Shown here: piece after piece, positions 1-64,000 of the stretch
Layout of the letters: each line of letters begins with the position of its first letter
How positions within the stretch are numbered: position 1 is the first letter of the stretch
DNA from: a virus
IMG/VR virus record: IMGVR_UViG_3300030451_003374
Span: 32,001-96,000 of that record
Reading direction: 5' to 3' (one strand)
DNA length: 64,000 nucleotides
Notes under the pieces: model-generated
What the model saw: only the letters and a program-made list of their open reading frames with translations
The model's database searches: none
Told to the model about the DNA's origin: nothing
Position numbers and translations under genes: made by a program

Positions 1-1175
1 TTCATACCAAACACTGATCTTACAGAACAGTTGAAGATATATGGAGATGATGATGCTACGGTATCACTTTCAATCGCAACAGTTGGAGCTAGACCTGACA
101 GGTTGGGAGTTGCTGTAGATGCTGGTGCAGTTGTTACACTATAAGTAAACAACGTATCACTCAATACCTGAGTAACAATATGAACACCATCATACTCTGT
201 ACCGTTGACGTTACCTGATCCGGCTACGCCTCTTATTATAACTGGAGTACCCACGTTATAATCATGTGGCTCAGCAGTTTGAACCGACACAACTGTGGTA
301 GCAGTGGATGATGATGGGTTTACACCTGAATATATGTCCTCAATCTCAATTGCACCTACCTGAGATAGTTCTCCAACGATTCTTGATTCGTCTGTTACCT
401 TCTCAAAGTCTGTATTACTAGGATATGATGGGATAGCACGACCAGAACTGTTACCAAATGCCAGTGTCAACTTAGCATAGTACATGTCTAGGTCAGTTAG
501 ACCCTTACCACTTATCTGATTCTTACCATCAGCAAACTCAAATGCAGTTAGTTTATGGTGTGAGAAATTTGGTTGATATACTGATGTTGTATAATCTTTG
601 AATATTCTATCTGCTGGATCTCCATCAAATATTGTAACTTCTCTGAAGTAACAACCACCAGTAACTCTGAAGATCGCACTATTTGCTATGTTGGTATTAG
701 CTGGGTCTGGTACAAACTTAGGTCTTACCTTAGTTTTTCTGAGATCCATACCAACGATGGATGTACCACGTGGCATGATGACACCACCATGTGCAGAGTT
801 GAATTGAAAGAGAACGTTCTGATCGCTCTGTACATCAAACTCTGTACCTATAGAGAATTCATTTATTGCCTGACTAGAACCATTGACATCAGTAACTGCT
901 CCCGCAGTATTGATCTGATAGCCTGGTCTATTGTCAATATAATGAATACCTGGTGCTACTACAATAGTAGTCTTATCAAACTTATCATTATCTTTACCTA
1001 ACTGATATGAAAATCTAGCAGACTCAAGTAATGCCCTCTGGATAGTTTTAAAGGGTCTAGTTCTAGAATTACCTGTGTTGCTTATATCATCAGTCGCATC
1101 TAATTCTTCAGGGTTAACGTATAAAACATTACCCTGTATATTTTTTAGAAAATTTTCAAGTCTACTTAACGGCAT
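1..1175 (-). CDS. Large virion structural / tail-fibre-like protein, N-terminal part (runs off the window edge)
   Basis: Hand translation from ATG at 1175: MPLSRLENFLKNIQGNVLYVNPEELDATDDISNTGNSRTRPFKTIQRALLESARFSY..., later GGVIMPRGTSIVGMDLRKTKVRPKFVPDP and NFSHHKLTAFEFADG; N-terminus typical of large cyanomyovirus fibre-like proteins; CTAAATA late-promoter motif at 1209-1215 upstream. Confidence 0.75.
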   Translation of the reverse strand, partial: MPLSRLENFLKNIQGNVLYVNPEELDATDDISNTGNSRTRPFKTIQRALLESARFSYQLGKDNDKFDKTTIVVAPGIHYIDNRPGYQINTAGAVTDVNGSSQAINEFSIGTEFDVQSDQNVLFQFNSAHGGVIMPRGTSIVGMDLRKTKVRPKFVPDPANTNIANSAIFRVTGGCYFREVTIFDGDPADRIFKDYTTSVYQPNFSHHKLTAFEFADGKNQISGKGLTDLDMYYAKLTLAFGNSSGRAIPSYPSNTDFEKVTDESRIVGELSQVGAIEIEDIYSGVNPSSSTATTVVSVQTAEPHDYNVGTPVIIRGVAGSGNVNGTEYDGVHIVTQVLSDTLFTYSVTTAPASTATPNLSGLAPTVAIESDTVASSSPYIFNCSVRSVFGM

Positions 1176-1211
1176 TACCTATAAATCCTGACACCAATTC
1201 CTTCAACCTAT

Positions 1212-1328
1212 TTAGCAGCCATCGTCGTTGAACTTTGTGTGTATCAGTACAATATAGTCCTCATCCTCTACATCTTCGGGTTCTTCTTCCAAAAGACGCT
1301 GATCGTAGATTTTCAAGTTGGAGTCCAT
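1212..1328 (-). CDS. Small acidic hypothetical protein (38 aa)
   Basis: MDSNLKIYDQRLLEEEPEDVEDEDYIVLIHTKFNDDGC; ATG overlaps the TAA of the upstream ORF (TAATG coupling); below the ORF-track length cutoff. Confidence 0.45.
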   Translation of the reverse strand: MDSNLKIYDQRLLEEEPEDVEDEDYIVLIHTKFNDDGC

Positions 1329-1672
1329 TACCGTCGTGGCAAACGTTGTAAGATAGGTGAAATATCTGATTCTACTCTCTGTACAATCTTCTCTAATATA
1401 TCCACATCAATGTTCATGAACGGTGGTATAATACCCAACATTCTTAGTAAACCATCAACAAAAAGTGCGAGTGTAGTGAAACCAAGTATCATACTAATGA
1501 TAGTGGCATCTCTGTTATGCTTACGCATTGACTCCTCGTCAATCCTTCTTGCTTCAGCAACTGCGTCGGCAATTAGTTGATTCACTTCTTGCTTTGTGTA
1601 GTATTGTGTCTCAAGATTGAGTTTCACAAACACATCTGAAGTTGGAATCTGACTGACTAATTTTTGTATCAT
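1328..1672 (-). CDS. Conserved cyanobacterial/cyanophage membrane protein
   Basis: 114 aa; YTKQEVNQLIADAVAEARRIDEESMRKHNRDATIISMILGF followed by a hydrophobic segment; resembles a picocyanobacterial hypothetical family. Confidence 0.65.
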   Translation of the reverse strand: MIQKLVSQIPTSDVFVKLNLETQYYTKQEVNQLIADAVAEARRIDEESMRKHNRDATIISMILGFTTLALFVDGLLRMLGIIPPFMNIDVDILEKIVQRVESDISPILQRLPRR

Positions 1673-1683
1673 TTATTTTGTCT

Positions 1684-1872
1684 TTAGGATATGTATAACA
1701 ATTCTATCTCCTCATCAATCTCCACTGCCTTTTTTGACATTTGATGTATTGTACAGAAGTGGTCAGCATCGTCACAATCAATTGTTTGCACCTGACCATC
1801 ACACCCATGGATCTTTACAGATGCCCTTGGGATGTTGATTTCGATTTTACTGACGTATTCTTCAATGTACAT
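1684..1872 (-). CDS. Hypothetical cyanophage protein
   Basis: 62 aa ORF filling the space between co-directional genes. Confidence 0.6.
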   Translation of the reverse strand: MYIEEYVSKIEINIPRASVKIHGCDGQVQTIDCDDADHFCTIHQMSKKAVEIDEEIELLYIS

Positions 1873-1919
1873 AAGAGATTTTGTAGTTCTCCCTAATATA
1901 ACGCAGAAGACTGCTTATG

Positions 1920-2201
1920 TCAATCTTCTATGGTTTCTCCGTCTTTGACGTTTGCCATAGCATTATACTGTCCTGCGATACCAGCACCTAGGTTGTTTTT
2001 GATTTGAACCTGTCTGCCATCATAAAGGATTGCTTCAATGTATAGTTCTTGCCATACACCGTATGGAGTTATTTGAACTACCATTGACTCTGGTTTGATC
2101 TTGTTTGCCCATGCATCAGGAAGACATATGAGTCCATCGGGTGGAATCTTACCTTTGCATCTAATAGTGGCTTTGCTCGGTGAATACTCTTCTGCTGCCA
2201 T
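1920..2201 (-). CDS. Stand-alone copy of a small beta-rich domain (paralog of the 2235-2987 C-terminus and of 59069-59775)
   Basis: Motif R.KG...DG.I.LP..W...I...S..V..TP.G..Q.LY; TATAAATA late promoter at 2225-2232. Confidence 0.7.
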   Translation of the reverse strand: MAAEEYSPSKATIRCKGKIPPDGLICLPDAWANKIKPESMVVQITPYGVWQELYIEAILYDGRQVQIKNNLGAGIAGQYNAMANVKDGETIED

Positions 2202-2224
2202 TTGCTGATATATTATTACTTCAG

Positions 2225-2232
2225 TATTTATA
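2225..2232 (-). promoter_or_regulatory. T4-type late promoter TATAAATA
   Basis: Exact T4 late consensus on the minus strand just upstream of 1920-2201; other (C/A)TAAATA copies at 1209, 11544, 17952, 22273, 27533, 30565, 54945 (minus) and 12500, 51893 (plus). Confidence 0.7.
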
Positions 2233-2234
2233 CG

Positions 2235-2987
2235 TTACCTAGAATACTTAGGATCGTCATACTTAGGATCTGGATAATCCTCCCAAGTTTCTCCTTGATA
2301 TTCTACCACGAGTGGATTGACGTCTTTTCTCTCAGCATATACGTGGTAAAAACAATCAGTGACACCTTCAAGTGTTATCTTACTATCATCCCATTCCTTT
2401 ACTATAATATCCTGTGTTGATCCAACTGGTTGTGTTTGAACCGTGATACTATCAATCACCACTAGGTCTTTCCAGTAGTCAGGTAACACAATCTCATTGT
2501 CCTGTGTTCTACCTCTGAAATATACACCAACCTCAGGTCCTTCAATACAAGCATATCTAAGTCTATGTCCTTCTCCCTTACTGGGATGTACCATATCAAA
2601 TGGTTTAGGTAAACTGTCAGCAGTTTTGTGTCTTGATTCTAATCTACCTTTAGATAAACAATCAACCGCACCAGTGACATAAACATCACCATCTATTACT
2701 AATGCATTGACACCTTGAGCACCACCACCATTACCAACTATACTTACGTCACCCTCTACATCCAATGCTCTACCCTTCATCTTGGGCTCAAATTTTTGAA
2801 GACCTATATCTGTACCTATGTTAATATGTCCAAACGCTATATCACTATGCTCTCCTAGAAACACAGGTCCTACTGCTGAAAGAGTTCCTACGTATGGTTT
2901 GTCACCATCAAGAGTCTCTACTGATTGATCAACATGTGGTTCAGGTCCTATTACGATTTTACCTGAGAAAATATCTGGTATATTCAT
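2235..2987 (-). CDS. Baseplate-hub-associated structural protein with C-terminal KPFDMVHP...EGPE...LPDYW domain
   Basis: 250 aa directly downstream of the gp5 pieces; short beta-repeat middle and the HP..RLRYACIEGPEVGVYFRG motif common at the C-termini of phage fibre/spike proteins. Confidence 0.6.
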   Translation of the reverse strand: MNIPDIFSGKIVIGPEPHVDQSVETLDGDKPYVGTLSAVGPVFLGEHSDIAFGHINIGTDIGLQKFEPKMKGRALDVEGDVSIVGNGGGAQGVNALVIDGDVYVTGAVDCLSKGRLESRHKTADSLPKPFDMVHPSKGEGHRLRYACIEGPEVGVYFRGRTQDNEIVLPDYWKDLVVIDSITVQTQPVGSTQDIIVKEWDDSKITLEGVTDCFYHVYAERKDVNPLVVEYQGETWEDYPDPKYDDPKYSR

Positions 2988-3529
2988 TTTTGTATTTTAC
3001 TAATGAATTCTTTGAGTGATGGTGGTATGATCTTAGAGTTAGATTCATGTACATGAACAAACCCTCCTTGCAATACATGTGCAGCATCTGATCTTGCTAT
3101 AAGATTCTGTGTTGCAATGACTTGCACGTTACTACCATTCAATTTAGCAGTTTTCTTTGCTTCTGCAAAGAAATCCTGATTTGCATTTAGTTTTATATTA
3201 CCTTCTTCAGCATCAGTTGCTTCCATAACTATCTTCGCAGCGTTCACGTTGAACTCACCACCACATTCAATATTGAAGTCTCCGTCTACCTTTATACAAA
3301 GAGGTCCTGATCCTGACTGTATAATGTTAGAACCAGGATTATCTACCTCTATACCTCTTTTGGATCTTATTTCCCAACCACCATCTCTGAATAAACGTAA
3401 GGTTGCATCCGATCCTGCCTTTAACTGGCAATCTGCTTTTCTCAGTACATCTTTATCTTCCCTACCGATCCTTAGAGAACCGTCATGGGGATGATTTATT
3501 ATAATTGGTGGTACTTTATTCTCTGACAT
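2984..3529 (-). CDS. gp5 C-terminal beta-helix-like spike protein (separate gene)
   Basis: 181 aa of short alternating beta repeats (IKVDGDFNIECGGEFNVNAAKIVMEA); translationally coupled to gp5. Confidence 0.55.
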   Translation of the reverse strand: MSENKVPPIIINHPHDGSLRIGREDKDVLRKADCQLKAGSDATLRLFRDGGWEIRSKRGIEVDNPGSNIIQSGSGPLCIKVDGDFNIECGGEFNVNAAKIVMEATDAEEGNIKLNANQDFFAEAKKTAKLNGSNVQVIATQNLIARSDAAHVLQGGFVHVHESNSKIIPPSLKEFISKIQK

Positions 3530-5520
3530 TATGCACCTCTAGGGCAATCCACTACAGTAAGGACGCTTGTGCTTGGTATGCTTGGTGATGCATATTCTTT
3601 GACTGGTACAAATTTTGTTCTAGGTCTTAGAACTGCACCATAACCAGTAGAACTGTTCACAGCAAGACCAGATAAACCACCACCCATTGGGCAAGATCCT
3701 TTTAGTCCTACTATTCTACCATTGATTACCTCAGGTGTCATCACACAACCATCTGATGTTGATACTGTGTCGGTTGGTTGGTATCCTGTGCCTGTGCTGA
3801 CAATATCTGCACCTTCAATTACACCAACTACTTCTTCTCCTGCACTACCAGATCCAAGATAACCATCACCTGTCTCTATCATGATGACCTCTACAACCTT
3901 TTCATCCTCTATAACTGCTATACCAGTAGCACCCCTACCATTCTCACAATTGTCTATAAAAGATACATATGGAGTCTCAGTATATCCAAATCCAAGATCT
4001 TTCATGTCTACACCCACAACTTGTCCTATTTCATTGACAACTGCCTGACCAAATGCTCCGAAACCACCTCCACCAAAGAACTGCACACTAGGTGGTTGGC
4101 ATGTCTCAGGGTCATATGGATTACAAGGACCTGCTAATTTCTCCATCTCACTCATAGGTCCTGGATCTCCAGTCATACCAGGAAAAATATTGTCCATCAT
4201 ACCATCAATACCCTTACCAGTCTTATTCATAAGGTTTGTCATCCCAATCATCTTAGCAAAGTCCATATCTTTCTTGCCTGTCTGTCCTTTGTTCAACTCA
4301 ACATCTAAGTCTAACTTACACTCAGAATCTTCACAAGCAAGAAGTTTCATAAGACCTTGAATAGCACCTATTGCTTTACTCAACATTCCTCCGAAATTGG
4401 GTAAAGAAATACTTGGTATAAGACCTTTGATACCAGCCATCAATGGAGCGATTGCTTTCTGTATATCATCTGTTATCTTACCTAAGATACCTGATAGGAA
4501 AGACTCAATAGCACATAAAGGAAAGTTCAACAACTTACCAATCAAACTCTTTATTGCTTTAGTAATAAGATTTTTCAATCCTTTCATTATATTTTGCAGT
4601 AAACAATAGATACCGTCCTTTGCTTTTTCTATACCTATTTGTTTTGCTAAGAAGTTAGGGTCAAGAAAATCCATTGCACCACTTACCGCTTCGTCAATGT
4701 TATTGAATAACTTAGTTCTAGTATTTGCTATGACATTGGATAGACTTCCTGCCATTTTCTTGGCAGCATAATCCACTAATTTGTCTACATTTACCACAGT
4801 ATTCAATACTGGATCTATGTACCCTGCTTTAGTCTTCTCTAATTTCTGTAGAACCTTCATCAAATCACCAAGTGCTCCACCCATATTCTTCAATGCCTTG
4901 GATGGTGTGCTACACTCTGATGCTTTGGTTAGTTTTACTACTTTATTGTTCTCTATCTTACCAATGGTGTCAACCTTCTTACCACTGGATGCTAAAATCT
5001 GATCATTATTGTCAACAATTGTGCCACCTTCAAATGTAGAATCTCCTCCACCAACCTTCGTAGTTACTCCCAAACCCCCTGTTATGAAGGGGTCAACCGA
5101 GATTGGGGAAAATCCTGATGAAGCAGCAATTTCTACCTCTTTCCAGTCAATGAGGTTCTTCATATTCTTATGCTGTGCTAGAGAACCGAATATGACTGGT
5201 TGCTGTGCCTCTATACCATCAAGGAAGAATCCAAAAACTGTCTCGCCACCTTGGAGAAAATTACTGAAACCAAAGTGATTGATACCTGATCCAAACGTGG
5301 GTGGCAATAAGAAATGTGCCCACGGTAATTCATCATCCGGTATGTCATTAGTTGATGGATGCTTCCCTATTATTCTTACTTTTGCTCTATATCCGTAATC
5401 GTTTGTTTCTTTATTTTCTTCATTTCTCCACGCAGAGTCTATTACTACTTGTCCAATGAACCAGTAGAACCCATCTTGTCCAAGATGTTGCGTTTTTATA
5501 GACTCTTGTTCAAGTACCAT
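3529..5520 (-). CDS. gp5: Baseplate hub subunit gp5 (N-terminal OB fold; no T4 lysozyme domain recognised)
   Basis: GQDGFYWFIGQV..YRAKVRIIGKHP..IPDDELPWAH..GETVFGFFLDGIEAQQPVIFG is the gp5 N-terminal signature. Confidence 0.85.
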   Translation of the reverse strand: MVLEQESIKTQHLGQDGFYWFIGQVVIDSAWRNEENKETNDYGYRAKVRIIGKHPSTNDIPDDELPWAHFLLPPTFGSGINHFGFSNFLQGGETVFGFFLDGIEAQQPVIFGSLAQHKNMKNLIDWKEVEIAASSGFSPISVDPFITGGLGVTTKVGGGDSTFEGGTIVDNNDQILASSGKKVDTIGKIENNKVVKLTKASECSTPSKALKNMGGALGDLMKVLQKLEKTKAGYIDPVLNTVVNVDKLVDYAAKKMAGSLSNVIANTRTKLFNNIDEAVSGAMDFLDPNFLAKQIGIEKAKDGIYCLLQNIMKGLKNLITKAIKSLIGKLLNFPLCAIESFLSGILGKITDDIQKAIAPLMAGIKGLIPSISLPNFGGMLSKAIGAIQGLMKLLACEDSECKLDLDVELNKGQTGKKDMDFAKMIGMTNLMNKTGKGIDGMMDNIFPGMTGDPGPMSEMEKLAGPCNPYDPETCQPPSVQFFGGGGFGAFGQAVVNEIGQVVGVDMKDLGFGYTETPYVSFIDNCENGRGATGIAVIEDEKVVEVIMIETGDGYLGSGSAGEEVVGVIEGADIVSTGTGYQPTDTVSTSDGCVMTPEVINGRIVGLKGSCPMGGGLSGLAVNSSTGYGAVLRPRTKFVPVKEYASPSIPSTSVLTVVDCPRGA

Positions 5521-5747
5521 TAGTCGTCATATACTAGACACTCTGGTTCGTCAGGGTGAACATCACAAAATACCTCTAATACATTAGGGTCGTGGTGATC
5601 TCCCGCTTCGATTTCATCTTTATGATGCTCGACATATTCCTCCAAATCATGCAACTCATCTTCAATATGATGACGCATTGGTTCAGAAGTTTTAGGATTT
5701 GCTAGGATTTCTTTATCCTTTGCAATGTGATCTTCAATAGATTTCAT
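5520..5747 (-). CDS. cp12: CP12 Calvin-cycle inhibitor (phage type)
   Basis: C-terminal LEVFCDVHPDEPECLVYDD (C-x8-C), acidic 75-aa protein. Confidence 0.9.
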   Translation of the reverse strand: MKSIEDHIAKDKEILANPKTSEPMRHHIEDELHDLEEYVEHHKDEIEAGDHHDPNVLEVFCDVHPDEPECLVYDD

Positions 5748-7030
5748 TATTCCTCGTATGGTAGATAGTGTTCTCTAACAAGTGTAAGTCCTGTAAAATC
5801 TCCTCTAGGATTACCAAACTCATGTGATAGTCTTGCGATAAGATATTTACCAGAACTTGGTGTGACGCCAGCAGTGGTGCCTTCGCCAGTATTTAGGTCG
5901 GGAAATTTGAAGTTTAGTGTCATACCAACTTCAAGATTCAAGTTCATGGGAATGGTGACATCAAGCATTTGAGAGTATAGTAATTGATACTGTGAAGCAG
6001 CATGTGCTTGTCTCCAAGTCACTTTCGTAGCAAGTTCTGCTAACTCATTGTCTTTTGCAGTCGTTGACCCAAGATCAAGAACACTTAGTATACGACGAGA
6101 TACCTGTTCATCAGCTGAACTAGCAACCTCACCGTCTGTTTCCGACTTATGAATGTAGAAATTTACATTTCTATCCATTATATTATACACCATATTAGAA
6201 GTTTGGTATTGACCCGCCCTAAGTTTTTTGATGAGATCTTGACTTTCTCTAAATTTTGGTGTTGAAGCAAGTGTGAATGGATTAGTATTCATTGCATCTT
6301 TAGCTCCAACCTTTTCATAGACTGGGAAGTCAGATTCTTTTTCCATCATCTCCCGTATAGACCTAAAATTATATCCAGTTTTTTGAGTCTCAAAGAACAT
6401 AAAACCACATAAACCTTTCTCAGGTGATTCTTCTTCAGCCTTAGGTGTTACTGATTTTGTTGCTAGTCTATTGATAAGGTTGATAGGTCTTGTATAATTT
6501 CCACAAAAATCATATGTATTTGAAGTTGGCTTTACAACCTGTCTAGACGGATCAGCACCTAATATTGATGTAAGTATCGTCCCTACTGTCTTGGATATTG
6601 CACCTTTGTACTTATTAGATACTCTTGTTGTATGATTACTCAGAGTTGTTGGAGTAATGCACGTCAAAGTGTACATTTGTCTCTTGTCTTGATGAGTTCC
6701 GTTATCAATATTGACTATGATTAGATTATTTTTCTTTGCCTGACTAAATTCAAAAATCTCCTCGTTTTCTAAACTTGCATGTCTGAATGACAATTCAACT
6801 GACATTCCAGTCCTTATAGGTAACTTATCTAAAAGACCATTAGTATCCACACAAGTTATCTTTACTATTAGAGTATTACCAAAACCCTCATAATACTTAC
6901 AGAATAACATCTGTCCCATCAGAGATTGAGCTACATTAGTCTCCTCAGGCACCTTAATATCTCCAGCCACATCAAACTTTATCAGTTTGTGACTTCTTGT
7001 CCATAAACCAGCAGTTACTTCTTCTGACAT
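5747..7030 (-). CDS. Putative baseplate hub protein (gp27/GpD-like)
   Basis: 427 aa in the hub cluster; C-terminal LEVGMTLNF..SGKYLIARLSHEF..TGLTLVRE pattern. Confidence 0.5.
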   Translation of the reverse strand: MSEEVTAGLWTRSHKLIKFDVAGDIKVPEETNVAQSLMGQMLFCKYYEGFGNTLIVKITCVDTNGLLDKLPIRTGMSVELSFRHASLENEEIFEFSQAKKNNLIIVNIDNGTHQDKRQMYTLTCITPTTLSNHTTRVSNKYKGAISKTVGTILTSILGADPSRQVVKPTSNTYDFCGNYTRPINLINRLATKSVTPKAEEESPEKGLCGFMFFETQKTGYNFRSIREMMEKESDFPVYEKVGAKDAMNTNPFTLASTPKFRESQDLIKKLRAGQYQTSNMVYNIMDRNVNFYIHKSETDGEVASSADEQVSRRILSVLDLGSTTAKDNELAELATKVTWRQAHAASQYQLLYSQMLDVTIPMNLNLEVGMTLNFKFPDLNTGEGTTAGVTPSSGKYLIARLSHEFGNPRGDFTGLTLVREHYLPYEE

Positions 7031-9111
7031 TATACTGACATATACCCGTTTATCTCCATCATATTTATTGAGGAACCTCCACCAAACATTGCTATAGTAT
7101 TACTATTATCAATTGAGACATTAGTTGTTTGATTACCTTCTTGAAGTACATTGAAACTCGTATTTACTGGATTGCTCTTTTCATAGAATTTCTTTATCCT
7201 TTTGAATTGTGGACTATTGAAATACTTTTGGATGTCGAAATCACTTTTCGAGAACGGGAATTTCTTTTTAGGCACGACCTTACCCTTAGGATAGGGGATT
7301 TGAAGATCTGTAGGACCTAAGTTGAAGAAGTCAATTATCTCAGTATCTACCTTGAACTTGGGGTCAGCTGCTCTCCTTTCTAAGAAATTTCTATATGACC
7401 TATAAAGTGTCATCTCTGCATCAGTCATTGGATCACCAGTTACTATCTTTCTAAGCATATTACTTTGCATCAACTCAAATCTAGAATACTCAATATCAGT
7501 TTTATTGATTATTTCCTCACCTTGTCTCATTTGTTCTATTTCTTGTAATGAAATCTGTGTAACTTTATTCCTATATCTTTCAATTTGACTTGATATTCTT
7601 CTTTGAGATTTGAAGTAAGCATTGGTCAATTCTTTATTATTTTTGAACTTAGCTGCTTCTGTTGACATCTCTTTGGAGAACTTCATCAAATTTCTTATGG
7701 CTTTATCATATATGTCAACCTTATCTACTAAAAATTTCTTACTTCTAACCTGTCTTACTATTCTTCTATTGTCATCCAGTACCTTATTAGTCTTGTAGTT
7801 TATTCTACGAATTTGTCTTCTAACTTCTATAGTTCTAGTTACATTTTTGTTGATAAACTGAGGTTTGACAAAGAATGGTATATTATTTGGTTTTACAATG
7901 CTACCACTACTTGTATTTGGTATTGCAATTTTACTACTACCAAGATTTGGAAATGGATTAGCAGTGCTACCAGGAGTAACATTGATCATTTTCTTTGGTA
8001 TAAACCCCTTTCCGAATCCCTTTGCTCTACCTCTCAATAATATGAACAGTGCAATATTGACAGGATCTGTAAATGAATCTACAAAATCTCTTCCAGTTTG
8101 TAATATACTTTCTTTTAGTATCTCTCCGTAAGGAATTCTTTTTAGGATATACAAATCCCTTTGAAGCGTCTCCTTAAGATTTCTTGGTTTTTGATTGGGA
8201 TTTGCTACGTCAAATTCAACTTCATTAGAAGTATCTCCACTAACTGTATCTGATAAAGGTCGTTTTGGTCTAGCAAACCTATTGATAAAACCACCTAAAC
8301 CACCTTGTCTTGCTGGAATAACAAAATCACTATCTCTTGTTCTTGTGCGATCAAAGTCATCCTGTCTAAGTTTCTCAAATTTATCAAGGACTACATCAAA
8401 CTTGTCAAGTGCTGATCCAAAAAGTGTAGATCCTTTTTGCAAATCAACTTTCTTCAGTTCTAATTTCCTTCTAGTCTCCTCATTTGCACCTGTTATAGAG
8501 TCAGCAATGTTACCACCTGACGTAGCACCAATAAAAGAACCTAAAAGACCACCTAACGCACCACCAACAACCGTTCCAGCACCTGGTACAATAAAAGATC
8601 CTATGAGTGCACCTAACTTTGCACCCGCAGCTCCACCAGCAATTGCACCACCTGTTGTGGCAACAGCACCAGTCCCTGCCTGTACATTAGTTTGACCTGA
8701 TGCCTTCCTATCTAAAAAATCATATCCAGTAAATGCTACTGTCAGAAGTGAATTTAGCTTTGATCCATTTCTTAAGATATTTGTATTGACTCTTCCACCA
8801 CTTGATATAGTTGGTTTAGTTCTGAATATCTTGAACCTTCTTGTACCACCCCCTGTAGTTGGACTAGGTTTTCTAGGTCTAAACCTTCTTATAACACCAA
8901 TACCAGCACCACCACCAGCTAATCCAAGTAAAGCATTAGCTCCTGTTTGTCTTCTTTGCTGTTGCCTATCAGCCCTATCCTTGAACGCTTTGTTTAGTTC
9001 TTCTCTATCTTTTTGAAGTCTAGATTTTATCTTTAAATTTCTAAGACTGAGTAGTGACTCTCTTTCACTACCTATTTGCATCAACTTGGTTGTTGCTGTA
9101 AAATTACTCAT
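7030..9111 (-). CDS. Tape-measure-like / hub-associated protein
   Basis: 693 aa; N-terminal coiled coil plus Gly/Ala-rich hydrophobic stretch (GGAIAGGAAGAKLGALIGS); basic C-terminal half. Confidence 0.5.
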   Translation of the reverse strand: MSNFTATTKLMQIGSERESLLSLRNLKIKSRLQKDREELNKAFKDRADRQQQRRQTGANALLGLAGGGAGIGVIRRFRPRKPSPTTGGGTRRFKIFRTKPTISSGGRVNTNILRNGSKLNSLLTVAFTGYDFLDRKASGQTNVQAGTGAVATTGGAIAGGAAGAKLGALIGSFIVPGAGTVVGGALGGLLGSFIGATSGGNIADSITGANEETRRKLELKKVDLQKGSTLFGSALDKFDVVLDKFEKLRQDDFDRTRTRDSDFVIPARQGGLGGFINRFARPKRPLSDTVSGDTSNEVEFDVANPNQKPRNLKETLQRDLYILKRIPYGEILKESILQTGRDFVDSFTDPVNIALFILLRGRAKGFGKGFIPKKMINVTPGSTANPFPNLGSSKIAIPNTSSGSIVKPNNIPFFVKPQFINKNVTRTIEVRRQIRRINYKTNKVLDDNRRIVRQVRSKKFLVDKVDIYDKAIRNLMKFSKEMSTEAAKFKNNKELTNAYFKSQRRISSQIERYRNKVTQISLQEIEQMRQGEEIINKTDIEYSRFELMQSNMLRKIVTGDPMTDAEMTLYRSYRNFLERRAADPKFKVDTEIIDFFNLGPTDLQIPYPKGKVVPKKKFPFSKSDFDIQKYFNSPQFKRIKKFYEKSNPVNTSFNVLQEGNQTTNVSIDNSNTIAMFGGGSSINMMEINGYMSV

Positions 9112-10625
9112 GCAGTAACTCCACCGAAGATTGCTGGTGAGTCATACTGAATAATGTTGTGGAAGTTGTCTATAGTAACACCATCATTTGAACTATAATC
9201 TGTTGATACAGTTACACTAGCAGATGATGCGTTACCGTCTATCATCGCAACGTTTTTCTGATTATTTGGCATCACAAATGTATTAGAACTGATTTTATCC
9301 TCACCACTCCCTTCTCCATCATCTTCACTTATAATCTCTTCAAAGAGAGGTGATAAATCAAATACTTCATTTTCTGATGTATTTGGTCTTATGTTTGGCA
9401 TTGCTTGTAAGAATCCACCTAATTTCTCCGCATCCATATTCTTAAATGGTGTCAAATCAGTCGCAGACAATTTTTGACCTTCTGGTAATGACTTGTTTAT
9501 CTCAAATAATGCTAATTCTCTTTGCAATTGTTCAGTGAATAGTATCTTATCAGCATCAAACTTGAGACCTTTTGCGTCAAACATCTCTTCTACAGCACCC
9601 AATGGATCATCAATATTGAACAAACCGACTCCAGATTCTGCATCTGGGTCTAAATCAGTTTGGAATTGATTGATTTCACTTAGAGTCATGTCAGAAACTG
9701 GAACTGTCTTTCCACCTATTTGATCCAAACTTCCACCTGATTGATCTTGAAGAAGATTTTGTAACTCCATCAATCTATTGTTCTTCATCAAATTAGGGAA
9801 CAACCCTGAAGATGTTATTTTAGTACCATCAGCAGCACTTGTTGAAATACCACCAGGTATGATAGGACTTACTCGATCAACTCTATCTGATTGTAATCTG
9901 TCAATCAGGAATGAAAATCTTTCTAACTGTGTTTTGAACCTGTCTACATCTGGTTGGTTTATGGTTTGATCTGTTACTAACTGCTTTCTTACAAGTTCTC
10001 CTCTTACCTTATCAGCATCACCGTCTCCTCCTTTACCAGCAAGTGCTCCCAATCCCATCAAACCAAGGAGTGGTAACAAGAGTCCTAATTTACCAGCACC
10101 AGCTCTAGGAGATAGACCAGCTCTCATTCCAGTTTGTGGTTTTACTCCTCCTCTCTTACCAAAACCTAATAGTTGTGATATTATAATCGCTGATCCTGTT
10201 ATAACCTCAGGCAAATATTGTGATAGTGCTGCTCCTGTGGCAAGAGTTAGATCTCTTGCACCAGCACCAAAATTACCTTGCTGAAAGTTACCCATCGCTG
10301 ATGCTAAACTAACACCAGCCACAAGTGCTGCTACATTCATCAGACTTCCCTTCAGACTTTCTGTAGTCTTAAGTTCTTTCTTTAGTAACTTTACTTCTTC
10401 ATTATAATATCTTTCTCTTGATCTTATATCTCTATTGAGTGACTTTCTTATAACTGACATACTCTCTTCCATTCTGTCCAAATTGGAGAACATGGAAGTT
10501 ACCTTTGCTGATACTACATTTGTATTAGTCTCTTGCTGTGCCTGTGCATCCAGCAGAAGATTTACCTTCTGGTTTACTTCCCCCGAAGAAGGCATCATTG
10601 ATGATAACTTTGTAATATCAGCCAT
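9108..10625 (-). CDS. Tape-measure-like / hub-associated protein
   Basis: 505 aa; coiled coil, Gly-rich hydrophobic segments, VSDMTLSEINQFQ motif; follows gp51. Confidence 0.5.
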   Translation of the reverse strand: MADITKLSSMMPSSGEVNQKVNLLLDAQAQQETNTNVVSAKVTSMFSNLDRMEESMSVIRKSLNRDIRSRERYYNEEVKLLKKELKTTESLKGSLMNVAALVAGVSLASAMGNFQQGNFGAGARDLTLATGAALSQYLPEVITGSAIIISQLLGFGKRGGVKPQTGMRAGLSPRAGAGKLGLLLPLLGLMGLGALAGKGGDGDADKVRGELVRKQLVTDQTINQPDVDRFKTQLERFSFLIDRLQSDRVDRVSPIIPGGISTSAADGTKITSSGLFPNLMKNNRLMELQNLLQDQSGGSLDQIGGKTVPVSDMTLSEINQFQTDLDPDAESGVGLFNIDDPLGAVEEMFDAKGLKFDADKILFTEQLQRELALFEINKSLPEGQKLSATDLTPFKNMDAEKLGGFLQAMPNIRPNTSENEVFDLSPLFEEIISEDDGEGSGEDKISSNTFVMPNNQKNVAMIDGNASSASVTVSTDYSSNDGVTIDNFHNIIQYDSPAIFGGVTA

Positions 10626-10797
10626 TAGCTTGCTGTACTTCTAATCGTTGTTTTTCTAATGCACTAGCTAGGTATTTTACATATACCTCTCGCTCCCATG
10701 GTATCATCGACTCTATATCACTCAAAGACCACTTATGGTGGTGAATCAAACTAAAATTCGTCTCTAGAAAATTATCTATTGACGTGTGATATAGCAT
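10618..10797 (-). CDS. gp51: Baseplate hub assembly catalyst gp51
   Basis: Hand translation: MLYHTSIDNFLETNFSLIHHHKWSLSDIESMIPWEREVYVKYLASALEKQRLEVQQANG; NF.L..HHKWSL..IE.M.PWERE.Y signature; coupled to the gp26 stop. Confidence 0.85.
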   Translation of the reverse strand: MLYHTSIDNFLETNFSLIHHHKWSLSDIESMIPWEREVYVKYLASALEKQRLEVQQANG

Positions 10798-11522
10798 TAT
10801 CCGAAAAAATTTGCCAAACCCTCAATTTCAACTTTAGTAGCAACCTGTGTATTAGGATTGATGACCTCTCCTTCATACTTCAATTTTGGCATAGTAGCAA
10901 AGAACTGTTCAATTTTTTTGAACTGAGAACTGCTAAGTTGCTCAATGAAATTGACAATCTCCTTTAATGTACAATCATCCTGTGTCCATGCTTCTTCTTC
11001 TGTATAAACAGTGTCGACACATTTTGCTACAGAATCGAATGCTGCATCAACTCCATCGTCATCAGCTTTGTCAGTGACTGTAAAGTTAGTTCTTAGGAAT
11101 TCATCCATAGATGGATATTTCATAAGAATACTAATCCCACCACCAATATCAATTTTCTTATCATGTCCTTCTGGTACATCTAATCCGATGTCAGATAGTC
11201 CAATAGTAAGTGGAACTTGTGTATCTGGTTCATCATTACAGTTGACAAGTAATTCTACAGTCTCACCTACAGATTTACCTCTTATATTGAGAAAAAGGTA
11301 TTCTAAATCAAATGCTGGAAGTTCATCCACTTTGATTCTAGACTGTACACAAGATTTTATGACATTTTTCACTGTGGCGATAATGTCTTTTTGTTTACCA
11401 CTCTCAAGAGCGATAAGTAGTGCTTTTTCCTCTTTTACAAGAAAGGGTCTATATTTTACTGGTTTACCAGTAGATAGTAGCGTCAACTCAAATGTGGGTG
11501 CTACAACTTTAGGTAATGGCAT
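10797..11522 (-). CDS. gp26: Baseplate hub subunit gp26
   Basis: MPLPKVVAPTFELTL..YRPFLVKEEKALLIA..FDLEYLFLNIRGKSVGE..IEGLANFF. Confidence 0.92.
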   Translation of the reverse strand: MPLPKVVAPTFELTLLSTGKPVKYRPFLVKEEKALLIALESGKQKDIIATVKNVIKSCVQSRIKVDELPAFDLEYLFLNIRGKSVGETVELLVNCNDEPDTQVPLTIGLSDIGLDVPEGHDKKIDIGGGISILMKYPSMDEFLRTNFTVTDKADDDGVDAAFDSVAKCVDTVYTEEEAWTQDDCTLKEIVNFIEQLSSSQFKKIEQFFATMPKLKYEGEVINPNTQVATKVEIEGLANFFG

Positions 11523-11557
11523 AATCTTTCAATTCAATCGTTTTATTTAGTATAGCA

Positions 11558-12499
11558 CTAAGAACCTAATCCTTCATTATAAATTCTAAGTTGCTCAGAA
11601 GCAGAAGGTTGACCATCAGGACCCCATTCATGCTCTTCTGCCTCAATGAAGTAATCGTCATATTCTTTACCAGTTCCAATGTTACTAGACACGGGTTGTT
11701 TTATTGTTTTATCTATTATAGGATCTCTAGTCTTAAATTTGTCACTTGTAAGGAATCCGTTACCATTTGATGCAGTTCTGTCAATATAAAAGTACTCATA
11801 TTTGAACGAGACTGTTGTTTTTATGAGTTCAGACTTACCATATGCTAATGGAGAAGCAATAATATTGACTGGGAAAGCATTTTGAAGATAGTAAGTAATA
11901 CTATTAGATCTGTTGAATGCAACATCAAAATTATCAGATTTATCTAGTCTCTTACCCTTATCATGCACCTCCTTACTAAATGCTGTAATTTCTATAGGGC
12001 ATTTGTAAGTTCTTGGATATTGCAACCTTCTAAATGATGGAATATCATTGATACGGTCTGTGGTATTGAATCCATGTCCACCTCTGGATAAGTGAGTAGG
12101 TGATATAAACTCTAACCAAGCATTGAAGACATCATTGGTATAATAGTCTCTTTGACTATACCATGTAAGGTTTATATCAGGATATCTCCTAAATGTAGCA
12201 TAATTCTGCGAAACACCTTGTCTCAACCCATCTACCTGAGATGTTTGAATCTGTGAACCAGGTAATAATGCTTCTGAGCAGAATAATGATAGAAATTGAC
12301 CTGGTGATGCTTGTTTATCGTATAAAGTGCTTTGAGAAAGATAACTTGCTAGACTTTGAGAATTTTCAAAATTTATTGATACATCATATATGTTATTGAA
12401 GGCTGGTGCAATACCACCATTTGCTACTCTTGATCTATATAATTCTTCCGTTGGCATGCGGTGCCTATCATTTCTATAGACACTTGGTACTCTAGCCAT
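11558..12499 (-). CDS. Tail tube initiator / gp19-gp54 family protein
   Basis: LSLFCSEALLPGS..YATFRRYPDINLTWY..YYLQNAFPVNI...L.YG..EL.K.TV.F.YE tube-fold motifs; lies between gp26 and gp4. Confidence 0.65.
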   Translation of the reverse strand: MARVPSVYRNDRHRMPTEELYRSRVANGGIAPAFNNIYDVSINFENSQSLASYLSQSTLYDKQASPGQFLSLFCSEALLPGSQIQTSQVDGLRQGVSQNYATFRRYPDINLTWYSQRDYYTNDVFNAWLEFISPTHLSRGGHGFNTTDRINDIPSFRRLQYPRTYKCPIEITAFSKEVHDKGKRLDKSDNFDVAFNRSNSITYYLQNAFPVNIIASPLAYGKSELIKTTVSFKYEYFYIDRTASNGNGFLTSDKFKTRDPIIDKTIKQPVSSNIGTGKEYDDYFIEAEEHEWGPDGQPSASEQLRIYNEGLGS

Positions 12500-12529
12500 C
12501 TAAATATAGCGTGAACGTGTATACTATGT

Positions 12530-12961
12530 ATGTCATATCAGGGGAAGTTTCGTCCCAGAAACTCAAAAAAGTATAAGGGCAACCCCCAAAATATCATTTA
12601 TAGGTCACTTTGGGAAAGAAAGTTCATGGTATATTGTGATGAGAAACCTCAAATTCTCACATGGGCATCAGAAGAGTTCTTCATACCATACTATGACCCA
12701 ACTACCAAAAAAGTGAAGAGATACTTTCCTGACTTCTATATCAAGTACAAGAATCTACATGGTAAGGTGGTGGAAAAAGTAATAGAAATCAAACCATTGA
12801 AGCAATGTAATCCACCCACTCAGAAGAAAAAAACAAAGAAATATATGTATGAAGCACTAGAATATGCAAAAAATCAAGCAAAATGGAAGGCAGCAAAAGA
12901 TTTCTGTGCTGACCGTAAATGGGAATTTCAAGTAATGACGGAGAAGGAACTTGGCATATAG
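12530..12961 (+). CDS. gp4: Head completion nuclease gp4
   Basis: YQGKFRPRNSKKYKGNPQNIIYRSLWERKFM..RYFPDFY..EIKP. Confidence 0.92.
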   Translation: MSYQGKFRPRNSKKYKGNPQNIIYRSLWERKFMVYCDEKPQILTWASEEFFIPYYDPTTKKVKRYFPDFYIKYKNLHGKVVEKVIEIKPLKQCNPPTQKKKTKKYMYEALEYAKNQAKWKAAKDFCADRKWEFQVMTEKELGI

Positions 12962-13370
12962 CGACGAATTTCCAGACTCAACTTATAGTGGGAGTCCTAA
13001 ACCTGGCACCCTTTCTATCTTCAGATATGGTGCAAAATATAAGAAAACACTCCCATATTGGGATAGAAACCCACTATGCTACATTTTTGGAGCATCTGGT
13101 GGTGCATTCTATGGTCTAAACTTACACTACAACCCCCCTACTAACAGGAGAGCAATTCTGAGTTATATTGATAATGGTGGAGATCCGACAAAGGTTCGTG
13201 GGTACCATAAATACCTAAAGTCTTATATGGATACCCCTTTCATTGTACTTGGTATGAGTGACTGGGACAAAGCATTATCCTATGGTATGGAAGAATTCCG
13301 TAGAGTTATAGGTTCTGTAGAGTTGGGTGTCGACGCAGCGACAGTACAAAAAGGTGGTTTTTACAAGTAA
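12951..13370 (+). CDS. Short gp2-like DNA end protector protein
   Basis: YGAKYKKTLPYWDRNPL..GLNLHY..YHKYL motifs resemble T4 gp2; follows gp4. Confidence 0.55.
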   Translation: MAYSDEFPDSTYSGSPKPGTLSIFRYGAKYKKTLPYWDRNPLCYIFGASGGAFYGLNLHYNPPTNRRAILSYIDNGGDPTKVRGYHKYLKSYMDTPFIVLGMSDWDKALSYGMEEFRRVIGSVELGVDAATVQKGGFYK

Positions 13371-15157
13371 TGTCATTAGCAGAAGAACAAAAAGAAGCAA
13401 ATAATTACGCAATGCAAAATTGTGTATATGAAGGTGGATCTCTCGCGGGAGGAGATTTAGGAAATACCTACTCATGTGAGATGGGTATAAATGGTAATAT
13501 TGGTACAGATGCAGTAAATGATGATGGATATCATAGAATTGAAGTAGATATAACAGAGACTGATGGAAGTGCTGGAACAGAAGAGGTATATGTAAAACCA
13601 ATACTATCAACAGATGTCACTGGAGATAATTTTGGATCAGTCATAAGAATTGAAACTTTGAGTGGTGAAGTAATAGATTTAGACACAGAATTGGGTAAAA
13701 ATTTAGTGAAATCTGATAATTTTAGTGAGTTATATACTAGAACATTAGCACAATTGAAGTATGTGTCAGAAACTTCTGGAGTACAAAACTTCGTCTTATC
13801 AAAAGATCAATGGGAAGCAGCAAATGAAGCAATCGCAAGAAATGATGACGGTGATCTAAAAGACTTATGGGATAAAATAAACACAGATGAACATGTAAGG
13901 AACTCAAGTTTTCCTCTGTTATTCAAATATAAAGACTTGGATACTAATGAGTATAGTGAGGATAATATTGGTGTTAGAATATCAACTTCAGAAGGGGAAA
14001 CCACCGTCATAAATGAAAGAGAAGAAGAAGAACAAACAGTAGAAAATTTAGATACAAACAATGGATTAGGAGAAATATTCAAATTATTCCCTGTTCTGAA
14101 ATATCCTGCTGATGCTGCATATGGGGCTGGTGGTCAAGATTATATCAGATTTGAGACTTTTAAGTATAAACCGCCCAATGTAGGTGCTTTTAATAAAGAA
14201 AGAAGACGTGACGATAATCCAGCAGTAATAGATGTAATAAAGGGTTCAGGTCCAACTAGATCTACAAATCTTGGAGATTATGGTAATACAATAAAATTAC
14301 CTATTCCAAATGACCTAAGAGTAAGTAATGGTGTTGAATGGGGTGGTGGTAAAGCAAATGCGATGGAGATGGCAGCATTTCAAGGTGCTACAAACAAAAT
14401 TGGTGAGGTTGAAGATGGTGGTTTCGGTAACGTATTCAAGGGTATGGATAATATTGGTAAATTCATAACTGAATTTAAAAGTTTAGATAATGATGACAGA
14501 GGTGGTGGAACAGCAATGACAGCATTCCTTGCAAAGATGATGTTATCTTCTATCAATATAAATGTAGACACTAATCAATTTGTTGCACGTTCTTTGGGAA
14601 TAGCAATAAACCCAAATCTAGAATTATTGTTCTCAAGTCCAAAGTTGAGAAATTTCACATTTAGATTTGATTTTGCACCAAATGATGAGCAAGACGCAAA
14701 AATGTCTAGACATATAATGAGAGTGTTCAGACAAGGCATGCAACCTACTGGGTATGCTGGTAGGCAGTCTGGTCAACGTATAGGAACCGCAAATATCTTT
14801 ATTGGTGCACCTAGAGTGTTTAGAATAGGTTACTTCAATGGAACTAATAGGATTAGAGGTTTACCTATACATAAAATATGTGCTTTGACACAAGTATCAA
14901 CAAACTTTACACCTGAAAATGTTTACCAGTCTTATGCAGATAGTAATGCAGTGTCTAACCCTGTTAGATCAACCATGGAATTAGCATTTACTGAGTTGAC
15001 TCCAATATTTGCCGAGGATTACTTAGATCCAAATGGAGATGGTGGAACAAAAGAACAGAAAGCTAATGCAAGTATAGCAGACTTGATGAAACCAGAAGGT
15101 GAGGGAGGAATCCTTCAAGGGGATAATAAAATCAATATTGAGGATATTGGATTCTAA
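13370..15157 (+). CDS. gp48: Baseplate tail tube cap gp48 with long acidic N-terminal extension
   Basis: LKYPAD..QDYIRF..IKLPIPNDL..N.V.W..NPNLELLFSSPKLRNFTFRFDFAP..L.F.ELTPIFAEDY. Confidence 0.85.
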   Translation: MSLAEEQKEANNYAMQNCVYEGGSLAGGDLGNTYSCEMGINGNIGTDAVNDDGYHRIEVDITETDGSAGTEEVYVKPILSTDVTGDNFGSVIRIETLSGEVIDLDTELGKNLVKSDNFSELYTRTLAQLKYVSETSGVQNFVLSKDQWEAANEAIARNDDGDLKDLWDKINTDEHVRNSSFPLLFKYKDLDTNEYSEDNIGVRISTSEGETTVINEREEEEQTVENLDTNNGLGEIFKLFPVLKYPADAAYGAGGQDYIRFETFKYKPPNVGAFNKERRRDDNPAVIDVIKGSGPTRSTNLGDYGNTIKLPIPNDLRVSNGVEWGGGKANAMEMAAFQGATNKIGEVEDGGFGNVFKGMDNIGKFITEFKSLDNDDRGGGTAMTAFLAKMMLSSININVDTNQFVARSLGIAINPNLELLFSSPKLRNFTFRFDFAPNDEQDAKMSRHIMRVFRQGMQPTGYAGRQSGQRIGTANIFIGAPRVFRIGYFNGTNRIRGLPIHKICALTQVSTNFTPENVYQSYADSNAVSNPVRSTMELAFTELTPIFAEDYLDPNGDGGTKEQKANASIADLMKPEGEGGILQGDNKINIEDIGF

Positions 15158-15813
15158 TGGCTTATTTTACAAACTTTCCGAAAGTATCACTTCCATCCTT
15201 TGCTGATAACAGGAGATCATCTCTTGATTTTGTCAATTCGACAAATTTATTCAAAAGAGGAAAAATAAGAGAAGAAATTATAGGTAGCATAGCTGCATTT
15301 GAAAGATTTTCTATAAATGGTGATGATAGACCTGATAATGTGGCATTTAGAGTATATGGAGATTCTTCATTAGATTGGGTAGTTCTGATAAGTAATAATA
15401 TACTAAATGTGAGAGATGAGTGGCCAATGAATCAATATGACTTCAAAAGATATATTGATAATAAGTACTCAACGACACTTCTTACACAAATTCACCATTA
15501 TGAGTCAAAAGAAGTAAGAAACTCAAAAGGACTTCTTTTACAACAGTCTGGAATATGGGTTGATGCAGATCACTCCTTCTCTTGGTCTGAGAATGGTAAG
15601 AAGTATACTCAAACTGGAACCACGTCAGTATCAAATTTACAGTTTGAAGAAGATAGAAATAATAAGAAAAGATCAATCAATGTAGTAAGATCTAACTATC
15701 TTGAAGTTATAAAAGAAGATATGAGGGAATTACTCACATATACTGATAGTAGTCAATATGTCAATAGAAAACTGAAAAAAGGATCTAATCTAAGAATTTT
15801 GTCTCCTCGCTAG
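15157..15813 (+). CDS. gp53: Baseplate wedge subunit gp53
   Basis: MAYFTNFP..DDRPDNVAFRVYGDSSLDWVVLISNNI..EWP..IHHYE. Confidence 0.9.
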   Translation: MAYFTNFPKVSLPSFADNRRSSLDFVNSTNLFKRGKIREEIIGSIAAFERFSINGDDRPDNVAFRVYGDSSLDWVVLISNNILNVRDEWPMNQYDFKRYIDNKYSTTLLTQIHHYESKEVRNSKGLLLQQSGIWVDADHSFSWSENGKKYTQTGTTSVSNLQFEEDRNNKKRSINVVRSNYLEVIKEDMRELLTYTDSSQYVNRKLKKGSNLRILSPR

Positions 15814-16341
15814 ATGGTGAGGATTGTTCTCACTATGAGGAACATCCCAAACTAGAGTATATCTGTCAACATCACTTACATTGACAGCACCATGTGGTAT
15901 CTTGTTGTTGAACCAAAAGAAAGTGCCAGGTGCAACATAGAATTCCTGATTACCGACTTGATATAAGTATACTCCTTGTAACGATAAGTGATATCTATCT
16001 TTGTTTTGGTAATATAACCCCTTATCAATATGCCTTAGGACTTTATCGCCTGGTTTGAGCCGAAAGAATCCTGCTCTACCTGTTTCCTTTATATTATGCC
16101 TTTCCCAAAATTTATGCACATTTTTGTACTTATCGTATAATGGTGTTTTTCTTTGTCCCATCGCATCATGCGGATCTTCGCCTTTTTCGACTTTTGCCCA
16201 AACTAACGGTAAAAACCCATATGGGCTCTTATCGCCACCTACACCTCTTTGCTTAGATACCCAATCCCAGTCATCTAAGTCCATTTCGTCTAAAAACGGT
16301 TTTACGTCAATATTCTCTTCTATGATAATAATGTTTTCCAT
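15790..16341 (-). CDS. Aspartyl/asparaginyl beta-hydroxylase-like 2OG-Fe(II) oxygenase
   Basis: HID..RYHLSL..WFNNKIPHGAVN...R; H-x-D...H facial triad. Confidence 0.75.
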   Translation of the reverse strand: MENIIIIEENIDVKPFLDEMDLDDWDWVSKQRGVGGDKSPYGFLPLVWAKVEKGEDPHDAMGQRKTPLYDKYKNVHKFWERHNIKETGRAGFFRLKPGDKVLRHIDKGLYYQNKDRYHLSLQGVYLYQVGNQEFYVAPGTFFWFNNKIPHGAVNVSDVDRYTLVWDVPHSENNPHHLARRQNS

Positions 16342-16354
16342 GAAAAAACCTTAA

Positions 16355-16412
16355 GGGTCAATTTTTGGTCGGAGTTTTTTTTGCCCTTTTTTTGAAACAA
16401 AAAGTCGTTTTT
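16355..16412. repeat. A/T-tract element, copy 1 (intergenic)
   Basis: Aligns by eye with 23881-23935: core CGGAGTTTTTTTT..n..AAAC(A/T)AAAAGTC(G/A)TTTTT. Confidence 0.65.
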
Positions 16413-16420
16413 GGTACAGC

Positions 16421-16987
16421 TTAGGCATGAATAAGTATGTGGAAAGCAATAGATACTCGTGACTTCTCTGACCTATTGACATCAACATAGTGAATCAAAT
16501 TGCTGTTGAAATAAACTCCTTTGTTTGCTTTAGGTTTTATAACACATGCATTATGATCTGATTTAGGTACAACTGCTGTATTCAAGTACCTATTAGTAAA
16601 TGGACTCATGATAATAAGATCACCACATCTTGGTGGTGCTTTCAACCAGTATGCTCCACTGATCTGTCCATAAGTATGATGATGCATCATATTAGATGCA
16701 CCTTTACCGTTTATGTTAGCAAAAAGATGGACACATTCCAGACCTCTTGGTCTTACTATGTCATATGACTGTAGATATTCATAGCAATTATTTACTATCA
16801 TCTCTTTCAAAGGATTGAACTGTGGCATCTTATCGAGTCCAGTTTTCTGCCAACCATCTACGTTAGAGTATCCGTCTGACTTAGGATCTTTTTCATGTAG
16901 TTCCATTACATGCCTAAGAGAAAGGTCTAGGACGGTAAGACTACCATCCCAGACCCCTACATGTTCATTGAAGGATAAGATATCCAC
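16421..16987 (-). CDS. 2OG-Fe(II) oxygenase (TIGR02466-like)
   Basis: NMMHHHTYGQISGAYWL..GDL..FNSNLIHYV..RVSIAF. Confidence 0.75.
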   Translation of the reverse strand: MDILSFNEHVGVWDGSLTVLDLSLRHVMELHEKDPKSDGYSNVDGWQKTGLDKMPQFNPLKEMIVNNCYEYLQSYDIVRPRGLECVHLFANINGKGASNMMHHHTYGQISGAYWLKAPPRCGDLIIMSPFTNRYLNTAVVPKSDHNACVIKPKANKGVYFNSNLIHYVDVNRSEKSRVSIAFHILIHA

Positions 16988-17872
16988 TTACTCTTCTGCT
17001 AGTTTCTGAAAGTAACTTAGTGCATCATCATCTTCATTGACTGATGCTGGTGCAGATGCAACAACAGGTTCTGGTGTTGCAGTTACGATCTCTTCCTCTT
17101 CATTAGCAACTTCTGGTGCTACAGGTGTTCTCTTGTTGTTTAGAACTGAATTCAATCTGGTTTCTAAATCTTGATATGATTTGAACTCAGATGGATTTGT
17201 AAATTCTTTGAGAGAATACTGCTTCTTCCATAGTGCTTCAAGTGCATCATCATCGTCAAGTAATGCAGAAGATGCAGCGAACTCAGAACTATCATAGTTT
17301 CTGTATCCTGCTACGTTCTTTGCTTTCAACTTGAAGTTAGCACCCTGCCAGAAATCGAATGGATCGATTGCTTCCTCGTCCTCGAACTCAGGTTGCATTG
17401 CTGCTGTAATTTTGTCGAAGATTTTCTTACCAAATTTATATAAGAATGTTTGACCTTCGTTATGAGGATTGGTTGGATCTTTTACAACATAGATGTTTGC
17501 AATGTAAGTAAGTTTTCTCTTCTGCTTACGTGCAAGGTCTTTGTCTGCATCTATGCCACTGTTCCATAGTAGTCTGTTGTACTCTGACACAGGATCTTTT
17601 TGACCAAGTGTAGTTAGACTATTCTCTATGTACCAACCACCAGGTCCTTGGAAAGCATGTGACCATACCTTTGCCCATGGTAGTTCTTCTCCGTCAGGTG
17701 CAGGGAGGAATCTGATTACAGCATAACCGTTTCCTGCTTTGTCTACTTCTAATTTCCATAGACGGTCATCAGCATTTGATGAACCAGTCGTATTCATTTT
17801 CTCTATCTCTTTGGTCAACTTAGAAGTAAGATTTCCCAAGCGAGATTGTTTTTTTAGATTTGCAAATGTCAT
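16988..17872 (-). CDS. gp32: Single-stranded DNA binding protein gp32
   Basis: DDRLWKLEVDKAGNGYAVIRFLPAP..HAFQGPGGWYIENSLTTLG..DPFDFWQGANFKLK; acidic tail; likely start MTFANLKK at 17872. Confidence 0.95.
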   Translation of the reverse strand: MTFANLKKQSRLGNLTSKLTKEIEKMNTTGSSNADDRLWKLEVDKAGNGYAVIRFLPAPDGEELPWAKVWSHAFQGPGGWYIENSLTTLGQKDPVSEYNRLLWNSGIDADKDLARKQKRKLTYIANIYVVKDPTNPHNEGQTFLYKFGKKIFDKITAAMQPEFEDEEAIDPFDFWQGANFKLKAKNVAGYRNYDSSEFAASSALLDDDDALEALWKKQYSLKEFTNPSEFKSYQDLETRLNSVLNNKRTPVAPEVANEEEEIVTATPEPVVASAPASVNEDDDALSYFQKLAEE

Positions 17873-17939
17873 AAGTTTGACTCGTAGTATTCGTCGTATT
17901 GAATGGATTGGTGGATTAACACCTTGCATACGCAAGTTT

Positions 17940-17968
17940 AGTATAGTATATTATTTAGGTGTCGTCAA
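17940..17968 (-). promoter_or_regulatory. Sigma70-like promoter with embedded late promoter for gp32
   Basis: TTGACG-N17-TATACT with CTAAATA inside the spacer. Confidence 0.75.
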
Positions 17969-17971
17969 GTA

Positions 17972-18205
17972 CTAATCTTTGTCCATTTTTTGGAACCATT
18001 CCTTCAAGGTAGTCTGATATCCTGACTCACGTGAAGGTGGTTCTTTGATACCCATAATTTTTTTGTAGTCAATATACATTGCTTGAAGTAACCAACTCTG
18101 AGATAGACTATGAGGTCCTTCCTCAAGTAATTCTACTTGACGTTTGCTGAGTCCTGCCTTACGTGCTAGGTACTCTTTTCTCCATGCATGGGGGTCTTCG
18201 TTCAT
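17972..18205 (-). CDS. Conserved cyanophage hypothetical protein
   Basis: 77 aa ORF, WRKEYL..EGPHSLSQSW. Confidence 0.65.
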   Translation of the reverse strand: MNEDPHAWRKEYLARKAGLSKRQVELLEEGPHSLSQSWLLQAMYIDYKKIMGIKEPPSRESGYQTTLKEWFQKMDKD

Positions 18206-18327
18206 GTTTCTGGTGTTGGGTTGAAATGATGAGCATACTGATCATCAATGTCTGATAACTCTATCGGCCAATTGAAAGGTGACTCACTACTGATACCTAT
18301 CATGTCTGCCACTTCATCCTCATTCAT
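18202..18327 (-). CDS. Small hypothetical protein (41 aa)
   Basis: MNEDEVADMIGISSESPFNWPIELSDIDDQYAHHFNPTPET; ATGA overlaps at both ends fill the gap exactly. Confidence 0.45.
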   Translation of the reverse strand: MNEDEVADMIGISSESPFNWPIELSDIDDQYAHHFNPTPET

Positions 18328-18653
18328 CTTTTTAACTGGGACTGCATTTTATCTAGGGTATCTTTCATGTTCTTGAATATAGTAGTCATGTCTGTGGTTC
18401 CAAACCCTAACATTTTAGTCTGATCTTTCAATTTATTTTTCATCTTCACTGCATCTGGATCTTCAGACAAACACATCCTAGTCCACATTATCTGTTGCTT
18501 CTCTAATAGTTCCTTCAATGTCTCAATGTGTTCCCACTTTGCATCGGGACTCATGTATGGAAACTTTAGTATGACTGAGTAGAGATCTTTCTGTAGGTCA
18601 TAGATGTATTTCATCTCTTCCTTCACTGTCTCTGACTCAAAAAAATCTGCCAT
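18324..18653 (-). CDS. DUF1825-like protein
   Basis: FFESETVKEEM..LQ..Y..L.ELLEKQ..MWTRMCLSEDP pattern of the cyanobacterial/cyanophage family. Confidence 0.65.
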   Translation of the reverse strand: MADFFESETVKEEMKYIYDLQKDLYSVILKFPYMSPDAKWEHIETLKELLEKQQIMWTRMCLSEDPDAVKMKNKLKDQTKMLGFGTTDMTTIFKNMKDTLDKMQSQLKR

Positions 18654-18688
18654 CTTTGATTTACTTCTTCCAATATTTTATATAGTTT

Positions 18689-19288
18689 TCACTCACATGT
18701 CAATAGCCAACTTCTATATTTTTTGCGATCTATCTTCATGAATGGTAAGTACTTTCTGATCTTCATACCAACTGCTTTCCACACAGGGTCGTCTAGTTTC
18801 TTATCAAACACATCACAGAACTTGAACAGTCTTTCGTAGATACACATGTTCTCTACACTAAATCTACCAGCAAGATGTTCTTTTAGTAATGGTGGATGAC
18901 CCTCTGAGGTGTCAAACAAATCGTCAATCTTATATGTCTCAAGTAATGTATTAGTCTGAGACTTGAAGTCATAGAACAAACTCTCTGATCTCCTCATCCA
19001 ATCCTTATATACTACCTCTCCTGATCTTATTATGTTTCCTATCCACACACCCTCAGGGTTATCTGTTGCTACAAAGTTAGCAAGGAAGAAATTATGTATC
19101 TCATTGTCCTTATACTTCCTTGATGTTTTCTCAAAGAAATATCGATCCTTCCTCTTGTAGAATGATTCTATCTTTGCTTTCGATCTACCACCATACTTAT
19201 GGTAGTCATACTTCTCTCTCGTAAAGTGATTCTTGAATGCAAGATACTCTTTGTAAGTATCAAACGGTGTCATAGGTCTCTTCAGCAT
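18689..19288 (-). CDS. gp59: Helicase loader gp59
   Basis: TPFDTYKEYLAFKNHFTREKYDYHKYGG..FYKRKDRYFFEK..HPPLLKEHLAG. Confidence 0.9.
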   Translation of the reverse strand: MLKRPMTPFDTYKEYLAFKNHFTREKYDYHKYGGRSKAKIESFYKRKDRYFFEKTSRKYKDNEIHNFFLANFVATDNPEGVWIGNIIRSGEVVYKDWMRRSESLFYDFKSQTNTLLETYKIDDLFDTSEGHPPLLKEHLAGRFSVENMCIYERLFKFCDVFDKKLDDPVWKAVGMKIRKYLPFMKIDRKKYRSWLLTCE

Positions 19289-20336
19289 ACATCGGTACGT
19301 TTTTCTTCATTGTAGCATCTAATTGCTTCGTTGCAGTAAACCAAACTGGATTACGTGGACACATCGTACAAATGTCATGGGGTTTCAACACCTCATCAAA
19401 TGATTTCCTTAGGTTTTCTTCGGTATCATTTATGCTTGTGGGTTTATAGTCAAGGTACTTCTTCCATGCTGGATCATCTACCTGATCTGTAGCATGCAAA
19501 GACTCCCTGAGATATGATATCATAGGGCACTTCCATAGATGTCCATTGTATAACTGACTGTTAGGGCAAGAGCAGTGCTTGAAACTCTCTTCAGGATCAC
19601 CCTCCTCAAAAGGATAGTACTTTATACTATCATCATTGAATTCATACTTGACAATGTCAAACCACTGTCTTGGTTTACCATCAAGTAATCTAAATGCTTC
19701 ACTAAACTCTAGTAGATTCTCTGTGTCCACACCTCTGGACTTGAGATACCTCACAAACTTTGCTGCGTTTTCCCAATTGATAGATCCCTGTGGTGTATAC
19801 CATGGTTTGTGGAAGGTAAGTCTAAACACTACACCTTTCAACATCTCATCAGCAATCCATTCTTGTTCCTGTATTAGTCTAGATCCATTGCTGAATAGTT
19901 TTATATTACATTTCTGTCCTGTTGCTTCTGCCACTTCTCTTGTGACTGTCACAACTTCTTTAGTCCTTGGTTCTAATAATGGTTCACCACCTATGATACT
20001 GATGTGACTCCACACATGTATCTTTGGTAGTATGTTCTTTATATCTTCCTTCAGTGCATCAATATCTACCCTACTGTTCACACCCAACAGACTACTGTTA
20101 TGATTACATGCTCTGCATGCTAGGTTGCACCCATTGATAACATGTATGCTGAGTAACCTAGTGGTAGGTCTTTCCTTCTCTAGTTCTGCGATCTCTTCTG
20201 GAGTGCACTGTCTGAAATTACTTATCCAAAAACCACGTTGTTCTCTCACGTAGTCGACACTAACCGCTACCTCTCTGAGTCTTTCCTCAGGTAATTGGTT
20301 GTGGATCTTTCCGAATGTCCACTCCTTGATCTTCAT
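19260..20336 (-). CDS. Radical SAM protein (paralog of 22272-23132)
   Basis: CNLACRAC (CxxxCxxC), GGEP, C-terminal CSCPNSQLYNGHLWKCP...CTMC. Confidence 0.85.
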   Translation of the reverse strand: MKIKEWTFGKIHNQLPEERLREVAVSVDYVREQRGFWISNFRQCTPEEIAELEKERPTTRLLSIHVINGCNLACRACNHNSSLLGVNSRVDIDALKEDIKNILPKIHVWSHISIIGGEPLLEPRTKEVVTVTREVAEATGQKCNIKLFSNGSRLIQEQEWIADEMLKGVVFRLTFHKPWYTPQGSINWENAAKFVRYLKSRGVDTENLLEFSEAFRLLDGKPRQWFDIVKYEFNDDSIKYYPFEEGDPEESFKHCSCPNSQLYNGHLWKCPMISYLRESLHATDQVDDPAWKKYLDYKPTSINDTEENLRKSFDEVLKPHDICTMCPRNPVWFTATKQLDATMKKNVPMYAEETYDTV

Positions 20337-20620
20337 TAGATGCTAAAGAATTTTGCCTTAGATGTTCTCTTTAGATAATTTAGGTCAGTAGCATTGCCTT
20401 TGAGTTTTTCTTTCAAAGGTTTGGTGATGAGTTTAGAAACAGATTCTACCTCGATGTTATTCACATCACAGTAGTGACAGATTGCCTCGATGTAGTTCAT
20501 CTCGTTGTTGTTACTAACAAGATTCTCAATGTCATTAGTAAACTTGTCCTGACAGAGCAATCTGTTCTTCAGGATCTCACGCATCTTTGTTTTGGCACTC
20601 ATTGATTTTTTCTTCGACAA
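20336..20620 (-). CDS. gp33: Late transcription coactivator gp33
   Basis: F..DIE.LV...MNYIEAICHYCDVNNIEVESVSKLITKPLKEKLK..A..LNYLKRTS. Confidence 0.88.
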   Translation of the reverse strand: MSKKKSMSAKTKMREILKNRLLCQDKFTNDIENLVSNNNEMNYIEAICHYCDVNNIEVESVSKLITKPLKEKLKGNATDLNYLKRTSKAKFFSI

Positions 20621-21251
20621 ATTTTTGAATGTAAAGGACTAATTTTTTCATATACTTTATCTTATCATACTCCTCGTACACTGTCACCTCTCCGTTCTCA
20701 CATGTCATAATAATAACAAGTTTCTTGACAGGTATTCCTGTACGTTCAAAGAACATACAAGCATACGCTGCTGCCTGTACAAAATAGTTCTCTATCCAAT
20801 CCCTAGGTTTGGGTTTCTCTGCTGTCTTGAAATCAATTATTGATAACTCTCCATTATATTCTGCGATGCAGTCGACTGTACCGGCAACACCTAACTCTTC
20901 ACTAAAAAGACTTTTCTCAAGAGCGTATATATTATTTATATTTTTTAGGGTCTCCTTCGCTTGAAGGAACAACATCTTAGGACTAGGTTTATCAAACTCT
21001 ACCTCCTTGTTGAGTAGATGATTCTCTATCAACTCATGTGTAGCAGTACCTCTGGAGGTTGCACGTTTAGTAATTCTATTTGCTTCTGCTTCACCTATCC
21101 TCTTCCTCCAGTCAACAAAGATTTGTTTATTCCAGTGTGAGGTAACTGAAGTGATTGAGACCATGGGTCTACCATTGACAGTGTAATACCTAGCACCATC
21201 TATATTCTGCCTCTTTAGTTTAGGCAGTTCGCAGTCAACATGAGTGAACAT
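20577..21251 (-). CDS. PD-(D/E)XK exonuclease (T4-like phage exonuclease A type)
   Basis: SITSVTS..RGT..H..EKSLFSEELGVAGTVDCIAEYNGELSIIDFKT..YFVQAAAY. Confidence 0.85.
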   Translation of the reverse strand: MFTHVDCELPKLKRQNIDGARYYTVNGRPMVSITSVTSHWNKQIFVDWRKRIGEAEANRITKRATSRGTATHELIENHLLNKEVEFDKPSPKMLFLQAKETLKNINNIYALEKSLFSEELGVAGTVDCIAEYNGELSIIDFKTAEKPKPRDWIENYFVQAAAYACMFFERTGIPVKKLVIIMTCENGEVTVYEEYDKIKYMKKLVLYIQKFVEEKINECQNKDA

Positions 21252-22003
21252 TACAAACCTAAGGTGTGTTTACTGGTGATATAACTCTTGACTAATCCAG
21301 ACCTTACTATATCATCAACACCAAACTCAACCAAAGCAAACTCAGGCATCATAGTGATGATCTTTTGAAAGTCTAAGATACCATTCTTCTCATTGGTTCT
21401 AATGAGATCGGTTTGTGCTACGTCACCGCAGAACATAATCTTAGTGTCTTCACCTACTCTTGTTATTATACTATCTAACTCATGAAAATTCAAGTTCTGT
21501 GACTCATCTACTATAACAATAGAAGCATCAAGTGTTGTTCCTCTGATGAAAGATGTAGACCAGAAGGTCACACTCTCCTGTGCTTTGAGATTACCCCACA
21601 ACATTTCAAATTCATTGTCCGTTGCCAACTCAAACATATACTTGACCATATTCTTGTATGGTATCTGGTATAGTGCTGACTTGTCCTCGTGATCACCAGG
21701 TAAGAAACCTATCTCTCTAGTTGACACAAGTGATCGTACCAAGACTACCTTATTGTATGGTGTCAAAGGATCTAGCACCTGTTTCAGTGCCATGTAGAGG
21801 GTGATGAATGTCTTACCTGTTCCTGCTGCACCGTAAAGGAATAGGTTCTTGCCCTCATTGTAGTGAGCAAATGCAGTAGTCTGATTAGGTGTGATAGGTT
21901 CGATAGGAACCATCATGTCAGAGTTATATGGTTTCTTCCTACGTAATTGCTTTGCTGTCATGCCAGCACCTACACTGACTGACATTTTCTTTTTGCGTGG
22001 CAT
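21251..22003 (-). CDS. phoH: PhoH-like protein
   Basis: GAAGTGKT Walker A, IGFLPGD, IRGTTL, VDESQN, GDVAQTDL, DIVRSGLV; likely start MPRKKK at 22003. Confidence 0.93.
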   Translation of the reverse strand: MPRKKKMSVSVGAGMTAKQLRRKKPYNSDMMVPIEPITPNQTTAFAHYNEGKNLFLYGAAGTGKTFITLYMALKQVLDPLTPYNKVVLVRSLVSTREIGFLPGDHEDKSALYQIPYKNMVKYMFELATDNEFEMLWGNLKAQESVTFWSTSFIRGTTLDASIVIVDESQNLNFHELDSIITRVGEDTKIMFCGDVAQTDLIRTNEKNGILDFQKIITMMPEFALVEFGVDDIVRSGLVKSYITSKHTLGL

Positions 22004-22254
22004 TAGAAGTGTACTGTCTTTTGTGGTTTTACTTTTGATCCTGGTACTTGTGCTACCTTTGATAGCACCTCGTTCCATCCACCATCTGTTCTACTGTAAG
22101 CATCTCCTGTGCCACTGACGGTACCTGCTGCACCCTGTGACCAATCTTTATCCCAATCAGGGTTGTCCTTTCTCCACTGATCATACTCTTTCATAGACAT
22201 CATGAGTTCTTTAGTCTCACCTGTCTTCAAATTCTTTATTGGGTATGTTGGCAT
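22003..22254 (-). CDS. FmdB-like small protein lacking zinc-ribbon cysteines
   Basis: MPTYP..N..TGE..E..M..EYDQW..NPDW..GWNEVLSKV..PGS; typical upstream neighbour of cyanophage phoH. Confidence 0.65.
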   Translation of the reverse strand: MPTYPIKNLKTGETKELMMSMKEYDQWRKDNPDWDKDWSQGAAGTVSGTGDAYSRTDGGWNEVLSKVAQVPGSKVKPQKTVHF

Positions 22255-22271
22255 GTGTTTTTGTAAGTGAT

Positions 22272-23132
22272 TTATTTATAGGTATTAATTACCTTCCTCT
22301 GTGTCTTCTCTTGTTGAGCAGCACTAAAGTGAAGAGGTTTTGCTGTACACATTCTGCATACATTATCAGGTAGTATAGATCCCTCACAAAACTTTGTCAA
22401 CTCATCGTCAGCACAGTCAACAGAGACACCATCAACATAATATTCCTGCCACTCTGGATCATCACGTTGACCTGTTACGTCCAACATCTCCCTAAGAAAT
22501 GCAGTGTTCGGACATTTCCACAACTTACCATTATATAATTGTGAGTTAGGACATGAACAATACTTGAAACTCTTATCAGGTTTCTCATGGTTGTATGGAT
22601 ATACTTTATCTCCTCTCTTCTTTATACTATAGAACCACCTGTCCTTATTAGTATGATGTTCTGTTGCTCTAATCTTCCACGTCTGATTGGGAGCAGGACC
22701 TATGAACAATTCATGATCTGTCTTAGCAACAAAGTCTCTTACTGTTTTTATTATCTTGGCACCACGTTCTGTAGTCTCTGGTAAATGAAAACTAAATCTC
22801 AGATATACTTTAGGGTGGTCAAGGTATTTGTATATCCAATCATTACTTTCTAACAGTTCACCATTAGTATAAAGATACACATCATTACTAGCATGCTCTA
22901 GACATGTAGTAAATATCTCCTCGCATCTAGGATTCAAGAGTGGTTCACCACCTATCACTGACACTCTATTGATATCTACTCTTGGTAAGATAGTCTTTAT
23001 ATCATACAGAAGTTTATCTGTATCTAATTTACTGCCTGGTGCAAAGTAATTACTAAAATGATTACAACCTTTACATGATAGGTTGCAACCAATGGCAGAA
23101 CTAACGTCAAGTATGTTGAGTCTAGGTTTCAT
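22272..23132 (-). CDS. Radical SAM protein (paralog of 19260-20336)
   Basis: CNLSCKGC, GGEP, CSCPNSQLYNGKLWKCP...CRMC. Confidence 0.85.
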   Translation of the reverse strand: MKPRLNILDVSSAIGCNLSCKGCNHFSNYFAPGSKLDTDKLLYDIKTILPRVDINRVSVIGGEPLLNPRCEEIFTTCLEHASNDVYLYTNGELLESNDWIYKYLDHPKVYLRFSFHLPETTERGAKIIKTVRDFVAKTDHELFIGPAPNQTWKIRATEHHTNKDRWFYSIKKRGDKVYPYNHEKPDKSFKYCSCPNSQLYNGKLWKCPNTAFLREMLDVTGQRDDPEWQEYYVDGVSVDCADDELTKFCEGSILPDNVCRMCTAKPLHFSAAQQEKTQRKVINTYK

Positions 23133-23931
23133 TATATGCTAGGTATGCTGCACCCATTGCAGTGCCACCATCGTGAGCAACAGGTTCAATATAGAAATTT
23201 ATATGAGGGTACATCTTTTGTATCTTATAGTTAGCAACACAGTTCAAGAAGCAACCACCTGACAAACATACATCTCCTGTTGTCATTTCTATTAGTTCTT
23301 TATATCTTCTCTCCCATCTTTTTTGTATGGTAGCAGCAGGGTCATGATTGTATGCACTCAGACCCATGACCTTCCCTGCATCTCTGTAGTCCCAATCATA
23401 TGTCTTAGCAGTCTCTTCAAATAATCTACCAATACCTACGAACTCAGGTGAGAAGTATCTCTTGTGTGTCTCTACGAATGTGGGTGCTACGAAAATAGAT
23501 TCTATCTCTAGTCCTTCGCTTGTCTTAGAACCATTAGAGTCTACAACCACACAAGATGCATCAGTAAACCCAGAGTTATAGAAAGCACATGCAGCATGAG
23601 TTAGATGATGCATAGATCTATAGTCATACAGTCTAGCGTTAGGATATTTCTTTTTTATATTTGATATGTCTTTTATATTATCTAATCTCTTATCACCTTG
23701 AGTCCAGTATGAGTCAGTCAAGGCTACGTGTTCAATTCCTTCTGGTAGATATGGTAACAAGGAACTGACCTTATGATCCCACTTGTTCCTTGTTACTCTC
23801 TCCGACTCCAGATATAATTTTGGTTTACCATACTCCAATAAACATACCGACCCGTTGTTTGATAGGTTGAACCCTACAACCCATTTTTTTGCCGGAGTTT
23901 TTTTTCCAGTTTCTGGTAAACTAAAAGTCAT
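23122..23931 (-). CDS. Carbamoyltransferase N-terminal (Kae1-like) domain, copy 1
   Basis: ESERVTRNK, HHLTHAACAF, VVDSNG, GKVMGLSAY, SGGCFLNCVAN, HDGGTAMGAA. Confidence 0.85.
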   Translation of the reverse strand: MTFSLPETGKKTPAKKWVVGFNLSNNGSVCLLEYGKPKLYLESERVTRNKWDHKVSSLLPYLPEGIEHVALTDSYWTQGDKRLDNIKDISNIKKKYPNARLYDYRSMHHLTHAACAFYNSGFTDASCVVVDSNGSKTSEGLEIESIFVAPTFVETHKRYFSPEFVGIGRLFEETAKTYDWDYRDAGKVMGLSAYNHDPAATIQKRWERRYKELIEMTTGDVCLSGGCFLNCVANYKIQKMYPHINFYIEPVAHDGGTAMGAAYLAYNET

Positions 23932-23935
23932 TTTT
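23881..23935. repeat. A/T-tract element, copy 2 (overlaps the start of the carbamoyltransferase N gene)
   Basis: Aligns with 16355-16412; read in frame it gives MTFSLPETGKKTPAKKW. Confidence 0.65.
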
Positions 23936-24527
23936 GCCTGAGCTTATGCACCTCAGGGAAGTAAAGATAATCTATTGCACTATCCTCAAAGGTTTTGATT
24001 GCATCCTCAGGTGTCTCCACTAGAGGTTCTCCTGCCATGTTGAATGATGTATTGAATAGCATAGGCACATCAGTAATCTGATAGAAAGCATCAATCAATT
24101 GATAGTAATTTAGATTGTCTTTCATGTCAACAGTTTGTACTCTACAAGTCTTGTCTATGTGTAGTACCGCAGGGATTTTATCATGTGTATGTGGTAAAGC
24201 ATCCACAGCATACATCATGTACGGAGACTCTACAAGTCCTGCCATGTCAAACCACTTGTGTGCATGAGGTAGTAGTACACTGCCAGCGAATGGTCTGAAG
24301 GACTCTCTTCTTTTGATTAAATTAATCTTGTCTTTACCTTCAGGGTCTCTTGGATCAAACAAGATAGATCTATTACCTAGTGCTCTAGGTCCTGCTTCTG
24401 ACCGTCCTTGAAAGATGGCAACGCTATTTCTATCCGCCAAAAGCTCTGCTACTTGGTGGGAAGTAACGGTGTCACCTTCTATATCTTGAAGGTCGTAAGT
24501 AGGTCCTAAGTAAAGTGTTTCAATCAT
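23928..24527 (-). CDS. Carbamoyltransferase C-terminal (YrdC-like) domain
   Basis: FQGRSEAGPRALGNRSIL..IKRRESFRPFA..H.D.TCRVQTV..LFNTSFN..GEPLVETPEDA. Confidence 0.9.
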   Translation of the reverse strand: MIETLYLGPTYDLQDIEGDTVTSHQVAELLADRNSVAIFQGRSEAGPRALGNRSILFDPRDPEGKDKINLIKRRESFRPFAGSVLLPHAHKWFDMAGLVESPYMMYAVDALPHTHDKIPAVLHIDKTCRVQTVDMKDNLNYYQLIDAFYQITDVPMLFNTSFNMAGEPLVETPEDAIKTFEDSAIDYLYFPEVHKLRQK

Positions 24528-24744
24528 CGTGGTCGTCCCAAGGGTCTGTTAGTTCTTTGTTATCAAAGAAGGATTTATACAGACCGTACCCTGAGAGGAG
24601 TACTAATATTACAAGGACTGAGATGCCAAAAGTAATGTTTGGATTCAATGTCAAGTGAGGAATCAATGGTTCCTTACAGTTCAATTCCCATGTACCAGGT
24701 AAAAAATACACTGGTGGGCAAGATAAAAATGTCATACTATCCAA
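24520..24744 (-). CDS. psbN: PsbN-like protein with N-terminal extension
   Basis: Single TM helix ISVLVILVLLSGYGLYKSF then ELTDPWDDHDD, matching the PsbN pattern TGY..Y..F...L.DPF..H.D. Confidence 0.7.
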   Translation of the reverse strand: MDSMTFLSCPPVYFLPGTWELNCKEPLIPHLTLNPNITFGISVLVILVLLSGYGLYKSFFDNKELTDPWDDHDD

Positions 24745-25232
24745 TTTGGTTTTCTGGATGGGTCACGTAGATAATTAGATGCAACCCAAGGTTTGCTGCT
24801 AATGTAATTCTTGTAAGCAGTAAAAGTGTCAATGCTTGTGTCATGTTTATACTCATCAGGCATTGCACGGGTAAAGGACGTGGGTGGTGGGCAGTCGTCA
24901 AAGATAATATCAGCACACTCTATTGTGTACTGACAACTATGAGTCTTGTTGTATCTATGCGTGTATTCTGCACACAATGCTAGACCATGTTCAATCAACC
25001 ATCTGTAGTTAGTCTGTGCCCAGATAGTACATGGATGATTACGGAAAGCACCCTTCTCTGTATTGTATGGTGAACCATCTACCTTAGGTAGTATGCCAAA
25101 ACCATGACCCCACTTGTCTGACGCTACGATAGAGAGCATTTGACATGTCTCTAGTGGCATCTTGACTATGTGTTTGTCGGGTAAAACTTGAGCAGACTTG
25201 ACAGGTGATGGATCAGTTACAAAAATGTTCAT
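24732..25232 (-). CDS. denV: Pyrimidine dimer DNA glycosylase / endonuclease V family
   Basis: MNIF..DP...SAQ.LPDKHIVKMPLETCQMLS..HPCTIW..EYT.RY.K.H..AMPDEYK. Confidence 0.8.
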   Translation of the reverse strand: MNIFVTDPSPVKSAQVLPDKHIVKMPLETCQMLSIVASDKWGHGFGILPKVDGSPYNTEKGAFRNHPCTIWAQTNYRWLIEHGLALCAEYTHRYNKTHSCQYTIECADIIFDDCPPPTSFTRAMPDEYKHDTSIDTFTAYKNYISSKPWVASNYLRDPSRKPNWIV

Positions 25233-26268
25233 AATATGCTAGTAACGCTGAACCTATTGCTAGACCACCATCATAAGAAAGTGGGTCAGCATATAGATTT
25301 ACATCTACATTCTTTATGATAGCGTAGTTTGCTACACAATTCAAGAAGAAACCACCAGTTACACACACATTCTTATTATTTGTTAGGTTTATTGCCATCG
25401 CTACCATGTATATTGCATGTCTTTCTGCTGATTTTTGTAGATTATATGCTAGGTCTATTGGTTCTTGGTTACCATAGTATCCTGTGCTATCCTCCTTGGC
25501 ATATAATTCTTTGCTACAAAAACTATGACCATACTCCTCTTTGAATAGATCAATACGTTTAGATCCATATCCTGTACGTTCAGATCCATATGCTGACAGT
25601 CCCATCGTCTTCCCTGCATCTAACTCATCAAACCCACACTCTCTTGAGACCCTTCTGTATGCCTGTCCAACGCTAGTCCTATCACTATAGAGTATAAATC
25701 CATCAGTATTCTCACTGTGACAGTCCTCTCCCTCCCAGAACAGTAACTCTGTGTTCATTGATTCCCAATATGGTTTCTCTATTTTTCTACATTCTTCTTC
25801 ACTCCAGAACGTAGAGTAATGTTTGAAGACAGGATTCTCATTGTCAAATATACTTTCTATCTCACAGAATCTACGTTCATTATGATCATGAACTGATCCT
25901 TTACCATCCATTACTAAGACAGCACAGTCATCAAATGGTGATCCGTAACGTGCGTTAGCAGCATGACACTCATGATGTCTCTGTCTGTAATCTAGTATCG
26001 GTATGTTCTTATCTCTTATGACTTTACAAACTGCTTCCTTCTCCTTAGTTCTCTGTAAAAACTTCTTAGGATAATACTTTGTATAACAATCACATATAGC
26101 AACAGCATCTACACCATCAAGGTATTTCTCTACCAAAAATTTTGCACCACGATCCCTCTTGATTCTACTGAGTCTTTCTTCTTCAAGATAAAACTCAACC
26201 TCACCGTCATTTATGATAGCAAGAGAACCATTCTTAGATAAATTTATTCCTGCAATCCGTGTTCCCAT
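25213..26268 (-). CDS. Carbamoyltransferase N-terminal (Kae1-like) domain, copy 2
   Basis: EEERLSRIK, HHECHAANA, VMDGKG, GKTMGLSAYG, DLAYNLQ, TGGFFLNCVAN, DGGLAIGSA; no C-terminal domain follows. Confidence 0.85.
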   Translation of the reverse strand: MGTRIAGINLSKNGSLAIINDGEVEFYLEEERLSRIKRDRGAKFLVEKYLDGVDAVAICDCYTKYYPKKFLQRTKEKEAVCKVIRDKNIPILDYRQRHHECHAANARYGSPFDDCAVLVMDGKGSVHDHNERRFCEIESIFDNENPVFKHYSTFWSEEECRKIEKPYWESMNTELLFWEGEDCHSENTDGFILYSDRTSVGQAYRRVSRECGFDELDAGKTMGLSAYGSERTGYGSKRIDLFKEEYGHSFCSKELYAKEDSTGYYGNQEPIDLAYNLQKSAERHAIYMVAMAINLTNNKNVCVTGGFFLNCVANYAIIKNVDVNLYADPLSYDGGLAIGSALLAYYEHFCN

Positions 26269-26891
26269 CCTAGTGCCTCCGCAACGGCAGGGAATTGTCC
26301 TGCAAAAATACAGGCACAGTTCCTAGCGATCTCCATGTGTTCCTTTTGAGTACCGTGTGCAGATCTTAAATTTATGTAGTGTATCCAAGACCGACATGAT
26401 CCTGTCATGTAAATTTTTGTAGGTGTCGCTAGTGGTAAGACAAACCTTGCACACTCCTTCGCAACACCCTCCTCTAGCATCTGATGATACAATGCCTCTG
26501 CTGAACTGAACAAAGTTTTTATCTGCAATTCTAACTTCTGTTTTACAAACTCATCCAAGTCATCAGTAGAGTTCTGACGATTCTTTTCGTCCTGTCTTCT
26601 GAGATCTGGTACAGGTATCTCTCCTAGATGATCAGTGCTTGCATAGCGTTGACTGAACTCTTGGAATGTAAATGATCTATGTCTTAGTATCTGTGCAGCG
26701 ATAGCACGAGTTGTCTCTATCTCTAGAGTCATGGTCGCTTGCTCAAATACTGACCAGTGATTGTGCTTGATACAATACTTCAGCAAACCAGCGTACTTCT
26801 CGTTCTCCTGATTGTTAGGGTTAGATACTCTGGCAATGTATGCCATCATCTTCTCAGCATCAGGAGTGATGGTTACTAACTTGACGTTCAT
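26244..26891 (-). CDS. thyX: Flavin-dependent thymidylate synthase
   Basis: HWSVFE, RHRSFTFQEFSQRY (RHRx7S), ARFVLP, AHGTQKEH. Confidence 0.95.
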   Translation of the reverse strand: MNVKLVTITPDAEKMMAYIARVSNPNNQENEKYAGLLKYCIKHNHWSVFEQATMTLEIETTRAIAAQILRHRSFTFQEFSQRYASTDHLGEIPVPDLRRQDEKNRQNSTDDLDEFVKQKLELQIKTLFSSAEALYHQMLEEGVAKECARFVLPLATPTKIYMTGSCRSWIHYINLRSAHGTQKEHMEIARNCACIFAGQFPAVAEALGWEHGLQE

Positions 26892-27040
26892 ATGTCCTCT
26901 ATTTGATCACCATAATCCACTTCAACTGGATCTAGGTCATCATATTTATAGGACTGTTCGTCACTCCATACCTCTGCCTTGAGTGCAGACAGTAGCATTT
27001 CTAAGTCAGTGACGATGACTTTTAGTTTGTCTCTATCCAT
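26888..27040 (-). CDS. Small conserved cyanophage protein (50 aa)
   Basis: MDRDKLKVIVTDLEMLLSALKAEVWSDEQSYKYDDLDPVEVDYGDQIEDI; ATGA overlap with thyX. Confidence 0.65.
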   Translation of the reverse strand: MDRDKLKVIVTDLEMLLSALKAEVWSDEQSYKYDDLDPVEVDYGDQIEDI

Positions 27041-27046
27041 GACAAA

Positions 27047-27084
27047 ATTATAGCATAAAAAAAGGAGGGTGCAATACCCTCCTT
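27047..27084 (-). terminator. Rho-independent terminator overlapping a sigma70-like promoter
   Basis: AAGGAGGGT-attgc-ACCCTCCTT followed by a T-run; TTGCAC-N16-TATAAT overlaps it. Confidence 0.75.
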
Positions 27085-27103
27085 GTATCAGATGTACTCA
27101 GTT

Positions 27104-27223
27104 CTATGCTGTTACAGCTTTCTCTAATCTTATTCCACGATAAGTTAGTTCGACTTTGTTAGTCTTCTGAGTTTTGTTTCTGTCAGTGTCATACTTGACA
27201 CCACGATAAGTGACTTGTGCCAT
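27104..27223 (-). CDS. DUF4278 family peptide (39 aa)
   Basis: MAQVTYRGVKYDTDRNKTQKTNKVELTYRGIRLEKAVTA with two YRG motifs; downstream of a glutamine riboswitch. Confidence 0.85.
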   Translation of the reverse strand: MAQVTYRGVKYDTDRNKTQKTNKVELTYRGIRLEKAVTA

Positions 27224-27254
27224 TTGGTTTCTCCAAAGTAGTAGGGATTGTAGC

Positions 27255-27457
27255 CCCGTTCCTTCAGTCGTCTTTTGCGTCCTTAGTTTTGAAACACATA
27301 GGATTAGTATGTGCTACCACAACCCTTGTTATTTCTAATTGCTCAGATATATCAGGATTATTTCTTGCAGTGTCTATTAGTTCAGCAGCAGTCTCACAAT
27401 CAAGTGGTGCTCCAATCACTATTAAACTAAGAAGAAGTTGGTACATAAGGATGAACG
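27255..27457 (-). ncRNA. Glutamine riboswitch aptamer 2 (Downstream-peptide / glutamine-II type) with a ~180-nt insertion in the P2 loop
   Basis: 5' CGTTCATCCTT ... AAGGACGCAAAAGACGACTGAAGGAACGGGG; P1 CGTTC/GAACG, P2 TCCTT/AAGGA; directly upstream of DUF4278. Confidence 0.75.
27264..27446 (-). CDS. Small protein nested in the riboswitch (60 aa)
   Basis: MYQLLLSLIVIGAPLDCETAAELIDTARNNPDISEQLEITRVVVAHTNPMCFKTKDAKDD; ATG directly follows CGTTCATCCTT and the TGA lies in GACGACTGAAGG. Confidence 0.6.
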   Translation of the reverse strand: MYQLLLSLIVIGAPLDCETAAELIDTARNNPDISEQLEITRVVVAHTNPMCFKTKDAKDD

Positions 27458-27460
27458 ATT

Positions 27461-27507
27461 CCGTTCCGAGTCGGCTTACTTGCGTCCTGAATGTATCAGG
27501 ATGAACG
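27461..27507 (-). ncRNA. Glutamine riboswitch aptamer 1 (glnA / Downstream-peptide-like variant)
   Basis: CGTTCATCCTGA-tacat-TCAGGACGCAAGTAAGCCGACTCGGAACGG; P1 CGTTC/GAACG, P2 TCCTGA/TCAGGA. Confidence 0.7.
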
Positions 27508-27535
27508 TATTGGTATGCTAACATACCATCCATAT

Positions 27536-28666
27536 TTAGTCAACCCTTTTAGTATCAACGGATACATTTTTTCTTTTGACACCACAGTAATCCGAACATA
27601 TATGTGGTCTCTTATCCCATGACTCTACAAGTGTACACTGGAATAATGGGGTGTTCAATATCTCTTCAAGTGAATTATGTTTTAAAGATAAAGATTTCAA
27701 TCCACCCTGATTCTCTATGAGTGGAATCATACTATCGTAGAACACCTTCTGCATATACTCAGCACCCACACCTTTATTAGGATTCTTTATGTCCCTGTAG
27801 ATAGCAGGGGAATCTATATCACCATTGATATAGTAGTCAGGATAGAAGAAGCGTAGTCTACTCTGGTGGAAGCAGCAAGCATGAACAATACCACGACTGT
27901 CTATCCTAAGTTGACCTGGATTCTTTATACCATGACCATACCTACAGTCAATCTCTGTGTCCTCTGCTGCGGGTGGCTGCTGGAACACATGACCATCAAC
28001 ACCCTCTAGTTTATGTACCACTCCCCTGTATTCATATGTAAATGTACCATCTCCCTTACCACTAGCATCATATAGATCGTTTACATTAGTATGTCTGAAG
28101 TCTTTGAACCCCATCAGTCTACTAAGATTTCTACATCGTTTGATTTGATGTTGGTTGTGTTTGAATACTAGCATCCTCCAGACAGCAGGACCTCCTGCCT
28201 TTATAAATGCTCTAGCACTGTCTATAACTTTGTTATAATCTACACCTACTCTGTACTGTTGTAGAGTATCTGTCAAACCATCTATGGAAAAGATAAGAAA
28301 ACTATCTCTGTGTGATGATGCCATGAGAGCACCCAGTCTACCCCAGAACTCTTGGTCTCGTGTACCACCATTGGTACTCATCTGGAAGACTATACTACTG
28401 TTAGCATTGAGAGTGTAAGAATATATGTCTAACAAATCCTCATTCAATGAGGGTTCACCGAATGATCCTTGAAAATATATCAGTTCTGTCTTTCTAAGAG
28501 TCTCAATAGGAAACCATCTCTTCCAATCAGCGAGTGATATGGAAGAGCGATTCATAGATGGGTCTGGTTTCAAGACCGCTACCTCATCATTGTATGAGGT
28601 CTTATGTCTAGCACATAAAGGACACTTGGAGTTGCAATGATCGGTCAGATCAATTAGGAACTTCAC
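27536..28666 (-). CDS. Radical SAM protein with C-terminal Cys-rich (SPASM/twitch-like) region
   Basis: TDHCNSKCPLCAR, GSFGEP, STNGG, FSIDG, IDC...HACC...CSDYC. Confidence 0.85.
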   Translation of the reverse strand: MKFLIDLTDHCNSKCPLCARHKTSYNDEVAVLKPDPSMNRSSISLADWKRWFPIETLRKTELIYFQGSFGEPSLNEDLLDIYSYTLNANSSIVFQMSTNGGTRDQEFWGRLGALMASSHRDSFLIFSIDGLTDTLQQYRVGVDYNKVIDSARAFIKAGGPAVWRMLVFKHNQHQIKRCRNLSRLMGFKDFRHTNVNDLYDASGKGDGTFTYEYRGVVHKLEGVDGHVFQQPPAAEDTEIDCRYGHGIKNPGQLRIDSRGIVHACCFHQSRLRFFYPDYYINGDIDSPAIYRDIKNPNKGVGAEYMQKVFYDSMIPLIENQGGLKSLSLKHNSLEEILNTPLFQCTLVESWDKRPHICSDYCGVKRKNVSVDTKRVD

Positions 28667-29115
28667 CTATCCTTCCAAACTATCTCCGGATATGCTTTCT
28701 CTACTACGTTTCTAGTGATGCGATACTTGCTTTGTAGTTCTCCATCTTTCACTAGAACTAATACTTCTGCCTCGTCCTTATGTAATGCCTCTAGCATCTG
28801 GACTAGCATTGTCTCACGTTTCATCTGAGATAGTCTAGGATTGCCACCTCTTATAAAATTGTAGAGTGATCTCCACTCATGAATCAAACGTGTGTGTCCT
28901 CCGTCAACTCCAACTGGAGCATCATTAGGTTTGTAAGGGACATCTCCCTCAGGTATAGCACTTCTGATTGCTTTATCAAAGTTCCAAATCAAACATGCTT
29001 TTACATCATCTCTCTTGTGTTTTGTAAGTACTTCTACTTTTTTCTCAACAGTTTTAGCACCATGAGCTGCTCTGAGTATCTCAGAAACAAGAGGATTAGG
29101 TGGTAGTTTTGCCAT
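28663..29115 (-). CDS. Conserved T4-like cyanophage hypothetical protein
   Basis: LVSEIL..WNFD..IPEGDVPY..LYNFIRGGN..KRE..QMLEALH..EAEVL. Confidence 0.75.
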   Translation of the reverse strand: MAKLPPNPLVSEILRAAHGAKTVEKKVEVLTKHKRDDVKACLIWNFDKAIRSAIPEGDVPYKPNDAPVGVDGGHTRLIHEWRSLYNFIRGGNPRLSQMKRETMLVQMLEALHKDEAEVLVLVKDGELQSKYRITRNVVEKAYPEIVWKDR

Positions 29116-29117
29116 AA

Positions 29118-29348
29118 TTAGTCTTCAAGATCATCTAGTTCGGGTTTGCCATTCTCAAATCGAAAGGCGATCAATTCATCAGCAATGGGGTTACCATTCT
29201 CGTCAAACATCTCAGGATGAGTGTACTGAGGTGTCACGTCATGTATATATGCACGTAACAAGTAACCAATCACAAGAGATACTCCTATCGCTAGGAGGAG
29301 CACAGTTACACTGAGGGCAATGATAACTGCTGTAATGTTTAGATCCAT
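29118..29348 (-). CDS. Conserved cyanophage membrane protein
   Basis: N-terminal TM helix then HPEMFDENGNPI.DE..A.RFEN. Confidence 0.7.
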   Translation of the reverse strand: MDLNITAVIIALSVTVLLLAIGVSLVIGYLLRAYIHDVTPQYTHPEMFDENGNPIADELIAFRFENGKPELDDLED

Positions 29349-29459
29349 TTGTTTATGTCTCCCTGTGTATATGTAGGGAGATTCTTATACCCCATAATAG
29401 CACAGAAAATACAGGTTTTCTTTTTCTCTTCCTTGTGAGAAGAAAAACCGACCCTTTGT

Positions 29460-29696
29460 TCAGATCATCTTTAGTCTTTGGAGATGATGTAGTGTGTCTT
29501 TGCATCCGCCTATGTGTTTGTTATCAATTTGAACTTGTGGAAAGGTAGCACCCTCCTCAAACTCCTCATAAAACTGGCGACGAGTAAAGTCTTTGTCCAG
29601 TTTGTACTCTAGGTATTCTATCTTCACAGCAGCGAAGAGTTGTCTGACTCTTTCGCACCACTGACAGTTATCTCTAGACCATAGAACTGCTTTCAT
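29460..29696 (-). CDS. nrdC: Glutaredoxin
   Basis: CQWC active site, TFPQV, IGG. Confidence 0.88.
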   Translation of the reverse strand: MKAVLWSRDNCQWCERVRQLFAAVKIEYLEYKLDKDFTRRQFYEEFEEGATFPQVQIDNKHIGGCKDTLHHLQRLKMI

Positions 29697-30238
29697 GAAT
29701 TCATTTGTACTATGTTTCCTGCAACAACAAACCTGTCATTGCCTTCTACCATCTTATCAACACCGTGTGGTGCATAGGATGGATAAAATATTATATCATT
29801 TGTTCTCTGTGTTTTGGGATATACTTTCTGATCTCCTAACATAAAGTAGAAGCACTTTTGTTTCGGAACATCAACGAAATGCACCCATGAAACCAGTTGA
29901 CTAGGATGTCTGTAATGATTATGGACATCAATAACCGCACTGAGTTCTCTTGTATATAGTTGACCCCAAATACTGCTGTAACTGAATATAGATTTACTAT
30001 TATACACTCCAATTTTTTGTAGAACTTCCTTCAGTTTTGGTATGTAGAGTTGAAGTAGTTCTTTATCTACAAAGTTACCATCCACTGTGTTAGCAGTGTT
30101 GTTAGGATTCCTATGGTAACCTGTGTAATGTTGACCCCAACCAGGATCACCCTTCAAAAAGTAAGGGTCTCTGTATCTGTTCTTCAAATTTTTGACAGTA
30201 CTGTCCGTCAGAACAAACTGTTCCGTCCATAATATCAT
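29693..30238 (-). CDS. 2OG-Fe(II) oxygenase-like protein
   Basis: WGQLY..HNHY..SWVHFV..DIIFYPSYAPHGV..RFVVAGN. Confidence 0.65.
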   Translation of the reverse strand: MILWTEQFVLTDSTVKNLKNRYRDPYFLKGDPGWGQHYTGYHRNPNNTANTVDGNFVDKELLQLYIPKLKEVLQKIGVYNSKSIFSYSSIWGQLYTRELSAVIDVHNHYRHPSQLVSWVHFVDVPKQKCFYFMLGDQKVYPKTQRTNDIIFYPSYAPHGVDKMVEGNDRFVVAGNIVQMNS

Positions 30239-30255
30239 AACAAAGTTTTATTATA

Positions 30256-30540
30256 TTAGCTCGTTGGATAAGAACCAGTGATGGTCTTCTGCTTCTCCAT
30301 GTAATCTCTGTCTGCTAGGACTAACTTCTTCGCTATCTCCTGCTTTCTCCAGTAGTCTATCCTCTCATCAAATGCAGCTCTATCAACCTTCTTTAGAAGT
30401 CTTTCTCTAAATCTCCACTGTGGATTAGACCCTGATGTATCAAGAGCAGTAGCATCAGCAGCATCAGAAAGTACACCGTCTTTTTCTTTAAGTGTGTTGC
30501 TAACAGAGCTATCAAACTCTGCGTTTCTTGCTATAGACAT
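30256..30540 (-). CDS. Hypothetical protein
   Basis: 94 aa ORF preceded by TATAAATA at 30565-30572. Confidence 0.55.
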   Translation of the reverse strand: MSIARNAEFDSSVSNTLKEKDGVLSDAADATALDTSGSNPQWRFRERLLKKVDRAAFDERIDYWRKQEIAKKLVLADRDYMEKQKTITGSYPTS

Positions 30541-30563
30541 CTGTTATCTGTTTGTTTCTACAC

Positions 30564-30767
30564 TTATTTATAAGATTTATCATAAGATGGAGGAATGTGA
30601 TGGTCATTCCAGTGCCTGATATTACCACCAACAATAAAACAGTTGGTGATTACAAGTTGAACCATGATAAAGGTTCTGATAATACAGATCCAGTTGTCAT
30701 ACTTCTTTGTTGTCTCATCATTGAAAGAACCTAAAGCATACTTCCAGACCTTCCAGAACTCTTTCAT
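30564..30767 (-). CDS. Conserved cyanophage small membrane protein
   Basis: WKYALGSF.D..T..YD...CIIRT..LVITNCFIVGGNIRHW. Confidence 0.65.
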   Translation of the reverse strand: MKEFWKVWKYALGSFNDETTKKYDNWICIIRTFIMVQLVITNCFIVGGNIRHWNDHHIPPSYDKSYK

Positions 30768-30871
30768 CCGTAGGTCGCTACGTTGTAGTGCCTACGAGGA
30801 GGATAAGGATCCTTCTTTACTCTTGCCTTCATGTATATGCGAAGGAGTTGTTCGGTAGTTAGTGTCATCAT
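30764..30871 (-). CDS. Small hypothetical protein (35 aa)
   Basis: MMTLTTEQLLRIYMKARVKKDPYPPRRHYNVATYG; ATGA overlap with the next gene. Confidence 0.45.
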   Translation of the reverse strand: MMTLTTEQLLRIYMKARVKKDPYPPRRHYNVATYG

Positions 30872-30883
30872 GATAATTTAGCA

Positions 30884-30911
30884 TAAAAAAAGACCCCTGT
30901 AAAGGGGTCTT
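30884..30911 (-). terminator. Rho-independent terminator
   Basis: AAGACCCC-tttaca-GGGGTCTT followed by a T-run and ATGC. Confidence 0.8.
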
Positions 30912-30930
30912 ACATATCGAAGTAATAACA

Positions 30931-30958
30931 AAAGGAGGGAGACCCCGAAAGGTCTCCT
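30931..30958 (-). terminator. Hairpin with TTCG loop, probable terminator of the manA RNA
   Basis: GGAGACC-tttcgg-GGTCTCC followed by CTCCTTTT. Confidence 0.55.
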
Positions 30959-30974
30959 ATGTTATAACGAAAAG

Positions 30975-31175
30975 GGGAAGGAAGGATTACTTATCGTACC
31001 GACATGAACAGGGAATCGCTAAAGCGAAAATTTGTACTGCTCAACTCAAGTTCCTCTGGTAAAGGTTCACCTCCTTTAGGGAGGGCGAGTACCACCTCTA
31101 ACTTGATGCATTACCCCGCCAAATTCCAACAGGGTTATTCTGCCACTTCCATGAGCGATGATCAGTCACTCATCT
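30975..31175 (-). ncRNA. Probable manA RNA motif
   Basis: GCAGAATAACCCTGTTGGAATTTGGCGGGGTAATG..AGAGGTGGTACTCG..CTTTACCAGAGG..GCAGTAC..AATCCTTCC resembles the cyanophage manA motif as recalled; own promoter upstream; not confirmed with Rfam. Confidence 0.65.
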
Positions 31176-31176
31176 G

Positions 31177-31210
31177 TATTTATTATAACAGCTTCTTCAC
31201 TACGTGTCAA
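31177..31210 (-). promoter_or_regulatory. Perfect sigma70 promoter plus late promoter driving the manA RNA
   Basis: TTGACA(31210-31205)-N17-TATAAT(31187-31182) overlapping ATAAATA. Confidence 0.85.
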
Positions 31211-31313
31211 CTCTTTTTGGTGATATCTTATATGCATTAGTTCTATGAAGGCGAAAGACCCTACTATGATTAGGTTGCAGACGGTCAGAGGATGAGTAAG
31301 ATATTTCAAGGCA

Positions 31314-31345
31314 TAAAAAAAGACCCCTACTATGTAGAGGTCTCT
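31314..31345 (-). terminator. psbA terminator
   Basis: AGAGACCTCTAC-ata-GTAGGGGTCT followed by a T-run and ATGC, about 10 nt after the psbA stop. Confidence 0.8.
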
Positions 31346-31354
31346 GTGATCGGA

Positions 31355-32437
31355 CTAACCGACTGAAGGTGCAACAAGTGCAACAGTTGAAGACTCAGCA
31401 GAAGCAAGGTCTAGTGGGAAGTTGTGTGCATTTCTTTCATGCATTACTTCCATACCTAGGTTTGCTCTGTTTAGAACATCTCCCCATGTAGGAACGATCT
31501 TTCCGTTAGCATCAACTACAGACTGGTTAAAGTTGAAACCGTTGAGGTTGAATGCCATTGTACAGATTCCCATAGAGGTCAACCATACACATACAACTGG
31601 GAATGTTGCTAGGAAGAAGTGTAAACTTCTTGAGTTATTGAAAGAAGCATATTGGAATATGAGTCTTCCGAAGTAACCGTGTGCAGCAACGATGTTATAT
31701 GTTTCCTCTTCTTGTCCAAACTTATAACCATAGTTCTGTGACTCAGTTTCTGTAGTCTCTCTGATAAGAGAAGAAGTAACGAGTGAACCATGCATAGCAG
31801 AGAAGAGTGACCCTCCAAACATACCTGCTACTCCTGCCATATGGAAAGGATGCATCAAGATGTTATGTTCTGCTTGGAATACGAACATGAAGTTGAATGT
31901 ACCACTGATACCTAAAGGCATACCGTCTGAGAATGAACCCTGACCGAATGGGTATACAAGGAACACAGCGAAAGCAGCAGATACAGGAGCTGAGTATGCT
32001 ACGCAGATCCATGGTCTCATACCTAAACGATATGATAGTTCCCACTGTCTTCCCATGTATGCAGAGATACCAATTAGGAAGTGGAAGATTACCAACTGAT
32101 AAGGACCACCGTTATACAACCACTCATCTAGAGTAGCAGCTTCCCATATAGGGTAGAAGTGTAATCCAATAGCGTTGGATGATGGAACGACAGCACCAGA
32201 GATGATGTTGTTACCAAAGAGTAGAGATCCAGCAACTGGTTCTCTGATTCCGTCGATGTCGACAGGAGGTGCAGCGATGAATGCTACGATGAAACAAGCA
32301 GCAGCAGTTAGTAAGCATGGGATCATTAGAACACCAAACCAACCAACGTACAAGCGATTGTCAGTGGAGGTTACCCACTCACAAAACTCGTCCCATCCAG
32401 ATAGCAAACCACCACGCTTACGTGAAATAGTTGTCAT
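31355..32437 (-). CDS. psbA: Photosystem II D1 protein, Prochlorococcus type, uninterrupted
   Basis: [36 protein letters not shown]; GMFGG and [16 protein letters not shown] variants are Prochlorococcus-like; 360 aa, no intron. Confidence 0.99.
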
Positions 32438-32444
32438 TTGAAAA

Positions 32445-32545
32445 TGAGTGCGGGTATATGAAGGGTATAAAAAGACTTAATTTATTCTCCCTATAGGTCT
32501 TGGTTTGAGGGGAGCATGATAAGTGAGGAAATCCTCACTGGTTTA
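32445..32545 (-). ncRNA. psbA 5' leader, PhotoRC-II-like structured RNA
   Basis: 5' hairpin AGTGAGGA-tt-TCCTCACT then CTCCCCTCAAACCAAGACCTATAGGGAG..AGTCTT; position upstream of phage psbA is the known context of PhotoRC-II. Confidence 0.55.
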
Positions 32546-32577
32546 TTTATTATAACAAAATGTTACGAGGATGTCAA
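32544..32577 (-). promoter_or_regulatory. Perfect sigma70 promoter plus late promoter for psbA
   Basis: TTGACA(32577-32572)-N17-TATAAT(32554-32549) overlapping ATAAATA. Confidence 0.85.
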
Positions 32578-33455
32578 CTCTGAATAGGTAGTTGAGGACA
32601 AAGAACATTCCTATCTACAAACTCATCAAAGTTGAAGCGAGCAATGATTGGATGCAGTCCAGTGATAGGACGGAGTGCGTTCAATAACTCTCTCTTCTGT
32701 CTCCATTGTTGCTTGTGTCCATTCTGTGGATGAAGTTTCCTTCTATACTTCTTACCCTGATACCCAAAGACTATACCTACCTCTCCTGCTAGGTGCTTAT
32801 GTCTTTTAATATTATTCTCATCAATATATGCTTCCTTTTTTATCCATGCATTCTCTATGATCTGTAGTTCTGTCTTAGTCAACTGCCTTGCTGTGTCAAA
32901 TGATATCTGATCTCTGTTAGTTCCTATGAGAGAATACTTCCACCACAAATCACCGAAGGTATACATGTCTTGATCTAATACTCTCCATATAGATGCTAAT
33001 ACAGGACTACAATACTCCTTGAAGTTATATCCCACGTCCCTTATAGTTTTTGATATCTCTATCGCCTCATCAAAAGTACACATTGATGGTAAGAAACTTT
33101 CAAGTATTTCCTCATAGTAATTGAACTTCTCACAGTGTCTCATGATAGTAAACCTATGCTCCAGATACTTCTTACAGTTGTCTACAAACTTAGGTGTCAT
33201 TACATAGCAACCATCTAACCATACAGTCTTAGTACCATAAGGAAATACTTTATGAGGATTGATCTTAACATATGCTGACCTTCTCCTATGACATGGGTGA
33301 TCACATGGTATCTCTCTGAACTCCCAAGGTCCTTTCTTCTTCACAGTATTGTCAGTGAACATAACATACTTGATATCAGGATCATAGTAATGCTCATCAG
33401 GTATCTCATCATACCCATTGGTTATGCAACTGTATATTACTATCCTAGAATCCAT
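32574..33455 (-). CDS. DUF616 (TOD1/MUCI70-like) putative glycosyltransferase
   Basis: VIYSCITNGYD..YVMFTD..K.NPH..F...VWLDG..RH..Y.E..RDQISF. Confidence 0.75.
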   Translation of the reverse strand: MDSRIVIYSCITNGYDEIPDEHYYDPDIKYVMFTDNTVKKKGPWEFREIPCDHPCHRRRSAYVKINPHKVFPYGTKTVWLDGCYVMTPKFVDNCKKYLEHRFTIMRHCEKFNYYEEILESFLPSMCTFDEAIEISKTIRDVGYNFKEYCSPVLASIWRVLDQDMYTFGDLWWKYSLIGTNRDQISFDTARQLTKTELQIIENAWIKKEAYIDENNIKRHKHLAGEVGIVFGYQGKKYRRKLHPQNGHKQQWRQKRELLNALRPITGLHPIIARFNFDEFVDRNVLCPQLPIQS

Positions 33456-34296
33456 TCACTATCACTAACTTAGGGTCATTCTTTTCCCAATAACCTGTTC
33501 TATCTCCAAACAACCAGTCTCCTGTCTCCTTCATAATAGCAGCACGATATCTCATCCTCATGCTGAGTCCTGTAATCTTTGCTAGTTGCTCCACTGTATC
33601 AGTAGGATCAATTCTTTTACCACCATATCTACCACCTTTATTCTTCCACCATTTACCATCAACAGGGTTAGCATCAGACCACCAACCAACACAATGTCTA
33701 CACTCATCCCAACCATACTCCACTCCTGATGTCTGTAGTGCGACAGATAAAGATACTTGATCTCTCTTACCACCTCTCATATACCACTTCCACCACACCA
33801 TGTTAGGCATCCATGCTTCAGAGTTCCTCCACAATACTGTACCTAATGGTGAGAAAAATTTAGAGAAGTCGAACTCAGTCTCTTGTTTTACTTCTCTTGT
33901 AAAGTTTATAATGTCAAATGGTTCCATGAATCCTCTATGAATATACTCAGCACACTCCTCAAGATAGTAATACTTATGTGGATGCTGCATCAAGAAGAAG
34001 TTATGGTCATTCAATATATTCTCACTCAACTCAAAGAAATTTACAGAGGTATGTCTTGCAGATATAACAGTATGAAGTTTAGATGCATCAATATAAACAC
34101 TTTTACCTTCTATAGGACACAATATTTTTGGATGACGTGACACTCTGACAGGATCATCATGAGAGTATTGTATCTCTCTTAGTTCCCAACCTTCTTGCTC
34201 CTCTACAGTGCCATCATGGTAACATATAAAATGTTCACCTGATTTATTAGGTGGTAGTTCATGGTATGCGTTGGTGATTGCTGTATAATACTTCAT
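33445..34296 (-). CDS. DUF616-like putative glycosyltransferase
   Basis: YTAITNAY..HPKIL..VYIDA..QHP..LEE..RDQVSL. Confidence 0.7.
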   Translation of the reverse strand: MKYYTAITNAYHELPPNKSGEHFICYHDGTVEEQEGWELREIQYSHDDPVRVSRHPKILCPIEGKSVYIDASKLHTVISARHTSVNFFELSENILNDHNFFLMQHPHKYYYLEECAEYIHRGFMEPFDIINFTREVKQETEFDFSKFFSPLGTVLWRNSEAWMPNMVWWKWYMRGGKRDQVSLSVALQTSGVEYGWDECRHCVGWWSDANPVDGKWWKNKGGRYGGKRIDPTDTVEQLAKITGLSMRMRYRAAIMKETGDWLFGDRTGYWEKNDPKLVIVNGF

Positions 34297-35873
34297 ATAA
34301 TATTGAAATACTTCATGTAAAAATCATGGTGTTTATATCTAGCATGTATTCTATGGTTCAGTCCAGTAATCTTATATAATTTTACCATTAATTCTTGTAG
34401 TCTAAGGTATTGTTTCTTGTCACCATGTTGTGGATGTTTACCTCTCCTTCCTATCTTATTGAAGAATCCTAATTTGATACCAGATTGATTTCTATCACCA
34501 TAGAAGAGTGGTTCTATTCCAGTGTCCTGTATGGCAGCATCAAATGGTATGTTGTCACGATTGTATTTTTTATTACCCCACATGTACCACCTCTCATTGA
34601 ATGTTTTTATTTCTTCTGTCAATTTTCTCCACACTATTGTGCATTGTGGACTGGAATAGTTCTTAAAATTATATCCATTATCATTCAATTCATTTATAAA
34701 ATTCATGAGAGTTTCCTCTGAGAAGAATGCACATGTATATCCTTCTATAATCTCATCAAGTAAAGAGAAATTACCTCCATGTTTTAGTGCAGAGAATGGA
34801 AATGATTTCATACTTCTCTCTATAAACAACTCAGTCAATACGAAACAACCATCTATCCATACTGTGTAAGAATTTTCCGGAAAGAACTCATGTGCATTTG
34901 CTTTGACATAGAATGCAAAGTCTCTTGGATCTTCTATATCTAAATCTAACTCAACATATATCCATGGTTTTACTGTAGTATCAATAGTGCCATCATGGAA
35001 ACAGACATACTTTACATTAGGATCGTAGTATGATTCCCTAGGGAATACATCATAGTTATCAGTAATACATGTGAATACTATTAGTTGTGTATCAATATCA
35101 GATCCAAATTCAAACGGTAATGAATCTGTTGTAGATTTTATCATGATACTTGCTATATCTTTGAAGTTGAAAATCTCATTCAACTCTGTCTGTAAGTCTA
35201 CAATAGATCTATTAGTTGGTTTGTCTATACAAAATGAATGATTGTATGGTTTGATTCTATTTGGTTTTGATAGATCCACCATGGGTGTAGGGTTTCTATC
35301 TGCCTTGACTACAAGATACTCTGCCATTGAACTAGAGACTTGATCTCTATTCACTCCACCCATATACCATTCTCTCCATACCTTACCCCATTCAATAACC
35401 TCTGGTGTAAGTCTCCTCCATATCACACAGTTTATAGTTTGATCGTAGTCTTTAGGATCATATCCTCTACTCTGCATGAGACGTGCCATGTCTATGATCT
35501 CATCTTTGGTAGAGAATCCATAAGCATGTAGTTTATTAAACTCAGCAGTCAATGATCTCTTATCAGGATGTGTTGGTAACATAAAGTCACCTTCATATTC
35601 TTTAGAGAACTCTACAAGTTCTTGTGTGATATTATATGCAGCGTCAACCCATACAACATACTCACCCTCATCAAAATATAAATGAGGACAATGTTTAGGA
35701 TGATATGATCTTCTAACTGGACACTCTTCTTCTACATCTATCTTGATATATTTCCATAGTGGTTTAGTAGTCTCTATAGTACCATCATGGAAACAAATAT
35801 ACTGACAATCTTTATCATAATATACGTCAGGAACGGTATCATAACCGTTCGTTATACACGTATAGAATATCAT
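34293..35873 (-). CDS. Tandem double DUF616 protein
   Basis: Two repeats: FYTCITNGYD..CFHDGTIET..WVDA..RDQVS and FTCITDNYD..CFHDGTIDT..WIDG..RDNIPF. Confidence 0.75.
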   Translation of the reverse strand: MIFYTCITNGYDTVPDVYYDKDCQYICFHDGTIETTKPLWKYIKIDVEEECPVRRSYHPKHCPHLYFDEGEYVVWVDAAYNITQELVEFSKEYEGDFMLPTHPDKRSLTAEFNKLHAYGFSTKDEIIDMARLMQSRGYDPKDYDQTINCVIWRRLTPEVIEWGKVWREWYMGGVNRDQVSSSMAEYLVVKADRNPTPMVDLSKPNRIKPYNHSFCIDKPTNRSIVDLQTELNEIFNFKDIASIMIKSTTDSLPFEFGSDIDTQLIVFTCITDNYDVFPRESYYDPNVKYVCFHDGTIDTTVKPWIYVELDLDIEDPRDFAFYVKANAHEFFPENSYTVWIDGCFVLTELFIERSMKSFPFSALKHGGNFSLLDEIIEGYTCAFFSEETLMNFINELNDNGYNFKNYSSPQCTIVWRKLTEEIKTFNERWYMWGNKKYNRDNIPFDAAIQDTGIEPLFYGDRNQSGIKLGFFNKIGRRGKHPQHGDKKQYLRLQELMVKLYKITGLNHRIHARYKHHDFYMKYFNII

Positions 35874-36631
35874 TTTCGTGCTGCTTCACTCAGTGTCTTC
35901 TCTGTTACGTTACCAGGTTCTCTTATGAACCAACCTGTTGCAATATACTTTGACTTTTCACCTGTTAGAAATGCACCACGATGCATGTGAGTATATGCTG
36001 CTGGCCACAGTACTACTGTACCTTTCTTTGGTTGGAAGGATATCTCTTGATGATAGAAGTCTGTTGCTCCACCATTCTCATATGGAATATCATTTAGATA
36101 TATCATCCATGTTAGAACTCTATCTCTATACAAGAAGTTACCATTCTCACAATGCCATACATGATAACCACCACCAGGATCAGTACGTTGTAACTTACAT
36201 GTCCATGATGATACAGGGTCACTTGCATCTACAAGACCTGAGTACTTCTTGACATACATTTCAAATGCCATACCTACAGACTGGTTGACTTGCATAGTCA
36301 TAGTCTGATCACATATCTCTAGGTATAGTTGATGATCCTTTCTACCCATTCCACCCTGTGGAAACTGAGTCTTACCATCATTGAAATGATCCAATGTAAA
36401 TGTATCGTCACCCATCTTAGTCACATCATGTGTTGATGGTATGTTCTTGAAATATTTTTTTGTGTACCAGAACTCAAAAAGATCTACGAGTGAGTCACAA
36501 AATTCTGGTTTGACAAAGTTCTCAAAGACACCTATGGCACCATAGTCTTTCATCTCTGTGAATACTGGTTGTGGTACCTTGATAATAGGATCGTACTCGT
36601 CACTCTCAAGTGGTGTAATAGATGTGTTCAT
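35870..36631 (-). CDS. 2OG-Fe(II) oxygenase (prolyl 4-hydroxylase-like)
   Basis: GGGYHVWHCE..RVLTWMIYLND..GGAT.F..WPAAYTHMHRG..KYIATGW. Confidence 0.85.
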   Translation of the reverse strand: MNTSITPLESDEYDPIIKVPQPVFTEMKDYGAIGVFENFVKPEFCDSLVDLFEFWYTKKYFKNIPSTHDVTKMGDDTFTLDHFNDGKTQFPQGGMGRKDHQLYLEICDQTMTMQVNQSVGMAFEMYVKKYSGLVDASDPVSSWTCKLQRTDPGGGYHVWHCENGNFLYRDRVLTWMIYLNDIPYENGGATDFYHQEISFQPKKGTVVLWPAAYTHMHRGAFLTGEKSKYIATGWFIREPGNVTEKTLSEAARK

Positions 36632-37428
36632 TGTTCTTTCAATTGATTTAGGTATACTGATGGCGGAACTCTACCAACGTACTCATCAAGTTCCATGATT
36701 TGATCAATGGTATGATCCACTGCTTGGTATTCCCAGAACTCCTTTAATGCATTATTGCTTCCTTTGTGAAAAATGTCAAGGTGTTCTTCATGTATATTAG
36801 AACCCAAGTCCATCCTGTAATTGAACAAGGGTGTGGCATAGGTCTTACCACTATCTAATATTAGGTCTTCGGAGACTGCTCTTGGTCTGATGTTCTGGTC
36901 GATCTTCCACTGCGTTCCTCTTTGGTGTAGACGGATGCACTTAGTTGCATGATGACGAGTAATAAGGTAGCAAGCAGCAGAAAAGTCATTGATAAATCTG
37001 TGGTGAAGTTTCAAGGTTATCCCATTAGGATTTATAATAGTAAGTTGCAAACAATCAAAGTTTATTGGCAGTCTCTTACGTACTTCTTTCCATGTGAACG
37101 TCCAACTAGATGCAGTAGATAAATCTACATCATCTTCCATGATGAAAACCTCATCTAAATCTGTCTCTTCTACAAAATATTTGAGGGCACTCAAGTGTGA
37201 CATGACACAAGCACACTCACCTGTATTCATCTGATCAGGAACTGTTCCTTTTAGGTGCTCTTCAAACTCCTCACCATCTATACCTGAGATACGATGATGA
37301 TCTTTTATTCCCCAATAGGATAGATGATCTTCCATATACTTCCTTCTCTCTGTGCAGCGATCAAGATTGATCCACAACACATTAGGAAAACCATCTAGTT
37401 TTTTTATCGCTTTATTTTTGTCGGGCAT
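36628..37428 (-). CDS. Glycosyltransferase family 25
   Basis: WINLDRCTERR..GECACVMSH..IMEDD. Confidence 0.8.
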   Translation of the reverse strand: MPDKNKAIKKLDGFPNVLWINLDRCTERRKYMEDHLSYWGIKDHHRISGIDGEEFEEHLKGTVPDQMNTGECACVMSHLSALKYFVEETDLDEVFIMEDDVDLSTASSWTFTWKEVRKRLPINFDCLQLTIINPNGITLKLHHRFINDFSAACYLITRHHATKCIRLHQRGTQWKIDQNIRPRAVSEDLILDSGKTYATPLFNYRMDLGSNIHEEHLDIFHKGSNNALKEFWEYQAVDHTIDQIMELDEYVGRVPPSVYLNQLKEQ

Positions 37429-38320
37429 TTAAGTACTCAGGGTTAGCATAATATTCTTCAAGTTGTTTGCGAGTCATCTTGCTCAACTTCTGCCACAGTT
37501 CCCTGTTACTTTCTATGTGTGGGTTATTGAACCATGAATTAGGTGTCCTACCATGCTCCATGTGGAACACGTGATCATTCAATCTCAATACCTTAGAACA
37601 AGTATTGAATCTATGATAGCGTTCGTCATCTTCATAACCATATGCTACAAACCCTTCGTTCTCTGCACCTAGTCTACGGTATTCTTTTGTGTCAAAGAAT
37701 TGACAGAAACCAAACTTGGCATCATATAAGTTTGCTTTTCCTTGGAACGCTCCGAAATTGAAATTAGAATTAATGAAACGAGTAACATCTTCATCCTTGA
37801 TAAACAACTGGTATTGGAACTCACCTATTCCATAAGGGTATACACATTTTATATCTTCACCATTGTAACCTTTGAGTATAGTATTCTGTGCGAGTATGTA
37901 ACTGTTTAGTGGGAGGATTATATCTGCGTCGTAGTTGCATACAACTGGTGTCTCTACCAACTCCAACATATCATTGAGTAGTTTGGTGCGATGAAATATT
38001 ACATCATCTGCCTCCTCAAATATGTGATGTATATTATGCATCTTGATAGGAGGTACTACCTCATCAAGCATAGGAACAACTTGCTTTAGGAATACAGATT
38101 CCTTATCATGTTCTTTTACTATTATTTGAGTGTCAAAATTCTTTAGAAGATATACCAATGTGGTAGTTATATTTCTAATTCTATCTGCTGTCTCACACCT
38201 AAGAGGTATGATAAATGTAGTGCTTGTTAGATCCCACGAATTTATAGGTTGAATTTGTAGGTCTTCGTACATACCAAGATCAGGAATCTCTACTCCCTCT
38301 TGTACGATTTTATCTGCCAT
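37412..38320 (-). CDS. GT2/GT7-like glycosyltransferase
   Basis: FIIPLR..DR..N..YDADI..ENEGFVAYGYEDDE..HMEH. Confidence 0.75.
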   Translation of the reverse strand: MADKIVQEGVEIPDLGMYEDLQIQPINSWDLTSTTFIIPLRCETADRIRNITTTLVYLLKNFDTQIIVKEHDKESVFLKQVVPMLDEVVPPIKMHNIHHIFEEADDVIFHRTKLLNDMLELVETPVVCNYDADIILPLNSYILAQNTILKGYNGEDIKCVYPYGIGEFQYQLFIKDEDVTRFINSNFNFGAFQGKANLYDAKFGFCQFFDTKEYRRLGAENEGFVAYGYEDDERYHRFNTCSKVLRLNDHVFHMEHGRTPNSWFNNPHIESNRELWQKLSKMTRKQLEEYYANPEYLNARQK

Positions 38321-39108
38321 TACTTTAATACCTCCCAGTTGCTACAGTATAGATCAGATGTTATATGATTCTTAGTATACCCTACTCCGAACCATTTGTC
38401 AGGTGCTATTATCCTTTTGTTAGGATTCTTACTCAACCATGACCCCCACCAACTGAATGATGAGTTAGCGATAATGAAATCAGAACACAGACTCATCATG
38501 CACAAGTCTGCAAGATTGTCTCCACCTTCTGAGATAAGGAACCTATCATCAGGGAACTCAGTGCCACACCATTCAGGATCGTCAGAAAAAATAATAACAT
38601 TACGTTTAGCATCAAACTTTGATAGGGCAGCGTCATAGTATTCCTTTGGACATGGTGGATGATTATCACAGTTCTGTATATAGTCACCTCTACGAACGTG
38701 TAATGCAATAGGATCATTCACTGTTGCAATCATATCTTCACATGGTTCTCTGATCTCATTCTTGAACTCAAAGTCCTCACGTATTTCATCTTCTATATGA
38801 TCAAAGTATTTTGTACTCTGTAAGTATGCATATACATTATGATTGTCAGGCATATTGTTGAACAAGTTTGCATCATAATGGAAGTGTGCTTCTCCTACGT
38901 AGGTGCCAGGACACGTTCCTATGTTAGTCAAACCTTTTAGTTTGAATGCCTCAAAGAGTTGATGGTCTGTCCACTCATCTTTGAAGTCACTATCAGGAAT
39001 CATAAAATCAAAACCACGATGTGCTGCTATGCCTCGTAGTCCTGCATACTGGAACATTTGATTACCCAGTCTGCCATGTCTTCCTAAGTGGTTGAATCCT
39101 ATTGTCAT
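38320..39108 (-). CDS. Alpha-1,2-fucosyltransferase-like (GT11)
   Basis: GRLGNQMFQY, HVRRGDY, FSDD, IIANSSFSWWG. Confidence 0.88.
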   Translation of the reverse strand: MTIGFNHLGRHGRLGNQMFQYAGLRGIAAHRGFDFMIPDSDFKDEWTDHQLFEAFKLKGLTNIGTCPGTYVGEAHFHYDANLFNNMPDNHNVYAYLQSTKYFDHIEDEIREDFEFKNEIREPCEDMIATVNDPIALHVRRGDYIQNCDNHPPCPKEYYDAALSKFDAKRNVIIFSDDPEWCGTEFPDDRFLISEGGDNLADLCMMSLCSDFIIANSSFSWWGSWLSKNPNKRIIAPDKWFGVGYTKNHITSDLYCSNWEVLK

Positions 39109-39341
39109 GATTTAATTTTGTAAGGCATTTCTTCCCATATCAACCAATCTTTTGGTTTAGGTGCTAACAAATAACAATCCTTATCACTTGTCACATATGC
39201 TTCAATGAGTGCTTGTACCTCTACAGTAAGTCGATCATTACTAGCTGATACTCTATGATTACTATGACCAAGATAGACAAGTCCACCTGTCAACATAGCA
39301 GTAGCAAAGTAACCTATGGTTACAGCATAATTTAGTTTCAT
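39105..39341 (-). CDS. Small membrane-anchored hypothetical protein
   Basis: 78 aa with N-terminal TM segment; ATGA overlaps on both sides. Confidence 0.55.
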   Translation of the reverse strand: MKLNYAVTIGYFATAMLTGGLVYLGHSNHRVSASNDRLTVEVQALIEAYVTSDKDCYLLAPKPKDWLIWEEMPYKIKS

Positions 39342-40024
39342 GATGAATGTTTTTCTTTCAAGTATTCAATCTCCTTTGGTAAGAGATCTTCGTATTGTCT
39401 TTGTGTTTGATTGGGGTGTTCTCTATTAGAGATGTGATAAGTTTTTATCACTGCTGGTTGTCCATGATCTCTGTACAATCTATAGTACATGTCACAGTCC
39501 ATCAGCATAACAAGTTCCTCATCAAAATACTCCTCAATACCTTTTCTCAGTGCGAGAATAGATGGTGAACTAAGAGTATTTACCCCTTCTAATAAACGGT
39601 CATTCCAAACAGGCACCTTTGGATTGTAGTGTGTCTGTCCATTATCTAGGGTGTGAGCAAACCCCGTAACCGCCCAGTCGACATCCAATTTGAATGCCTT
39701 ATGTAAATCTTCTGTGAGGGTTCTGGTTAGTATGAAATCATCAGAGAAGAGAACCTTTAGTATGTCACCATCTGCGTTGCGAAGAGCATGATTAGTGTTA
39801 GCAGAAATGTTCCCATGATTAGTCTTATTTCTAACATAGTTTATATGAAATAGATCTGAGTATTCTTTACAAGCATTGAGAACTTTGTCTGTCTTTCCAT
39901 GATCGGAAATCCACACGTTGAAGTCCTTATCAGTTTGTTCGGACAGAGCATAGAAAATATCAAACAAGTAGGATTGACATTTTGGATTGCTATCATGGGT
40001 CGGTATACAATAACTGACCGTCAT
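39338..40024 (-). CDS. Glycosyltransferase family 2
   Basis: SYCIPTH..VWISDH..N..ISANTN.AL..LFSDD..MDCD. Confidence 0.8.
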   Translation of the reverse strand: MTVSYCIPTHDSNPKCQSYLFDIFYALSEQTDKDFNVWISDHGKTDKVLNACKEYSDLFHINYVRNKTNHGNISANTNHALRNADGDILKVLFSDDFILTRTLTEDLHKAFKLDVDWAVTGFAHTLDNGQTHYNPKVPVWNDRLLEGVNTLSSPSILALRKGIEEYFDEELVMLMDCDMYYRLYRDHGQPAVIKTYHISNREHPNQTQRQYEDLLPKEIEYLKEKHSS

Positions 40025-40809
40025 CCATTTACCTCTTTGACTATCCTATCAGTGAGTCTAGGTACGACATCATTGTCGCTATGAAATTTCTTTGCTCTCT
40101 GATAGTTATCTTCGATAGCATCTAATCTGACATCATATTTGTTAGCATCAAGACTTGATAATATATTCTCTAGTTCATCTATTGTATTGAATGTTATTAT
40201 ACCATCCATGTTGAACCACTCATTGATGTTAGGACATCCATAGTATATTGGTACAGTCTTAGATGCAAAACAATCTATTACTTTTTCTGTGAAGTAGTTC
40301 TTCTGTCTGGAATTTTCAACAGCGATGTGGAACTTAGCAGACTCAAAGAAGTCATTCCTTCTGTCATGGAATGGTGGTGACTTATGTGCATAGTATTGTA
40401 GACCATTAGACACATCAATACTCTTGAGTAACTCGTATATATCCAGACGTAACTTGTGTCCTAGTGTCTGATACTTCTCACTGGTAACAAAGGTGACATT
40501 ATTACCCTTGTTTAGTTTCAAATCTTTGAAGTCTAACCAACTACTACCCCACTCAAATAGTTCTGCCTGTGGATAGTGGTCTAATATCTTCTGTGTAAAT
40601 GTGTATATCTTATCGAACTTCATTGCACCACGAAGTGCTCCCTCTGTAACAGTAGGAAGAATAGAATATGGTTCTGCTAAAAATAATATCTTATAGTCTG
40701 CTCTCTCATCACAATCTAAATTATCGATTGAGATACTTACATTCTTTTTGAAGTCAAGTCCTTTGTCACCCCACGGATTCCACCATAGTGGATAGAATTT
40801 TGTAGTCAT
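40021..40809 (-). CDS. GT10-like (alpha-1,3-fucosyltransferase motif) glycosyltransferase
   Basis: KFHIAVENSRQKNYFTEKVIDCF..TVPIYYG. Confidence 0.7.
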   Translation of the reverse strand: MTTKFYPLWWNPWGDKGLDFKKNVSISIDNLDCDERADYKILFLAEPYSILPTVTEGALRGAMKFDKIYTFTQKILDHYPQAELFEWGSSWLDFKDLKLNKGNNVTFVTSEKYQTLGHKLRLDIYELLKSIDVSNGLQYYAHKSPPFHDRRNDFFESAKFHIAVENSRQKNYFTEKVIDCFASKTVPIYYGCPNINEWFNMDGIITFNTIDELENILSSLDANKYDVRLDAIEDNYQRAKKFHSDNDVVPRLTDRIVKEVNG

Positions 40810-41471
40810 CGTATTTCTTGAAAATGATAATGGAAACCAAAGGTTTCTTGTTCACTGTCTGGTAGCATCTCTTCTCTAGAGAACTTACTCGCCACCTCGA
40901 CGGGAGCATACACACATCCCTGTCCCTCGAAGATGTGCCTGTTGTGTACGCATATGTTCCCGTCCTCGTTATATAGTCCGGCATTCATGTGCTTATAAAA
41001 AGTACCCTCGTTTACTTCCCAAGGGACGGTGACTTTTGTGGGGACGTCGAGTAGACGCTTGGAGCGTAAGGAAAATCCTCCATTCCCGACACGTTGGTTC
41101 CTTCCCCACGGGTCAAGGTACGCTGTTGGGTCATCTCTCCACGGTGCACCAATGTAGTCATACTCAAGAAATTTATTATCCCAAAGATGAGGACGAATAA
41201 CGTAGCCGTCCGGATGTATGAGAAGGCAATGCGAGGTCCTGACGTGATTAGTAAGATTGTAAATACAATAAAAATTAAAGTCATTGATACTTTCTATGGG
41301 ATAGGTTTCTTCATACTCAACCTGATCACATAGTCCTTCTGGTTTTTTGCTACCTAAAAACTTTGCTCGACCCCATTGAATCTTTTCGCATGATTTATTT
41401 ATTGCGTACACTGCATCTGGAAGGTCTAAATCTGCCAGTATTATCAGTGTGACATCAGGTATTTTTAGCAC
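40806..41471 (-). CDS. DUF5672 family protein (putative glycosyltransferase)
   Basis: LLIHPDGYV..W...FLEYDYIGAPW..VGNGGFSLRS..NED..FGFH. Confidence 0.75.
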   Translation of the reverse strand: MLKIPDVTLIILADLDLPDAVYAINKSCEKIQWGRAKFLGSKKPEGLCDQVEYEETYPIESINDFNFYCIYNLTNHVRTSHCLLIHPDGYVIRPHLWDNKFLEYDYIGAPWRDDPTAYLDPWGRNQRVGNGGFSLRSKRLLDVPTKVTVPWEVNEGTFYKHMNAGLYNEDGNICVHNRHIFEGQGCVYAPVEVASKFSREEMLPDSEQETFGFHYHFQEIR

Positions 41472-42372
41472 GGTTTACCGCCCTATTGAATATACTGTGT
41501 AAGTGTAGCATATTTACGTCAAGATTTCTAGCTCTTACAAACAGATCATCATGCTCTGCTAACATTGTTTTCGTTATCGTACCATAATCATTTACCCATA
41601 ACACAGGATAGTTATCGTATAACCTCTCTAGGTATGGGTTTCTTTTCATGATAGGAACTCGTTTCATATACAAAACCTCCCAGTTCCTATGGCAATCCAC
41701 AGCATTTCCTTCAGGACATATCATAAACTTATGATCCTGAATGTCTTTTAGATAGTATCTGTATTCCTTTCTTTCTCCGACAGTTGCAAATGACTTGTTG
41801 GAAAACATATCCCTGATGTTTCCTCTAACCGATAGGTTGGTATGCTCAGAGTGATTAATGTAGAGAAGTTTTCTAGGTTTGGGATCGTCTCCCATCGCAT
41901 GGATGAGAACATCTTGTCTATTATCGTGGACATGTAACCTCCTTCCCACTCCGTAAGGAAATGGATGTAGTTTTTCGTGAGTCCCTATCGCATTAGCACC
42001 ATAGACCCCCAATACGTTAGGAGGTATATGAATATCACTGTTGATAGGAGTATCTTCATTGTTACAAAAGACTATAAATTTTTTGTCTAGTGAAGCACAT
42101 AACTTCATTAGATCGTTTTTAGACTGTAGACCATCTACCCAACGCTGATCAGCATCGTTGTTGCATTTGATCTGTCTATTATATAATCTAATATTATCTA
42201 TGAATAGAGTCAAGACATCCTTATCACTTTGGTTTACAAATGTAATAAACTCTATGTTGTCAGTATTAGCATCCTTCATGAATGCATTCAACACCTGACC
42301 TACCACTCCTGCCTGATCACCAAAGTCATAGTCACAGTGGTCTGCTATTGCAGGTCCTGATATAACATTCAT
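41455..42372 (-). CDS. Exostosin (GT47)-like glycosyltransferase
   Basis: HKFMICPEGNAVDCHRNWEVLYMKRVPI. Confidence 0.65.
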   Translation of the reverse strand: MNVISGPAIADHCDYDFGDQAGVVGQVLNAFMKDANTDNIEFITFVNQSDKDVLTLFIDNIRLYNRQIKCNNDADQRWVDGLQSKNDLMKLCASLDKKFIVFCNNEDTPINSDIHIPPNVLGVYGANAIGTHEKLHPFPYGVGRRLHVHDNRQDVLIHAMGDDPKPRKLLYINHSEHTNLSVRGNIRDMFSNKSFATVGERKEYRYYLKDIQDHKFMICPEGNAVDCHRNWEVLYMKRVPIMKRNPYLERLYDNYPVLWVNDYGTITKTMLAEHDDLFVRARNLDVNMLHLHSIFNRAVNRAKNT

Positions 42373-43217
42373 AATGTCTTTATAAACTTCTTCATCTTAC
42401 GATTCTTCTGTGCTCTTACATAAGCAGGGAATGACTCGTCTATTGGTACAGTTGTGGGAGTATACAAATAACTTCTACCATAAGGATCTTGATTATTTTT
42501 TATCCTATCCTCCATACTATCTCTGAACTCTGCTTTATTATTCTCCTGATGCTCGTATGCATCCATCTTCTCCCTAACAGTATCAGCATCACCAAAGAAA
42601 CTCCAGTGCCATGATGCATCAGCAATCTTGTATGCTAATTCATGTGACTGTCTTAGTTTATCTACACTCATACTCTTCAGTGTTTTCATATCACATACTC
42701 TTGTTCCCATCCACTGATCCTCACACTTCACATTGAGGTAGTAGTAATATAAAGGACCTGTCAATACATAATGATTCTTTGGATCAAACCAACTTTCTAT
42801 ACACTGTATCGCTTCTGGGTTTGCAATCTCATCTGCATCACTTGTTAGTATGATGTCATTGTCCTCTGCTATATCAAGGAACCCATAGATTGCTGAGTCC
42901 TTATGGAAGCATGCTCTCTGATAATGTATTGGTAAATCTTTTATACCTTCTTCTATCATACTACGATGGTAAGGGACACCCTCATAGTATTGCTCGTATG
43001 TTTTATTGTCGTCCTCTGTCAGATGATATATTATCTTATCGTCCCACTTCTTGAATCTCTTTCTATTCTCTGCAAAGTATAGGGGTTTTGGTTTACCTGT
43101 GAAGGTTATGTTTGCCTCATTGATAACAAAATAATCTACTGAGTTACCTAAGATATTCATTCTTAGTTCTAATAGATCTAGTTCATTATAAAAAGTAAAG
43201 ACGTCAAAAATTTTCAT
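42369..43217 (-). CDS. Glycosyltransferase family 17-like
   Basis: FYNELDLLELR..FVINEANITFTGKPKPLYF..SDADEI..WHWSF. Confidence 0.8.
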   Translation of the reverse strand: MKIFDVFTFYNELDLLELRMNILGNSVDYFVINEANITFTGKPKPLYFAENRKRFKKWDDKIIYHLTEDDNKTYEQYYEGVPYHRSMIEEGIKDLPIHYQRACFHKDSAIYGFLDIAEDNDIILTSDADEIANPEAIQCIESWFDPKNHYVLTGPLYYYYLNVKCEDQWMGTRVCDMKTLKSMSVDKLRQSHELAYKIADASWHWSFFGDADTVREKMDAYEHQENNKAEFRDSMEDRIKNNQDPYGRSYLYTPTTVPIDESFPAYVRAQKNRKMKKFIKTL

Positions 43218-43756
43218 GGGTAATAATTTATATTGAGGGTGAATCTAGTGGTCTTAGATGGTGAAGAACTTGAGTGGTACTGTGACCCATCAAAGACTAC
43301 AACCTTCCCTCTTTCAGGTGTTTCTCTATGTATAACCTTTTGATCAGAGTCGAAAAAGAATGTGTCACCGTCTGCTTTATTAGGATAATATAGTGCCACA
43401 ATATGTTTTCTATCAGGTTGATCTATATGTGAGTTATGTGCTACACCAAAGACATCAGGTCTAGGATATTGTAATGTCATGTGTGCTCTCATCATTATAT
43501 TATTAGGCATACCTATTGCTTGACCAATTGGAATCCATGGGAACTTACGGAAGTGTTCTGACTTCTCTCCTTCTTCGTTCAATAATGTGTGACTGAAGTA
43601 AGGATGCATGTCAGTCTTTAGATCATGCTCAAAATTACCATAAGCACAATCATCAAAGTAAAAGTATGGCAACTTCTTACACAGATTCTCTATGAGTTTC
43701 TGATGTGTAAGTTTAAGTTTGTGCCTTGTAATCGAAAAGGAATTGTCGTTGCTCAT
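43214..43756 (-). CDS. 2OG-Fe(II) oxygenase-like protein
   Basis: HNSHID..LYY.N..DGDTFFF..PERGKVVVFDG..YHSSS..R..LNIN. Confidence 0.7.
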   Translation of the reverse strand: MSNDNSFSITRHKLKLTHQKLIENLCKKLPYFYFDDCAYGNFEHDLKTDMHPYFSHTLLNEEGEKSEHFRKFPWIPIGQAIGMPNNIMMRAHMTLQYPRPDVFGVAHNSHIDQPDRKHIVALYYPNKADGDTFFFDSDQKVIHRETPERGKVVVFDGSQYHSSSSPSKTTRFTLNINYYP

Positions 43757-44489
43757 CAGAGTTAGTCCATTCTCCTATACCTATGTAATCAGGTAGTTCC
43801 ATAAGGTTGATCCTGACATCAGTATTATAGAACATCTTATAATTTAGGTGCTCTGTAATATGGAGGTCAGTACAATATAATTCTTCTATCTTTTTGCTAC
43901 ACAATGCAGCAGCAGTACCAAATGTTCCTACACCTGATGTTGCTACATGTTTTGCATTGATTAGTGTGGCAAAGTCTTGTTCCACACTCTTAGATTGTAT
44001 AGTTACCTTTGGATTCTTTCTTAGTTCTTCTATGATAGGATTATAGTTATCAGGTTCTGTTACTACTATTGCCTTCTCAAAGGCTTCAAGCAAAGTAAAG
44101 TAAAAAACGTAGGGATTAGGAACATATTGATCAGGGTTAGTGACGTTCTTGTCAAAAACATCTCCACTGCGAATATGGATGACAAGAGTGTCATCAGGAA
44201 CATCAACACTGGGGAGTGCCAACTGAGGGTATATAAACTCCTTACAAAACGCTCGTATCTGAGTGTATACCAACGAAGAATCAATCGTAACTTCTTTGTA
44301 CGGTCCTTGATAATAGAAAAATTTGGACTGATGGTCACTACGACCATCCCCAAATTTAACCGAAAATTGTTTGATGACATCATGTGGAATAGATTCAAAT
44401 GTGGTCTTGTATGCTTGTGCCATCATCAAACCAACAGCACATTGTTGTATGTTATTACCTAGTCTGCCATACCAATGAGAAATTTTCAT
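43713..44489 (-). CDS. Divergent GT11-like protein
   Basis: YGRLGNNIQQ and IHIRSGD echo the GT11 motifs GRLGNQMFQ and HVRRGD; likely start MKISHW. Confidence 0.55.
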   Translation of the reverse strand: MKISHWYGRLGNNIQQCAVGLMMAQAYKTTFESIPHDVIKQFSVKFGDGRSDHQSKFFYYQGPYKEVTIDSSLVYTQIRAFCKEFIYPQLALPSVDVPDDTLVIHIRSGDVFDKNVTNPDQYVPNPYVFYFTLLEAFEKAIVVTEPDNYNPIIEELRKNPKVTIQSKSVEQDFATLINAKHVATSGVGTFGTAAALCSKKIEELYCTDLHITEHLNYKMFYNTDVRINLMELPDYIGIGEWTNSDEQRQFLFDYKAQT

Positions 44490-45142
44490 ATGAAAATGTT
44501 TCTTGCTTCGGAACCCATACATTCAAATGGTTTCCATGTCTCCTCTTTGACTACGTATGGATCAACCCACCAGTCTTCGTATGGATTTGATCCGTTACAT
44601 ACACTAGAACATACTAACACATATCCTTTCTCTGTCAAGTATTTTCTTGACGCATCCATGATACCAAAACCATCTTTGTATGCATCATGTTCAAAGGTTA
44701 TAACACTACATCTGTACTCATCTAGTGGAAACTTTTTCAGCACATCAAATGTTATGTTAGGTGGTTCACAGTCAAGAGAAAGGTAGTCTATTCTACCTTG
44801 CCACTTCTCTTTCTTGATTGCTTCCTCGTAATCAAACACTGTACCATCTGCTTCATAGCAATGGTTCTGTCTTGCCATGTCTCCATTGAAGACTTCACAC
44901 ATTGCTCTCTCTATTTCAATAGAGAATCCTCTCCATTCAAATACAGTCTCTAATAAGAATGTGTTACTCATACTTTGAGGATGGTTTGCACCAACCTCAA
45001 CGTACTTACCATTCCTCTTACCCTTCAGCATAGACAGAACAAACAAGTCCTGATATGCTTGAGAGTAATTTTCAAATACTTTAGTGTGTCCACTGAAAGG
45101 ATGCTTTAGTGTATCCTTTTCATAATTATAGGTTGTATTCAT
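44486..45142 (-). CDS. FkbM-like methyltransferase
   Basis: YSQAYQD..YVEVGA..SNT..LE..W.G..IE..IDYLSLDCE. Confidence 0.7.
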   Translation of the reverse strand: MNTTYNYEKDTLKHPFSGHTKVFENYSQAYQDLFVLSMLKGKRNGKYVEVGANHPQSMSNTFLLETVFEWRGFSIEIERAMCEVFNGDMARQNHCYEADGTVFDYEEAIKKEKWQGRIDYLSLDCEPPNITFDVLKKFPLDEYRCSVITFEHDAYKDGFGIMDASRKYLTEKGYVLVCSSVCNGSNPYEDWWVDPYVVKEETWKPFECMGSEARNIFI

Positions 45143-46272
45143 TTGCTACAGTTACCATAAGACAGATACTTCTTACCAGTTATATCATGCTCTGCATCAA
45201 CAGGGTACATGTCCTTAGTAATCTGTGACATGATCCAGTTGTATGTCTTACTCATTCCCTCTTCAAGTGTTGTACTATAATCCCAACCTAACTTCTCTCT
45301 GATAAGATCGTTGTTAGAGTTTCTACCTCTTACACCTGTGTGTGGTACATCAATATGATCCTTACCAATTTCTTTCTTGGCAACTTTAGCAGCAGTATCT
45401 ACTAACTGATCAATGGTTACCATCTCTTCTGACCCTATGTTTATGGGAGCAGTCCACGTTCCTTCCATGAGTCTACGTGTTGCTTCAATACATTCATCGA
45501 TGAAGAGGAAGCTTCTTGTTTGAAGTCCATCTCCCCATACTTCAATTGAGTCTCCACTGGTAGCGTACGCCACTTTTCTACAGATAGCTGCGGGAGCTTT
45601 TTCTCTTCCACCGTACCAAGTTCCTTCTGGTCCGTAGATGTTATGATACCTCGCAATCCTAACATCGAAATTATGATTACGACTGTAAGCGAGATATAAC
45701 CTCTCGCTGAATAATTTTTCCCATCCATATTCAGAATCAGGTGCAGCAGGGTAAGCGGAATCCTCACGACAATCAGGATTATCTGGATCAAGTTGGTTGT
45801 ACTCAGGGTACATACAGGCAGAACTTGAATAGAATATTTTAGTTTTACCCACTACGTCAGGTACAGGTTGTAATAGACGTGGGTAACTTTCGTTCATCTC
45901 CTTTTGACATGATAGGAGATTTATGTTAATAAGAGCAGAGTTATGCATCAAGTCAGCATCATGCTCACCAGTAAAGATGTAACCAGCACCACCCATGTCG
46001 GCAGCAAACTGATAGATCTCATCGAATGGTTCCTCATACTGGAAGGGGACACTAGCATAGAAATTTCCAGTCTCTCCTCTAAAATGAATGACTCTTCTCA
46101 TGAAGTCTCTGTCTGTGAGATCTCCTGTGATAAACTCATTGGCAGCAGTATCAGAGAAGTCAGGGTGTTTGAGGTCAACACCTCTTACCCAATAACCTTC
46201 GCTTATCAATCTCTTTACCATATGTGAACCGATGAACCCACCGGCACCAAGCACTAATGCTCTCTTTTTCAT
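45139..46272 (-). CDS. NAD-dependent epimerase, GDP-mannose 3',5'-epimerase-like
   Basis: GAGGFIGSH, FAADMGGAG, YSSSACMYP, PDSEYGWEKL, GREKAPAAICRK, GDGLQTRSF, GVRGRNS. Confidence 0.85.
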   Translation of the reverse strand: MKKRALVLGAGGFIGSHMVKRLISEGYWVRGVDLKHPDFSDTAANEFITGDLTDRDFMRRVIHFRGETGNFYASVPFQYEEPFDEIYQFAADMGGAGYIFTGEHDADLMHNSALININLLSCQKEMNESYPRLLQPVPDVVGKTKIFYSSSACMYPEYNQLDPDNPDCREDSAYPAAPDSEYGWEKLFSERLYLAYSRNHNFDVRIARYHNIYGPEGTWYGGREKAPAAICRKVAYATSGDSIEVWGDGLQTRSFLFIDECIEATRRLMEGTWTAPINIGSEEMVTIDQLVDTAAKVAKKEIGKDHIDVPHTGVRGRNSNNDLIREKLGWDYSTTLEEGMSKTYNWIMSQITKDMYPVDAEHDITGKKYLSYGNCSK

Positions 46273-47573
46273 TTGTTTTCTTTGATATATTTTATTATAA
46301 CATGATCTATGTAGTCTAGCATGTCCACCGTAATAACTGGTGAACACCCTATAAAGAACACGTTGTCTAGAACTTCTGAAGCTCTGGGATAGTTTGATGC
46401 AGGTTCGATATGCCTATAAGCAGGATGCATAAGAATATTACCAGCAAAATAATTCCTCGTCTGGATTCCATGATCTTCTAGATACTTTACAAGGTGGTGT
46501 TTACCGTCCTTATATATTATCGGAACTCCAAACCAAGAGGTCTCAGCATGTTCTTTCTCTTCAACAACCCTGCAACCAGGAATTTGGTTGAAGACCTGAG
46601 TGAGTGCTCCTTTATTCATACGACGGACACAATGTATCTCTGTCTGCTTCTCCAACTGCACAAGTCCAATAGACCCTTGCAGATCGGCAGGCTTGAGGTT
46701 GTATCCTTGGACGCCAAAGACATACTTATGATCGACATCTTGGTCGTACCCTTCCAACCAGCGATCAAATCTCTTTCCACAGACACCGTTGGGCAATTTA
46801 TTTTGGGCACCTACACAGTAACATCCACGACCCCACCAAGCAAACGATCTGGCGATCTGAACTATCTCCTCGATATTAGAGGAGATCATTCCACCTTCAA
46901 TCGTGCAGATATGATGTGCTGGATAGAAAGAACAAGACGCTGCGACGGCTTTTTTAGTCAGCAACTCACCTCTCCACTTGCTACCCAAGGAGTCACAGTT
47001 GTCAGCGATGTAATGCAATCTGTTCCTATCAAGAATCTTAAAAAACTGATCGAAGTCATAGGGATTACCAAGAACAGGTGAAGAGAAAACAGCAACAGTT
47101 CTAGGTGTAAGTTTATCTTCTATCTGTTGTAGGTTCCAATTCAAATCTTCCATGTCTATGTCTACAAAGACAGGTTTCAATCCATTCTGAATGATAGGGT
47201 TGATAGTAGTAGGGAAACCACATGCACATACTATTATTTCATCTCCATCATGCCAATCAAAATATTTTTTCAACGCAGCAATCATCACTAGGTTAGCAGA
47301 CGAACCACTGTTGACCATGACAGAGTGCTTGAAGTCAAACTTCTTAGAGAATGCACGTTCAAACTTGTTGACATTCTCTCCTGCTGGCAACCACTTACCA
47401 CCTAGTAGTGTTGTAATAGCAGCAGTAACTTCTCTATTGTCCCAGTAAGGACCTGAGTAATAAATGGGATCGCCTGGTTTCCAATTCTTGTTTGGAAGAT
47501 AAGGCATGATATCATATCCACCTTTCTCAAGACTGAATATGAAGTTGTCGACCTGTTCTCCTAGGTTATACAT
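46269..47573 (-). CDS. rfbH: CDP-4-keto-6-deoxyglucose 3-dehydrase E1 (RfbH/DdhC)-like
   Basis: VNSGSSANL; SFYPAHHICTIEGG with His at the position of the usual PLP lysine; WGRGCYC..CGKRF Fe-S cysteine motif; GYNLK; TRNYFAGN. Confidence 0.85.
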   Translation of the reverse strand: MYNLGEQVDNFIFSLEKGGYDIMPYLPNKNWKPGDPIYYSGPYWDNREVTAAITTLLGGKWLPAGENVNKFERAFSKKFDFKHSVMVNSGSSANLVMIAALKKYFDWHDGDEIIVCACGFPTTINPIIQNGLKPVFVDIDMEDLNWNLQQIEDKLTPRTVAVFSSPVLGNPYDFDQFFKILDRNRLHYIADNCDSLGSKWRGELLTKKAVAASCSFYPAHHICTIEGGMISSNIEEIVQIARSFAWWGRGCYCVGAQNKLPNGVCGKRFDRWLEGYDQDVDHKYVFGVQGYNLKPADLQGSIGLVQLEKQTEIHCVRRMNKGALTQVFNQIPGCRVVEEKEHAETSWFGVPIIYKDGKHHLVKYLEDHGIQTRNYFAGNILMHPAYRHIEPASNYPRASEVLDNVFFIGCSPVITVDMLDYIDHVIIKYIKENK

Positions 47574-48379
47574 AAATCTTTGACAATAAATTCATTGGTA
47601 ATGTGCTGTGCAAAACCTAACTTCCTCAACTTAGATGTATCTAACCAGAAGTGTTGTGTCTGCACGTTGTTATGGAACTCTGGTGGATCAATGTTTATAA
47701 TCTCACCACGAGATCTTGTGAAGTGTTTAGCGAGTTCTACAATCTCACTAACCTTAGTGGGTTGTCCTGACCCTATGTTGTAGATTTCATTCAACTCACC
47801 CTTGTCCATAACAAGTTTCATTGCTCTACATACATCCTTGACATGCATTATATCACGACAATGAGATCCATTATCATATACTTTGATATCACGATCTTGT
47901 TTCAATTCATTTACCATCCATTGGATAGCATTCTTTTTCCTACTGGCATTAGTATCTCCTTCACCCATGACATTACATAGTCTCAGGATTCTATACTTCA
48001 TCCCCGTCGTTTGAGCGAAAGAAATGATAAGATCTTCTGCACACTTCTTGGTAATAGAATAAAATCCTGTTGGTTTGCAATCCGATACTTCTGTGGCGGG
48101 AAGTGCTCCCCCTTTTCCATAGACAAACCATGAGGAAACGAAGTTGAATGTGATGTCTTCTGATCTACAGAAGTCGAGTGTTTCACAAAGGACTCGAAGA
48201 TTTGTTTCGACATCCAAAGTGATCTGATCATGTACATTGTAGTTGTGTGTGGTTGAGATCATGTACAGGATGTCATTGTGCCTTGGCACTCTATCATCTC
48301 TCTCCTGTACTTCAACCTGTTCCTTGTATAGGTTTTTGAAATGCTTACCTATGAAACCGTGACCGTAAAGTGAAATCAT
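47561..48379 (-). CDS. NAD-dependent epimerase/dehydratase (possible 4-ketoreductase)
   Basis: GHGFIG, SSWFVYG, YSITKKCAE (YxxxK), RLCNV, YNIGSG. Confidence 0.8.
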   Translation of the reverse strand: MISLYGHGFIGKHFKNLYKEQVEVQERDDRVPRHNDILYMISTTHNYNVHDQITLDVETNLRVLCETLDFCRSEDITFNFVSSWFVYGKGGALPATEVSDCKPTGFYSITKKCAEDLIISFAQTTGMKYRILRLCNVMGEGDTNASRKKNAIQWMVNELKQDRDIKVYDNGSHCRDIMHVKDVCRAMKLVMDKGELNEIYNIGSGQPTKVSEIVELAKHFTRSRGEIINIDPPEFHNNVQTQHFWLDTSKLRKLGFAQHITNEFIVKDLCIT

Positions 48380-49320
48380 ACTAACTTTTCAAGATACCAT
48401 GTGATAGTAGCACGAATCCCTACTTCAAAATCTGTAGTAGGTCTCCATCCTGTGCGTTGTGTAATCTTACTATGATCCATTCCATATCGTTTGTCAATGC
48501 CAGGTCTTTCATTGCTGATACCAATCAGATCATGTGGTTTCTTCAGCATATCTAATATCATTATAGTAACATCTATATTTCTCTTCTCACATGATCCACC
48601 TACGTTGAAGTGATCGTTGATTATATTCTTCTCTTCCAGTTTCCATATTGCAGAACAATGATCGTAAACATATAACCAATCTCTTACTTGATGTCCACCT
48701 TGATGCATGTATGTAATCTTATTTCTAAACGCATTGTATATAACTTTAGGTATCAACTTCTCTACATGTTGATGAGGACCATAGTTGTTAGAGCAGTTAG
48801 TAATAAGGTAAGGTAGACCATAAGTGTTATGCCACGTCTTGACAAAATGGTCAGACGCTGCTTTGCTTGCTGAGTACGGATTTCTAGGGTCATATGGTGT
48901 TGTCTCCTTGAATAATACCTTGTCATAATATTCTAAAGAACCATACACTTCATCAGTAGATATGTGATGGAACTTCTCTACGTTATGTCTTAGACTGGCA
49001 TTCAATAAATTGATTGTGCCAATTACATTTGCTTCTAAGAAAGGTCTGTAGTTAGTTATACTATTATCAACGTGTGACTCAGCAGCGAAGTGAAATACTT
49101 TCTTGATCTTATACTTGTCAAAGATATAATTTACATTCTCCTCCTGTGATATATCACAGTACTCAAATATAAACTGATCATTGAGTGGCATGTATTGTTT
49201 GTCAGCAGCATAAGATAGGTTGTCAATGATGATAACCTGATCATCTACACCAGTATATTTTTTGAGATAGTGTAGGAAGTTACTGCCAATAAATCCTGCA
49301 CCACCTGTAACTAGGAACAT
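48376..49320 (-). CDS. rfbB: dTDP-glucose 4,6-dehydratase
   Basis: VTGGAGFIGSNF, HFAAESHVD, STDEVYG, PYSASKAASD, NCSNNYGP, RDWLYVYDH. Confidence 0.93.
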   Translation of the reverse strand: MFLVTGGAGFIGSNFLHYLKKYTGVDDQVIIIDNLSYAADKQYMPLNDQFIFEYCDISQEENVNYIFDKYKIKKVFHFAAESHVDNSITNYRPFLEANVIGTINLLNASLRHNVEKFHHISTDEVYGSLEYYDKVLFKETTPYDPRNPYSASKAASDHFVKTWHNTYGLPYLITNCSNNYGPHQHVEKLIPKVIYNAFRNKITYMHQGGHQVRDWLYVYDHCSAIWKLEEKNIINDHFNVGGSCEKRNIDVTIMILDMLKKPHDLIGISNERPGIDKRYGMDHSKITQRTGWRPTTDFEVGIRATITWYLEKLV

Positions 49321-49535
49321 AAGTCTATAAGTTTATCAATGTATGCTTTTGCCTTCTTTAGGTCTTGGACTTTATCGTCCTTGTATCCTGCACGACAGAC
49401 ATACTTCACTACATTACCAGTGAAGAAATCAAGTCCTTGATCTGCTATGAAATCCCAGACTTGTATCTTACCACGTTGGTAATGTGCAGGGTCTTCTGGT
49501 TTGAAATCATCTGGATTCATTAGTAGTGACCCCAT
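49311..49535 (-). CDS. DUF3310 family protein
   Basis: P.HY..G.I...DFI..F..GNVVKYVCRAG.K....DLKKA. Confidence 0.8.
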   Translation of the reverse strand: MGSLLMNPDDFKPEDPAHYQRGKIQVWDFIADQGLDFFTGNVVKYVCRAGYKDDKVQDLKKAKAYIDKLIDLCS

Positions 49536-49882
49536 GCAAAATGATCTACACGATTATAATCATCTTGTAGTCTTACAATATCATCTTCCTGACAGTCACC
49601 TCTTTGTACTTCTATAATTCTTATTCCCTTCTTACCACCCTGTATACGATGACGTTGTTCAACCTGTATGAAGAATGTATCACCAACTTTACATGGTGTC
49701 TCAAGATTACCTTGAGTTATTATACCGTCACCTTCTACAACAACCCAGTCCTCAGTGCGGTACCTATGAAATTGTAGAGAGATTCTCATCTCTGGTTCTA
49801 TGAACAGTTCTTTGACACAATAATTGTCACCCCTCCTCAAGACAGTGAAGTAACCCCATGGTCTTCTTTCTTTTTCAATCAT
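49520..49882 (-). CDS. Mannose-6-phosphate isomerase type II cupin domain
   Basis: RPWG.F..VKE..I.P..RISLQ.H..R.E.W.VV.G..HR..IEVQ.G...EDDIVRL.DDY.R. Confidence 0.85.
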   Translation of the reverse strand: MIEKERRPWGYFTVLRRGDNYCVKELFIEPEMRISLQFHRYRTEDWVVVEGDGIITQGNLETPCKVGDTFFIQVEQRHRIQGGKKGIRIIEVQRGDCQEDDIVRLQDDYNRVDHFAWGHY

Positions 49883-50109
49883 CCAATAAACCCCGTATTC
49901 AATAGATCATACTCCAAGTTCTCCATAATAACATCGTAATCTCTATCTCTATCATTGTAAAAGTAAATGTCCTGTGACTGATAGAAAGACTTTAGAGAAT
50001 CATAAAGATTAGGATGATCATACTCTAAGTCTATCTTATTTTCAACAGCAGATACAAGTAATTGAGATTTGTTTTTGAATCTCGAAAGAAAAGATCCCTT
50101 CTTCGACAT
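49879..50109 (-). CDS. Conserved cyanophage hypothetical protein
   Basis: FY.D.D.DYD.I..N pattern; preceded by TTGACA-N18-TATAAT (50161-50132). Confidence 0.6.
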   Translation of the reverse strand: MSKKGSFLSRFKNKSQLLVSAVENKIDLEYDHPNLYDSLKSFYQSQDIYFYNDRDRDYDVIMENLEYDLLNTGFIG

Positions 50110-50150
50110 TGTTTTTTGAACTAACGACATAATTATACTGTTCATTCACC

Positions 50151-50690
50151 TCAGTTGTCAAGGAAGTAATCATACTCATTTAGAGTGACCACATTGACGT
50201 TGATTGCTATCCGATATTCCTTTGTTTTAGATGGCAAAGGTGAGTGATAGTATGTAGCAGGGAAGATAAGGAGTTCACCTTCCACTGGTTTATGTATATA
50301 CTCTTCTCCACCCAATAAAAACATGATGTCACCTGACTGTGGTGGTTTCCGTAGGTAGAAGACAGTAGATATATCTTTCTTTACTTTCTCAGGCATGTGG
50401 TTGTGCATAAAACTCACAGTCCTATCTTGATTAGATACGTACGCCCAACTCTTATTGAATATTCTATCTGGTATATCTGCCTTAGGATATAGTGTTATAA
50501 CCTCTTGTTTTATTATATCAAACAGAGGTTGAAAGAATCCTAGATTGTTTGGTGCTATATCAAATACATATTCACCTCTCTTATAGTTTTTATTACTCCA
50601 CTTATGTTGTAGTATTAGTTTCTTGCAGAGCAGTTCTACATCATCTGCCCAGTCTAATCCTATATGTTTTGAGATTATATTATCTCTCAT
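50151..50690 (-). CDS. 2OG-Fe(II) oxygenase-like protein
   Basis: WAYVS..HNH..STVFYL..GELLIFPATYYHSP..RIAIN; likely start MRDNII. Confidence 0.7.
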   Translation of the reverse strand: MRDNIISKHIGLDWADDVELLCKKLILQHKWSNKNYKRGEYVFDIAPNNLGFFQPLFDIIKQEVITLYPKADIPDRIFNKSWAYVSNQDRTVSFMHNHMPEKVKKDISTVFYLRKPPQSGDIMFLLGGEEYIHKPVEGELLIFPATYYHSPLPSKTKEYRIAINVNVVTLNEYDYFLDN

Positions 50691-51213
50691 GTATGTCAGT
50701 ACTATTCTCTTTAGGTAGACCACAGAATATCTGAACACTCTTTCTATTACCAAATGATTCATTGACCATGATAGGTGTCACAGCATGATCTTCTCCCTGC
50801 TCATTTATCATAAGCATATTTCTTTGAGGGTGAATACACTTCAATTCACCAGTCAACTTCTCTCTCCACATGAATACACCACCCTTCTCTGGTTCCCATG
50901 TGTTTAGATATAATGTAGCACCATATAAACTTGCTTTATCATCATGCCAATTGATACCAGAACCTGGTAACCACAAGTGATAGTTTATGTTCGTAGGAAT
51001 TTGATCAAAGTATTGAGTCAACTGGTTACGGAGGTCATTGAACTGATAGACCTCTGGTCTGGATGAGAAACAATACTGTTTGAATCCTTTCGTTAGTTTC
51101 TCATCCCACTTCCATTTACTTATACCCCATACGTCTTGCTTCCTCTTCCTATTCATCTCATCGAGGCATCTGTCGATGAGTTCTTCTGATACTGCGTTAT
51201 GAATGATTCGCAT
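50680..51213 (-). CDS. 2OG-Fe(II) oxygenase
   Basis: GSGINWHDD..TLYLN.W....GG.F..HAVTP..RKSVQIF. Confidence 0.8.
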   Translation of the reverse strand: MRIIHNAVSEELIDRCLDEMNRKRKQDVWGISKWKWDEKLTKGFKQYCFSSRPEVYQFNDLRNQLTQYFDQIPTNINYHLWLPGSGINWHDDKASLYGATLYLNTWEPEKGGVFMWREKLTGELKCIHPQRNMLMINEQGEDHAVTPIMVNESFGNRKSVQIFCGLPKENSTDIHER

Positions 51214-51856
51214 TTGCTATGCTCTCTAGGTCTGCATTGAATAGTTCTAACCCCTTGTCAGTCAAGATGTGGTTGTACATCTTTTCAAATACTGATGGTG
51301 GCATTGTAACTATGTCAGCACCTCTAGCGAATGAACCAGACACACCAGACACATCTCTAATAGATGCAGATAGTATCTCTGTAGCACTCACACCTTGTAC
51401 TGAGAATATGTTACTGATCTCTTGAATCAATTCTAATCCATCTACAGAGTTGTCATTCAATCTACCAACGAAAGGAGAAACATACTTTGCTCCTGCCTTT
51501 GCTGCAAGGATTGCCTGTGCTGCTGAGAATATCAAAGTTACATTTACATTTATAAGATTTCTTTTCAACTCTCTGCATACCCATAGACCTTCAACAGTAC
51601 ATGGAACCTTGATGGTTGCAACCTTTCCGAACAGAGTAGAGAGTCTCTTACCTTCTTCTACCATCTCCATAGCATTACCACCAACTTCCATGCTGATGTC
51701 AGTGAGTCCTAACTCTGCTAACTCTTCATAGACTTTGATGGGATCTCTACCACTCTTACGTATAAGTGTTGGGTTTGTTGTGACACCGTCTATAAGACCA
51801 GTGACATAGTGCTTGTTGATCACTTCTGTGTCAGCAGTGTCAAGAAAAATTCTCAT
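51197..51856 (-). CDS. talC: Phage transaldolase (TalC family)
   Basis: IFLDTAD..GVTTNPTLI..IKVPCT..NVTLIFS..YVSPFVGR..LSASIR. Confidence 0.95.
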   Translation of the reverse strand: MRIFLDTADTEVINKHYVTGLIDGVTTNPTLIRKSGRDPIKVYEELAELGLTDISMEVGGNAMEMVEEGKRLSTLFGKVATIKVPCTVEGLWVCRELKRNLINVNVTLIFSAAQAILAAKAGAKYVSPFVGRLNDNSVDGLELIQEISNIFSVQGVSATEILSASIRDVSGVSGSFARGADIVTMPPSVFEKMYNHILTDKGLELFNADLESIANANHS

Positions 51857-51922
51857 GTTTCTAGGTATTTTTATCGTTGGATATATATTATCATAAATAC
51901 GGCTAGAATGCTACGTATAAGA

Positions 51923-52414
51923 ATGAAAAAACTTATTCCTTTTATTATGTTAGCGTTAGCTGCTCCGATGACTGCTCGTGCAGACATTACTCACAGACTG
52001 TCATCAAGTGTTCAGTTACAAGTGAACGCAGCAGCAACACAGGTTGAGAGGATCGGATCCTCATTCTCGATAACGGGTAACGGTGTCGATACAACAGATG
52101 GTACAACAGCTGGTACTGTTTCGGTTGGTACTATAACTTCAGGTGTTTATGCTCCTGGTACTATAGCAGCAACTCAGGATGTACCTGGTGCAGCTTTCAG
52201 CTTTACCCAGTCATACACTCAAGCAGATGCTGTTTCAACATCAGCACCAACAGTAGGTACTGTAGGAAACTTCAGTAACCAAACTTCAACTGCTGCTGGT
52301 ACAAAAGACACACTCGCTGGAACTATAACCAGTGCAGGGGTTATGACACTAACTGCTGGTGGTGCAGGTACTTCAGCTACAGGACAGCATGTCACTGAAC
52401 TTACTATAAGATAA
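51923..52414 (+). CDS. Secreted Ser/Thr/Gly-rich protein
   Basis: Signal-peptide-like MKKLIPFIMLALAAPMTARA then beta-rich T/G/A/S sequence; ATAAATA late promoter at 51893. Confidence 0.75.
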   Translation: MKKLIPFIMLALAAPMTARADITHRLSSSVQLQVNAAATQVERIGSSFSITGNGVDTTDGTTAGTVSVGTITSGVYAPGTIAATQDVPGAAFSFTQSYTQADAVSTSAPTVGTVGNFSNQTSTAAGTKDTLAGTITSAGVMTLTAGGAGTSATGQHVTELTIR

Positions 52415-52430
52415 GGAGTTATGGTAACAA

Positions 52431-52874
52431 ATGAACTTGTATCGTGCGATAACTGTCAGTGCACTTGTCCTTGCGACTGCACCGACTGCGATTGCAGTCC
52501 CTGTGGTCCCTAACTTCACACAGGGCTCGATGACCAGCCACACGGAGACGACGTCTACCGTGACAGAGACCATTAATTCTATGGATTACTCGACAGGCTG
52601 GACATACTCGGTAACGGGGACAAACGTACAACACGATGGCACGAGCATATCTCCTGATGTGGGGAGTGCTCAATCTAATACTTTGAATGGAGTGACTTCA
52701 TCATGGACTGGTTTAGACTTAGAACAAAAACCAAACTGGACACAGCAAAACGTAGGACAATCGTTCCAATTCACGGAGCACTACAATGGCCCAGGCTTAC
52801 AGACACAGACAATAATACAAAGAACAACAACAATACAAAGCGTCACAGATACAACCTCAATCTTCAGTCAATAA
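52431..52874 (+). CDS. Secreted Thr-rich protein
   Basis: Signal-peptide-like ..ITVSALVLATAPTAIA then VPVVPNFTQGSMTSHTET..GQSFQFTE.Y.GPG. Confidence 0.75.
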   Translation: MNLYRAITVSALVLATAPTAIAVPVVPNFTQGSMTSHTETTSTVTETINSMDYSTGWTYSVTGTNVQHDGTSISPDVGSAQSNTLNGVTSSWTGLDLEQKPNWTQQNVGQSFQFTEHYNGPGLQTQTIIQRTTTIQSVTDTTSIFSQ

Positions 52875-53725
52875 GTACATCAGTACTATCCGTCCTTAGT
52901 CTTTTTACCATAACTACCCCAGTCTTAGCAAACACAGACGTGGGGGGAGTTTCTGCTACCGCTAATCCAGTCGCCAACTCTTCAGGCTCAGTAACCAATC
53001 AAGCTATACAGGTATTACAAGGACCTTATATTACCAACACTTATAGTAATGGTATACAGTGTCAAGGTGCTACCATGAACCTTACTCCGTTCTTCACTGG
53101 GAGTCTCAGCGAGCAGCATCCTTACGAAGATTATTGGATGGATCCAGTGTACAACATGCTAGACGCCAATGATGACGGTGTACCCGATAATCCAGGTGAA
53201 ATTTTATTTTATAAACCAACAAGAACAGGTCAGAAGAACAACCAGAATATATCAATAGGTATCAGTGGTACTATAAGTTGGCCACTTGATAAGAAATTGA
53301 CTCAGTTATGTAAAGAGGCAGCAACACAGCAGATAGCATTCATCGAGCAGACAAATGCCAACAAGAGATTGGACTTTGAGATCGCTCGTTTAAAAAATTG
53401 TGGAGAACTAATGAAGGCTGGAATTATGTTCCATCCAAAGTCTCCTTACTACTCTGTATGTGCTGATGTTGTATTGGTAAACCCACCAAATACATTACCA
53501 AATCACACTCACTCTATCCCTTCGTCTTCTTATTCTTTTTCGGAACCTTCAAAGGAGGTAGACCCCTCTTCTCCCGATACTTATTTGATCTCACCTCCTG
53601 AGGAGACAAAGTCCGATGACGTCCCAGTTTCTTCTTCACAGTATCAGTTGCCTTCTTTATTAGAGGTTTCACAGCCCTCAGAATCAAATCCGCTAGGGGT
53701 TTTGCAAATAGGGCAGACGCAGTAG
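52703..53725 (+). CDS. Conserved cyanophage secreted protein (start uncertain)
   Basis: Hydrophobic ..LSVLSLFTITTPVLA then DVGGVSATANPVANSSGSVTNQAIQVLQGP..CQG..C..RLDFEIARLKNCGEL..C.DV. Confidence 0.75.
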   Translation: MDWFRLRTKTKLDTAKRRTIVPIHGALQWPRLTDTDNNTKNNNNTKRHRYNLNLQSISTSVLSVLSLFTITTPVLANTDVGGVSATANPVANSSGSVTNQAIQVLQGPYITNTYSNGIQCQGATMNLTPFFTGSLSEQHPYEDYWMDPVYNMLDANDDGVPDNPGEILFYKPTRTGQKNNQNISIGISGTISWPLDKKLTQLCKEAATQQIAFIEQTNANKRLDFEIARLKNCGELMKAGIMFHPKSPYYSVCADVVLVNPPNTLPNHTHSIPSSSYSFSEPSKEVDPSSPDTYLISPPEETKSDDVPVSSSQYQLPSLLEVSQPSESNPLGVLQIGQTQ

Positions 53726-54314
53726 CAACTGTTGCTATGACTGCTGTGGTAGTAACCACGTTTGTTGATGGTAAAAATTTTTCAACAGCAGTAGTAGGTT
53801 CATATAATACTACACAGGTCGTGCCTTGGAGTTCATGACCTATAACCTTCTCATCTCCACTCGCAGTTAAATCACCGACTCTTGGTTGACCTGGTGCAGG
53901 ACATGGTTGTTCCTCTGTACCTAGATCAGTAGTCTCAGGAACCTCTGGTGCACCTGGTGGTTCTGGTGGTGGTTGTACATTTGGTGGTGGTGCTTCTGTC
54001 GTTATTATTATATCTTCTGGTACATAGTCCATCGCATCAAAGGATGGATACTGACCGTCACATAAAACAACAGTCCCATCACTGTCATCCGTGACAAGTG
54101 AGGGACTTTTTCCTTCGTCTTCTGGGTGTGCTTCCACACAACCTGGTAAATCTACTATTGGTTTCCCAATGTACACTGTAACTGGGACTGTTACGTTAGG
54201 TACAGAGGGTGCATTGAATACTTTTACATCTGGCACATTGAGAACTCTGATAGGAGGTATAGTTACCTCTATCTTATTCACACTTGGAGAGTGTATGAAG
54301 TCAAGTTCTTCCAT
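53514..54314 (-). CDS. Pro-rich membrane-anchored protein
   Basis: PPPNVQPPPEPPGAPEVP linker, paired Cys motifs, C-terminal TM helix and basic tail. Confidence 0.7.
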   Translation of the reverse strand: MEELDFIHSPSVNKIEVTIPPIRVLNVPDVKVFNAPSVPNVTVPVTVYIGKPIVDLPGCVEAHPEDEGKSPSLVTDDSDGTVVLCDGQYPSFDAMDYVPEDIIITTEAPPPNVQPPPEPPGAPEVPETTDLGTEEQPCPAPGQPRVGDLTASGDEKVIGHELQGTTCVVLYEPTTAVEKFLPSTNVVTTTAVIATVATASALFAKPLADLILRAVKPLIKKATDTVKKKLGRHRTLSPQEVRSNKYREKRGLPPLKVPKKNKKTKG

Positions 54315-54471
54315 CTTCTAAGTAACAATACTCACATGCATTTGGGTGACCTATGAGTTCTGGGATGTCATGCTTTGCTTGCTGTAGTGCTTGGAAAGCA
54401 TCCTCTGCGTACTCACAGATCTCTATAACGTTGTTCATCATGTCATGATAACCTACGACATAGTGTTTCAT
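54301..54471 (-). CDS. Small conserved protein (56 aa)
   Basis: MKHYVVGYHDMMNNVIEICEYAEDAFQALQQAKHDIPELIGHPNACEYCYLEDGRT. Confidence 0.6.
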   Translation of the reverse strand: MKHYVVGYHDMMNNVIEICEYAEDAFQALQQAKHDIPELIGHPNACEYCYLEDGRT

Positions 54472-54518
54472 AGTTCTGTATTATTTACTACATTACTATG
54501 TACTATACCACAGGTATC

Positions 54519-54923
54519 TTATGATGACTTTTTATTTGGACTCGCTGATATTGTCACGGGACCCTGTTCTAACCTGATTGTTTGAGTGGGTGCTGCTTCT
54601 GCTGCTTTGGCGATGAGCATCTCCATATCCTTCTTGGTTATGTTAACACCTCCACCATTTTCACCGTTCTTTTTCTTACCACCGGTCTGGATTCCGAACG
54701 TAGCTGTAACTCCCGTAAACACCGAAGCTATGAAGGTCGGATCTATTTTGTCTTGTTCCCAACCTGGTATTGTGACGTAGTTCAATGTTAATATTGCACC
54801 GGACCACACCAGAATACCAAGGCGAACAAATGTACTAAGAATTACTAACTGTTCTTCTTTATCTTCAGCAAACTCTTGTAGTTTACCTATAGGACCTTTA
54901 GGTTTGTCCTTCTTATCTTCCAT
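54519..54923 (-). CDS. Two-TM membrane protein
   Basis: RLGILVWSGAILTLNY..DPTFIASVFTGVTATFGIQ; TATAAATA at 54945-54952 upstream. Confidence 0.7.
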   Translation of the reverse strand: MEDKKDKPKGPIGKLQEFAEDKEEQLVILSTFVRLGILVWSGAILTLNYVTIPGWEQDKIDPTFIASVFTGVTATFGIQTGGKKKNGENGGGVNITKKDMEMLIAKAAEAAPTQTIRLEQGPVTISASPNKKSS

Positions 54924-54947
54924 CTAGAAACTGCTAGGCAGTTTTAT

Positions 54948-55175
54948 TTATAGTGCTGGAGGTGTAGGTAGTGAAGGTATTGCTGGTCCTGTAGCATCAG
55001 GTAGATCAACACTAGGTAGTGACTCAGTAACGCTTCCCATCACTGCTTCAAGTGCTTTCTCTTTGACACTCTCAATGATTGCGTCTTTTCTGATGTATAC
55101 ATACCCTGCTGTACCAACGACAGCGAGTGATACTGCACCAGCGAATAGTGCTGCTGCATTAATTAGTTTTTGCAT
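54948..55175 (-). CDS. Single-TM membrane protein
   Basis: MQKLINAAALFAGAVSLAVVGTAGYVY..LP..TG pattern. Confidence 0.7.
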   Translation of the reverse strand: MQKLINAAALFAGAVSLAVVGTAGYVYIRKDAIIESVKEKALEAVMGSVTESLPSVDLPDATGPAIPSLPTPPAL

Positions 55176-55371
55176 AAGAATCCTCTGCTAATTTACGTAG
55201 GTAGTCTTGGAATGCTTCTTCTATACTTTTGTTAGAAGGGTTTCCTAGATCTACCCAAAGAGTACAGAACTCATACACTGCACGTGTATGGTCTGCTAAA
55301 TGATGTTGCAATGCTCGAAAGACTTCTGCCCTCAGTAACATTCTCTCGTCTGAGTAACGCCAGTCTTCCAT
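55159..55371 (-). CDS. Conserved cyanophage hypothetical protein
   Basis: DWRYSDERM.LR..VF..L..RAVYEFC..WV; likely start at 55371. Confidence 0.65.
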   Translation of the reverse strand: MEDWRYSDERMLLRAEVFRALQHHLADHTRAVYEFCTLWVDLGNPSNKSIEEAFQDYLRKLAEDSYAKTN

Positions 55372-55372
55372 A

Positions 55373-55702
55373 TCAGCCTTTGGACTTGATAAAGCTTTCC
55401 GCGTCCATGACAACCAGTGGTTTTTTACCATTTTTCTTCATTATAAGAATAGGTTCGTAGTCACCAGAGTTATCAATTGCTTGTTGATAAGCATCCCAAA
55501 CGTTCAACTTCTCTTGGTTCTTACATTCTATACTAAAAGGGAACTTTTGTCTAGCATCTCGTGCCATGATGAGGTCTTCACCACCAGCACCCATAGACCT
55601 AGACTCTATGTCCTCAGGATGTACTTCCCTATGTTCAATAAGTTTATCTCTCACCCACTGCTGTAGTTTCCTACCCTTTGCCTTCGCTGATTGCGGTTTC
55701 AT
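55373..55702 (-). CDS. Holliday-junction-resolvase-like PD-(D/E)XK endonuclease
   Basis: SAKAKGR.LQ..VRD..SMGAGGED..SIECKNQEKLNVW. Confidence 0.75.
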   Translation of the reverse strand: MKPQSAKAKGRKLQQWVRDKLIEHREVHPEDIESRSMGAGGEDLIMARDARQKFPFSIECKNQEKLNVWDAYQQAIDNSGDYEPILIMKKNGKKPLVVMDAESFIKSKG

Positions 55703-56298
55703 AATAATTTTTGCTCCACTATATCTATAACCTTTTTTGCTATCACTTTATTACCCTCTATTGATGGGTGGTGGCATGGCAGTAGATCTACTGGTGTACG
55801 GAAATCATAATCATATGTCATACCAAAGGATTGTCCCAAGTGTCCTAAGAAGTATGGTTTATTCAGACACTTCAAGTGTGAGGTTATAGCAGTATGATTT
55901 ATTTCCTCAAAAACTTTCTCCTGATACTTGGTGTGTATCTCTGTACTGTAGTGTTGAAAGAATTGAAGGTGTCTTTTTGACCACCCTGCACCATTATCAT
56001 TGTACCTATACCTTCTCCATCTACTGGCACTGCTATCATAATACTCTCTTCTTAAATGAAAAGTAAATTGAATAAAGAAGAAATCAAAATTCTGTAGATT
56101 GAATGTCATATTAGGAACATACTCATTCATAGTTTGTCCTGTAAAAAAGTGCCTCATGATAGTATCATTGGTGGCACCACTACTTGCTATATTAAATTCT
56201 TCAGCACCAAAGTGTTTACTTACAAGGTAACTCCATCTTTTATCTGCTGGCACTCCTTGACCAAATGTAAAGGAGCAACCATCAAAATAAAATTTCAT
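55699..56298 (-). CDS. SGNH/GDSL-like hydrolase paralog A
   Basis: MKFYFDGCSF, N.A.SGA.ND, HPSIEGN..IA. Confidence 0.65.
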   Translation of the reverse strand: MKFYFDGCSFTFGQGVPADKRWSYLVSKHFGAEEFNIASSGATNDTIMRHFFTGQTMNEYVPNMTFNLQNFDFFFIQFTFHLRREYYDSSASRWRRYRYNDNGAGWSKRHLQFFQHYSTEIHTKYQEKVFEEINHTAITSHLKCLNKPYFLGHLGQSFGMTYDYDFRTPVDLLPCHHPSIEGNKVIAKKVIDIVEQKLL

Positions 56299-56993
56299 TT
56301 ATTTTCGTACTGTAATATCTCCCAAGTATGCTTATAATCAAACACATAATAGGTAGCACCTAATTTTTTTTCTCTTATTGTCTGTGCAAGAAGGTAGTCA
56401 TTACCTCCTTTCTCCATCTTATCACCAAAGAATTTTACATCTCCATCAAAGTCTCTAAGTATCTGACTCTTATCTCTACCTTGTGGTGCTATGTCTAGTC
56501 CTGTCTCACCACCAACAGTAGCATAGAGGTCAGGAAACTCTCTATTGAATCTCCTAGCAATTTGATGTCTCTCATTCTCATCTTTATCCCATTGCTTATA
56601 TACTTCTCTCTCCTCAAAGTTAGCACCTCTACCTAAGATACTAAAGTTGACACAACCAGGTCTCCTTTCTATATGTGTACCAGTTCTGATAGTAAAATTA
56701 CTTTGCTTGAGTTCTAACATCAACCATGCATTGGCATCATGAGGTAGTTTCCAATCGTCTCTATAAACATTACGATCTCCCTCCCACACATCTGAACCAG
56801 AACAATTATATACTCTCCGTGCTCTGTTATACACATCAAGACCCACCTGATCTATAGTCTTCTGTCTATCACTACCAGTCACCAGATACACAGGGTGCTT
56901 GCATTCAAATATTATGAACCATGCCATGAAAGACAAGTCCATTTGTCTCCTAGCAGGAGTCAGTGTGCCATCAACATCAAAAATGTAGTTCAT
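56295..56993 (-). CDS. Eukaryote-type phosphomannomutase (HAD IIB)
   Basis: FDVDGTLTPAR, LVTGSD, NFSILGR, GGETGLDI, FFGDKMEKGGNDY. Confidence 0.85.
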   Translation of the reverse strand: MNYIFDVDGTLTPARRQMDLSFMAWFIIFECKHPVYLVTGSDRQKTIDQVGLDVYNRARRVYNCSGSDVWEGDRNVYRDDWKLPHDANAWLMLELKQSNFTIRTGTHIERRPGCVNFSILGRGANFEEREVYKQWDKDENERHQIARRFNREFPDLYATVGGETGLDIAPQGRDKSQILRDFDGDVKFFGDKMEKGGNDYLLAQTIREKKLGATYYVFDYKHTWEILQYENK

Positions 56994-57561
56994 TTGTCAT
57001 AAATTTTATTACATCATCAGCAATGTGACGATGACCTTTGACTGAAGGATGCCCTCCATCAGGTAGTCTAGCATATGTATGGAGAAATAGGTCATAATCT
57101 AAATCTTTATTTGCATTTTTCCATTGAGTGCACAGGAACAATGGTTTACCAAGTTCTTTACAGTATGCTCTTATAGATTTGACTGCAATCTGTTCTATAA
57201 CTCTCCCCTGTACCTCACTGTATTTGTATTTGAGATAGTCCTCTGCCCACTTGTCTTTATCTGGATGATATCTCCTCCATCTCTTTTCAATATCACAAAA
57301 GTATTCTCTTCTACGAGGGTAAGACAGTTGTATGAAGAACATATCAAACTCATGGAGAGGGATCTCTTTCTTTTTACACTTACCAGTAAATAGATGTCGC
57401 ATAGCGGTGTCAATAGGAGCACCACCAGTTGCTAAATTAGTTTCTTCTGCTCCAAAATGTTCACATACTAAGGTAGACCAACGTGATTTTCTAGGAAGAC
57501 CACATAACTCTAGTCCTCCACCATTCATCCATGAGTCACCATCAAAGTAAAACTTTTTCAT
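56977..57561 (-). CDS. SGNH/GDSL-like hydrolase paralog B
   Basis: MKKFYFDGDSW, NLATGGA, DGGHPSVKGH. Confidence 0.65.
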   Translation of the reverse strand: MKKFYFDGDSWMNGGGLELCGLPRKSRWSTLVCEHFGAEETNLATGGAPIDTAMRHLFTGKCKKKEIPLHEFDMFFIQLSYPRRREYFCDIEKRWRRYHPDKDKWAEDYLKYKYSEVQGRVIEQIAVKSIRAYCKELGKPLFLCTQWKNANKDLDYDLFLHTYARLPDGGHPSVKGHRHIADDVIKFMTNELHF

Positions 57562-58228
57562 CTATCAACTTTATAATATCATCAGCAATTTGTCTATTAC
57601 CCAGTGGTGATGGGTGTCCATCAGGTAATTTATCATACTTTGTAGTTATCTCTTCAGTCACATAGTGTTTACTTGCAGCGTTTAGATATATGTCGTAGTC
57701 CATAACAGCACTCTCTGGATTCATAAACGTAAGAGTTATATATGGTTTCTTCAGTAGTTTAAGATGTGATGTAATTGCTTTCATCATCACAGTCTCATAA
57801 ACTGCACCCTGTTTTGGGTCATATATGTCAGTCAACCAGTACTGTATCCACCTCTGCAACTCAGGATTTTTCTTTCTCTTCTCTGCTTCTTTCTTGACAC
57901 CTCTAAACTTATATCTATCCCACTTCATAGTAGTTCTATTCCAATACTCACCTCTTCTAGGTGACGTAGACTGTATAAAAAATAAATCAAAGTCGTTGAG
58001 ATCGAATCGTATAGGATTCTTCATCACATTGTGCTCTCTAAACTTCTCTCCCATAAAAAAATGTCTCAGTATGGTGTCATTAGCAGCACCACCTGATGAC
58101 AAGTTGAATTCTTCTGCACCGTAGTGATCAGAAACTAATTTTGTCCAACGATTTGCTAGGAAATCATGTCCATACTCACTCATGGCATAACCATGTGAGA
58201 AGGAGCATCCATCAAAATAAAATTTCAT
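57542..58228 (-). CDS. SGNH/GDSL-like hydrolase paralog C
   Basis: MKFYFDGCSF, NLSSGGAAND, DGHPSPLGN. Confidence 0.65.
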   Translation of the reverse strand: MKFYFDGCSFSHGYAMSEYGHDFLANRWTKLVSDHYGAEEFNLSSGGAANDTILRHFFMGEKFREHNVMKNPIRFDLNDFDLFFIQSTSPRRGEYWNRTTMKWDRYKFRGVKKEAEKRKKNPELQRWIQYWLTDIYDPKQGAVYETVMMKAITSHLKLLKKPYITLTFMNPESAVMDYDIYLNAASKHYVTEEITTKYDKLPDGHPSPLGNRQIADDIIKLIDEKVLL

Positions 58229-59067
58229 ACTATATCTATATCCTTTTTACCCCACTCTACAGGTACATCTCCAAAGACTCTTTTATAATCCACATAGCAT
58301 AAATCAAACTCCTTTCTCAACCTATCATAGTCTATAGGATTCTTTTCATTTCTCCATTGATCCCAGAACTCAGGGAACTCTTTTATGTTAGTACCTCTCT
58401 CTGGATAGTATGCATTCCTATGCATTTTTGGAATAGGATGTCCTAAGAAGTCTGACAGTTCACTAGGGTCTTCCCATATCCTTTCCATAACCATTGGTAA
58501 CACTCTCTCCTCACCAAAAACTCTAGCATACTTCTCATACACCTCACCATATAAAGCTGATCGTCTTATACCACCCTTCTTGTTGTACATTCTACTGTAT
58601 TCTGTACGTGCTTCAGACCATATCTTACGAACAGGGTCTCTGAATATCAGAGTTATCTTAACATCAAAGTGTTCAGACAACTTGTCACGTAGAAAACAAA
58701 GATATTCCTCATCTGCCACTGCCATCTTATTACAGAAGTCACCCACCGACTTGAACTCACCATCAAGATAGTCCCAATGCCTTTTATAATATTGAATATA
58801 TTTCTCTATAGATGTAGGAAGAGAAAAGAAATAGTCCTCCTCCTCTTTAGTAAATTTTATATGCTGTCTTGATGGTGCTTGAGCAGAGGGTTCTGGTGTG
58901 AGAACAAACTTCCTCTCCACATTGGTATCTTGATTCCTTAGTAACCATAACCAATGAGTCTTCTTACGATGTCCAGTGTGCAGATACTTAGTATCATCTT
59001 GTAGAGTTCGCCACAATGGACTGGTCGCAGAGTACGCAGTTCCAAAATTTAATAATAAAGGTATCAA
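58225..59067 (-). CDS. Sulfotransferase-like protein
   Basis: GTAYSATSPL (5'-PSB-like loop) and LIFRDPVRKIWS (3'-PB-like motif). Confidence 0.55.
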   Translation of the reverse strand: MIPLLLNFGTAYSATSPLWRTLQDDTKYLHTGHRKKTHWLWLLRNQDTNVERKFVLTPEPSAQAPSRQHIKFTKEEEDYFFSLPTSIEKYIQYYKRHWDYLDGEFKSVGDFCNKMAVADEEYLCFLRDKLSEHFDVKITLIFRDPVRKIWSEARTEYSRMYNKKGGIRRSALYGEVYEKYARVFGEERVLPMVMERIWEDPSELSDFLGHPIPKMHRNAYYPERGTNIKEFPEFWDQWRNEKNPIDYDRLRKEFDLCYVDYKRVFGDVPVEWGKKDIDIV

Positions 59068-59068
59068 T

Positions 59069-59452
59069 TTACACTTTAGGATAACCTTTTAGATTACAGA
59101 TTATCATATATGAACCCTTGATAGGTCCGCTAATAGCATTCGCTACAACTGCTGAGACTTCTCCTTGTATAGAGTCAACATATAATCTTTGGAATGCACC
59201 ATGTGGTGTAACCATTATGATAATACTGTCAATGTCTATCTTACCCTTCCAATCAGCAGGGAAATTTATAACCCCATTGTCTGGTATGTCACCCTTTACT
59301 CTGACTGCACCTATTACTGGTGCATGATCCCCTCGATTCTTTGCCATTGGTTGTCCCTCCTCTTGGATGTAAATTTTACCTGAATCTGTTCTATACTTAT
59401 GGTATATCTCACCCCAAATTTTTAGTTTGCGGCCATCACCTCTACCATTCAT
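59069..59452 (-). CDS. Stand-alone small beta-rich domain protein (paralog of 1920-2201)
   Basis: VRVKGDIPDNGVINFPADWKGKIDIDSIIIMVTPHGAFQRLYV. Confidence 0.65.
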   Translation of the reverse strand: MNGRGDGRKLKIWGEIYHKYRTDSGKIYIQEEGQPMAKNRGDHAPVIGAVRVKGDIPDNGVINFPADWKGKIDIDSIIIMVTPHGAFQRLYVDSIQGEVSAVVANAISGPIKGSYMIICNLKGYPKV

Positions 59453-59775
59453 TACTCAAACGCTTGAGTATTACTGTAGTTACCTGTGCTGGTGTCTATT
59501 TCTACATCGTCCTGTAGGTTAGCGATTAGAAAATACCATCCTTGAATATGAGATCCTGCTGCATTCTTTACTATTGCTTTACTTCCATATGATATAGACT
59601 CAACATATAATTCTTGATATGATTTGTAAGGAGTAAGTATAATAGAGATAGTATTAGTCTTTACTTTACCCGCCCATGCTTTTGGGAACTCTATAATACC
59701 ATCCGCAGATAGTCTACCTTTTGCTCTGACTGCTAGGTTATATGTTTTAGCTGATGAATTTAAATCTACGGACAT
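59452..59775 (-). CDS. Stand-alone small beta-rich domain protein (paralog of 1920-2201)
   Basis: VRAKGRLSADGIIEFPKAWAGKVKTNTISIILTPYKSYQELYV. Confidence 0.65.
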   Translation of the reverse strand: MSVDLNSSAKTYNLAVRAKGRLSADGIIEFPKAWAGKVKTNTISIILTPYKSYQELYVESISYGSKAIVKNAAGSHIQGWYFLIANLQDDVEIDTSTGNYSNTQAFE

Positions 59776-60431
59776 GTTATTCCTTTGAATATAGTGTTAC
59801 TATTTATTACTTTTATAACATCTTTGGCGATCTGCCTATGTCCTTCAACACTTGGGTGTCCATCAGGGAAACTGTCATACCTTGTCTTAGGAAGATTGGT
59901 AGTTTGATTAGGATCTTTGAAGTTCAAGTGGTAATCCATGCGAGATTCTTTATTTTTTATAACCGTAGACCAGAACACAGGTTTGTTCAATGCTTTTAGG
60001 TGTGAATCTATGCTCCTATATGTCACCTCTTCCTTCACTCGTCCTGCTTTATCGCTGTATATTCTCTTCAAATAGTAGTCAATCCATTCCTCTAGCACAG
60101 GGTCTTCCTTCCTGAGTTGATCTTTATAAACCTTTGCCTTGAACTTATATCTCCTCCAAATATTTTTTATATCATCAAACCACTCACTCCTAGCAGTAAT
60201 GGTAGTCTGCATAAAGAAACAGTCATAGGTTTCCAACTCATCATAATTTTTGACGAAAAAATTTCTGAGTATGGTGTCGTTAGCAGCACCACCTATGGCA
60301 AAGTTATGTTCTTCTGCATTGAAATGGTCACAGACATGGTGTGTCCATAGTAAATTCTTATAATTTTCGTGCCCAAACTTTTTGAATCCTCCACCAGCAG
60401 TGAAAGAACAACCATCAAAATAAAACTTCAC
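59766..60431 (-). CDS. SGNH/GDSL-like hydrolase paralog D (GTG start)
   Basis: KFYFDGCSF, NFAIGGAAND, DGHPSVEGH. Confidence 0.65.
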   Translation of the reverse strand: MKFYFDGCSFTAGGGFKKFGHENYKNLLWTHHVCDHFNAEEHNFAIGGAANDTILRNFFVKNYDELETYDCFFMQTTITARSEWFDDIKNIWRRYKFKAKVYKDQLRKEDPVLEEWIDYYLKRIYSDKAGRVKEEVTYRSIDSHLKALNKPVFWSTVIKNKESRMDYHLNFKDPNQTTNLPKTRYDSFPDGHPSVEGHRQIAKDVIKVINSNTIFKGITCP

Positions 60432-60718
60432 TTCTCAGCAGCATATAAAGCAAATGTAGAGGTAGTTATAACAGTCATCATGTTAGCAATATGTTGTTTA
60501 GTTTCTGAGTTACACTCTCTACCTGGCATAAGACATCCATGAATAGTAGCAGCAACTATCAGTAACTGTGTTACCACTACTACTTGTATTAGGTTTATAA
60601 TTCTACCTTTCAAACAAGGGGTTCCATCTTTATTCAAAGGTGGATCCCATCTACTCCTAGAGTTTGAATCCTGAGAACGTGTCCTTCTTGACGTCTTGTT
60701 TGATTCCTCCGACGACAT
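60428..60718 (-). CDS. Small two-TM protein (start uncertain)
   Basis: Two hydrophobic segments; the track start overlaps the nrdB end by 62 nt, TTG at 60637 is an alternative. Confidence 0.45.
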   Translation of the reverse strand: MSSEESNKTSRRTRSQDSNSRSRWDPPLNKDGTPCLKGRIINLIQVVVVTQLLIVAATIHGCLMPGRECNSETKQHIANMMTVITTSTFALYAAEK

Positions 60719-61838
60719 AACTTTCTACCTCTGTCTCCTGTGGTGCAACCTGTAAACCTTTAGAACTAATCCAATGTTCTGTCCAAGGTAGTGGGTTGTT
60801 CTTTATGGGTGCATCATATATAGGATCTAGTCCAATCGCTCTCATTCTTTTATTGCAGATCCACTCAACATATTTAACAAGTAACTTATCGTTGAGTCCT
60901 ATCATGCTACCATCTTTGAATAAGTATTGTGCCCACTCTTTCTCTTCTTCCACTGCCATTCTATACATGTCAATGACAGTTTGCTCTTCTTCTTTCATTA
61001 TCTCACTCATGACAGGGTCATCTCCCTTCTGCCATGCCTTGATCATTTGTTGAGTGAGGACTGTGTGTTGGTTCTCATCTCTTGCAATAAGTGAGATGAT
61101 TTTTGCCGAACCTTCCATGAGTTTGAGTTCTCCAAATGCAAAACTGCAAGCAAAACTAACATAAAAACGAATACCTTCGAGTATATTGACATTAGATACA
61201 GCGAGATAAAGTTTACGTTTTAGTTCTTTCTCCTCATAAGACGCATTATAACTAGCATTCTTCCAGTCAGGTCTCCACCAGTTACTCTGATCATATTGAT
61301 GTGCCATGTTGATGAAGTCATCATAGGCAGCAGTCACTGACTTAGCACGTGCCAATATCTTATCATCATCCAGTATGGTATCAAAAACCTCTGCTGGATC
61401 TGGATAAACATTCTTGATAATATAAGTGTATGATCTACTATGAATCATCTCCATAAACTGCCATACATTCATAGCACCTTCTAACTCAGGCAGTGCACAG
61501 TAGGGTGAGAATGCCATACCAGGACCACGACCTTGTACAGAGTCAAGGAGTATTTGATACTTCAAATTAGAAGTAAATATATGCTTCTGCTCTGGACGTA
61601 GAGACTGATAGTCACCACGATCCTTTTGTAGAGACACCTCTTCTGGTCTCCAGAAGTATCCAAGCATCTGGTTTGTTAGTTTCTCAAACACAGGATACTT
61701 ATATGAATCATACCTCTGCACACCAAGGGGTGCACCAAAGAACATAGGTTGTTCTTTTGTATCGACATGTCCTTTATTGAAGACAGTCATACCATTGACT
61801 GGTGTAGACTCAGTCACTCTAAATTGCACAGGAATCAC
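60657..61838 (-). CDS. nrdB: Ribonucleotide reductase class Ia beta subunit
   Basis: FWRPEEVSL, LDSVQGR, EMIHSRSY, EGIRFYVSFACSF, RDENQH, VAPQETE. Confidence 0.97.
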   Translation of the reverse strand: MIPVQFRVTESTPVNGMTVFNKGHVDTKEQPMFFGAPLGVQRYDSYKYPVFEKLTNQMLGYFWRPEEVSLQKDRGDYQSLRPEQKHIFTSNLKYQILLDSVQGRGPGMAFSPYCALPELEGAMNVWQFMEMIHSRSYTYIIKNVYPDPAEVFDTILDDDKILARAKSVTAAYDDFINMAHQYDQSNWWRPDWKNASYNASYEEKELKRKLYLAVSNVNILEGIRFYVSFACSFAFGELKLMEGSAKIISLIARDENQHTVLTQQMIKAWQKGDDPVMSEIMKEEEQTVIDMYRMAVEEEKEWAQYLFKDGSMIGLNDKLLVKYVEWICNKRMRAIGLDPIYDAPIKNNPLPWTEHWISSKGLQVAPQETEVESYVVGGIKQDVKKDTFSGFKL

Positions 61839-64000
61839 AGGATTCTTCCGATAGGTTTTCTATTTCTGCTATTAGATCTTTTGTAGATGCTACCGGTTCC
61901 TCTATTTCATCACTCTTCATGTCATGAGTGTTCTGATAGTAGGAAGTTTTCCATCCATACTTATATGTGGTCAACAAATCTTGTGCCATAACAGAAACTG
62001 GCACTTCATTATTAGGATAATTCTCTGGGTTATATGACCAATTACCAGATATTGCTTGATCAAAGAATTTTTGCATCACAGAGACAACATTTATGTATCC
62101 CTGATTGTCTTTCATATTCCATAACAATGTATAGTTATTTTTTAGTTTACTATACTGTGGTACAACTTGCTTAAGAGGTCCTTTCTTTGACTTCTTAATG
62201 GACAAGTAGTCTCTAGGTGGTTCGATTCCATTGGTTGCATTTGACACAACGGAACTGCTCTCCGAAGGCATCTGTGCGGACAACGTGCTGTGCCTGAGTC
62301 CGAACTCCTTGATGTCATTCCGTAAAGAATCCCAATCATGTTGGTATGCTACTGTTGTAATCTCATCTACATCCTTCTTATATGTATCAATTGGAAGTTG
62401 TCCCAAAGAGTATTTTGTGCGGTCAAAATATTCACATGCACCCTTCTCTTTTGCCAGTTGATTTGATGCTTTTAGTAAGAAGTATTGGAACGACTCGGTT
62501 AGTGTATGTGCTGCGTCCCATGCCTCCTGAGAATCATAAGCAAACCCTAATTTTGCAAAGTAATGTGCTAGTCCAATGTAACCTATACCAAGAGATCTTC
62601 TTGCCTTAGTAGATTTCTCAGCAGCAGCAACAGGATACTCTTGATAATCTATAATCTCATCTAATGCTCTGACTGCAAGGTCACATAGTGACTCCAGTTC
62701 TTTATCCGACTGTACCTTTCCTACGTTTACAGCAGACAATATACACAGTGCTATCTCACCTTCCTTATCAATGTGTTGCAGGGGTGTAGTAGGTAGGGTA
62801 ATCTCCTGACAGAGGTTACTCATAGACACCTTGTCAATAAATGATGAATGACTATTGCAGTGGTCGATATTCATGATGTATATACGACCAGTCTCTGCTC
62901 TCTCCTTTAGAATTGCGAGGAAGAGTTCTTGTGCTGCAATGGTTTCTCTTGGGATTGATTCATCCAACTCGTAACTGCAATATAACTCATCAAACCTATC
63001 GGTCCCAAAACTCTCAAACAAGTCAGGACAATTATGAGGGGAAAAAAGCGAGATGTCTTGATTCTGGATAAACCTTTCGTAAAAAAGTTTTGAGATTTGG
63101 ATTGAGTAGTCGAGTTTTCTGACACGGTTGTCCTCTGTTCCTTTATTATTCTTGAGTACAATTATATCTTTTATTTCTTGGTGCCAGATGGGGAAGTGGA
63201 CAGTCGCTGATCCACCTCTAACGCCATTTTGAGTGCAGCATCTGACAGTGCTTTCAAACTTTTTGAGGAAAGGTATAACGCCTGTGTGTTGTACTTCTCC
63301 GCCACGGATTTTGCTGTTGATGCCACGGATTTTGCCCGCATTGATGCCGATACCCGCCCTCTGTGCAACATATTTGCCGATAGCCATATCACTGCTAAAG
63401 ATGCTATCGAGGGTGTCATCAATATCCACAAGAACACAGCTAGCGAATTGTCGAAGTGGAGTTCTAACTCCCGCCATGACAGGTGTGGGAATGTTGAGCT
63501 TGTGTTTGCTGATGCTGTTGTAGTATCTCTGAACATAACTGATTCTTGTTTCCTTAGGGTAGTTTGCAAATAGTGTAGCAGCAATCATAATGTACATCTG
63601 CTGTGGTGTCTCATACACTTCACCACTGCTTCTGTCTTGTACAAGATACTTGTCAAAGACTTGTCTCAATCCTGCATAGGTAAACAGGAAGTCACGATCA
63701 TGATCTATTATACCATCTATTTCATTGATCTCTTCATCAGAATATTTATCAAGCACTGTGGTGTCATACAGACCTCTCTCAACGCACTCCTTGATATGGT
63801 CATGAAGGTGTGGAATTGTTTCTAACTTACCATACAGACCCTTACGGAGGGCAAAGAGCATAAGTCTAGCAGCAACGAACTGGTAGTTAGGATTGTCAAG
63901 TGTTATTAGATCACTAGCAGACTTGATTAGAATATTCTGTATCTCAGCAGTAGTGATACCATCATAGAATTGTATACCAGATTGTATCTCCACCTGTGAT
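61819..64000 (-). CDS. nrdA: Ribonucleotide reductase class Ia alpha subunit (5' end outside the window)
   Basis: PTPVMAG, SCVL, GIN.G.IR, SNLCQEI, PSESSS, KTSYYQNT, C-terminal CDSC; frame is open to the window edge. Confidence 0.97.
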   Translation of the reverse strand, partial: SQVEIQSGIQFYDGITTAEIQNILIKSASDLITLDNPNYQFVAARLMLFALRKGLYGKLETIPHLHDHIKECVERGLYDTTVLDKYSDEEINEIDGIIDHDRDFLFTYAGLRQVFDKYLVQDRSSGEVYETPQQMYIMIAATLFANYPKETRISYVQRYYNSISKHKLNIPTPVMAGVRTPLRQFASCVLVDIDDTLDSIFSSDMAIGKYVAQRAGIGINAGKIRGINSKIRGGEVQHTGVIPFLKKFESTVRCCTQNGVRGGSATVHFPIWHQEIKDIIVLKNNKGTEDNRVRKLDYSIQISKLFYERFIQNQDISLFSPHNCPDLFESFGTDRFDELYCSYELDESIPRETIAAQELFLAILKERAETGRIYIMNIDHCNSHSSFIDKVSMSNLCQEITLPTTPLQHIDKEGEIALCILSAVNVGKVQSDKELESLCDLAVRALDEIIDYQEYPVAAAEKSTKARRSLGIGYIGLAHYFAKLGFAYDSQEAWDAAHTLTESFQYFLLKASNQLAKEKGACEYFDRTKYSLGQLPIDTYKKDVDEITTVAYQHDWDSLRNDIKEFGLRHSTLSAQMPSESSSVVSNATNGIEPPRDYLSIKKSKKGPLKQVVPQYSKLKNNYTLLWNMKDNQGYINVVSVMQKFFDQAISGNWSYNPENYPNNEVPVSVMAQDLLTTYKYGWKTSYYQNTHDMKSDEIEEPVASTKDLIAEIENLSEESCDSCAI

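Follow-up and report, generated by a model that had tools for sequence, protein, structure and literature searches.

Can a complete protein-coding gene lie inside the aptamer of a riboswitch, and how would its translation bear on the sensor that surrounds it? Riboswitch aptamers are regarded as compact domains without coding function, and surveys drop candidates in which an ORF separates the aptamer parts (PMC9481103). McCown et al. (2017), who counted no more than two glutamine aptamers in phages, concluded that riboswitch use by phages is rare (PMC5473149). The question is raised by a stretch of 64,000 nt from a marine cyanophage (IMG/VR virus record IMGVR_UViG_3300030451_003374, positions 32,001 to 96,000), hereafter called the window. 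Two glutamine-aptamer units are located at 27507-27255 on its minus strand, 5' of a DUF4278 (IF17-like) gene. An earlier note on this DNA had described them as a tandem glutamine riboswitch with a complete gene nested in the second unit, and the sequence features that it listed (units, arms, ORF, and promoter motif) were all found on that strand (Table 1).

Table 1. Features of the riboswitch locus, listed along the minus strand from 5' to 3'.
Feature	Position in the window	Strand	Remarks
Promoter-like motif CTAAATA	27533..27539	-	Overlaps TAA stop (27538-27536) of upstream radical-SAM gene; from sequence
5' leader hairpin GGUAUG-UUAG-CAUACC	27512..27527	-	Just 5' of aptamer; from sequence
CGUUCA of unit 1 (CGUUC = outer P1 5' strand)	27502..27507	-	Placed as P1 by Rfam alignment
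Outer-core P2, compact hairpin UCCUGA-UACAU-UCAGGA	27485..27501	-	From sequence and Rfam alignment
CGCAAGUA, linking strand CGC plus AGUA half of loop E	27477..27484	-	From sequence and alignment
AGCCGACU, 5' strand of shared inter-unit helix (P3)	27469..27476	-	Pairs with 27273-27266
CG-GAACG-G-AAU-CGUUC-A, inner P1 as local hairpin	27452..27468	-	GAACG 27466-27462 with CGUUC 27457-27453
Inner-core P2 5' arm UCCUUA	27446..27451	-	Final A = A of nested AUG
Nested ORF, 60 codons + TGA, phrog_504	27264..27446	-	Invariant Cys C17, C51
Inner-core P2 3' arm UAAGGA	27280..27285	-	From sequence; followed by CGCAAAAGACGACTGAAGGAACGGGG to about 27254
CGCAAA, inner-core linking strand, without AGUA	27274..27279	-	From sequence and alignment of homologous compact unit 2
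AGACGACU, 3' strand of P3	27266..27273	-	Final U = U of nested stop codon
GAAG (loop E half), GAACG (outer P1 3' strand), and next G	27256..27265	-	From sequence
CUUUGG, complement of CUGAAG (27267-27262)	27233..27238	-	Overlaps Shine-Dalgarno GGAG (27234-27231)
DUF4278 (IF17-like) gene, 39 codons	27104..27223	-	PF14105 30.5 bits, cut-off 25.3

Recurrence of the Arrangement

The arrangement recurs in 115 related viral loci with 141 P2 inserts longer than 60 nt, every one of which (141/141) carries an ORF. This recurrence is far beyond chance. Further counts were made on 154 unique elements (upstream motif and Shine-Dalgarno (SD) sequences), 123 unique leaders (anti-SD helix), and 181 nested start codons, and the covariation of helices was assessed in an alignment of 25 compact relatives. 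In the parsed loci, a spacer of 1-5 nt separates the two units. Both units hold nested ORFs in P-HM2, a phage of Prochlorococcus MED4. The scan of cellular genomes gave 42 matches, approximately the chance expectation, and only 4 of them were full elements, all on viral-looking single-cell or MAG contigs. Metatranscriptome contigs of the relatives span the ORF, the core, and the DUF4278 start, and such contigs are uninformative on transcription, ends, and strand. The "joints" of 166-177 nt in these contigs were considered as splicing and rejected, as they correspond to relatives with a compact P2. A literature search, with Ames and Breaker (2011) and Ren et al. (2015) outside its reach, returned no description of a gene-in-aptamer layout; in the literature covered, these RNAs appear only as tandem aptamers, the name given to them in two papers (PMC2864571; PMC9481103).

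Coding Nature of the Insert

The open frames, the type of substitution, and the P2 flanks indicate that the insert is a real protein-coding gene, enclosed by the P2 of one glutamine-aptamer unit, as the earlier note had proposed. The frames of the long inserts comprise 49-69 codons, and the ATG follows CGTTCA by 3-7 nt in 140 of the 141 inserts and by 14 nt in the remaining one. Differences between nested ORFs are mostly located at third codon positions, and pN/pS is 0.30 for the unit-2 ORFs and 0.21 for the unit-1 ORFs, which is the coding-type conservation expected of a gene. The frame ends within the conserved core in 84 of the 89 unit-2 cases and in 38 of the 52 unit-1 cases, the unit-1 ORFs stopping in AGUAAG. 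In the window, the TGA (27266-27264) is inside the CUGAAG of the core. The window frame is open further upstream to an ATG at 27533, which would give 89 aa; the corresponding upstream frame is closed in P-SSM7, and the annotation of relatives starts at the P2 AUG.

The window ORF matches phrog_504 (E 2.9e-10, 40.7 bits), as does the nested ORF of P-SSM7 (E 1.8e-19). Besides the two cysteines, the tail D56-A57-K58/D60 is invariant in the alignment. The unit-1 ORFs end in GRK and the unit-2 ORFs in DAKAD, and the tail of the nested protein is fixed by the RNA core that its codons also form. A comparison of the two families (hhalign E 1.1e-4, probability 57%) is only suggestive of homology between unit-1 and unit-2 ORFs. 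The predicted structure of the nested protein is a helical hairpin with two Cys (pLDDT 75.5) and a confident helical core. The protein has no Pfam family, an Atlas search gave only unnamed viral clusters, and a Foldseek search of the PDB gave no match with E <= 0.001. Profiles of the tail-trimmed ORFs were searched against 1.4 Mb of phage DNA, and all of their hits (128 and 72 unique hits) were located between riboswitch halves.

Interlacing of the Two Cores

The earlier note had unit 1 as a compact aptamer with P2 arms TCCTGA/TCAGGA, and these arms are located at 27501-27496 and 27490-27485, followed by CGCAAGTAAGCCGACTCGGAACGG to 27461. Across the compact relatives, CGUUCA of unit 1 is invariant (25/25 elements) and both sides change in 4 of the 4 modelled pairs of its P2. 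In unit 2, CGTTCA (27457-27452) is followed by a P2 5' arm that meets the ATG (27446-27444) directly and shares an A with it, and the distant 3' arm with the conserved 3' half encodes the end of the ORF; both statements agree with what had been noted. The P2 loop in the window is 171 nt long.

Several results support covariation of P2 across the insert, which the earlier note had named as a check. The arms around the inserts form a mean contiguous stem of 5.86 bp, compared with 3.49 bp when partners are swapped (90 unique arm pairs; maximum 3.96 in 1000 shuffles). Consistent with this, the first and last 30 nt of the nested inserts form duplexes with a mean energy of -16.3 kcal/mol, in comparison with -10.4 for swapped ends and -7.3 for internal segments. 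In the aligned relatives, both sides of the second P2 change in 4 of 5 pairs. A covarying P2 hairpin directly after CGUUCA is also a property of glutamine-I riboswitches. Inside the window's ORF, the P2 3' arm has an alternative partner of 10 bp, which is not general (-7.02 vs. -6.86 kcal/mol for shuffled interiors, p 0.12) and was rejected. The inner P1 hairpin is seen in most minimum-free-energy folds of the compact relatives; both of its strands are invariant, so covariation is uninformative there.

The unit-1 strand that follows AGUA pairs with the unit-2 strand that precedes GAAG, and this helix (P3) covaries. One of its pairs is U:A in 135 unique elements and A:U in 16, with 1 exception, and three pairs show changes on both sides among the 25 compact elements. 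The short forms AGUCA/UGACU and AGUCG/CGACU likewise pair, and they are unable to make a local P3 hairpin in unit 1. The AGACGACU variant was found in 7 unique elements, where its A sits at a mismatch position. In the Rfam alignments, unit 1 has the AGUA half of loop E and lacks the GAAG half, and unit 2 shows the reverse, so that a loop E could form only across the two units. The two units are interlaced cores with one expression platform, not self-contained aptamers in series, because the inter-unit helix is compensatory and the halves of loop E are split between the units. The description as a "tandem riboswitch" is therefore inaccurate: two units are present, and their layout is interlaced, not serial. 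It is the P2 of the inner core that holds the nested ORF. This core is without loop E, and glutamine binding there may be absent.

Similarity to Glutamine Aptamers

The comparison with Rfam models gave a mixed outcome. In E-value mode, unit 1 matched Glutamine-II (RF01704) with 32.4 bits (E 3.9e-6, gathering score 33) and Glutamine (RF01739) with 31.9 bits (E 5.5e-5, gathering score 35), so the expected match was obtained for unit 1 below the gathering score. No match reached the gathering score, and unit 2 had no Rfam match with the insert in place. Phage S-PM2 has a compact unit 2 with identical flanks, which served as a proxy for an insert-deleted unit 2 and scored 33.3 bits against RF01739 (E 1.7e-4). 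A covariance model built from the 25 compact interlaced elements (R1) matched the window in two separate pieces: the 5' part with 31.5 bits and a spurious 3' completion, the 3' part with 10 bits. Neither cmscan nor R1 bridges the 171-nt insert, which for R1 is a technical failure and not evidence.

In solved glutamine riboswitches, GAACG and the next G make the binding-site helix and a long-range pair, and CGC has a role in the glutamine pocket (PMC6698751). The CGUUC:GAACG P1, the following G, and the CGC linking strand are present in both copies in the window and are invariant in 25/25 aligned relatives, and all ligand-contacting elements named in that work are present in both cores. These similarities suggest that this RNA binds glutamine.

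Expression Platform and the Downstream Gene

The downstream gene was assigned to DUF4278, in agreement with the earlier note. Its AUG is about 40 nt 3' of the nested stop, and an SD-like motif precedes the start in 150 of 154 relatives. A 6-of-6 complement of CUGAAG is present 15-17 nt before the AUG in 94 of 123 unique leaders, compared with 1.8% of shuffles, and the resulting anti-SD helix occurs in most minimum-free-energy folds. This helix is based on our own complementarity count and on those folds; RNAalifold on 40 3' leaders alone did not recover it and gave only a small hairpin after GGAACGG. The platform is single, with one SD-masking helix for both units. A pairing of AAGUAAG with DUF4278 codons 5-6, which also appeared in minimum-free-energy folds, was dropped, since the Thr codon reflects background usage (ACU 75, ACA 59).

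Glutamine-I and Glutamine-II riboswitches are found in 5' leaders of DUF4278 or nitrogen-related genes, and the same is true of this RNA. The association of glutamine riboswitches with DUF4278 has been described, and members of this class have been postulated to turn on DUF4278/gifB translation by melting a helix that masks the ribosome-binding site (RBS) (PMC6212724).

Proposed Mechanism and Alternative Explanations

We propose that the leader of the DUF4278 gene is one RNA device with two interlaced glutamine-binding cores around a nested gene, and that it controls the nested and DUF4278 genes reciprocally. This is a tentative reading, though a quite possible one. In the outer core, the first CGUUC would pair with the last GAACG, the compact first hairpin would be its P2, and AGUA of unit 1 with GAAG of unit 2 would make the only complete loop E. 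In the inner core, the first GAACG and the second CGUUC would form a local hairpin, and P2 would close around the 60-codon gene. The cores would be located at opposite ends of the shared helix AGCCGACU / AGACGACU. The CUGAAG strand, which holds the nested UGA, would belong either to loop E in the folded sensor or to the SD-masking helix of DUF4278 in the unfolded one. Because the nested AUG is in a P2 arm and the UGA is in CUGAAG, any one RNA could have either its sensor folded or its nested gene occupied by a ribosome, and not both. That ribosomes moving through the ORF would unfold the aptamer core, as the earlier note suggested, is physically reasonable; the AND/NOT-type control of the DUF4278 gene that it derived from this is conjectural.

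With glutamine, the sensor would fold, the nested AUG would be hidden, and the ribosome-binding site of DUF4278 would be freed. Without glutamine, P2 over a 171-nt loop would be weak and the nested gene could be translated, and the DUF4278 site would stay masked unless a terminating ribosome opened it. In compact glutamine aptamers the hairpins form without ligand too, according to in-line probing cited in PMC6698751. The occlusion of the nested AUG may thus be independent of glutamine. Termination in CUGAAG would on its own expose the DUF4278 site and so blur the predicted reciprocity. More is claimed if glutamine sensing and nested translation gate each other, with the nested protein made at low glutamine and the IF17-like protein at high glutamine, and if the sensor is a natural strand-swapped double aptamer and the first known riboswitch with a protein gene enclosed in its aptamer. 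We regard this fuller picture as possible and rather doubtful.

The same anatomy could also be explained if the P2 loop were a tolerant site of a crowded phage genome and the gene a passenger in it, the switch working on untranslated RNAs and the protein being made from others, with no selected interplay. The compact P2 loops already vary in length (11-31 nt), compact and nested forms are both found among close relatives, and the nested protein showed no link to nitrogen metabolism in the Pfam, Atlas, and Foldseek searches, all of which would suit a passenger. Such a gene would be expected to have its own ribosome-binding site in the loop and to occur elsewhere; however, an SD-like motif precedes none of the 181 nested starts (0/181), and no free-standing homologue was found in the 1.4 Mb of phage DNA. 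The placement of the AUG inside the stem in nearly every insert, and of the stop mostly in the core, also argues against it, and we consider a passenger somewhat unlikely. Translational coupling is another explanation, in which the ORF brings a terminating ribosome to CUGAAG that melts the SD-masking helix, DUF4278 is turned on by glutamine or by upstream translation, and the peptide is secondary. The stop is inside the anti-SD strand in the 84 unit-2 cases mentioned above, the DUF4278 AUG is close by, and loci with two nested ORFs have three cistrons with spacings of about 30 and 40 nt. However, the purifying selection, the two invariant cysteines, and the confident helical core suggest that the protein matters, and the unit-1 nested ORFs stop far from the SD, so that coupling of this kind is improbable as the explanation.

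Two self-contained aptamers in series, forming a pseudo-cooperative tandem in which the second merely has an insert, was the version of the earlier note. Each unit does read CGUUCA...GGAACGG, and its end-to-end alignment with RF01739 scores below the threshold; "tandem" is also the term of the literature. This version is nevertheless very unlikely, as one loop E half is missing from each unit, the inter-unit helix covaries through its A:U elements and both short forms, these short forms leave unit 1 unable to form a local P3 hairpin, and the expression platform is single. The failure of Rfam to detect unit 2 might also mean that the insertion destroyed the second aptamer, or that the insert is a non-coding RNA that is open by chance. 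With the core nucleotides all conserved around 141 inserts, P2 covarying across them, and all frames open with coding-type substitution, a relic of this kind is already contradicted and scarcely credible.

Comparison With Known Systems

The proposed two-core device shares many elements with the glutamine-I riboswitch (glnA RNA, RF01739; Synechocystis gifB/IF17 leader, PMC6212724), including the CGUUC:GAACG helix, the hairpin after CGUUCA, the CGC linking strand, loop E (AGUA/GAAG), the G after GAACG, and a DUF4278 gene downstream. In both, the aptamer contributes its 3' side to the RBS-masking helix, so that an ON switch is predicted. It differs from glutamine-I in that no unit is complete alone, an inter-unit helix takes the place of the local P3 hairpin, one P2 loop of 171 nt encodes a protein, the Rfam scores are below gathering, and the DNA is that of a phage. 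The Glutamine-II riboswitch (Downstream-peptide motif, RF01704; PMC6698751) has the same binding-site nucleotides and is found with short DUF4278 ORFs in marine picocyanobacteria. It crystallized as a strand-swapped dimer and can be split into two strands joined through the CGUUC:GAACG helix (PMC6698751). This swap resembles the exchange of partners proposed here, which would occur within one RNA and be fixed by a covarying helix. The ORF of Glutamine-II is downstream of the aptamer, whereas here it is inside.

Sherlock et al. (2022) catalogued 157 doublets and 4 triplets of tandem glutamine riboswitches (PMC9481103). The doublets likewise have two glutamine-aptamer units in one leader, whereas no intervening ORF was allowed and each unit was taken as a complete riboswitch; here the ORF is inside one unit, and a helix and a single expression platform are common to both. 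A pseudo-cooperative tandem has two complete riboswitches, each with its own platform, and neither property was found in this locus. Control by leader peptides or upstream ORFs (attenuation and translational coupling) also involves a leader ORF whose translation remodels the RNA governing the next gene. Such ORFs have regulatory codons and no conserved protein; in contrast, the nested gene encodes a conserved 50-69-aa protein under purifying selection with no regulatory codon run (two Gln codons in the window's 60-codon ORF), and the structure disrupted would be a putative metabolite-binding aptamer.

Well over a hundred cyanophage loci carry a putative glutamine sensor that standard models miss, because the cores exchange partners and one hairpin contains a gene. 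Covariance-model scans should tolerate gene-sized inserts. If the coupling is real, nature provides here a simple device in which translation competes with ligand sensing on a single RNA, and cyanophages of the ocean could read the nitrogen status of their hosts by it. Our results also give context to two viral dark-matter protein families, phrog_504 and phrog_6471.

Upstream Motif and Leader Hairpin

The CTAAATA motif that had been reported over the stop of the upstream gene, 5' of unit 1, is present, and its position is conserved in the relatives. Of the 154 unique elements, 151 have TAAATA, TATATA, or TATAAT on the 5' side of unit 1. CTAAATA itself occurs in 46 of the 154, and in 43 of these 46 it is located 32-34 nt before CGTTCA. 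By its motif it is promoter-like, and we regard it as a candidate promoter. At the site of the 5' leader hairpin, the relatives have sequences that differ and are nonetheless self-complementary, as judged by eye.

Organization of the riboswitch locus

The two glutamine-aptamer-like units lie in the leader of a DUF4278 gene, and a 60-codon frame (the nested ORF) is carried within the P2 hairpin of unit 2. This double-unit element occurs once in the 133-kb genome. The earlier note had described a CTAAATA motif across the stop of the upstream gene, 5' of unit 1, and a nested ORF whose last residues and stop are encoded by the conserved 3' half of unit 2; both arrangements were confirmed.

Features of the double-unit element and its neighbours in the window
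Feature	Position	Strand	Description
Radical-SAM/SPASM-like gene, 3' end	27538-27536 (TAA)	minus	Upstream neighbour
CTAAATA promoter-like motif	27539-27533	minus	Overlaps the TAA of the radical-SAM/SPASM-like gene
Hairpin GGUAUG-UUAG-CAUACC	27527-27512	minus	Between CTAAATA and first CGUUCA
Unit 1	27507-27502 (CGUUCA)	minus	Sequence: compact hairpin UCCUGA/UCAGGA, CGCAAGUA-AGCCGACU-CG-GAACG-G
Unit 2, start	27457-27452 (CGUUCA)	minus	Sequence: followed by UCCUUA; three nt after unit 1
Nested AUG	27446-27444	minus	Its A is the last A of UCCUUA
Nested ORF stop UGA	27266-27264	minus	Closes 60-codon frame
Unit 2, 3' half	27285-27280 (UAAGGA)	minus	Then CGCAAA, AGACGACU, start of GAAG-GAACG-G; final codons of nested ORF
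After unit 2	27234-27231 (Shine-Dalgarno GGAG)	minus	Sequence: small hairpin, then CUUUGG-AG
DUF4278 gene	27223-27104	minus	39 codons; PF14105, 30.5 bits
thyX		minus	Gene neighbourhood: downstream of DUF4278 gene

Relatives have differing, self-complementary sequences in place of the hairpin preceding unit 1, which may be a 5'-end stabiliser or a switch component. Reading upstream, the nested frame stays open across unit 1 as far as an ATG at 27533 (89 aa; 27264-27533, minus strand). This ATG is probably not used as a start, because it overlaps the promoter-like motif; the equivalent frame of P-SSM7 is closed. A manA RNA (30971-31172, 108.2 bits) and a PhotoRC-II RNA (32457-32526, 40.3 bits), both typical of T4-like cyanophages, are located on the minus strand a few kb from the element.

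At gathering thresholds, Rfam found only these two RNAs in the whole window and no glutamine aptamer. In E-value mode, unit 1 matched Glutamine-II (32.4 bits, E 3.9e-6, gathering score 33) and Glutamine (31.9 bits, E 5.5e-5, gathering score 35). Phage S-PM2 carries this pair of units too, each with a compact hairpin; unit 2 there, which shares its flanks with the window's, matched RF01739 (Glutamine) at 33.3 bits (E 1.7e-4). The proposed glutamine-model match was recovered below threshold for unit 1 and for the compact S-PM2 unit 2, but not for the window's unit 2, which with its insert in place had no Rfam match even in E-value mode. In the glutamine-II structure, the glutamine and the CGC strand after the hairpin share one groove of the CGUUC:GAACG helix, and the G after GAACG forms a long-range pair; the glutamine-I pocket is virtually identical (PMC6698751). 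The helix, the CGC strand and the G are all present in the sequences of both window units.

A coding gene within the P2 hairpin

Scanning viral contigs with the 3' half of unit 2 yielded at least 120 loci, and the 115 that were parsed included all four hairpin combinations: long inserts in neither hairpin, in the first alone, in the second alone (the window's layout) and in both (the layout of P-HM1, P-HM2 and MED4-213). An independent sample of 80 loci, collected via the DUF4278 protein, had an identical range of layouts. Among the matches listed, every long insert (141/141) contained a frame of 49-69 codons that opens at an ATG 3-7 nt downstream of CGTTCA (14 nt in one case). The frame was closed by the TGA of GACTGAAGG in 84/89 unit-2 frames and by the TAA of CGCAAGTAAG in 38/52 unit-1 frames. 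In equal-length ORFs with at least 70% nucleotide identity, with 4 codons left out at the start and 6 at the end, pN/pS was 0.21 for unit-1 and 0.30 for unit-2 ORFs; differences at codon positions 1/2/3 numbered 1658/1066/4872 and 913/427/1579, respectively. These results agree with the earlier proposal of a complete coding gene in the riboswitch loop.

The N-terminus of the nested proteins is hydrophobic, and two Cys are invariant among them; phrog_504 includes the window and P-SSM7 ORFs, and phrog_6471 the unit-1 type. The tails are DAKAD in unit 2 (DAKDD in the window) and GRK in unit 1, and at two loci (L045, L094) a unit-1-type protein sits in unit 2 and ends in DAKAD. The C-terminal tail is set by the RNA. 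AlphaFold predicted a two-helix hairpin with a disordered tail (pLDDT 75.5), and family, cluster and structure searches gave no assignable function. Tail-trimmed profiles of the two families were run against 1.4 Mb of phage DNA, of which the window's whole genome formed a part. They gave 128 and 72 unique hits, all lying on inspection between riboswitch halves; because this DNA was gathered around riboswitches, the test for free-standing homologues is a limited one.

The arms around the inserts covary (e.g., UCCUUA/UAAGGA, UCCUCA/UGAGGA, UCUAUG/CAUAGA, UCAUCA/UGAUGA). Among the matches listed, contiguous arm pairing averaged 5.86 bp versus 3.49 bp with swapped partners, and 0/1000 shuffles exceeded 3.96. 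Duplexes between the two terminal 30-nt segments of an insert averaged -16.3 kcal/mol (swapped partners, -10.4; internal segments, -7.3), and this excess stability continued past the first 6 bp. Of the conservation anticipated among homologues, that of P2 pairing and of coding was found; the P1 strands are invariant and thus uninformative as to covariation. In the window, UUCUUAGUUU in nested codons 5-8 (27424-27433) can make 10 bp with AAACUAAGGA (27280-27289, minus strand), which contains the P2 3' arm, and this pairing is more stable than P2 (-9.2 versus -6.4 kcal/mol); such an alternative partner is not general among nested inserts.

Interlaced cores

The earlier note had regarded the units as a tandem riboswitch. 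In the Rfam alignments, unit 1 has a deletion of GAAG and unit 2 a deletion of GU from AGUA, so each unit contains half a loop E. The unit-1 strand after AGUA (AGCCGACU) is complementary to the unit-2 strand before GAAG, and among 161 unique elements, 135 have U:A as the terminal pair of this inter-unit helix (P3) and 16 have A:U, with one exception. Short, perfectly complementary helices occur as AGUCA/UGACU (4 elements) and AGUCG/CGACU (2 elements), and one element has AGUCAACU/AGUUUACU. In an alignment of 25 compact elements, three pairs had both sides changed, and 92.9% of cells were paired overall, versus 31-53% after sliding the partners by 1-3 columns.

Formation of this helix obliges the first GAACG to pair with the second CGUUC, leaving the last GAACG as the partner of the first CGUUC. 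The spacer from the first GGAACGG to the second CGUUCA is 1-5 nt among the matches listed for parsed loci, and the local hairpin of the first GAACG and second CGUUC forms in most minimum-free-energy folds. We infer a core at either end of the shared helix, an outer one whose loop E is complete and an inner one that lacks a loop E, the window's nested ORF being located in P2 of the inner core; the covariation evidence is confined to the shared helix, because the P1 strands are invariant. Thus there are two units, but they appear interlaced rather than placed in series. One viral contig (L063) contains two separate double-core elements (~1007-1183 and ~1664-1803), each followed by its own DUF4278 gene, with a short, perfect inter-unit helix in one and a long helix in the other.

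The unit-junction pattern was found at 42 places in the genomes of 185,579 species, approximately the chance expectation. Only four were full elements, all on viral-looking single-cell or MAG contigs, one of them the same as an IMG/VR phage genome (189,106 bp). Two glutamine aptamers in cyanophages have been reported (McCown 2017, PMC5473149), and a catalogue of 157 doublets allowed no intervening ORF (Sherlock 2022, PMC9481103). Neither the nested ORF nor the interlacing is mentioned in the papers compared, these two among them.

Expression platform and proposed mechanism

CUGAAG contains the nested UGA. In 94/123 unique leaders, all six of its nucleotides can pair (G:U included) with a segment 15-17 nt upstream of the DUF4278 AUG, versus 1.8% of shuffles. 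The one-sided leader variants CUUUAG, CUUUGG, CUUCAG and UUUCAG all preserve this pairing. The helix was seen in minimum-free-energy folds and was not recovered by RNAalifold run on the leaders alone. Shine-Dalgarno-like motifs precede 150/154 DUF4278 starts versus 0/181 nested starts. In some relatives (L009:5543-5638, L057:7144-7240 and similar loci), the stretch separating the last GGAACGG from the Shine-Dalgarno sequence contains an additional structured insert of ~30 nt (GGAACACGGAUCAC...GUUAAAGGUG).

Glutamine riboswitches turn on DUF4278/gifB expression, and melting of an RBS-masking helix has been postulated (Klähn et al., PMC6212724). An initiating ribosome on the nested ORF would sit on one P2 arm, and a terminating ribosome would cover the other arm together with the shared helix and the strands that contribute GAAG and the outer P1. 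A folded sensor would therefore be incompatible with translation, as follows directly from the anatomy read in the sequence. Glutamine would stabilise the fold, hiding the nested AUG, which has no Shine-Dalgarno motif, and freeing the DUF4278 site; the nested gene would be translated when glutamine is absent. However, the hairpins of compact aptamers are formed even in ligand-free RNA (PMC6698751), so hiding of the nested AUG may not depend on glutamine, and a ribosome terminating on the nested ORF would by itself expose the DUF4278 site, which blurs the opposition expected between the two outputs. The inner core may be unable to bind glutamine.

Val4 of DUF4278 (27211-27213, minus strand) is GUC in 129/152 unique relatives (85%), and GUC accounts for 17% of Val codons in long ORFs of this genome. 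Because the shared-helix strands contain GACU, with which AGUC can pair, the DUF4278 start region may be under constraint at the RNA level.
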